Shown here piece by piece: positions 1 to 32,000 of a stretch of DNA of 32,000 bases (position 1 is its first letter; each line of letters opens with the position of its first letter). Below the pieces are notes generated by a model. The model did not search any database and was not told the DNA's origin. It saw only the letters and a program-made list of their open reading frames with translations. The stretch spans positions 1,244,911 through 1,276,910 of the forward strand of contig NZ_CP065424.1 of NCBI RefSeq assembly GCF_017809215.1, read 5' to 3'. The DNA comes from Heyndrickxia oleronia. GTDB taxonomy: Bacteria; Bacillota; Bacilli; Bacillales; Bacillaceae_C. The position numbers and the translations under genes were made by a program.

Positions 1-218
1 CAAAGTTAGAAAAAGTGGTAGATAGCATGAACGAATTTGTTTCTGCATCGAATACTCATTTGAAATTTGAGTTTCATGATAAATTAAATGAGTATTATGT
101 TACTGTTGTCGACGATTCCACACAAGAAGTGGTGAAGGAAATTCCTTCTAAGAAAATGCTTGATATGTATGCTGCGATGACTGAATTTCTCGGTATTATG
201 GTAGATAAAAAGATTTGA
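1..218 (+). CDS. flaG: flagellar protein FlaG, C-terminal part (5' end lies upstream of the window)
   Basis: The frame is open from nt 3 to the TGA at 216-218. The sequence ...THLKFEFHDKLNEYYVTVVDDSTQEVVKEIPSKKMLDMYA... looks like the conserved FlaG C-terminal core. A stem-loop follows. Confidence 0.75.
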   Translation, partial: KLEKVVDSMNEFVSASNTHLKFEFHDKLNEYYVTVVDDSTQEVVKEIPSKKMLDMYAAMTEFLGIMVDKKI

Positions 219-228
219 TATCGGAAGA

Positions 229-267
229 AAAGGGCTGTCTGACTTTTTGCATTTCAGACAGCCCTTT
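229..267. terminator. stem-loop after flaG
   Basis: A 14-bp stem: AAAGGGCTGTCTGA (229-242) pairs with TCAGACAGCCCTTT (254-267), with an 11-nt loop. The T tract is weak on the + strand and T-rich on the complement. Confidence 0.55.
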
Positions 268-339
268 CATGAGGGGATTTTTTTAGAGGGAAAATTTGTT
301 GTTTAGTACAACCAAAATTTCCTTGTGGAGGTTATTATT

Positions 340-621
340 ATGCCTATTTTTAATGTAATGGAGGAAATTGTCCGTAATGCACTTATGGAGCATATGGAAC
401 AATTAAGATTACCTTGTACCTGTGAACGCTGTATTGATGATGTGATGGCTTTGTCATTAAATCATTTACCACCTAAATATATTGTAAATGAAGGGGCAAG
501 TCCTTTTGTTCGCGCCTATTATACCGCTGACCGTCAAGGCGCAGCGAACATTATTAGCATTTTGTTCCAAGCAGCAGAAACAGTTTCAAAAAATCAACGT
601 TGTTCGAATCGAGTAGACTAA
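340..621 (+). CDS. ComFB-family small Cys-rich protein (stand-alone)
   Basis: The track ORF starts at GTG 325, but GGAGG at 327-331 sits 8 nt before ATG 340, so 340 is the likely start. About 93 aa with the Cys cluster LPCTCERCIDDV and ALSLNHLPPKY, typical of the ComFB family. Confidence 0.7.
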   Translation: MPIFNVMEEIVRNALMEHMEQLRLPCTCERCIDDVMALSLNHLPPKYIVNEGASPFVRAYYTADRQGAANIISILFQAAETVSKNQRCSNRVD

Positions 622-667
622 GTAAATAAAGCAGCAATTTGAATTGTTAACATACTAGGGGGAGCTT

Positions 668-1966
668 ATGAGTTGGTTTAAAAAAACAGAAAACAGCAAG
701 AGTACAGTTAAACAGCAAGATAGATTACCAGTGTCAATAACCTTAGATTTGTCAGATCAAGAGTTAATGAAGCAAATGGAAATGATTCATTTTACAAAGG
801 AAGATATTCGCGCCATTGCATCAATTAAGACTTTCGTAGATCAAAATATCGATAAAATTGTGGACGATTTTTATAAAGCATTAGGAGAACAGCCAAATCT
901 TTTTGAAATCATTAATCAATACAGCAGCATCGAACGTTTGAGTCAAACATTAAGACGACATATTTGTGAAATGTTTGAAGGGAAGATAAATCAGGAATTT
1001 GTTGAAAAACGAATTAAAATTGCGATTATCCACCTTCAAATCGGTCTAGAACCGAAATGGTATCTAGGTGCCTTTCAAAATTTATTTTTCTCATTAATGG
1101 AAATTGTAGAAGAAAATATTGAATCTAAAGCTGAAGTGATTGAGATTATTAAAAGTATTTCTAAACTCCTTAATTTTGAACAACAAATTGTTCTTGAGGC
1201 ATATGAAAAAGAGTTTCGTAGATTTCGGAAAAAGCATGAAGAAGAGAGAATCTTAATAGAGCAAAAAATTGCCGATGTGTCTGAAACATTATCAAATTTC
1301 TCTGATCGAACAAATGAGTTTATGACACAATTAAACCAACAATCTGTTGATATGCTTGCAGTAGCCAATGAAAATGTTGAAATCGCAAATATAATGGAAA
1401 ATGAAGCGCATAGCAGTAAAGACAAATTACATCAAGAGCAGCAATTAATTAATAATATCGAAACGAGCACAAGAACAATTAATGATCGAGTGAAAGATTT
1501 AAAAAAGGCTTCAGAACAAGTGCATTCAATTATTTCGATTATTACGAGTATTGCAGAACAAACGAATTTACTGGCTTTAAATGCAGCGATCGAATCAGCA
1601 AGAGCAGGCGAATATGGCAGAGGATTTTCCGTTGTTGCTGACGAGGTTAGAAAGCTAGCAGAAGAAACAAAAAAATCCATCGGTAATGTTTCAACATTAA
1701 TCGAAGGAATTAATGGCCAGATTGAAGATGTAACTTCATCAGTTGAAGAGGTATCTCATTTGACCCAAGAAAGCTCAAAAGAAATTTCCAATATGGATGT
1801 ATTTTTTGAAAAGATACTTCAAGCTGCTGAGAAAAATAAACACCAAAGTGGTGTGACGAAGGCAGAATTAACGCAAACATCTGACATCATTCATCAAGTT
1901 ACGAAGCTAATGGAGCAAATTTCCGGTTCATCGGAGTATTTAATGAAGCTTTCTCAAAAATTTTAA
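668..1966 (+). CDS. hemAT: heme-based aerotactic transducer (globin-coupled sensor plus MCP signalling domain)
   Basis: 432 aa. The N-terminal sensor-globin region includes [20 protein letters not shown]. The C-terminal MCP hairpin core is [37 protein letters not shown]. There are no TM segments. RBS GGGGGAG lies upstream of ATG 668. Confidence 0.9.
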
Positions 1967-1992
1967 GCAGCATAAATTAATCAATCAGCGAA

Positions 1993-2036
1993 AAGAGGGA
2001 ATGAGGCGCAGTGCACATCATTCCCTCTTATATTTT
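1993..2036. terminator. terminator between convergent hemAT and the small repeat-protein gene
   Basis: A 12-bp stem: AAGAGGGAATGA (1993-2004) pairs with TCATTCCCTCTT (2018-2029), followed by ATATTTT. Confidence 0.6.
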
Positions 2037-2151
2037 CAGTTGGGTGTTTTTGTCAAGTCGGTAGCATTTGGAAAGTACCTATTACCGCCGTTTATCCTAA
2101 TAAAGGCTACGTCTCGAAAAAAAGAGCCATTTATTTTATTAAATATATTTA

Positions 2152-2397
2152 TTACCAGAAAAATCCAGGATAGCCATACCCATACCCATATCCATAAGGA
2201 TACCCACCATAAAGGGCAGGGCCTAATAAAGCTGTGGTTGCTAGACCTCCGAGAAATCCTCCGACAAATGGCCCTCCAAAAAATGGTCTACCGTAAAAAG
2301 GTCTCCCAAAAAAAGGTCTTCCGAAAAATGGCCGTCCAAACTGCCTTTGATCCATGTTCACATTCCAATTTGGGATTTGATAATATTCAGGGTTCAT
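2152..2397 (-). CDS. small (81 aa) Gly/Phe/Tyr/Pro low-complexity repeat protein, function unknown (spore-coat-like composition)
   Basis: AGGAGGA lies 6 nt upstream of an internal ATG (minus strand, nt 2397) of the 132-aa track ORF. Product: MNPEYYQIPNWNVNMDQRQF(GRPFF)x4-like, GGPFVGGFLGGLATTALLGPALYGG, YPYGYGYGYGYPGFFW. Confidence 0.6.
   Translation of the reverse strand: MNPEYYQIPNWNVNMDQRQFGRPFFGRPFFGRPFYGRPFFGGPFVGGFLGGLATTALLGPALYGGYPYGYGYGYGYPGFFW
2263..2337 (-). repeat. in-frame tandem 15-nt repeat (5 units) encoding GRPFF/GRPFY/GGPFV
   Basis: + strand units: GACAAATGGCCCTCC, AAAAAATGGTCTACC, GTAAAAAGGTCTCCC, AAAAAAAGGTCTTCC, GAAAAATGGCCGTCC. A second hexanucleotide repeat (ATAGCC ATACCC ATACCC ATATCC, 2170-2193) encodes the GY run. 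Confidence 0.85.
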
Positions 2398-2642
2398 CAA
2401 ATATCCTCCTCTTTTTTCTCTTTGAATTTTTATTACATATTCCCTAAATAGTATGAAGCTGGTTAAAAAATGGACTGGGTAAATGTCCCACTTAGTAATG
2501 AAAAAATTACTAATCAAATTGAACTTTCTAAAAAGCTTATCTTGTTTCATAAAGTCATTGGAAGGGGTTTCAAAAAATACAGAAAAGTATAGAGTAATAT
2601 GCTATAATTTTCAAAATTAGATTTATTTTTGGGGGAAGGTAT

Positions 2643-3641
2643 ATGGAACGATTGGTTGACATGCAATTTACTGAAACCGTTTTGAAGGAAATCTTAAAAA
2701 GGTTTAAACTTACACCTGATTACCAAAAGCTTGGCGATTTTGAAAATTACGTTTTTGAAGTATATGATCAGAATCATGCACCAAAGATACTTCGTGTAAC
2801 CCACCATTCCCATCGTTCGAAGGAAGAACTGGAATCTGAACTTGATTGGATTCAATATTTATGTAATTGTGGGATTAAGATACCTAATGTAATTACCTCT
2901 CCAGTTGGCAATACCGTCGAAGCATTCGAAGGTAATCAAAGTTATTTCTTTGCCAGCTTGTTTGAAAAGGCATTAGGTCAACCAGTTAAAGTTGATGGTC
3001 CATCGTTCAATGAAAAATTATTTTACAAATGGGGAAAAACCATTGGTAGGATCCATAAATATACGAAGGATTATGTACGAACACCAGGGATTGTTCAACG
3101 AGCCCAATGGGATGAAAATGATCTTCTTGATTTGGATAAATATTATACTGGAGAAGACGCGTTGCTTCTAGGGAAGGTAAACAAAGTTATTGAAAACATA
3201 AAAGAACTTCCGAAAGAACGAAATAGCTTTGGCTTAATACATACGGATATTCATCATGGTAATTTTTTTTATGATGGAGAAATGATTCAAGTATTTGATT
3301 TCGATGATGCCAGCTATCAATACTTTGTTTCTGATATTGCCATTCCATTATACTATGCAACCAATTCAAAGCATTTTTATGGAACAAGAGAGGAACGTAA
3401 TCAGTTCGCAAAAAAATTCTTGCATGCCTTCCTTGATGGATATGATGAAGAAAATCATCTTACAAGGGAATGGCTTACAAATCTGCCACTATTCCTAAAA
3501 CTGCGGGATATTGATTTATATGCTGTTTTTAATAAAAAAGTAGTACCAGAAGATCGAAATGAACGTGTTTTACATTGGTTAAAGGAAATAAGAGAAAGAA
3601 TTGAAAATGAAGTAGCTATTGTAGATGTATCTTTCACATGA
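2643..3641 (+). CDS. aminoglycoside-phosphotransferase (APH)/CotS-like kinase-fold protein, substrate unknown
   Basis: 332 aa. The catalytic loop LIHTDIHHGNFF (HxDxxxxN) and metal-binding VFDFDDA (DFD) are typical of the APH/choline-kinase/CotS fold. RBS GGGGGAAGG lies before ATG 2643. Confidence 0.75.
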   Translation: MERLVDMQFTETVLKEILKRFKLTPDYQKLGDFENYVFEVYDQNHAPKILRVTHHSHRSKEELESELDWIQYLCNCGIKIPNVITSPVGNTVEAFEGNQSYFFASLFEKALGQPVKVDGPSFNEKLFYKWGKTIGRIHKYTKDYVRTPGIVQRAQWDENDLLDLDKYYTGEDALLLGKVNKVIENIKELPKERNSFGLIHTDIHHGNFFYDGEMIQVFDFDDASYQYFVSDIAIPLYYATNSKHFYGTREERNQFAKKFLHAFLDGYDEENHLTREWLTNLPLFLKLRDIDLYAVFNKKVVPEDRNERVLHWLKEIRERIENEVAIVDVSFT

Positions 3642-3713
3642 TCAATTATGACAAAAAAATAAGTGATTCGACAATCTTTTTCAAATATGACAAATTCGAC
3701 AAAAAAATCTTTC

Positions 3714-3740
3714 GTTTTAAGCAGGAATTTGGACGGTTAT
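3714..3740 (+). promoter_or_regulatory. putative sigma-B-type promoter upstream of hpf
   Basis: GTTTTA (3714-3719), a 15-nt spacer, then GGTTAT (3735-3740), against the recalled consensus GTTTAA-N13-15-GGGTAT. An overlapping AGGAATT...GAAAT resembles a sigma-H promoter. B. subtilis hpf (yvyD) is known to be sigB/sigH dependent. Confidence 0.35.
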
Positions 3741-3845
3741 AATAGAAATATATAAACATAGCTTTAATTATAAGGCATCATTTCTCACTCAGTATTGAAA
3801 GACAAGCTGAGGGAAAATATGGCCAAATGACAAGGAGGATTCCAT

Positions 3846-4397
3846 ATGATGAACTACAACATTCGTGGGGAAAACATTGAGGTAACTCCAGCAATTCGGG
3901 ATTATACCGAGAAAAAGGTAAGTAAGCTTGAACGATATTTTATCGAAGTACCAGAAGCAAATGTACATGTAAATTTAAAAGTATATCAAGATAAAACGGC
4001 AAAAGTTGAAATAACCATTCCTCTACCGCAATTAGTCTTAAGAGCGGAAGAAATAAATAATGATATGTATGCTGCTATTGATTTGATTGTTGATAAATTA
4101 GAACGTCAAATTCGCAAGCATAAAACAAAAGTAAATCGCAAGTTCCGTGAAAAAGGAAATACGAAGGAATTCTTTACAACAAACGGAAGTCCTCAAACGG
4201 ATGTAGAGGATGATGGGGATCTTGAGGTTGTTAGAACGAAACAATTCGATCTCAAACCAATGGACAGTGAAGAAGCGGTTCTGCAAATGAATATGTTAGG
4301 CCATAACTTCTTTGTCTTTACAGATGCAGATACGAATCAAACGAATATTGTTTATCGTCGAAAAGACGGAAAGTATGGTCTTATCGAAACGAAGTAA
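3846..4397 (+). CDS. hpf: ribosome hibernation promoting factor, long form
   Basis: 183 aa. The N-terminus MMNYNIRGENIEVTPAIRDYTEKKVSKLERYF and the C-terminal dimerisation domain ...VVRTKQFDLKPMDSEEAVLQMNMLGHNFFVFTDADT... are present. GGAGG lies 7 nt upstream. Confidence 0.95.
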   Translation: MMNYNIRGENIEVTPAIRDYTEKKVSKLERYFIEVPEANVHVNLKVYQDKTAKVEITIPLPQLVLRAEEINNDMYAAIDLIVDKLERQIRKHKTKVNRKFREKGNTKEFFTTNGSPQTDVEDDGDLEVVRTKQFDLKPMDSEEAVLQMNMLGHNFFVFTDADTNQTNIVYRRKDGKYGLIETK

Positions 4398-4446
4398 ACT
4401 GTCGTATGGGGCCGGCCCTATGTATCACTTTAATATATTGTGGTAT

Positions 4447-4470
4447 GGGGTCTGACCCCTTTTCCTTTTT
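4447..4470 (+). terminator. weak terminator after hpf
   Basis: A short GGGG(T)/(A)CCCC stem followed by TTTTCCTTTTT. A GC-rich palindrome (GGGCCGGCCC, about 4408-4417) lies just upstream. Confidence 0.4.
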
Positions 4471-4541
4471 CAGAGAGACTTTTTTAGAAGATCAGATAAA
4501 GAATATAGAGCTTGCAAGAAATTGAATAAAGTGGTGGGAAG

Positions 4542-4991
4542 ATGAAGATCGATGATACCGACCGAAAAATCATGGAGTTATTAACTGATAATGGTCGAAT
4601 GTCCTATGCAGATATTGGAAAGCAATTAAATTTATCTAGGGTTGCAGTTAGGGAGCGAGTCAATCAATTAATGAACAATGGGGTAATTGAAAAGTTTACT
4701 GCCGTTATTAACTCTGAAAAAGTAGGGAAACATGTTTCGGCCTTCTTTGAAGTGGATTGTGAACCTGCTTTCTTAGTAGAAGTAGCGCAAAAGCTCGCTG
4801 AACACCAAAGTGTAGCTAGCTGTTATCAAATGACAGGCCCAAGCACCCTTCATATGCATGTCCTTGTAGACGATTTTTCAAGCTTAGAAAATTTTATCAA
4901 TAATGAATTATACGGATTACAAGGAATCACTCGGGTTGAAAGCAATATCCTCTTGAGAAGATTTAAAAGTCGTAGCGGGCTTAAATTATAG
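4542..4991 (+). CDS. Lrp/AsnC-family transcriptional regulator (YwrC/ChrS-like by gene context)
   Basis: 149 aa. The N-terminal wHTH is DRKIMELLTDNGRMSYADIGKQLNLSRVAVRERVNQL, followed by a C-terminal RAM/AsnC_trans_reg domain. Confidence 0.9.
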   Translation: MKIDDTDRKIMELLTDNGRMSYADIGKQLNLSRVAVRERVNQLMNNGVIEKFTAVINSEKVGKHVSAFFEVDCEPAFLVEVAQKLAEHQSVASCYQMTGPSTLHMHVLVDDFSSLENFINNELYGLQGITRVESNILLRRFKSRSGLKL

Positions 4992-4995
4992 TATG

Positions 4996-5026
4996 ATGCC
5001 AGGAAACTAGATCCTGGCATTTTTTT
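4996..5026 (+). terminator. rho-independent terminator
   Basis: ATGCCAGGA (4996-5004) pairs with TCCTGGCAT (5012-5020), then TTTTTT. Confidence 0.8.
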
Positions 5027-5087
5027 GTGTTCATACTATGACCTAAATGAAAGTACGAATAAGATTATAAGTTGTTTCATAAATTAT

Positions 5088-5256
5088 GTTGCTTTGGTAA
5101 CCCTCTACTTGTGGCTTTTACACTAAATCAAAGCTTCAGCGGTTCTTATGGAATTTTGCAGCTCTTTTCCTCAGTTCAAATGAAACGTGTAGCGATCCTC
5201 AGTTGATATTTATTCGTTATAATTTTACTTAATAGCAACAATGTTTGAGAAAAGAG
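5088..5256 (+). repeat. dispersed intergenic repeat, copy A
   Basis: The 26-nt core AATAGCAACAATGTTTGAGAAAAGAG (5231-5256) is identical to 27748-27773 and matches 24731-24756 at 23/26. The preceding ~140 nt align to the other copies with indels. Confidence 0.75.
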
Positions 5257-5404
5257 ACTTCTAGAAAATAGCCAAACTATATGGAGTTTAGATTCAATTT
5301 TCTATATAATCATAATTAAGTGAAAAAATTACGTTTGTTAATCATATAAAAGAATTAACAATCAAATGTAAATGAAAACTAACGGTTTTATGGGAGTGGG
5401 ATAA

Positions 5405-7015
5405 GTGGAAATGGATCATCTATATCAACCGTACTCATCAGTGAGAAATACTGTTTTTGCAAGAAAAGGAATGGTGGCAACTTCACAGCCTTTAGGCGCA
5501 CAGGCTGGCCTTGAAATTCTTCAAAAGGGAGGCAATGCGATTGATGCAGCGATTGCAACTGCTGCTGCATTAACAGTAGTAGAGCCTACATCAAATGGAA
5601 TTGGAGGGGATGCCTTTGCCCTTGTGTGGGTGAATGGTCAATTATATGGCCTAAATGGCAGTGGTCCAGCACCAGCAGCTATCTCAATTGATGCTGTCAA
5701 AGCTAAAGGATATGAGAGGATGCCAAAGTTTGGGGTTATCCCGATCACTGTGCCTGGTGTACCATCTGCGTGGTTAGAGCTTTCAAAAAGATTCGGGAAA
5801 TTACCATTTAAAGAACTGTTTTCTCCAGCCATTCGTTATGCCAAGGAAGGGTTTCCTTTAACACCAGTTTTAGGAAAGTATTGGCAATTAGCATATACAC
5901 ATTTTAAGGAAGTTTTAAAAGGGGAACAGTTTAACCCATGGTTTGACACGTTTGCTCCAAATGGGAAAGCTCCAGACATAGGTGAGATGTGGAGTTCGCC
6001 TGGCCACGCTGCCACTTTAACATCCATTGCAGAAACGAATGCCGAAAGTTTTTATCGCGGTGAACTTGCTGAAAAAATCGTAGAGTTTATTCAAAAATAT
6101 GATGGATTCTTAACAAAAGGGGATTTAGAGAACTATCGAGCAGAATGGGTAGATCCTATTTCAACGAATTATCGTGGCTATGATGTGTGGGAAATTCCTC
6201 CTAATGGGCAAGGCTTACTTGCTTTAATGGCATTAAATATTGTTAGAGACTTTGATTTTACTGAAAAAGATACGATAGATACGTATCATAAACAAATAGA
6301 AGCAATAAAACTAGCATTTACAGAAGCGAAGGAAGTAATTACAGATCAAAAGCATATGAAAATTTCAGCTGAATATTTATTGTCTGATGAATTTGCACAT
6401 ATCAATCGTTTACGAATTAATGATAAGGCGATCACACCTGAGCCTGTCCAGCAGCCAAGTGGTGGAACAGTGTATTTAGCGACGGCTGATGCTGAAGGCA
6501 ATATGGTTAGCTTTATACAAAGCAATTATATGGGATTTGGCTCCGGTATTGTCATTCCTGGAACAGGGATTGGTCTTCAAAATCGGGGGTTCGATTTTTC
6601 TCTTGAACGGGCACATGCTAATGCCTTACTTCCGGGAAAGAAATGCTATCATACAATCATTCCAGGCTTCTTGACAAAAGGGAATGAGGCGATTGGCCCG
6701 TTCGGAGTTATGGGTGGATTCATGCAGCCACAAGGGCATTTTCAAGTAGTGATGAGTACAGTCGATTTTCATTTAAATCCTCAGGCAGCATTAGATGCTC
6801 CCCGTTGGCAATGGATGGATGGAAAAAAAGTGATGGTTGAGCCTCATTTTCCCAATCATCTTGTTCAAACGTTAATTAGAAAAGGGCATCAGATTCAAGT
6901 AGCGTCTGATACTGGTGGTTTCGGTCGTGGTCAAATTATTTGGCGGAATCCTCAAACGGGAGTATTAATGGGTGGAACGGAATCAAGGACAGATGGTGCA
7001 ATCGCAGCATGGTAA
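5405..7015 (+). CDS. ggt: gamma-glutamyltranspeptidase family protein (YwrD-like)
   Basis: 536 aa. Family motifs include GGNAIDAAIATAAALTVVEP and the autoprocessing/nucleophile region PSGGTVYLATADAEGNMVSFIQSNY. The start is either GTG 5405 (GGGAG 8 nt upstream) or ATG 5411. Confidence 0.9.
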   Translation: MEMDHLYQPYSSVRNTVFARKGMVATSQPLGAQAGLEILQKGGNAIDAAIATAAALTVVEPTSNGIGGDAFALVWVNGQLYGLNGSGPAPAAISIDAVKAKGYERMPKFGVIPITVPGVPSAWLELSKRFGKLPFKELFSPAIRYAKEGFPLTPVLGKYWQLAYTHFKEVLKGEQFNPWFDTFAPNGKAPDIGEMWSSPGHAATLTSIAETNAESFYRGELAEKIVEFIQKYDGFLTKGDLENYRAEWVDPISTNYRGYDVWEIPPNGQGLLALMALNIVRDFDFTEKDTIDTYHKQIEAIKLAFTEAKEVITDQKHMKISAEYLLSDEFAHINRLRINDKAITPEPVQQPSGGTVYLATADAEGNMVSFIQSNYMGFGSGIVIPGTGIGLQNRGFDFSLERAHANALLPGKKCYHTIIPGFLTKGNEAIGPFGVMGGFMQPQGHFQVVMSTVDFHLNPQAALDAPRWQWMDGKKVMVEPHFPNHLVQTLIRKGHQIQVASDTGGFGRGQIIWRNPQTGVLMGGTESRTDGAIAAW

Positions 7016-7148
7016 AACAATGCTATAATATAATATGTTTTTATGAAGAGGATTAATCTAATGGATAGATAATAACTTTTATAAAGAAGTTCGTATACTT
7101 TTTATTCTTTATTTTAGTTTTAATAAGTTTAAAGGATTGTGATTTGTT

Positions 7149-7709
7149 TTGGTATATTGGGATATATTTATTGCGTTTTTTCGAGCGGGAATGCTTGGAT
7201 ATGGCGGAGGTCTTTCGGCCATTCCATTGATGCATAGGGAAGTAGTTGAAAACTATAAATGGATGAACGACGAGGATTTTTCAGATATTCTTGCGCTTGC
7301 AAATACATTGCCTGGACCAATTAATACAAAAATGTCTGGATATATTGGCTGGAGAGTTGCTGGTTTTTGGGGAATGATGTGCGCAGTCATTGCTACAGTA
7401 ATTCCAACCGTTATTTTGATGATCATTTTATTAACGGTCTTACATGCTTATAACGATAAGCCATGGGTTCAAGGAATGTCGCGAGCAGTCGTCCCAATAG
7501 CAGGTGTCATGCTGGGGGCATTAACATGGGATTTTATCAAAAAATCCAAAAACTCTATGGGATGGATATCTACAATAATCGTTCTTGTGATTAGTATCAT
7601 TATCATGCAAATACTTGGCTTGCATCCTGCTATTTTAATTGTAGGACTGTTGGTAGCTGCTTTATTTTCTCGTCAGAAACAGAAAGATAAGCAGGTGAAG
7701 GCATCATGA
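7149..7709 (+). CDS. short-chain chromate transporter (CHR family) subunit, first of a pair
   Basis: 186 aa, multi-TM, with FFRAGMLGYGGGLSAIPLMHREVV and LPGPINTKM. The TTG start is the only in-frame start. Its stop overlaps the next start (ATGA at 7706-7709). Confidence 0.85.
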   Translation: MVYWDIFIAFFRAGMLGYGGGLSAIPLMHREVVENYKWMNDEDFSDILALANTLPGPINTKMSGYIGWRVAGFWGMMCAVIATVIPTVILMIILLTVLHAYNDKPWVQGMSRAVVPIAGVMLGALTWDFIKKSKNSMGWISTIIVLVISIIIMQILGLHPAILIVGLLVAALFSRQKQKDKQVKAS

Positions 7710-8239
7710 TCTATTGGAAAATTTTTGTCGCAAATTTTATGGCTAACTTTTTAGGGTATGGTGGTGGACCTGCGTCGATTCCGCTTCTTGAGCATGAAGT
7801 TGTCGATCGCTATGGCTGGTTCACTGTTCATGAATTTAGTGAAATGGTTGCACTAGGTAATGCATTGCCGGGCCCTATTGCGACGAAGTTAGCTGGATTT
7901 ATCGGCTATCAGCAAGGAGGAATTTTCGGAGCTTTCGTCGGATTATTCGCATCGGTTGCCCCATCCATTCTATTATTAATTATCCTTTTAGGCTTGTTAC
8001 TGAGATTTAAGGAATCTCCTAAAGTAAAAAACATGACAAAGCTTGTGCGGCCTGCTATTGCTGTGTTATTAGGCGTCATGACCATCGACTTTTTTTCCAG
8101 TTCCTATGAAGGCATCGGGATTTATCATACGGTCTTCCTTGGAGGGGTCAGTCTGCTATTACTAGAAAAGTGGAAGATTAGTCCTGCCTATGTTATCTGT
8201 GGTGCCCTCGTGTATGGGGCAATCTTCCTAGGTTCCTGA
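7706..8239 (+). CDS. short-chain chromate transporter (CHR family) subunit, second of a pair
   Basis: 177 aa paralogous half with FLGYGGGPASIPLLEHEVV and LPGPIATKL. It is translationally coupled to the preceding gene. Confidence 0.85.
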   Translation: MIYWKIFVANFMANFLGYGGGPASIPLLEHEVVDRYGWFTVHEFSEMVALGNALPGPIATKLAGFIGYQQGGIFGAFVGLFASVAPSILLLIILLGLLLRFKESPKVKNMTKLVRPAIAVLLGVMTIDFFSSSYEGIGIYHTVFLGGVSLLLLEKWKISPAYVICGALVYGAIFLGS

Positions 8240-8371
8240 CACCATTTAATCATTTTCTTTGAATAAAGTTGTAAGAAGATGAGTAAATGGTGCCTATTAC
8301 CATAAAAGTCTTTAAATATTTTTCTATGGTTGGTATGATTAGAGGTGACTACAACTATGGGGTGAAGTGTA

Positions 8372-8794
8372 ATGAAATTTTTGAAGATTTTAGTAGGATG
8401 TTTACTTATTTTGTCATTAGCTGCTTGTGGAACAACAACTAGTAGTGATTCAAGTAAGGAAAAAGAAACTACAAAAGAAGAAACTTCAGCAAAACAAGAT
8501 CAAGTGACGAATAAAGAAGATTCAACAAATGAAAATCAAACAACAACCGAAGAAAATTCATCAAAAACAGAAGGCACTTCTGATGAAAACATTGTGAAGG
8601 CTGAAGGTACATACAATGGACAAGCTGATGGTCACTCCATTGAAGTGGAAACTGCAGATGCAGTATTAGTTCTTGATACTTTAGAATCAAATGTAAATCT
8701 TGATCAGTTCAAAAGTGGTGACAAAATTACTTTTGAATACATTGCAAATGAAGATGGACAAAATATTTTAAAAAGCATCGAATTACAAAAATAA
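8372..8794 (+). CDS. hypothetical lipoprotein
   Basis: A signal peptide with lipobox LSLAAC-G, then a low-complexity S/T/E/K linker and a ~65-aa C-terminal domain. Confidence 0.7.
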   Translation: MKFLKILVGCLLILSLAACGTTTSSDSSKEKETTKEETSAKQDQVTNKEDSTNENQTTTEENSSKTEGTSDENIVKAEGTYNGQADGHSIEVETADAVLVLDTLESNVNLDQFKSGDKITFEYIANEDGQNILKSIELQK

Positions 8795-8810
8795 GTGAAT
8801 GTAAGTGGAT

Positions 8811-8850
8811 GGGGATGTCTGATCGTTAGGTTCAGCATCCCCTTTCTATT
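8811..8850 (+). terminator. rho-independent terminator
   Basis: GGGGATG(T)CTGA (8811-8822) pairs with TCAGCATCCCC (8832-8842), followed by TTTCTATTT. Confidence 0.65.
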
Positions 8851-9075
8851 TATAGCGATAATATAGTCCTCAGATAAGTATTAGCAGCCACTGCTAGCAT
8901 ATTTCTATTTCTTCTCCCTTATCGCCGAGCCGTTTCTACACGCTTCTCTCGATTCTATCTCAGATTGACATCTATGAAGATGAAATGGTCCCTTCAAATT
9001 AGTGAATACTATCCATTTTTCCAAAGTTTTGAGTACTGATAGCTAAGAACATCATTGTTCATTTTCGCTGATAAG

Positions 9076-9105
9076 TTGTCACTTTATAGGAGACAATGGT
9101 AAAAT
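9076..9105 (+). promoter_or_regulatory. putative sigma-A promoter for secA
   Basis: TTGTCA (9076-9081), an 18-nt spacer, then TGgTAAAAT (extended -10, 9097-9105). It lies about 135 nt upstream of the secA ATG. Confidence 0.35.
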
Positions 9106-9240
9106 TCAATTAGTATAAAAATTTGGATGTATTGTAAGAGGATTTATTCAAAAAGGAAACTGTAGATATGTTAGTAAAAATCTACATATATTTAACATTA
9201 CAAATCCCTTACATTTTAGATATAAAGGAGCGTTTACTAA

Positions 9241-11754
9241 ATGGTTGCTTTTTTAGAAAAAGTTTTTGATGCAAATAAACGTGAAATCAAACGTCTTGAT
9301 AAGATGGCACAACAAATTGAAGAGTTAGCCTCCGATATGGAAAAGCTGTCAGATGACCAACTAAGAGAAAAAACAGAAGAATTTAAACAACGCTATCAAA
9401 ACGGAGAAACATTAGATGATTTATTAACTGAAGCCTTTGCTGTAGTTCGTGAAGGTGCACGTCGTGTGCTTGGACTTTATCCATACCATGTGCAATTAAT
9501 GGGAGGGATTTCCTTACATGAAGGAAATATCTCTGAGATGAAGACAGGGGAAGGTAAAACCTTAACTGCAACAATGCCTGTTTATTTAAATGCTCTATCT
9601 GGAAAAGGAGTCCACGTTGTAACCGTGAACGAATATTTAGCGAGCCGTGATGCTACTGAGATGGGTGAATTATATGAATTCCTAGGATTAACGGTTGGCT
9701 TAAACCTGAACAGTATGTCAAGTGAAGAAAAGCAAGAAGCCTATGCAGCAGATATTACGTATGGTACTAATAATGAATTAGGCTTTGATTATCTGCGTGA
9801 TAATATGGTTCTTTATAAAGAGCAGCGTGTACAGCGTCCATTGCATTTCGCAGTAATTGATGAGGTCGACTCGATCTTAATCGATGAAGCGAGAACACCG
9901 CTGATTATTTCTGGGCAGGCACAAAAGTCTACTTCACTGTATATTCAAGCAAATGCTTTCGTCCGTACATTAAAAAAAGAAGAAGACTACACCTATGATG
10001 AAAAAACAAAAAGTGTTCAATTAACTGAAGAAGGTATGAATAAAGCTGAACGTGCTTTTGGAATTGAAAATCTTTTTGATATTTCACATGTAACCCTTAA
10101 CCATCATATTAATCAGGCATTAAAGGCAAATGTGAGTATGCATTTAGATGTCGATTATGTTGTTCAAGATGGTGAGATTGTGATTGTCGATCAATTCACT
10201 GGTCGTATGATGAAAGGTCGACGCTTTAGTGATGGCTTGCATCAAGCAATCGAAGCGAAAGAAGCTGTTGAAATTCAAAATGAAAGTATGACAATGGCTA
10301 CGATTACCTTCCAAAACTACTTCCGTATGTATGAAAAACTTGCAGGTATGACAGGTACAGCTAAAACAGAAGAAGAGGAATTCCGCAACATTTATAATAT
10401 GAGAGTTATCGTCATTCCAACGAATAAGCCGATTGCTCGTGATGACAGACCCGATTTAATTTATGCAAGCATGGAAGGGAAATTCCGGGCAGTTGTCGAG
10501 GATATTCATGAACGACATAAAAAGGGCCAACCGATTCTTGTCGGTACGGTTGCTATTGAAACATCGGAATTGATTTCGAAGCTATTAACGAAAAAAGGGA
10601 TCCGTCATAATGTATTAAATGCGAAGAACCATGAGCGTGAAGCAGAAATCATTGCAGAGGCAGGGCAAAAAGGCGCTGTAACGATTGCTACCAATATGGC
10701 TGGTCGTGGAACCGATATTAAGCTTGGTGAAGGCATAAAAGAGCTTGGTGGTCTTGCTGTAATTGGTACAGAGCGCCATGAATCCCGCCGGATTGATAAT
10801 CAGTTGCGTGGACGTTCAGGTCGTCAAGGAGATCCAGGGGTTACCCAATTCTATCTTTCCATGGAAGATGAATTAATGCGACGCTTCGGATCTGATAATA
10901 TGAAAAACATGATGCAGCGTTTAGGTATGGATGATTCACAACCGATTCAAAGTAAGATGGTTTCTAGAGCGGTTGAATCTGCCCAAAAACGTGTAGAAGG
11001 TAATAACTTTGACTCACGGAAACAGTTACTACAATATGATGATGTATTAAGACAGCAACGTGAGATTATTTATAATCAGCGGAATGAAGTCTTAAATTCT
11101 GAGGATTTACGTGAAATCGTTGAAAAAATGATCTTGTCGGTTATCGAACGTAATGTCCAATTGTATACACCAAGCAATGAAGATGAAGATAATTGGAATC
11201 TTCAAGGAATAATTGATTTCGTCAATGCGAATCTTTTACAAGAAGGTGATATAACCATTGAACAATTACGTCGTAAAGATCCTGAGGAAATGGTCGATCT
11301 CATTATGGAAAAGGTGAAAGCTCGTTATGATGAGAAGGAAGAGTCATTAACGCCTGAACAAATGCGTGAGTTTGAAAAGGTTATTCTGTTACGTGCAGTG
11401 GATTCAAAATGGATTGATCATATTGATGCAATGGATCATTTAAGACAAGGGATTCATTTACGTGCATATGGACAGGTTGACCCATTACGCGAATATCAAA
11501 GTGAAGGCTTTGCGATGTTTGAAAACATGGTTGCTGCGATTGAAGATGATACGGCTCGCTATGTAATGAAAGCGGAAATTCGCAATAACCTTCAACGTGA
11601 GGAAGTCGCTAAGGGGCAAGCTGTTAACCCGAAAGAAGACGGGGAAACGGTAAAGAAAAAGCCAATTAAGAAAACTGTTAATGTCGGGCGTAACGATCCT
11701 TGTCCATGTGGCAGCGGTAAGAAATATAAACAATGCCATGGGAAAAACGCGTAA
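9241..11754 (+). CDS. secA: preprotein translocase ATPase SecA
   Basis: 837 aa. Walker [19 protein letters not shown]-like [20 protein letters not shown], and the C-terminal zinc finger [14 protein letters not shown] are present. Confidence 0.97.
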
Positions 11755-11780
11755 CTATAATTAATGAACTATATATCAAC

Positions 11781-11805
11781 AGGACAGGTGAAGCATACCT
11801 GTCCT
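11781..11805 (+). other. stem-loop between secA and prfB
   Basis: AGGACAGGT pairs with ACCTGTCCT across a 7-nt loop. There is no clear T tract, so it may be an attenuating or processing hairpin rather than a full terminator. Confidence 0.4.
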
Positions 11806-11833
11806 ATGTAATTTACTTCTGAGGTGATAAAAA

Positions 11834-12935
11834 ATGGAATTATTTGAAATAAGATCTGAACTTGAAAATACAGCTAAAAAACTAGCGGACTTTAGGGGGT
11901 CTCTTTGACTTAGAAAACAAAGAGGCACGGATTGCAGAGCTCGATGAAAGAATGCTTGAACCAGATTTTTGGAATGATCAGCAAGGAGCACAATCAATAA
12001 TTAATGAGGCAAATGGTCTCAAAGATATGGTTAATGAATATAAGGATCTACTTGATATACAAGAAAATCTCGAATTAACACATGACCTTGTGAAAGAAGA
12101 AAATGATCCTGAGCTGTTTAAAGAATTGGAAACAGAATTAACGAATTTAGTTGACCGTTTGAATCAATTTGAGCTTCAGCTATTACTAAGTGAACCATAT
12201 GATAAAAATAATGCGATATTAGAGCTTCATCCAGGTGCCGGAGGGACAGAATCACAGGATTGGGGTTCTATGCTTCTTCGTATGTATACCCGCTGGGGAG
12301 AGAAAAAAGGCTTTAAAGTGGAAACATTGGATTACTTACCTGGTGATGAAGCAGGTATTAAAAGTGTCACATTATTAATAAAAGGACATAATGCTTATGG
12401 TTATTTGAAAGCGGAAAAAGGAGTCCATCGCCTTGTAAGGATTTCTCCTTTCGATTCGTCTGGACGTCGCCATACATCATTTGTGTCCTGTGAAGTAATG
12501 CCCGAATTTGACGATGAAATCGAAATCGAAATTCGTACGGAAGATATTAAAATTGATACGTATCGTGCGAGCGGTGCTGGAGGACAGCACATTAACACTA
12601 CTGATTCGGCTGTACGTATAACACATATTCCTACAGGAGTAGTTGTTACATGTCAATCTGAACGTTCACAAATTAAAAACCGTGAGCAAGCAATGAAAAT
12701 GCTAAAAGCAAAATTATATCAACGCGAGATTGAAGAAAAAGAAAAAGCACTTGCAGAAATTCGTGGTGAGCAAAAAGAAATTGGTTGGGGAAGTCAAATT
12801 AGATCCTATGTTTTCCATCCATATTCAATGGTGAAGGATCATCGTACGAACACAGAGGTTGGTAATGTTCAGGCAGTTATGGACGGAGATCTTGATAATT
12901 TCATCAATGCTTATTTACGTTCACGTATATCTTAA
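11834..12935 (+). CDS. prfB: peptide chain release factor 2, needs a programmed +1 frameshift: join(11834..11905,11907..12935)
   Basis: Frame 0 runs from ATG 11834 (GAGGTG RBS) for 24 codons ([24 protein letters not shown]) to the in-frame TGA at 11906-11908. The +1 frame continues [22 protein letters not shown]... and contains SPF and GGQ ([17 protein letters not shown]). The joined product is 366 aa. Confidence 0.95.
11894..11909 (+). promoter_or_regulatory. prfB +1 frameshift site
   Basis: AGGGGG TCT CTT TGA C: an internal SD-like AGGGGG lies 3 nt before the slippery CTT-TGA-C, the canonical RF2 autoregulatory motif. Confidence 0.9.
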
Positions 12936-12942
12936 TCCATAA

Positions 12943-12980
12943 AAATCCTTTGCCTTTTAGGTGAAGGATTTGTTTATTTA
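12943..12980 (+). terminator. terminator after prfB
   Basis: A 12-bp stem (2 G-U pairs): AAATCCTTTGCC pairs with GGTGAAGGATTT across a 5-nt loop, followed by GTTTATTTA. Confidence 0.6.
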
Positions 12981-13339
12981 TGTGAACAAAATCTTTCATT
13001 TTTACTTTATTTCTAAATAATCTTGAATAAAAACAACCCCCGTATGATAAAACTATCATCATAAAGGTTTTAGTGGACTCTTTTTGTGCAGGGTTAGCGC
13101 GATAGTATTATCAAAGCTTAGTCAATCTGTAAAAAATTAAAATAGAGGGATATCTGACATTGTTGTGATTCTCAAAGAGAGTTCATAAAGTTGATACAAT
13201 TAGCGAAAACCTTGATATCACTGTATTTGTCACGGTTTGGCATCATATTAGCTAAAGGGGAAAGGTTTCAAAAGCTAATAGGAAGGTATATAGTTAAAGT
13301 ATAGGATTTATTTTCCAAAAATCAAGGAGGTTGAATGAA

Positions 13340-13717
13340 GTGGTCAAAAAACTACTAGGAATTGTTATGATTTTTACACTAGCATTCGGGTTGGCTGCTT
13401 GTGGTACTGACAAAGATAATAACAAAGACACAACAAAGAATAATGACACAACAACAAATGAAAAGACAACAACCGATACAGCGAATGCTGGAGATGCTGA
13501 AAAACTCTTTAGCCAAAACTGTGCAAGCTGTCATGGTGGAAACCTTGAAGGTGGAGTTGGTCCTAATTTAACAAAGGTTGGATCAAAATATAATAAAGAT
13601 GAAATTCTTGATATCATTAAGAATGGTAAAACAGGTGATCAAGGTACAATGCCTGGAGGACTTCTTTCTGGTGATGATGCTGACGCAGTTGCCGGATGGT
13701 TAGCATCTAAAAAATAA
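13340..13717 (+). CDS. cccB: membrane-anchored (lipoprotein) cytochrome c551
   Basis: Lipobox FGLAAC-G and heme motif CASCHG are present, with a distal Met in GTMPGG. The track start TTG 13331 abuts GGAGG (13326-13330). In-frame GTG 13340, with a 9-nt spacing, is the more plausible start. Confidence 0.85.
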
Positions 13718-13726
13718 AACACTCTT

Positions 13727-13763
13727 AAAAACCTGATGTCGAAACTCGTCATCAGGTTTTTTT
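13727..13763 (+). terminator. rho-independent terminator
   Basis: AAAAACCTGATG pairs with CATCAGGTTTTT, then a T run. Confidence 0.85.
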
Positions 13764-13904
13764 CATGCTTAGACTAAAATATCGGAAATTATAGAACTTT
13801 TTTACTAATTTTTCTTTGAGAAAAATAGCGAACTTTTGAAAGAATTAGGTATAATTTTTATAGAAAAATCAAGCTCTGAAATATAAATGTAATATAATTT
13901 ACCA

Positions 13905-13932
13905 TTAACATTGGGGTTTATGATGTTATAAT
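13905..13932 (+). promoter_or_regulatory. putative sigma-A promoter for ftsEX
   Basis: TTAACA (13905-13910), a 16-nt spacer, then TGtTATAAT (extended -10, TATAAT at 13927-13932). Confidence 0.4.
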
Positions 13933-14063
13933 AGGTTTGTGATTAAATTCGATAGGATCCGTCAGTATTCGATTGAACTGCGAAAGATGACGTTTTTACT
14001 AAATATTATGGCAAAATAAAAGTGGATATCTACTGTAAACATCCGCAAAGTATAGGTGATTAA

Positions 14064-14750
14064 ATGATTGAAATGCAAAATGTATATAAAAAATATCCAA
14101 ATGGGATTATTGCCGCTAATAATTTGAATATCCAAATTAAACAGGGAGAATTCGTCTATGTCGTTGGACCTAGTGGAGCAGGCAAGTCTACCTTTATAAA
14201 AATGATGTATCGTGAGGAAAAAGCGACAGAAGGAAGCATCGTTGTAAGCGGAGTTAATTTAAGTAAATTAAAAAATAGTCGTATACCTTATTTCCGTCGA
14301 CAAATAGGTGTTGTATTCCAAGACTTTAAGCTTTTACCTACACTGACTGTTTTCGAAAATGTAGCGTTTGCACTTGAGGTAATTGAAGAGCAGCAAAGTA
14401 AAATAAAAAAACGAGTAATGGATGTTTTAAACTTAGTTGGCTTGAAACATAAAGCAAGAATGCTGCCAACAGAATTATCTGGAGGAGAGCAGCAGAGGGT
14501 GTCGATTGCACGTTCAATTATCAATACTCCTCAAGTGGTTATTGCAGATGAACCTACCGGAAACCTCGATCCTGAAACATCATGGGAAATCATGAACATA
14601 CTACAAGAAATTAACTCGCGTGGGACAACTGTCGTAATGGCGACACATAATCGGGAAATCGTGAATACGATCAGACACCGAGTGATTGCCATTGAGGGCG
14701 GTCGCATTGTCCGCGATGAACAACGGGGGGATTACGGTTATGAAAGCTAG
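14064..14750 (+). CDS. ftsE: cell-division ABC ATPase FtsE
   Basis: 228 aa. Walker A GPSGAGKST, signature LSGGEQQRV and Walker B VVIADEPTGNLD are present. Confidence 0.95.
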   Translation: MIEMQNVYKKYPNGIIAANNLNIQIKQGEFVYVVGPSGAGKSTFIKMMYREEKATEGSIVVSGVNLSKLKNSRIPYFRRQIGVVFQDFKLLPTLTVFENVAFALEVIEEQQSKIKKRVMDVLNLVGLKHKARMLPTELSGGEQQRVSIARSIINTPQVVIADEPTGNLDPETSWEIMNILQEINSRGTTVVMATHNREIVNTIRHRVIAIEGGRIVRDEQRGDYGYES

Positions 14751-15624
14751 AACGGCCGGGCGGCATCTTCGTGAGAGTTTTAAGAGCTTAGGACGTAATG
14801 GGTGGATGATGTTTGCATCAGCCAGTGCGGTGACTATAACACTTTTACTAGTAGGCGTATTCTTCGTCATTATGATGAATATGAATAAAATTGCTTCTGA
14901 TATTGAAAATGATGTAGAAGTTCGAGTTCATATCGACTTAACGGCAAAAGCACAGGATCAAGAAGCCCTTAAACAAAAAATTGAAAATTTAAGCCAAGTA
15001 GAGTCTGTTAAATTTTCATCCAAAGAAGAGGAACTTCAAAGCTTAATTAAGACGATGGGGAAAGATATGGAGCTTTTTGAGCAAAAGAATCCTCTGTATG
15101 ACGTATTTATCGTAAAAACGAAGAAACCTACAGATACGCCATCCGTGGCGAATCAAATAGAGAAATTTGATCATGTGGAATCAGCCAAATATGGCGAAGG
15201 GAAAGTTGAAAAACTATTTAATGTCTTAAAAATTAGTAGAAATGTTGGACTAGTTCTTGTAATTGGTTTACTATTTACAGCTATGTTCCTTATTTCAAAT
15301 ACGATTAAAATTACCATTTTTGCTAGACGAAAAGAAATTGAGATTATGAAATTAGTAGGGGCAACCAATTGGTTTATACGCTGGCCATTTTTAATGGAAG
15401 GTCTGTGGTTAGGTGTTATTGGTTCTATTCTGCCAATTCTCATTATTACTGTTGGCTATTACTACTTGCATAGTTTCTTAGCACCAAGGTTACAAAGTCA
15501 ATTAATACAAATCCTGGATTTCAGTCCATTCGTATTTGAAGTTACTGGTTTACTCTTATTGATGGGGATTTTAATTGGTATTTGGGGAAGTACGATGTCC
15601 ATTCGTCGTTTCTTAAAAATATAA
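14740..15624 (+). CDS. ftsX: cell-division ABC permease-like protein FtsX
   Basis: The true start is most likely ATG 14740 (MKARTAGRHLRESFKSLGRNGWM...), which overlaps the ftsE end by 11 nt. The track's 14686 start runs inside ftsE. The protein has 4 TM segments and a large extracellular loop. Confidence 0.93.
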   Translation: MKARTAGRHLRESFKSLGRNGWMMFASASAVTITLLLVGVFFVIMMNMNKIASDIENDVEVRVHIDLTAKAQDQEALKQKIENLSQVESVKFSSKEEELQSLIKTMGKDMELFEQKNPLYDVFIVKTKKPTDTPSVANQIEKFDHVESAKYGEGKVEKLFNVLKISRNVGLVLVIGLLFTAMFLISNTIKITIFARRKEIEIMKLVGATNWFIRWPFLMEGLWLGVIGSILPILIITVGYYYLHSFLAPRLQSQLIQILDFSPFVFEVTGLLLLMGILIGIWGSTMSIRRFLKI

Positions 15625-15640
15625 AATAGACCATTTTTAT

Positions 15641-15673
15641 AGACTGTCTGTTAAGCATTACTTCAGACAGTCT
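15641..15673 (+). other. stem-loop after ftsX (no T tract)
   Basis: AGACTGTCTG pairs with CAGACAGTCT across a 13-nt loop. This is probably partial termination or processing ahead of the M23 gene. Confidence 0.45.
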
Positions 15674-15712
15674 AGATATACATATATAGAAATTTTTTAA
15701 GGGGGATTAAGG

Positions 15713-17014
15713 TTGAAGAGACGTTCACTACTTTCAATTACTTTAGCATCTGTTCTTGGAATTGGCAGTGTACTCGCTTACCAATCGGATGCATTTGCTT
15801 CGAAACTATCAGACTTACAGAATCAAAAAAAGAATGTTGAATCGAAAAGCTCAACGATTAAATCTGATATTAATGAAAAAGATGAAGGCATTAAGGAAAT
15901 ACAAGGTAAGCAAAATACACTAGAAAATGAATTAGCCTCATTAGATATTAAAATTGCGACTACAGATGAGCAAATTCAAGAAAAACAACAACAAATTAAA
16001 GAAGCTCAACAAGCTATTGACAAATTAAAAACAGAAATCAGTGTCTTGAAAAAACGAATCGAAGAAAGAAATCAATTATTAGATCAACGTGCTCGTGCCA
16101 TTCAGACAAATGGTGGAAGTTCCGTTAACTTTTTAGATGTGATTTTAGGATCAGACAGTTTTGCCGATTTATTAGATCGAATGTCTGCTGTTACGACATT
16201 AGTAAATGCGGATAAACAAATTATTGAAGAACAGAAAAAAGATCAGGCTGAATTAGAGAAGAAACAAGCAGATGTTGAGAAGAAGCTAAAAACCCTTGAA
16301 GAAATGCAAGCTAAATTACAATCAATGAAGATTGAAATGAATCAACAAAAAGCTCGTAAGAATCAAATTATGAAAGAGCTTGGCAAGCAAAAGAAGCAGC
16401 TTGAAAATGATAAACTCTCTTTAGAAGAAGAGCAATCGATTTTATCAGCGCAAAAATCTGCAATTGAAAAGGCGATAAAATTAGAAAAAGATCGAATCGC
16501 AGAACAAGAGAGACTTGAAAAACAAAGACAAAGACAAAGACAGCAGCAGCAGAGTCAGCACTCTTATTCTGGTGGAGGTAGTTCCTCAGATACACCACCG
16601 GTTTCATCTGGTTCATTTATGAGACCTGCACAAGGATATATTTCTTCGGAATTTGGTAATCGTTCCTTTGATGCAGATGGATTCCATTCTGGGATTGATA
16701 TTGCTAAGGGAGGCACTGTTCCAATTGTCGCAGCAGGTGATGGAGTAGTTACAAGATCATACTTTTCTTCAAGCTACGGGAATGCTATCTTTATTACGCA
16801 CTCAGTTAATGGACAAATTTACACAACGGTTTATGCACATATGAGTTCGCGTCTTGTTGGGGATTCAACTCCTGTTCATAAAGGACAAATCATCGGATAC
16901 ATGGGAAGTACTGGACAAGCCTATGGCCAACATTTACATTTTGAATTCTATGTCGGTCCATGGACAGCATCCCACTCAAATGCAGTTAACCCTAGAAACT
17001 ATATCAGCTTCTAA
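15713..17014 (+). CDS. secreted coiled-coil M23 (LytM-domain) peptidoglycan hydrolase, FtsEX-adjacent
   Basis: TTG start with RBS AAGGGGGA. A signal peptide (...AYQSDAFA/S) is followed by ~240 aa of heptad-rich coiled coil, a QRQRQRQQQQSQ/Ser-Gly linker, and a C-terminal M23 domain with HSGIDIA (HxxxD) and GQHLHFEF (HxH). Confidence 0.85.
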   Translation: MKRRSLLSITLASVLGIGSVLAYQSDAFASKLSDLQNQKKNVESKSSTIKSDINEKDEGIKEIQGKQNTLENELASLDIKIATTDEQIQEKQQQIKEAQQAIDKLKTEISVLKKRIEERNQLLDQRARAIQTNGGSSVNFLDVILGSDSFADLLDRMSAVTTLVNADKQIIEEQKKDQAELEKKQADVEKKLKTLEEMQAKLQSMKIEMNQQKARKNQIMKELGKQKKQLENDKLSLEEEQSILSAQKSAIEKAIKLEKDRIAEQERLEKQRQRQRQQQQSQHSYSGGGSSSDTPPVSSGSFMRPAQGYISSEFGNRSFDADGFHSGIDIAKGGTVPIVAAGDGVVTRSYFSSSYGNAIFITHSVNGQIYTTVYAHMSSRLVGDSTPVHKGQIIGYMGSTGQAYGQHLHFEFYVGPWTASHSNAVNPRNYISF

Positions 17015-17020
17015 AGATTA

Positions 17021-17051
17021 AAAGTCACATCAATAATGATGTGGCTTTTTT
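17021..17051 (+). terminator. rho-independent terminator
   Basis: AAAGTCACATCA pairs with TGATGTGGCTTT across a 4-nt loop, then a T run. Confidence 0.8.
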
Positions 17052-17174
17052 ATGTATAATACATGTATAAAAACTTATTAAATGTGTAAATGGTGCCTGA
17101 GATAACTTTATATGGTATGATACTGGTGAGTTTATTTATTCGAGAAATATGGGATCTTGTTAAAGGAGTTCAGG

Positions 17175-18620
17175 ATGACAATTCTTACGATTTTGTTAGC
17201 ATTCTTCTTCATTTTAAATTTTATTTTATCAGGTATCGTTATATTTCTAGAACGGAGAAATATAGGGGCAACTTGGGCGTGGTTGTTAGTTTTACTTTTC
17301 ATACCTGTTGCTGGATTTATTATATATTTAATTTTTGGACAAAATTTAAGCAGAAGAAGAATTTTTTATTGGAAAGATCAGGAGAAAATTGGGATAAAAG
17401 AAATATCTCAGCGCCAAATAGATATGCTCAGAAATAATAAATTTCCTTTCCATGATGAACGTACTGTTCAATATAAAGAACTTGTTTATATGCTTCTTGT
17501 TAATGATGATGCGGTTATGTCCCATGACAATGATGTAGAAATTTTTATTGATGGGGATGACAAATTTCAATCGCTTTTTGAGGATATAAGAAAGGCAAAG
17601 GATCATATCCATTTACTCTACTACATCGTTCGTGATGATTTATTAGGTCAGAAGCTCGTAGAACTGCTGACGATTAAGGCGAAAGAGGGGGTAACTGTTC
17701 GTTTCGTTTATGACGATATGGGCTCAAGAAGACTACCGCGTAAATTCTTTAAGTCACTAATCGATGCAGGGGGCCAAGTCGCTTCATTCTTCCCAGCTAA
17801 AATCCCGATGCTTAATTTGCGAGTAAATTTTCGCAATCATAGAAAGTTAGCCATTATTGATGGAAATATTGGTTATATCGGTGGTTTCAATATTGGTGAC
17901 GAATATCTAGGTTTAAATAAGCGATTCGGATATTGGCGTGATACTCATTTGAAAATTACTGGAAAAGCTGTGTATGCTATGCAAACACGCTTTATTCTTG
18001 ATTGGAATCAGGCTTCATCAAAAGAAATCAGGTATGAGGGAAGATATTTCCCTGACATTCCATCTATAGGTTACACCGATGTTCAAATTGTATCTAGTGG
18101 TCCTGATTCAGAATGGGAACAAATTAAAAATGGTTATATTAAAATGATCAATTCTGCCAAAAAGTATATTTTCATGCAAACACCTTACTTTATCCCCGAC
18201 GATAGTTTATTAAATGCTATAAAAATTGCTATTCTATCTGGTGTCGATGTAAGGTTAATGATCCCTAATAAGCCGGATCATATGTTTGTGTATTGGGCAA
18301 CCTATTCCTATGTAGGTGAGCTATTGAAAACTGGTGCAAAGGTTTATATTTATGATAATGGATTCATTCATGCGAAAATGTTAGTGGTCGATGGGAAAAT
18401 TGCGACTGTCGGAACAGCAAATATTGATAATCGAAGTTTCCGATTAAATTTTGAGGTTAATGCATTTTTATATAGTCATCATATTTCAAAGAAACTCGAA
18501 AAAATATACATGGATGATATGGGAAAATCAAAGGAATTAACATTAGAAGAATATCTATTACGTCCGAAATGGATTCGTTTTAAGGAGTCCATTTCTAGAT
18601 TATTATCTCCGATTTTATAA
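17175..18620 (+). CDS. cls: cardiolipin synthase (PLD superfamily)
   Basis: AAAGGAG lies 6 nt before ATG 17175 (the track start TTG 17157 is less likely). There are two N-terminal TM helices and two HKD motifs: HRKLAIIDG...GGFNIGDEY and HAKMLVVDG...GTANIDNRS. Confidence 0.93.
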   Translation: MTILTILLAFFFILNFILSGIVIFLERRNIGATWAWLLVLLFIPVAGFIIYLIFGQNLSRRRIFYWKDQEKIGIKEISQRQIDMLRNNKFPFHDERTVQYKELVYMLLVNDDAVMSHDNDVEIFIDGDDKFQSLFEDIRKAKDHIHLLYYIVRDDLLGQKLVELLTIKAKEGVTVRFVYDDMGSRRLPRKFFKSLIDAGGQVASFFPAKIPMLNLRVNFRNHRKLAIIDGNIGYIGGFNIGDEYLGLNKRFGYWRDTHLKITGKAVYAMQTRFILDWNQASSKEIRYEGRYFPDIPSIGYTDVQIVSSGPDSEWEQIKNGYIKMINSAKKYIFMQTPYFIPDDSLLNAIKIAILSGVDVRLMIPNKPDHMFVYWATYSYVGELLKTGAKVYIYDNGFIHAKMLVVDGKIATVGTANIDNRSFRLNFEVNAFLYSHHISKKLEKIYMDDMGKSKELTLEEYLLRPKWIRFKESISRLLSPIL

Positions 18621-18627
18621 CGTTACG

Positions 18628-18666
18628 AAAAGAGGGTTGCCCGAGAAATGGGTAGCCCTCTTTTTG
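18628..18666 (+). terminator. rho-independent terminator
   Basis: AAAGAGGGTTGCCC pairs with GGGTAGCCCTCTTT, then TTTTG. Confidence 0.8.
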
Positions 18667-18683
18667 TTGTTTGTAAACTGATT

Positions 18684-18712
18684 TTGACAAAAGTCTACAG
18701 AAGGCGTACAAT
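18684..18712 (+). promoter_or_regulatory. sigma-A promoter
   Basis: TTGACA (18684-18689), a 17-nt spacer, then TACAAT (18707-18712), 60 nt upstream of ATG 18773. Confidence 0.55.
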
Positions 18713-18772
18713 TTAAAATATTTTAACTTTAGTGTCAATTACATAACTAAATGGATATGGGGTGCTAATTTA

Positions 18773-19912
18773 ATGGAGAAATCATTTGAAACAGCAATTG
18801 TACATAATTCTTTAATAAATACCTCGAATATACATAGTAAAACAACACCAATATATCAGACCTCTGCATTTACGTTTCAATCATTGGAGGCATTAGAAGA
18901 GTTTTATCAAGGGAATATTCCATATCTCTACTCCCGGACTGGTAACCCAAATACAGATGAATTAGGACAAGCTGTTGCAAGATTAGAAGGTGCACCTGAT
19001 GGTGTTGCTACATCCTCAGGACTCTCCGCTATTTTAGCAGGGATATTAGCTGTCGCCTCTGCTGGCGATCATATTGTTGCGGCAGATGATATATATGGCG
19101 GAACCCATCATTTATTAAAACACGAATTAAAGGAACTTGGAATTGAAACCACATTTATCCCTTTTAAAGATGCTTCAATGATTCGAAAGGCGATTCAATC
19201 GAATACAAAGCTTCTTTATTCCGAAACAGTAACCAACCCATTTTTACGGATAGAAAACGTGACTGAATTGGTTCGAATCGCAAAGGAATTTCAGCTTTGC
19301 ACAATGGTAGATAATACATTCGCAACTCCATATTTATTGCAGCCGTTTATCGACGGAGTGGATATTGTGGCTCATAGCGCAACGAAATATATAGGTGGGC
19401 ATAGTGATGTAACCGCTGGCGTAATTGTTGGAACAGAAACATTGATGGCAAAAGCAAGACAAAAGGTAGTTAATTTGGGTACAAATTTAAGTCCCTTTGA
19501 AGCATGGCTTACTAGTAGAGGGTTAAAAACACTTGCATTAAGAATGGAGCGCCAAGCAACTAATGCTCAATTGTTAGCAGAAAGCCTAACGAATCATTCC
19601 AATGTAAAAAGAGTTTACTATCCAGAAAATCTATCAACTAAGGGAAATGGTGCGATAGTTACCATTGAATTAGGAGAAGCTGTAGATATTCATCAGTTTT
19701 TTTCCTCTTTAGGTTGGGTAAAACTTGTTCCTACATTAGCAGGAGTGGAAACAACTGTATCCTATCCGTTTGGAACATCTCATCGCAGTCTTACTTTAGA
19801 GGAGCAAGAAAGCATAGGAATCAATCAGTGGGTTATTCGCATTTCGGTAGGAATAGAAGATTCAGCAGATATTATTAAGCAATTTAAGCGTGCGATAGAA
19901 GCCGCATTATAA
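18773..19912 (+). CDS. Cys/Met-metabolism PLP-dependent enzyme (cystathionine gamma-synthase/beta-lyase/methionine gamma-lyase family)
   Basis: 379 aa. YSRTGNPNTDEL and the PLP-lysine motif HSATKYIGGHSDVTAG are present. Exact specificity cannot be called from sequence alone. Confidence 0.85.
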   Translation: MEKSFETAIVHNSLINTSNIHSKTTPIYQTSAFTFQSLEALEEFYQGNIPYLYSRTGNPNTDELGQAVARLEGAPDGVATSSGLSAILAGILAVASAGDHIVAADDIYGGTHHLLKHELKELGIETTFIPFKDASMIRKAIQSNTKLLYSETVTNPFLRIENVTELVRIAKEFQLCTMVDNTFATPYLLQPFIDGVDIVAHSATKYIGGHSDVTAGVIVGTETLMAKARQKVVNLGTNLSPFEAWLTSRGLKTLALRMERQATNAQLLAESLTNHSNVKRVYYPENLSTKGNGAIVTIELGEAVDIHQFFSSLGWVKLVPTLAGVETTVSYPFGTSHRSLTLEEQESIGINQWVIRISVGIEDSADIIKQFKRAIEAAL

Positions 19913-20033
19913 GATTGGTATCAAGTTTAGTATCGTTTGCTACTTTGATAAAAAGTCATGCCTTTTCACTTAGCGGCTGTTTTAAAGGGATGAAAGAAAT
20001 ATCCACTAAAAAGTTTTTTTAATAGAAAAAAGG

Positions 20034-20063
20034 TTGACGAACTATTCATCCATCTTTTATAAT
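20034..20063 (+). promoter_or_regulatory. sigma-A promoter driving the S-box leader
   Basis: TTGACG (20034-20039), an 18-nt spacer, then TATAAT (20058-20063). Confidence 0.5.
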
Positions 20064-20103
20064 GCAAAACAAGAGCAATTTAAAATTTTCTAAATTTAAT
20101 AAT

Positions 20104-20264
20104 CACTCTTATCGTGAGCGGCGGAGGGACTAGGCCCTTTGAAGCCCGGCAACCTTCAAGCATTCGTGCTTGAAAAGGTGCTAATTCCTACAGATCAATT
20201 AGATCTGAAAGATAAGGGGAGGAACTGATATAATAAGCCCTCTTCTTATGAAGAGGGTTTTTTG
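20104..20264 (+). promoter_or_regulatory. SAM-I (S-box) riboswitch with intrinsic terminator
   Basis: CTCTTATCGTGAGCGGCGGAGGGACTAGGCCCTTTGAAGCCCGGCAACC...AAGGTGCTAATTCCTACAG...AAAGATAAGGGG matches the S-box consensus blocks. The expression platform is CCCTCTTC-TTAT-GAAGAGGG plus TTTTTTG (20238-20264). Confidence 0.9.
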
Positions 20265-20408
20265 TTTCCCCTCATTCCATACTTCTCAAATCCCACAACA
20301 GAGGAATTACTCAATGAACCTTACCTAGTTTAAGCGGCTTAATGTTATTAGCCATTGAATGTTATTTAGCCTCACCTGAATAATAAAAAGATCTAGGAGG
20401 AATTCAAA

Positions 20409-21704
20409 ATGACAAATGAAAACTATCAACCAGAAACGTTATTACTTCATGGGGGACAGCAGCCTGATCCAACGACAGGTTCACGGGCTGTTCCGGTTTA
20501 TAAGACGACATCCTATGTTTTTAAAGATACAGATCATGCCCAAGGGTTATTTGCCCTTGAACAACCTGGCTATATTTATACAAGAATTGGCAATCCAACG
20601 GTTGATGTATTTGAGCAGCGTATTGCCCTTTTGGAAGGGGGAACAGCAGCTGTTGCACTTTCATCAGGGATGGCCGCCATTGCTTTTTCTATTTTAAATA
20701 TTGCTAGTGCAGGAGATGAAATTATCGCTGCTGGAAATCTTTATGGCGGGACTTTTAATCTCTTTGCAACGACGCTTCCTAGATATGGGATTCAAGTGAA
20801 ATTTGTTGATGCAACTGATCCGGAAAATTTTCGGGAAGCAATCACTCCGAAAACGAAAGCTCTCTTTGCAGAAATTATTGGCAATCCAAGCCTACATGTT
20901 TTAGATGTTGAGGCAGTAGCAAATGTTGCCCATGAAAACGGAATCCCGTTGATCATAGATAATACTTTCGGAACTCCATATCTTTCTAATCCAATAAAAT
21001 GGGGTGCTGATATTGTAGTTCATTCCGCTACTAAATGGATTGGCGGACATGGAACGACAATCGGCGGTGTCGTGATTGATGGTGGTAAATTTGATTGGAA
21101 TAGTGATAAATTCCCTTATTTTAAAGAGCCAGATGAAAGTTATCATGGCCTTCGATATGGTATTGATGTGCCTCAAGCAGCATTTGCCACAAAGCTTCGT
21201 GTGCAGTTATTGCGTGATTTCGGTGCTAGCTTAAGTCCTGATAGTGCATTCTTATTATTACAAGGTCTTGAAACATTACATCTACGTGTACAAAAGCATA
21301 ATGAAAATGCATTGAAGATTGCCCAGTTTTTACAAGATCATCCTGCCGTTGCTTGGGTTAATTATACAGGACTAGAGGAACATCCATCATATGAGCTTGC
21401 AACTAAATATTTCAAAGGTGGATTTGGTTCCATTGTCAACTTTGGGATTAAAGGTGGTCGGGAAGTAGGAAGAAAAGTCATCGATGAGATAAAATTATGG
21501 TCTCATGTTGCAAATGTGGGGGATGCAAAATCTTTAATTATCCATCCTGCATCTACTACCCATCAACAGCTTAATGCAGAGGATCTTAAACTAACAGGTG
21601 TAACAGAGGAACTGATTCGCCTTTCGGTCGGTTTGGAAGCAGTAGAGGATTTAACAGCAGATTTAGATCAAGCGATTGTAAAAGCAACAAGCGTCACAGT
21701 ATAG
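20409..21704 (+). CDS. metY: O-acetylhomoserine sulfhydrylase (aminocarboxypropyltransferase)
   Basis: 431 aa. [13 protein letters not shown] and the PLP site [16 protein letters not shown] are present, with the typical ~430-aa OAH/OAS sulfhydrylase length. RBS AGGAGG lies upstream. Confidence 0.88.
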
Positions 21705-21754
21705 AAATAGTAAATTTTTGCACAGTCGGTCAGGCGAATAAGGGGGATTTCTTA

Positions 21755-22750
21755 ATGTCAGTCATAAAGGCAGCGCTTTTAGGTTTTGGAACGGTTGGTG
21801 AAGGTGTCTATACTGCAATTCACTCCCATCAACAGCAGCTTAATGAACTGCTGGGAGTAAGGGTGGAAATTGTTGCGGTATTGATTCGGGATAAAAATAA
21901 AAAGAGAGACATTGAGTCGAATATACTTGTCACAACAGATTTCGAAGAGATTCTTAATATACGTGATTTGGATGTAGTTTTTGAAGCGATTGTAGGAGAG
22001 GAACCAGGTTACACGTATTTGAAGCAGGCAATTGATAAGGGCATCCATGTGATTACAGCTAATAAGGTCATGTTTGCAAAATATGGGCAGGAATTAATTC
22101 ATAAAGCAAAGCAACGGAATGTAAAACTTGCATTTGAAGCAACAACGGCTGGTGGGGTTCCAATTATAAGAACCATCCAACGATTGCTGCAAGTTAATCG
22201 AATTACAAAGGTTCAAGGGATACTAAATGGCACCTCAAATTTTATTTTGACAAAAATGAGAGAGAACAAGTTGTCATTCGAGGCAGCTCTTCATTTAGCA
22301 CAGCAAAAAGGCTATGCGGAGGCTGACCCGACGAATGATATTAGTGGAAAAGATGCCTTTTGTAAATTAATGATATTAAGTCAACTTGTATTTGGTGAAC
22401 AGCCATGCTGGTCTGAAGTGAAAATTGAAGGAATCACTTCGATTTCCCAGCAACAAATAGAAGAAAAAGAGCATCAAGGTCAAAGATATAAACATATTGC
22501 GGAGATTTATAAAGAAGGCAAGCTGATAAAAGCTTCTGTGAAGCCGATTATTGTTGACAGTAATCACCCACTGTACTGGATTGAAGGTGTCGAAAATGCC
22601 ATTGCACTAGAAGCAAGCTTGGTTGGAAATATTACATTACAAGGACCTGGAGCTGGGAAAATGCCTACAGCGAGTGCGATGATTGAGGACTTTGCTGAAA
22701 TAGTCCAACACCAACAGTTACAGGAGAAAATCCCTGCATTGCAAATGTAA
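21755..22750 (+). CDS. hom: homoserine dehydrogenase, short form without a C-terminal ACT domain
   Basis: 331 aa. NAD-binding LLGFGTVGEGV and catalytic-domain GILNGTSNFILTKM...GYAEADPTNDISGKDA are present. It ends ~100 aa earlier than ACT-containing Hom proteins. Confidence 0.85.
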   Translation: MSVIKAALLGFGTVGEGVYTAIHSHQQQLNELLGVRVEIVAVLIRDKNKKRDIESNILVTTDFEEILNIRDLDVVFEAIVGEEPGYTYLKQAIDKGIHVITANKVMFAKYGQELIHKAKQRNVKLAFEATTAGGVPIIRTIQRLLQVNRITKVQGILNGTSNFILTKMRENKLSFEAALHLAQQKGYAEADPTNDISGKDAFCKLMILSQLVFGEQPCWSEVKIEGITSISQQQIEEKEHQGQRYKHIAEIYKEGKLIKASVKPIIVDSNHPLYWIEGVENAIALEASLVGNITLQGPGAGKMPTASAMIEDFAEIVQHQQLQEKIPALQM

Positions 22751-22776
22751 AACTGGCGACTTCGCCAGTTTTTTTA
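22751..22776 (+). terminator. rho-independent terminator
   Basis: AACTGGCG-ACTT-CGCCAGTT, then TTTTT. Confidence 0.88.
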
Positions 22777-23059
22777 TTTAGAAAATGACAACTATTTAGA
22801 AATACTTTTTATCTATCGCCTAGCCCACCTCTGAGATCAAGAAACCAATAATGTAGTTGTTGATTTTAAGAATATGAGTACTTGTCGAGGGCTGATTAAG
22901 GTGCACGACTGGATTTGTTGAATATCCTGGTTATGAAAGTTTCATAACTCGTCCTTTTCTCACATATATTGAAGAATAGGCTTACAAACTATGCGGAACC
23001 AATCTTACTCCCTTAGCGGAAGGATCCGTCAGCATGCTTTTTAAGAGAGGGGGACGCTT

Positions 23060-24514
23060 ATGAAACGGAAATGGATGGCAGTGATGGTCTCAGGTGCATT
23101 AATAACAGGTGCAAGTGGAACATATGTCGGAATGAAATGGTTTGAAGCAGAGGATGTTCAAATAAATGAACAATCAAAGGACGAGCATTTTCTGGAATCT
23201 ACAAATAGCAAGGGGCAATCCCTTCCAGATTTAGCGAAAATCGCCCAAGCGTATAATCTCATCAAAGGTTCTTATGTTGAGGAAGTGGATGATCAACAAC
23301 TAGTTGAAGGGGCAATACAAGGTATGGTGAGTACTTTAGATGATCCATACTCGATATATATGGATGCCAAAACAGCTTCCAAATTCAATCAAACATTAGA
23401 ATCTTCATTTGAAGGAATTGGAGCAGAGGTAACCGCAAAAGATGGAAAAATCCTAATTGTTTCCCCATATAAAAATTCCCCTGCAGAAAAGTCGGGGTTA
23501 AAACCGAAAGATGAAATTATCAAAATCGATGGGGAAAGTATTGAAGGTCTGGATTTGTATCAAGCTACAACAAAGATTCGCGGAAAAAAAGGAACGACAG
23601 TAACGCTTGATATTAAGAGGGAAGGAGTTAGTAAGGCCCTTCAATTTAAGGTGAAGCGTGATGAAATCCCGATGGAAACAGTATTTGCAAGTATAAAGTA
23701 TGAAGGGAATAAACCGATTGGTTATATTGAGATCACGCAGTTTTCCAAAGATACGGCAAAAGATTTTAAAAGAGAATTGAAAAAACTTGAAAAACAAAAT
23801 ATGAAAGGGTTAATTATTGATGTAAGAGGAAATCCGGGAGGGCTTTTGCTTAGTGTTCAAGAGATTTTAGATACACTTGTAACGAGCCAAAAGCCTTATT
23901 ATCAAATCCAACAGCGGGATGGTGAGAAGCTACCCTACTACTCAAACCTGGAGAAAAGTAAACCGTATTCGATTGCTGTCCTCGTAGATGAGGGGAGTGC
24001 ATCAGCATCGGAAATTCTTGCAGGTGCATTGAAGGAAGCAGAAGGGTATACATTAATTGGTGAAAAAACATTTGGAAAAGGAACAGTTCAGGATGCCGTT
24101 CCAATGGGAGATGGAAGCACAATAAAATTAACAATGTATAAATGGCTTACACCAAACGGAAATTGGATTCATCATAAGGGAATTCAACCTACAATCGAAA
24201 TGAAACAACCAGATTATTTTTATATTCATCCATTAGAGGTTGAGGAAACATTGAAGCCTGATATGAATAATGAGCAAGTTAAAATTGCACAGAAAATGCT
24301 TGATGGTCTCGGATATTCACCGGGTCGTAGTGATGGTTATTATAATCAAAAAACAAAAACAGCGGTAAGAGCCTTTCAGAATCAAGTAAGCCTACCTGCT
24401 ACAGGAGAGCTTGATGTGAAAACAGCTCAACGATTAGAAGAAGAAATTATCTCAGCAATTAAGGATGAAAAAAATGATCTTCAATTACAAGTTGCATTAA
24501 AATACTTTCAATAG
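23060..24514 (+). CDS. ctpB: S41 carboxy-terminal processing protease with PDZ and C-terminal peptidoglycan-binding domain
   Basis: 484 aa. An N-terminal TM anchor, a PDZ domain (GAEVTAKDGKILIVSPYKNSPAEKSGLKPKDEIIKIDG), the S41 core (DVRGNPGG, GSASASEILAGAL, GEKTFGKG) and PG_binding_1-like GYSPGRSDGYYNQKTKTAVRAFQ are present. The symbol is assigned by family and the ftsX-region context only. Confidence 0.8.
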   Translation: MKRKWMAVMVSGALITGASGTYVGMKWFEAEDVQINEQSKDEHFLESTNSKGQSLPDLAKIAQAYNLIKGSYVEEVDDQQLVEGAIQGMVSTLDDPYSIYMDAKTASKFNQTLESSFEGIGAEVTAKDGKILIVSPYKNSPAEKSGLKPKDEIIKIDGESIEGLDLYQATTKIRGKKGTTVTLDIKREGVSKALQFKVKRDEIPMETVFASIKYEGNKPIGYIEITQFSKDTAKDFKRELKKLEKQNMKGLIIDVRGNPGGLLLSVQEILDTLVTSQKPYYQIQQRDGEKLPYYSNLEKSKPYSIAVLVDEGSASASEILAGALKEAEGYTLIGEKTFGKGTVQDAVPMGDGSTIKLTMYKWLTPNGNWIHHKGIQPTIEMKQPDYFYIHPLEVEETLKPDMNNEQVKIAQKMLDGLGYSPGRSDGYYNQKTKTAVRAFQNQVSLPATGELDVKTAQRLEEEIISAIKDEKNDLQLQVALKYFQ

Positions 24515-24603
24515 TATCTAAGTATCTATTTATTTTGAAGGAGATTCAATCAGTCATACATTTCTTTACCACCTAACCGATCAATCGATATTTAATATAG
24601 ATT

Positions 24604-24756
24604 GTTGTTTTAGTAATAGCCCTCCTAGCGATATTTAAACCTAGTAAATACTTAAGCGACTTTATGGATTATACAGTGACATAGAAGGGTTAGTCTTCAA
24701 CCTATATTCATTAGTTAATGATTAACCTAAAATAGCAATAATGTTTAGGAAAAGAG
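24604..24756 (+). repeat. dispersed intergenic repeat, copy B
   Basis: Core AATAGCAATAATGTTTAGGAAAAGAG (24731-24756) matches copy A at 23/26. Upstream blocks GTTGTTTTAGTAA, CCC, CTTTATGGA and ACAG align with copies A and C. Confidence 0.7.
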
Positions 24757-24843
24757 CTTAATATAAAACTGATCATAGGTTTTATGCGAACAATCTGCTA
24801 AAATAAGAATAATAGATTGTACTTGGTAAGGTGGTGGAAGAAT

Positions 24844-26031
24844 TTGAGTCAGGTGTGGTTAATTGAAATCCTAAAAGGAATAGGGAAGTTCTTTCTTCAT
24901 CCGATCTTCTATTATTCGATCTTTTTGGCTATTCTTGCAGGGATTGTTCGAGTAAAAAAAGAACGGAATGATTTCCATATTCGTGTATATGATATATATC
25001 AAGAATTGCGCTATCTATTACCAGCAGGTTTATTAATAGGATTAATTGTATCTTTGATTACGATTAGCAGTGGTTTTGTTATTTCTTTTTCAATGATTGC
25101 TGTACTTGCTATTATAACCATCGTACTTAGCCTTATTGGAAATTTTCGCTATCTATCTTCTGCATTTACAATTGGTTTTTCGTTTATCCTATTATTTTTA
25201 GCTAGCGAAATGAATTGGGATTTTCCAATATTATCTGAACATCCATCAGACAGTAGTTTGTCAGGATTTATCGTAATACTTGGTATACTGCTGATTGTTG
25301 AAGGGATTCAAATGGTTCGGAATGGAACAAAGAAATTTTCACCGATTCTTCGAGAAAGTCGTCGTGGATTAACTGTAGGAGCGCATCAAGTAAAAAGAAT
25401 ATGGTTGATACCGGTTTTTTGCTTCCTTCCTGTTGGGCCTATGACTGCTCCTTTTGAGTGGTGGCCGACCTTTGACTTTGGTACTACATCCTATTCACTC
25501 ATTCTTATCCCATTTGCTATTGGCTTCCAACAACAAATCCAAAGCACATTACCACAAATAGCGGTTAAGCGGATTGGTATGAATGTTATATGGCTTGGTA
25601 TTATTGCTTTAGCAATTGCAATAGCTGGTATGTGGTGGTCTATCTTTTCCATTGCAGCTGTTATTATTGCGATACTAGGAAGAGGATGGATTTCTTACCG
25701 TCATCGAGTCCGCGAAAATTCAGCAACCTATTATTTCACTCCTCAGAAAAAAGGGCTTATGGTATTAGCCATTATTCCTTTTTCACCAGCCGAGAAATTA
25801 GGGCTGCAAATGGGAGAGATTATTTATAAATGCAATGGACAAATAACACTTAATAAGAATGAGTTTTATAAAGCTCTTCAAAAAAATCGTGCGTATTGTA
25901 AATTAGAAGTTTTTGATGTGAACGGAGAAATTCGCTTTGTTCAAGGTGCGTTATTCGAGGGAGATCATCATGAGTTAGGGATATTGACAATTGAGGATAA
26001 GAAAAAGTGGAATGGCAATGAAGCATCTTAG
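24844..26031 (+). CDS. minJ: polytopic membrane protein with C-terminal PDZ domain, MinJ-like division-site determinant
   Basis: Multiple TM helices plus a C-terminal PDZ (LMVLAIIPFSPAEKLGLQMGEIIYKCNGQ). The likely start is TTG 24844, after GGTGG (24833-24837). The track start TTG 24817 has no RBS. Confidence 0.7.
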   Translation: MSQVWLIEILKGIGKFFLHPIFYYSIFLAILAGIVRVKKERNDFHIRVYDIYQELRYLLPAGLLIGLIVSLITISSGFVISFSMIAVLAIITIVLSLIGNFRYLSSAFTIGFSFILLFLASEMNWDFPILSEHPSDSSLSGFIVILGILLIVEGIQMVRNGTKKFSPILRESRRGLTVGAHQVKRIWLIPVFCFLPVGPMTAPFEWWPTFDFGTTSYSLILIPFAIGFQQQIQSTLPQIAVKRIGMNVIWLGIIALAIAIAGMWWSIFSIAAVIIAILGRGWISYRHRVRENSATYYFTPQKKGLMVLAIIPFSPAEKLGLQMGEIIYKCNGQITLNKNEFYKALQKNRAYCKLEVFDVNGEIRFVQGALFEGDHHELGILTIEDKKKWNGNEAS

Positions 26032-26052
26032 TCTTATTTTCTATCATTCTCT

Positions 26053-26087
26053 CAAAGGAACCATGTCAATCTGATATGGTTCCTTTG
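26053..26087 (+). terminator. stem-loop after minJ
   Basis: A 12-bp stem: CAAAGGAACCAT pairs with ATGGTTCCTTTG across an 11-nt loop. The T tract is weak. Confidence 0.55.
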
Positions 26088-26114
26088 TGTCACTAAAAAA
26101 ATTAGAGGTGGAGT

Positions 26115-26879
26115 ATGAGTCAGTTTACACACTTAGAATTTCTACAAAATATAGGTTCACAAAAGCCAAAAACAATAAATAATCATGAGACACAATGTCC
26201 CTTTTGTCAGGTGGATCAACTAGAAAACATACTGGCACAACAAGATACGATCATATTATTGAAAAATAAATATGCAACACTAAAGGATACTTTTCAAACA
26301 GTATTAATAGAAACAGACCAATGTCAATCGGATCTATCTTTATATACGAAAGAACATCTTTATCAATTGATAGATTTTGGTGTTCATCATTGGTTGGAGA
26401 TGGTAAATAGCGGAAAATACACTTCTGTCATTTTCTTCAAAAATCATGGTCCGTTATCAGGAGGGACAATCCGTCATCCCCATATGCAAATTGTTGGACT
26501 TCGGAATATCAATTATCAACATAATATAAATAAAGCTGATTTTATGGGGATTGAAATAGCAAGTCAATCAAGTGTAGAGTTCAATCTCTCAAACAAACCA
26601 AGAATGGGCTTTTTTGAATATAATGTTCTTTTGCACGATCTTAAAGATTTGCAGATCATGGCGGATTATATTCAATTAGCCGTACATTACATTCTTCATC
26701 ATAGTCATTTTAAATGTGAAAGCTACAATCTTTTTTTCTATCAAATAGATGGGCAGATAGCTTGTAAAATTATTCCTAGATACATTACCCCCCCTCTATT
26801 TGTAGGATATTCGATACCACAGGTCGCAAGTAATTTAGATGAAATTGTAGACCGAATAAAAAGCATCTATAAATTATAA
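26115..26879 (+). CDS. GalT-like HIT-superfamily nucleotidyltransferase-fold protein of unknown function (DUF4931-like)
   Basis: 254 aa. An N-terminal zinc knuckle CPFCQ and the histidine motif GGTIRHPHMQIVG (HxHxQ, as in galactose-1-P uridylyltransferase) are present. RBS AGAGGTGGAG lies upstream. Confidence 0.6.
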   Translation: MSQFTHLEFLQNIGSQKPKTINNHETQCPFCQVDQLENILAQQDTIILLKNKYATLKDTFQTVLIETDQCQSDLSLYTKEHLYQLIDFGVHHWLEMVNSGKYTSVIFFKNHGPLSGGTIRHPHMQIVGLRNINYQHNINKADFMGIEIASQSSVEFNLSNKPRMGFFEYNVLLHDLKDLQIMADYIQLAVHYILHHSHFKCESYNLFFYQIDGQIACKIIPRYITPPLFVGYSIPQVASNLDEIVDRIKSIYKL

Positions 26880-26917
26880 GTCCTATGCTTAATAAATAGT
26901 ATAGGACTTATTTGTAT
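26877..26917. terminator. bidirectional stem-loop between convergent genes
   Basis: TAAGTCCTAT (26877-26886) pairs with ATAGGACTTA (26901-26910), followed by TTTGTATT. Confidence 0.6.
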
Positions 26918-26932
26918 TATTAAGGTAAAGGG

Positions 26933-27589
26933 TTATTTAAATTTTGCCATTCGTTTAATATCATTGTTTTTTCCAATCACAATGATTATGTCATGTAGCT
27001 TTAATTGATCATTTGGCTCTGGGGCGATTGCCATTTTCCCATTAGCATGTCGGATCGCAATGATGTTGACATTGTATTTAGCACGGATGTCTAGATCGAT
27101 AAGTGATTGTCCTACTAATGCATCAGGTATCTTTACTTCTTCAATACTGTATTCCTCTGATAGTTCGATATAATCGATAATATTTGGAGTCATTAGTTTA
27201 TGAGCAATTCGTAATGCCATATCTCGATCTGGATAGACGACTTCAGTTGCCCCAACTTTTGATAAAACAATTCCATGATGCTTATTAAGAGCTTTTGCAA
27301 CGATATGCTTAACACCTAGTTCATGTAAGATTACGACAGTTAATATACTGGCTTGCATATTATCGCCAATCGAGACAATAACCGTATCAAAATTTCGTAT
27401 TCCTATGTTTCGCATGCTTAACTCTTCCGTTGAATCTGCAATAATGGCATGGCTGACAATGTCTTGATGCTCATCAATTCGATCTTCATTAATATCGATG
27501 CCAAGAACTTCATTATTTGCTGAATAAAGTGCTTGTGCAATGGCTGATCCGAACCTTCCAAGTCCAATCACTGCGTATTGTTTTGGCAT
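26933..27589 (-). CDS. ktrA: K+ uptake system peripheral NAD-binding (RCK) subunit, KtrA/KtrC type
   Basis: The start is most likely ATG at 27589 (MPKQYAVIGLGRFGSAIAQAL, Rossmann GxGxxG), preceded by AGGTGGG. The track GTG at 27601 lies inside that RBS. RCK_N and RCK_C domains are present. Confidence 0.9.
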   Translation of the reverse strand: MPKQYAVIGLGRFGSAIAQALYSANNEVLGIDINEDRIDEHQDIVSHAIIADSTEELSMRNIGIRNFDTVIVSIGDNMQASILTVVILHELGVKHIVAKALNKHHGIVLSKVGATEVVYPDRDMALRIAHKLMTPNIIDYIELSEEYSIEEVKIPDALVGQSLIDLDIRAKYNVNIIAIRHANGKMAIAPEPNDQLKLHDIIIVIGKNNDIKRMAKFK

Positions 27590-27636
27590 AAAATTTCCCA
27601 CCTAATTAAAAATAAATAGCTGTTTTTGTGTAGTTT

Positions 27637-27773
27637 GTTGCATTTGTAAAAGCCCAACTGGTGACTTTTGCACCCAATAAAGGATTCAAGTGATTCTTAT
27701 GGAGACTACAGCTTTTTTAGTGAAACAGCCGATAGTTATTTGTAAAAAATAGCAACAATGTTTGAGAAAAGAG
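27637..27773 (+). repeat. dispersed intergenic repeat, copy C (in the ktrB-ktrA spacer, antisense to both genes)
   Basis: The core at 27748-27773 is identical to copy A. Upstream blocks GTTGCATTTGTAA, CCC, TTCTTATGGA, ACAGCTTTTTTAG, TGAAAC and GATAGTTATTTGT align to copy A. Confidence 0.75.
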
Positions 27774-27781
27774 CCAATAAA

Positions 27782-29127
27782 TTAACCAATCATAAACCTT
27801 CCTTTTGGATAACGATAGAACTCTTTGTCTTGTTTATGGGTTAAAGCGATTGCAATCGTTAATGGCCCTAAACGGCCGATAAACATTGTTAAGGCTATAA
27901 GAATTTTGCCGAATATGGAGAGATCTGGAGTAAGTCCCATTGAAAGTCCCACCGTTCCGAATGCAGATGTTGCTTCAAAAAGAATAACAAGAAAGTTGGT
28001 TTCAGCTTCAGTAATAGAAAGAATCATAGTAACAAGAATGACAACGATAAAACCAATTAACGAAACGGTAATTGCTTTATAAATCGTCGTCGGAACTAAT
28101 CGCTGACGAAAGAATACGACATCTTGTTTCCCCTTTACTTGTGACCATGCTGCACCTAATAAGGTGACGAAGGTAGTGGTTTTAATTCCTCCACCAGTTG
28201 AGCCTGGAGACGCACCGATAAACATTAGAATGATGATTAGAAATATAGAGGAATCAGATAAATCTCCAATACTTAATGTATTTGCTCCCGCTGTACGAGC
28301 TGTCACCGATTGGAAGAGTGAGGCTAATACTTTCCCAGAAAAAGATAAGGGTCCTAGCGTTTTTTGATTATAAAATTCTAACCAAAAAATAAAGATCGTT
28401 CCTAAAATGATCAGAGAGAAAGTGGTACATAGCACAACTTTGCTATGTAAAGAAAACTTTTGAAAGGATTTGTGTTCAAGAAAATCATGAACAACGATAA
28501 ATCCAATTCCGCCTAAAATGATTAAGGAGGAAATTACAAGGGTAACAACAGGGTCTTCAACATATTCAGTTAGGCTACGAAACTCACCAAATAGGTCAAA
28601 GCCGGCATTATTAAAATTAGAGATGGAATGAAATATCCCATAATAGATTGCCCTCGAAATAGGCATATCAAAGGAAAAACGAATAGATAATAGAATTGCC
28701 CCTAATCCCTCTGTTAATACAGTAAAAAGGAAGACTGTTTTTACTAACCGTACTACACCTTGCGGAGAGACAACATTCAATGCCTCTTGTAATAATAATC
28801 GCTCCTTAAGAGAAATTTTTCTCCCGATTAATAAAGCAAATAATGTCGCGAAGGTCATAAAACCAAGGCCACCAATTTGAATTAAGGATAGAATGACAAT
28901 CTGTCCAAATAATGAAAAGGTTGTTCCTGTATCTACAACAACAAGTCCGGTTACACAAGTTGCAGACGCGCAGTAAATAATGCATTTAACCAGCTAAGTC
29001 CACGATGATCCGTAGTTGAAACAGACAAGGAGAGTAGTAAAGTACCTATAAGAATAATAATGGCGAATCCAAGTATTAAAATCTTCGGGGGCGTTAGTTT
29101 TAAATTTCTATAGAGTTGATTAATCAT
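27782..29127 (-). pseudogene. ktrB: KtrB/TrkH-type K+ transporter membrane subunit, reading frame broken near nt 28967-28969
   Basis: ATG 29127 (RBS AAAGGAAGGA) opens MINQLYRNLKLTPPKILILGF...LSWLNALFTA, then runs into TAA at 28951-28953. The conserved continuation SATCVTGLVVVDTGTTFSLFGQIVILSLIQIGGLGFMTFATLF... is in another frame that joins the 358-aa ORF. A single missing base after ACT GCG would restore a ~448-aa protein. Confidence 0.8.
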
Positions 29128-29310
29128 GGTAAAATCCTTCCTTTGATCTCCATTTAGTTTAATGCAAGAAGAGGGCAATTATTCATTTGATAAAGTAATA
29201 ACTTTGCTCTTGGTCCATCGACGACCTGGAGTGGTTAAGATTTGTTTGGTAGGTTCTAAGGCTAATTACCTTCATACAATATAATGAAGGCCATTAAAGG
29301 AGAGATGTAC

Positions 29311-30252
29311 ATGTATAACGTGTTGATGTTTGTAGATTCAGGGGTAGATGATTCCTTTGCCTTAATGTATGCATTACAACATCCTGAAATAAATGTTGTA
29401 GGAGTTGTGAGTGGATACGGGAATATAACAAAGGAACAATCAATGACAAACACCGCATATTTATTACACTTGGCAGGAAGAGAGGATATCCCTATTATTG
29501 CTGGATCATCTGGTCCATTATCGGGAGAAATTGCTAAGTATTATCCTGAAATTCACGGTCAAGAAGGATTAGGACCGATTAATCCTCCAAAGGAATTTGG
29601 CGAAGTCACGATATTTGACATTGATAAAATAATTGAAATTATTGATGCGTATCCTAATAAGCTTATTATTATTGGAATAGGGAGACAGACAGATGTAGCT
29701 TTACCTTTTATTATTTATGGAAATGATGCTTATCAGACGGTAAATGCATTTTATATCATGGGTGGTGCCTTTCTTGTTCCTGGCAATGTTACTGCTGAGG
29801 CAGAAGCTAATTTTTATTCTGACCCTATTGCTGCGTATCAAGTCATGGAAAAAGGAAGAAACATTTTTTTACATCCATTAAACATAACGAATAAAGCGAT
29901 TATCCCACCTGAAACGATTGATTATCTAGCGCAAAATAGCCGATCAGCTTTTAAACCTATTATCAAGCCTGCATACGATTATTACTTGAATGCATATAAG
30001 AAGAATGTACCTGGTATACAGGCTGCACCGCTACATGATGTATTAACCATTAGTGCCCTAGCTAATCCATCCCTCGTAAAATACTTACCTAGAAGAGTAA
30101 CAATTGAACAATTTGGGGCAGCAAGAGGAAAGAGCATTGCCGACTTCCGACCAAAACCGGACCCGCAGCCGAAGGAAACCCTTGATTGGATTGGAATGGA
30201 AGTGGATATTCCAAAGTTTATTGAGAACTTTACTACTGTTTTTATGGCATAG
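29311..30252 (+). CDS. inosine/uridine-preferring nucleoside hydrolase family protein
   Basis: AAAGGAG (29296-29302) lies 8 nt before ATG 29311. N-terminal VLMFVDSGVDDSFALMYAL resembles the IUNH DxDxxxDD Ca-binding motif, with the first Asp not obvious. The length is ~313 aa. Confidence 0.8.
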   Translation: MYNVLMFVDSGVDDSFALMYALQHPEINVVGVVSGYGNITKEQSMTNTAYLLHLAGREDIPIIAGSSGPLSGEIAKYYPEIHGQEGLGPINPPKEFGEVTIFDIDKIIEIIDAYPNKLIIIGIGRQTDVALPFIIYGNDAYQTVNAFYIMGGAFLVPGNVTAEAEANFYSDPIAAYQVMEKGRNIFLHPLNITNKAIIPPETIDYLAQNSRSAFKPIIKPAYDYYLNAYKKNVPGIQAAPLHDVLTISALANPSLVKYLPRRVTIEQFGAARGKSIADFRPKPDPQPKETLDWIGMEVDIPKFIENFTTVFMA

Positions 30253-30255
30253 GTG

Positions 30256-30301
30256 AAAAAAACTATTACGGGTTGTAATGACAATTTGTAGTAGTTTTTT
30301 C
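30256..30301 (+). terminator. probable terminator
   Basis: AAAAAACTATTA pairs with TAGTAGTTTTTT (one G-U) around an inner TTGT-AATG-ACAA hairpin, ending in a T run. Confidence 0.5.
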
Positions 30302-30312
30302 ATTCAATTCAC

Positions 30313-30353
30313 TTGACAAGTAAGAGTTTTTTAATTATCTTTAATTCAAGATA
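30313..30353 (+). promoter_or_regulatory. sigma-A-like promoter overlapped by an MhqR-box-like inverted repeat
   Basis: TTGACA (30313-30318), a 17-nt spacer, then TATCTT (30336-30341). The -10 is part of TATCTTTAATTCAAGATA (30336-30353; 6-bp arms TATCTT/AAGATA). This closely resembles the B. subtilis MhqR operator as I recall it (tATCTcgaAtTCgAGATaaaa). Confidence 0.5.
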
Positions 30354-30406
30354 TTTGTAAACTAAATAATAAAATCATAGATATTATATAAAAAGGAGTG
30401 TGTATT

Positions 30407-31378
30407 ATGCAATTAAAAGGAATTCATCATGTTTCCGCGATTACTGCAAATGCTCAGGAAAATCTTCATTTCTATACAAAAGTACTCGGTATGCGCTTAA
30501 TTAAGAAAACGGTTAATCAAGATAATCCCTCTGTCTATCATTTATTTTATGGTGATGAAAAAGGGAGTGCTGGCACCGAATTAACATACTTTGAAATTCC
30601 ACATGCTGCAAGAAACCACGATGGGAATAACAGTATTTCGGAGATATCCTTAAGGGTTAAAAATGATCGTGCAATAACGTTTTGGAAAAAGAGATTTGAA
30701 GAACTGAATGTAGAGCACGAGGAAATTACAGAAGTCTTTAATCGCCAAACCTTACGTTTTAAGGATTTTGAAGGGCAGCGAATGGCGCTTATCTCTGATG
30801 AAAAGAATACAGGAGTTGAAAGTGGCAAACCGTGGGAAAAAAGCCCAGTGCCGCAGGAGTTTGGCATCACTGGTTTAGGTCCGGTTAAATTAACGGTACC
30901 AGATGCAAAGCAAACGATAACCACTCTTACAGAGATTCTAGGATTTCATAAAAAAGGTCATTATCCATCACCTATTCCAGGTCAAAGTGATATTATCGTA
31001 TACGAAACCGGCGAGGGTGGTACTGGAGCGGAAGTCCATATCGAGGAAAGAAATGATTTACCTCGGGAAAGATTAGGACGTGGCGGTGTCCACCATGTTG
31101 CCTTCCGTGTAGATAATGCGGATGAACTACATCATTGGATACAAAAAGTACAGAATGAACAAATGGTAAACTCTGGATTTGTTGATAGGTTCTACTTTAA
31201 ATCTCTTTATTTTAGAGAACCTAATCGGATTCTTTTTGAGCTTGCAACAGACGGACCCGGATTTGCAACAGATGAAGACATCGAACATTTAGGGGAATCA
31301 TTGGCATTACCGCCATTCTTAGAACCAAAACGAAATGAAATTGAGGCGGAATTAAAACCGCTTCAAACAAAACAATAA
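30407..31378 (+). CDS. ring-cleaving dioxygenase, glyoxalase/VOC superfamily (MhqA/MhqE/MhqO-like)
   Basis: GGAG lies 8 nt before ATG 30407 (the track GTG 30398 is unlikely). Two VOC modules are present: GIHHVSAITANAQENLHFYTKVLGMRL and GGVHHVAFRV...FYFKSLYFREPNRILFELATDGPGF. Confidence 0.85.
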   Translation: MQLKGIHHVSAITANAQENLHFYTKVLGMRLIKKTVNQDNPSVYHLFYGDEKGSAGTELTYFEIPHAARNHDGNNSISEISLRVKNDRAITFWKKRFEELNVEHEEITEVFNRQTLRFKDFEGQRMALISDEKNTGVESGKPWEKSPVPQEFGITGLGPVKLTVPDAKQTITTLTEILGFHKKGHYPSPIPGQSDIIVYETGEGGTGAEVHIEERNDLPRERLGRGGVHHVAFRVDNADELHHWIQKVQNEQMVNSGFVDRFYFKSLYFREPNRILFELATDGPGFATDEDIEHLGESLALPPFLEPKRNEIEAELKPLQTKQ

Positions 31379-31386
31379 ATTTTTTC

Positions 31387-31414
31387 AAAAAAGGGGGTAG
31401 TCCCCCTTTTTTTT
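31387..31414. terminator. bidirectional rho-independent terminator
   Basis: AAAAAAGGGGG-TAGT-CCCCCTTTTTTTT. Confidence 0.88.
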
Positions 31415-31531
31415 ATGTAATTTCCTGGAAACTAAGCGCGAATTTTCTTTGAAAAGTTTTAGGGCCAACTTTCCTTTATGGGAAAATCAAAGAGCCGAAT
31501 TTCTTTACAAAGTTAGTGCTTAACCTTGCTA

Positions 31532-32000
31532 TTATGTTTCAGAACGATAGGATTTCCCTTTTTCTTCACTTAGTCCAAAATAATGCCTGAAATTATAGAT
31601 GAGTGGGCTCCAGCTTTTAGGATCTATATGATTCCCATCTCCTTTCATAATATTTTCATGAGCATGTACATGTATGGCTCGTGTCTCTACGATTGCAAAA
31701 AAGGGTGTTTCCTCTGGAATACGGAAATGTTTCATCTCTGCTTCAATTTGTATAGGGCATTCTGCAATTCTACTAGGTTGAACAGAAACAGATGGGATCG
31801 AAGTAAATTGTCCTGCTTGGAATTTATCTTTTTCAAATGTAAAACCCAGTTCCTTCTTTTCTGCTGGGATATCTTTTTTTCCAGTGTATGGTGCAAGTGC
31901 TTCGACATTTTTCCATAGTTCTGGATGAGGTATGTTGATCACACATTCAGAACATTTTTGTAAATTTTCAAATGCCTTCCCTTCGATTGAAATCCCAATG
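31532..32000 (-). CDS. flavin reductase-like (FMN-binding split-barrel) protein, 5' end beyond the window
   Basis: The minus-strand frame stays open from the track's GTG 31942 to nt 32000 (...IGISIEGKAFENLQKCSECVINIPHPELW...), so the 136-aa ORF is the C-terminal part of a longer protein. The family assignment is tentative. Confidence 0.65.
   Translation of the reverse strand, partial: IGISIEGKAFENLQKCSECVINIPHPELWKNVEALAPYTGKKDIPAEKKELGFTFEKDKFQAGQFTSIPSVSVQPSRIAECPIQIEAEMKHFRIPEETPFFAIVETRAIHVHAHENIMKGDGNHIDPKSWSPLIYNFRHYFGLSEEKGKSYRSET

What the first reader, a model, noticed from the sequence alone, without database searches (positions are those of the whole stretch)
5088..5256. Dispersed ~140-170 nt intergenic repeat family with a near-invariant 26-nt 3' core (copy A, family description)
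The core AATAGCAACAATGTTTGAGAAAAGAG (5231-5256) recurs identically at 27748-27773 and at 23/26 at 24731-24756. In all three copies the preceding 110-145 nt align with indels. Shared blocks include GTTGC(T/A)TT(G)GTAA, CCC, (T)TCTTATGGA/CTTTATGGA, ACAG and TGAAAC. Similarity stops abruptly right after the core. All copies are strictly intergenic, have the same orientation, and sit independently of flanking gene direction: two are upstream of + genes and one is antisense between two - genes. The 5' end can pair with the core (TGTTGC with GCAACA in A and C). In copy B both partners carry transitions that keep the helix as G-U pairs (ATTGTTGTT with AGCAATAAT). That fits either a structured RNA or MITE-like terminal inverted repeats. 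There is no ORF, no terminator and no obvious promoter, and I do not recognise it as any riboswitch, T-box or named Bacillus repeat. Three clear copies, and probably five, in 32 kb is a high density.
Basis: seen in the sequence. Interest (0 to 1): 0.7.

Follow-up and report, generated by a model that had tools for sequence, protein, structure and literature searches.

The report
Old MITE copies, IS1595 family
The three repeats are worn copies of a small non-coding jumping element (a MITE) that borrows the transposase of ISBsm2-type IS1595 insertion sequences, common in Bacillaceae; this is an ordinary kind of mobile DNA, not a new RNA.

Summary
The repeat is real. The 26-nt core occurs three times on the + strand (0 expected by chance), but there are three copies, not five. 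The element starts about 19 nt earlier and ends 2 nt later than reported.

The window is from Heyndrickxia oleronia. Relatives from other Bacillaceae genomes and from metagenomes show a 158-192 bp non-coding element with about 28-bp terminal inverted repeats (GGCTGTTTTCGTAAAGTTTGTTG... / ...AATAGCAACAATGTTTGAGAAAAGAGCC). It is flanked by 8-bp target-site duplications: 39 of 72 inverted-repeat pairs have 8/8 identical flanks and 13 have 7/8, against 0 of 288 shifted controls.

Full-length 1.4-1.8 kb insertion sequences have the same ends and perfect 8-bp duplications, and they encode IS1595-family transposases. One is 100% identical to the ISBsm2 transposase of Bacillus smithii.

There is no Rfam match, no promoter or terminator, and no covariation in the terminal "helix".

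Of the window copies, C keeps its duplication, while A and B are decayed relics.

This is a new member of a known kind. The one unexplained point is that the right end is much better preserved than the rest of each copy.

The parts
5069..5258 (+). MITE copy A (190 bp), decayed. The left terminal repeat remnant is about 5069-5096. The hairpin remnant is about 5097-5121. The internal copy of the repeat tip, AGCTCTTTTCCTCAG, is at 5160-5174. The right terminal repeat is 5231-5258 (27/28 to the family consensus). No target-site duplication is recognisable.
   Evidence: It sits 48 nt after the terminator of the AsnC-type regulator gene (4995-5021) and 146 nt before the ggt-like gene.
24586..24758 (+). 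MITE copy B (about 173 bp by homology), the most decayed copy. The right terminal repeat is 24731-24758 (24/28). The outer 16 nt of the left repeat are not significantly similar to the family. In an alternative reading the element is 24600-24757, flanked by the direct repeat TTAATATA at 24592-24599 and 24758-24765.
   Evidence: The direct repeat has a rough chance probability of 0.01-0.07, so it is not decisive. The copy is present and 98-100% identical in six H. oleronia assemblies.
27618..27775 (+). MITE copy C (158 bp), the best preserved copy. The left terminal repeat AGCTGTTTTTGTGTAGTTTGTTGC starts at 27618. The hairpin is about 27645-27671. The right terminal repeat is 27748-27775 (28/28).
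   Evidence: It lies between the trkH stop codon and the trkA ribosome-binding site on the minus strand.
27610..27617 (.). Left copy of the 8-bp target-site duplication of copy C (AAATAAAT).
   Evidence: Sister strains L139/L140 have AAATAAAT on the left and AAATGAAT on the right (7/8).
27776..27782 (.). Right copy of the target-site duplication of copy C (AATAAAT). One A has been lost in the window strain compared with sister strains.

Best explanation
[quoted passage not shown] It is a 158-192 bp non-coding derivative of ISBsm2-type insertion sequences of the IS1595 family, in the chromosome of Heyndrickxia oleronia.

Anatomy, from left to right:
- a left terminal inverted repeat of about 28 bp (GGCTGTTTTCGTAAAGTTTGTTGTTTTT);
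- a 9-bp-stem hairpin (GTAAAAGCC-N8-GGCTTTTAC);
- a variable interior holding a third, internal copy of the repeat tip (AGCTCTTTTCTCAG);

Mechanism. Shown: the ends match those of full-length IS1595-family elements, and insertion duplicates 8 bp of an A+T-rich target with consensus TTwnnwAA. Inferred: a DDE transposase with an N-terminal zinc ribbon, supplied in trans by a full-length ISBsm2-like element, binds the terminal repeats, moves the element, and makes cuts staggered by 8 bp in the target.

State of the window copies. They are relics. C still has its duplication. A and B have degenerate left ends and no clean duplication. B and C are fixed in all six strains examined; the strain loci do not reach copy A. 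I infer that A and B are no longer mobile and have no dedicated cellular function.
For: 1. Family and boundaries.
- The core pattern found 16 loci in Lederbergia, Robertmurraya, Rossellomorea, Mesobacillus and Bacillus genomes.
- The repeat-tip pattern found at least 120 metagenome loci.
- A 20-member alignment defines both ends.

2. Target-site duplications.
- Of 72 inverted-repeat pairs 100-320 bp apart, 39 have 8/8 identical 8-bp flanks and 13 have 7/8.
- Flanks shifted outward by 9-20 bp gave 0 of 288 with 7 or more matches.
- The duplications are 90% A+T with consensus TTwnnwAA.

3. Autonomous partners.
- L094 102-1597 is a 1496-bp element with ends GGCTCTTTTCTAAAAAATTGTTGCTAAT and GGCTATTTTCGTATAGATTGTTGCTATA and duplication TTTTAAAA.
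- Its 343-aa ORF matches PF12762 (6.5e-16) and NF033547, IS1595-family transposase (6.4e-64).
- It is 100% identical to a protein cluster named 'IS1595-like element ISBsm2 family transposase [Bacillus smithii]'.
- Six more loci from named Bacillaceae genomes (four distinct elements; two pairs are the same element at different sites) have the same ends and perfect 8-bp duplications.
- Their ends match the MITE's left repeat at up to 27/28 and the right repeat at up to 26/28.

4. Window copies.
- Copy C has a 7/8 duplication in sister strains.
- There are no ORFs above 44 aa in copy A.
- Orientation is independent of the neighbouring genes.

5. Other support.
- Three independent short-read assemblies break exactly at the right end of copy C. 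That is the behaviour of a genomic repeat.
- An IS1595-related MITE of 165 bp, with 25-bp inverted repeats and an 8-bp duplication, is already recorded in Haloquadratum (PMC3852290).
Against: - No ISBsm2-like transposase gene was seen in the roughly 37 kb of H. oleronia DNA available, so a partner in this genome is not shown.
- No empty site was found among the held loci, so insertion polymorphism is not directly demonstrated.
- Copies A and B lack a clean duplication at the homology-defined ends.
- The MITE interior shows no similarity to the subterminal sequence of the full-length elements examined, so descent by internal deletion is not shown. Only the ends are shared.
- The right terminal repeat is far better preserved than the rest of each window copy. 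Simple neutral decay does not predict that.
Confidence: 0.9

Rival explanations
1. The element is a MITE, but its right terminal 28 bp is actively maintained in H. oleronia after loss of mobility. That could be through host-level use (for example a protein-binding site) or through gene conversion between copies. This is an add-on to the MITE reading, not an exclusive alternative.
For: - In the three window copies the right repeat is 23-27/28 identical pairwise. The left repeat is 15-17/28, the hairpin 14-17/26 and the interior 50% or less.
- The copies are recovered by an HMM that excludes the right repeat, so this is not pure ascertainment.
- Copy C differs between strains by a clustered patch of 8 changes in 20 nt, against a genome background of about 1.4% divergence. 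That looks like a conversion tract.
Against: - Only three copies were sampled.
- Young copies elsewhere show that a badly degenerate or partly deleted left end is compatible with a perfect duplication (L007; the second L011 copy). So the asymmetry may already exist in the source elements, through selection on the element for the right end.
- Unselected copies in other genomes do lose the right repeat (L005 14/28, L038 17/28, L049 20/28).
- No shared promoter-like or operator-like motif was found.
Confidence: 0.1
2. The element is a MITE of the ISL3 family rather than of IS1595. ISL3 elements also have ends beginning GGCTCTT and make 8-bp duplications.
For: ISArsp7 (ISL3) has inverted repeats GGCTCTTCGCGG... 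and an 8-bp direct repeat (PMC6305408). A Microcystis ISL3 element and its MITE share GGCTCTTCG ends and 8-nt repeats (PMC11448079).
Against: - Every full-length element found with the extended end motif (GGCTnTTTTC..AAA..TTGTTGCT) encodes an IS1595-type transposase with a zinc ribbon.
- None of them has an ISL3-sized ORF.
- The similarity to ISL3 ends covers only the first 7 nt.
Confidence: 0.03
3. It is a structured RNA: a cis-regulatory leader or a small RNA gene that has been duplicated.
For: - A local hairpin shows compensatory changes (3 of 9 pairs).
- A helix between the internal repeat-tip copy and the right end is 89% paired, with compensatory changes at 2 of 13 pairs. Its covariation score is 0.118 against 0.068 in shuffles.
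- Intact copies fold slightly better than shuffles (z about -2).
Against: - There is no Rfam match.
- Orientation is independent of the flanking genes, and one copy lies antisense inside an operon spacer.
- There is no shared promoter or terminator.
- The terminal helix shows fixed mismatches and covariation barely above the shuffles.
- The hairpin is destroyed in sister strains of the same species.
- Target-site duplications and the transposase partners explain the repeats fully.
- Palindromes inside MITEs can covary because they are DNA-level sites.
Confidence: 0.03
4. It is duplicated spacer DNA decaying in place, or a chance similarity.
For: Copies A and B are heavily diverged and lack clean flanking duplications.
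Against: - The core has 0 expected chance matches.
- Homologous elements with exact boundaries and 8-bp duplications occur at unrelated loci in at least five genera and in more than 100 metagenome contigs.
Confidence: 0.01

Closest known systems
ISBsm2 (IS1595 family) of Bacillus smithii, and ISBsm2-like elements of Fredinandcohnia, Cytobacillus, Metabacillus, Priestia and others
   Same: Terminal inverted repeats of the same type: GGCT(G/C/A)TTTTC..(A/T)A..TTGTTGCT, matching the MITE's ends at up to 27/28 and 26/28. The 8-bp A+T-rich target duplications are the same, and so is the host family, Bacillaceae.
   Different: The full-length elements are 1.37-1.77 kb (a disrupted one is 2.1 kb) and encode a 333-343 aa transposase, often with a small passenger ORF. 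The MITE is 158-192 bp with no coding capacity. Its interior (hairpin, internal copy of the repeat tip) is not visibly derived from theirs.
IS1595-related MITE of Haloquadratum walsbyi (putative partner ISHwa6): 165 bp, 25-bp inverted repeats, 8-bp direct repeat (PMC3852290, Table 4)
   Same: The same kind of element: a roughly 165-bp non-autonomous derivative of an IS1595-family element, with inverted repeats of about 25 bp and an 8-bp duplication.
   Different: It is from an archaeal host with a different partner element. No sequence relationship was tested.
ISL3-family elements and their MITEs (for example ISArsp7, and the Microcystis aeruginosa ISL3 MITE)
   Same: Ends begin GGCTCTT, and the duplication is 8 bp (PMC6305408, PMC11448079).
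   Different: The transposase family is different. The similarity stops after about 7 nt. No ISL3 transposase was found between ends of this type.
bcr1-bcr18 interspersed repeats of the Bacillus cereus group
   Same: They are dispersed intergenic repeats of 100-400 bp in a Bacillus relative, with features of mobile elements (PMC6542083).
   Different: The bcr elements are restricted to the B. cereus group and are associated with a TTTAT motif. This element has variable 8-bp duplications, defined terminal inverted repeats and an identified transposase family, and it occurs in other genera.

Membership tests
MITE (non-autonomous DDE-transposon derivative) | Short and without coding capacity | tested here: met
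   Elements are 158-192 bp. The longest ORF overlapping copy A is 44 aa.
MITE (non-autonomous DDE-transposon derivative) | Terminal inverted repeats | tested here: met
   Imperfect repeats of about 28 bp, 75% complementary across 20 members. In the window, C has both repeats. A and B have an intact right repeat and a degenerate left one.
MITE (non-autonomous DDE-transposon derivative) | Target-site duplication of fixed length, in the family as a whole | tested here: met
   39 of 72 pairs have 8/8 and 13 of 72 have 7/8, against 0 of 288 shifted controls with 7 or more.
MITE (non-autonomous DDE-transposon derivative) | Target-site duplication at the three window copies | tested here: inconclusive
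   C: AAATAAAT / AAATGAAT in sister strains, with a 1-nt deletion in the window strain. A: none (2/8). B: none at the homology-defined end; TTAATATA 8/8 appears if the left end is placed at 24600, which could be chance.
MITE (non-autonomous DDE-transposon derivative) | Ends shared with an autonomous insertion sequence | tested here: met
   ISBsm2-like IS1595 elements L094, L146-L148 and L150-L152 match the MITE's ends at up to 27/28 and 26/28.
MITE (non-autonomous DDE-transposon derivative) | Presence/absence polymorphism (empty sites) | tested here: inconclusive
   Reconstructed empty sites for 67 elements found no match among the held loci. Copies B and C are present in all six H. oleronia assemblies. 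The H. sporothermodurans trkH-trkA spacer is 72 nt and contains GGCTCTTTT, which may be a remnant.
IS1595 family (as the partner) | DDE transposase with an ISXO2-like catalytic domain and an N-terminal zinc ribbon | tested here: met
   The L094 ORF matches PF12762 at 6.5e-16, NF033547 at 6.4e-64 and NF050000 (zinc-binding domain) at 5.8e-13. This applies to the partner elements. The window encodes no such protein.
IS1595 family (as the partner) | 8-bp direct target repeats | tested here: met
   All seven full-length copies have perfect 8-bp flanks.
IS1595 family (as the partner) | An active partner present in the same genome (H. oleronia) | not testable with these tools
ISL3 family (as the partner) | An ISL3 transposase between ends of this type | tested here: not met
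   Every full-length element found with these ends carries an IS1595-type transposase. The other inverted-repeat pair over 1 kb apart that was inspected (L128) brackets an ordinary gene.
Rfam RNA families / structured RNA | Match to a curated covariance model | tested here: not met
   The only hit in the window is the SAM riboswitch at 20106-20218. The permissive scan of copy A gave only chance-level hits with E above 1.
Rfam RNA families / structured RNA | Covariation that supports a conserved fold | tested here: inconclusive
   Terminal helix: 75% paired, five positions mismatched in 14-18 of 20 members, covariation score 0.070 against 0.056 in shuffles. Hairpin and internal-tip/right-end helix: score 0.118 against 0.068, with a few compensatory pairs in a few lineages. 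This is compatible with DNA-level palindromes.
bcr repeats of the B. cereus group | Restricted to the B. cereus group and associated with a TTTAT motif | tested here: not met
   The element is found in Heyndrickxia, Lederbergia, Robertmurraya, Rossellomorea and Mesobacillus. Its duplications are variable 8-mers. The bcr features are taken from PMC6542083. The bcr consensus sequences were not compared.

The most novel reading that the evidence does not exclude
After losing mobility, the 28-bp right end of these elements has been kept nearly invariant in Heyndrickxia oleronia while the rest of each copy decayed. The cause would be either co-option as a dispersed protein-binding or regulatory site, or continual homogenisation by short-tract gene conversion.
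Probability: 0.1. Interest if true: 0.5.

Novelty: new member of a known kind. Interest (0 to 1): 0.22.

Why it matters
It removes a candidate 'new structured RNA' from the list and replaces it with a concrete annotation. The element is a MITE family tied to ISBsm2-type IS1595 elements, with defined ends, an 8-bp TTwnnwAA target and a wide spread in Bacillaceae and in environmental metagenomes.

Practical consequences:
- These elements break short-read assemblies. Three assemblies end exactly at copy C.
- They sit in operon spacers and 5' regions (trkH-trkA, and upstream of the ggt-like gene), where they can be mistaken for leaders or small RNAs.
- The same ends also mobilise at least two other non-autonomous cargo types.

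I found no description of this family in the searchable literature. A short note or an ISfinder entry would be justified. It does not change any concept.

Tried and rejected
- Rfam at gathering thresholds on the whole window, and at permissive thresholds on copy A. Nothing relevant.
- BLASTN of copy A against 72,556 plasmids. No match.
- My first guess was an ISL3 partner, based on GGCTCTT ends plus an 8-bp duplication, with literature support. I dropped it once the full-length elements proved to carry IS1595 transposases.
- The viral contig scan gave one uninformative hit.
- The empty-site search among held loci found nothing.
- The comparison with H. sporothermodurans for an empty trkH-trkA spacer was ambiguous. 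The spacer is shorter, but it contains a GGCTCTTTT motif.
- Promoter and terminator scans of the three copies found nothing shared.
- Literature searches for the end sequence, for 'ISBsm2', and for MITEs in Bacillaceae found no prior description.
- The L128 pair of repeat-like sequences 1.9 kb apart brackets an ordinary 368-aa gene that I did not scan; it is not an insertion sequence.

Full report
OBSERVATION. The 26-nt core AATAGCAACAATGTTTGAGAAAAGAG is present at 5231-5256 and 27748-27773 (exact) and at 24731-24756 (3 mismatches). All three are on the + strand, and none is expected in shuffled sequence. The 110-170 nt upstream of each core align with indels. An nhmmer profile of the three copies finds nothing else credible in the window; the next hit has E=0.087 and lies inside an ORF. 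A second profile that excludes the core also recovers only these three. So there are three copies, not five. They are intergenic:
- Copy A lies between an AsnC-type regulator gene, whose terminator is at 4995-5021, and a gamma-glutamyltranspeptidase gene.
- Copy B lies between a CtpB-like S41 protease gene and a PDZ-protein gene.
- Copy C lies between trkA and trkH on the minus strand.

ORGANISM. Exact look-ups of two window proteins name Heyndrickxia oleronia. Six other assemblies of the species carry copies B and C at the same places.

NOT A KNOWN RNA. Rfam at gathering thresholds finds only a SAM riboswitch at 20106-20218. A permissive scan of copy A gives only chance-level hits.

RELATIVES ELSEWHERE, AND THE TRUE BOUNDARIES. 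An exact scan of one genome per species with the core returned 16 loci in Lederbergia (three species), Robertmurraya, Rossellomorea, Mesobacillus, a Bacillus sp. and an uncultured Bacillaceae bacterium. Reading their flanks showed three things:
It begins GGCTnTTTTC(G/T)TAAAGTTTGTTGTT.
- It ends ...AATAGCAACAATGTTTGAGAAAAGAGCC.
- The two ends are imperfect inverted repeats of about 28 bp.

A 20-member alignment (A3) gives the anatomy:
- left terminal repeat, columns 1-29;
- a hairpin, GTAAAAGCC-N8-GGCTTTTAC, columns 30-56;
- a semi-conserved block containing TTCTTATG;
- an internal third copy of the repeat tip, AGCTCTTTTCTCAG, columns 101-114;
- a variable A+T-rich stretch;
- right terminal repeat, columns 175-202.

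In window coordinates, copy A is 5069-5258, B is about 24586-24758 and C is 27618-27775.

TARGET-SITE DUPLICATIONS. A metagenome scan with the repeat-tip pattern gave at least 120 more loci. Across all loci, inverted-repeat pairs cluster at 150-200 bp (53 pairs). Of 72 testable pairs 100-320 bp apart, 39 have identical 8-bp sequences immediately outside the two ends and 13 have 7/8. When the compared 8-mers are shifted outward by 9-20 bp, none of 288 reaches 7/8. Most of the low-scoring pairs are the internal tip paired with the right end, not true element boundaries. The duplicated 8-mers are 90% A+T, with the palindromic tendency TTwnnwAA. This is the signature of transposition by a DDE transposase.

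THE AUTONOMOUS PARTNER. I first suspected ISL3, whose ends also begin GGCTCTT and which also makes 8-bp duplications (PMC6305408, PMC11448079). The data say otherwise.
- L094 102-1597 is a 1496-bp element with ends GGCTCTTTTCTAAAAAATTGTTGCTAAT and GGCTATTTTCGTATAGATTGTTGCTATA and the duplication TTTTAAAA.
- Its 343-aa ORF matches the ISXO2-like DDE domain (PF12762, 6.5e-16) and the NCBIfam IS1595-family transposase model (NF033547, 6.4e-64), and it has an N-terminal zinc-binding domain.
- The protein is 100% identical to a cluster that NCBI names 'IS1595-like element ISBsm2 family transposase [Bacillus smithii]'.
- Homologues at 60-83% identity are annotated in Priestia, Fredinandcohnia, Metabacillus, the B. 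cereus group, Cytobacillus, Peribacillus, Sporosarcina, Paenibacillus and Alicyclobacillus.
- I fetched six further loci from named genomes, holding four distinct elements: L146, L147, one element at two sites (L148 and L150) and one at two sites (L151 and L152). Each is 1.37-1.77 kb, has ends of the same type and has a perfect 8-bp duplication. One element at two different sites is itself evidence of mobility.
- The ends of these elements match the MITE's left consensus at up to 27/28 (the L147 end away from the transposase gene) and the right consensus at up to 26/28 (the equivalent L146 end).
- Two more partial or cargo-bearing relatives are in L082 and L025.

MITES OF THIS FAMILY ARE A KNOWN KIND. 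A 165-bp MITE with 25-bp inverted repeats and an 8-bp duplication, tied to an IS1595-family element, is listed for Haloquadratum walsbyi (PMC3852290). I found no paper that mentions ISBsm2, this end sequence, or a MITE of this type in Bacillaceae. ISfinder could not be searched.

STATE OF THE WINDOW COPIES.
- Copy C has both terminal repeats (the left tip of 23 nt at 19/23; the right repeat 28/28). In sister strains its duplication reads AAATAAAT / AAATGAAT. The window strain has lost one A from the right copy. C sits between the trkH stop codon and the trkA ribosome-binding site.
- Copy A has a right repeat at 27/28, a left repeat at only 18/28, and no duplication (2/8).
- Copy B is the most decayed. 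The outer 16 nt of its left repeat are not significantly similar to the family. If its left end is placed at 24600, it is flanked by TTAATATA on both sides. With the offsets tried, that could be chance at roughly 0.01-0.07.
- A fourth, internally shortened copy lies 4.4 kb beyond the window's right end (L138 20280-20361).
- Three independent short-read assemblies end exactly at the right end of copy C. That is what a multi-copy repeat does to an assembler.

THE STRUCTURED-RNA RIVAL.
- Pair counts on A3 show that the left/right terminal 'helix' is 75% paired. It has five positions mismatched in 14-18 of 20 members, and its covariation is barely above the shuffles (score 0.070 against 0.056; 6 pairs with a change on both sides against 5.4 expected). 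That is the behaviour of asymmetric transposase-binding sites, not of a stem.
- The local hairpin, and the helix between the internal tip and the right end, do show some compensatory changes. Examples are GTAAAAGCC/GGCTTTTAC becoming GGAAAAATCC/GGATTTTTCC, and TCTCA/TGAGA becoming TCCCA/TGGGA or TCTAA/TTAGA. The covariation score is 0.118 against 0.068, and no shuffle reaches it. These changes come from a few lineages.
- The hairpin is destroyed in sister strains of H. oleronia.
- Folding energies are unremarkable (z = -1.9, -2.0 and +0.4).
- No promoter or terminator is shared by the copies.
- Element orientation ignores gene orientation.

I conclude that the internal palindromes are features of the transposon. 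They may be subterminal binding sites or hairpins relevant to transposition. They are not a cellular RNA.

WHAT REMAINS UNEXPLAINED. Decay is very uneven. Among the window copies the right repeat is 23-27/28 identical pairwise. The left repeat is 15-17/28 and the interior is 50% or less. Part of the answer is probably selection on the element before insertion, combined with a tolerant left end. Two copies elsewhere have perfect duplications although the left repeat is partly deleted (L007) or badly degenerate (the second L011 copy). Gene conversion may also contribute: copy C differs between strains by a clustered patch of 8 changes in 20 nt. Unselected copies in other genomes do lose the right repeat. 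A host-level function for the right end cannot be excluded. It rests on three copies, and I give it about 10%.

LIMITS.
- No empty site was found.
- No transposase was seen in the small part of the H. oleronia genome available.
- The genome scan missed H. oleronia itself, although the pattern is exact in the window. Copy counts from that scan are therefore lower bounds.
- The interior of the MITE is not visibly derived from the full-length elements examined.

VERDICT. This is a real repeat family, correctly spotted. It is a MITE mobilised by ISBsm2-type IS1595 transposases, and the window holds three old copies. It is an ordinary kind of element, it is apparently not yet described for this group, and its interest is low to moderate.

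Noticed in passing
window 20106-20218 (+): SAM riboswitch (RF00162, 94.3 bits, E 1e-21) upstream of a Cys/Met-metabolism PLP enzyme gene at 20409-21704.
   Followed up: no
window 27782-29200 (-): The trkH/ktrB-like gene is disrupted at its N-terminus in the window strain (a 358-aa ORF, with stops upstream in frame). No gene is called in strain L138. Strains L139 and L140 have an intact 448-aa gene. It is probably a strain-specific pseudogene, next to MITE copy C.
   Followed up: partly
L004 1445-1675; L068 8058-8587 (also L024, L034, L054, L087, L099): The same terminal repeats and 8-bp duplications bound other non-autonomous elements: a 231-bp one and a class of about 520 bp. Their interior is a G+C-rich repeat module in inverted pairs, so one transposase type appears to mobilise several unrelated cargoes.
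   Followed up: partly
L012 5723-5944; L011 453-650 and 2113-2300: In Lederbergia citrisecunda a complete MITE abuts a 5'-deleted copy. The deletion joins the left tip to the internal tip copy. In Robertmurraya two MITEs bracket an htrA-like protease gene downstream of a sensor kinase gene.
   Followed up: no
L148/L150 1420-3184; L082 2453-4589; L094 195-485: Full-length ISBsm2-like elements carry passenger ORFs: a DinB-family protein, a methyltransferase, and a small membrane protein.
   Followed up: no
L141-L143 (contig ends, equal to window 27775/27776): Three independent short-read assemblies of H. oleronia terminate exactly at the right end of MITE copy C. This is a repeat-induced assembly break.
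   Followed up: partly
L138 20280-20361: A fourth, internally shortened copy (right repeat 26/28) lies between bacA and a ferredoxin gene, 4.4 kb beyond the window's right end.
   Followed up: partly
L144 1195-1266 (Heyndrickxia sporothermodurans): The orthologous trkH-trkA spacer is only 72 nt but contains GGCTCTTTTATTGATTCGAAAAACAACA. This may be a remnant of the same element, or an independent event.
   Followed up: partly
window 24579-24590: A short local direct repeat, cgatcaatcgat, lies just outside the left end of copy B.
   Followed up: no
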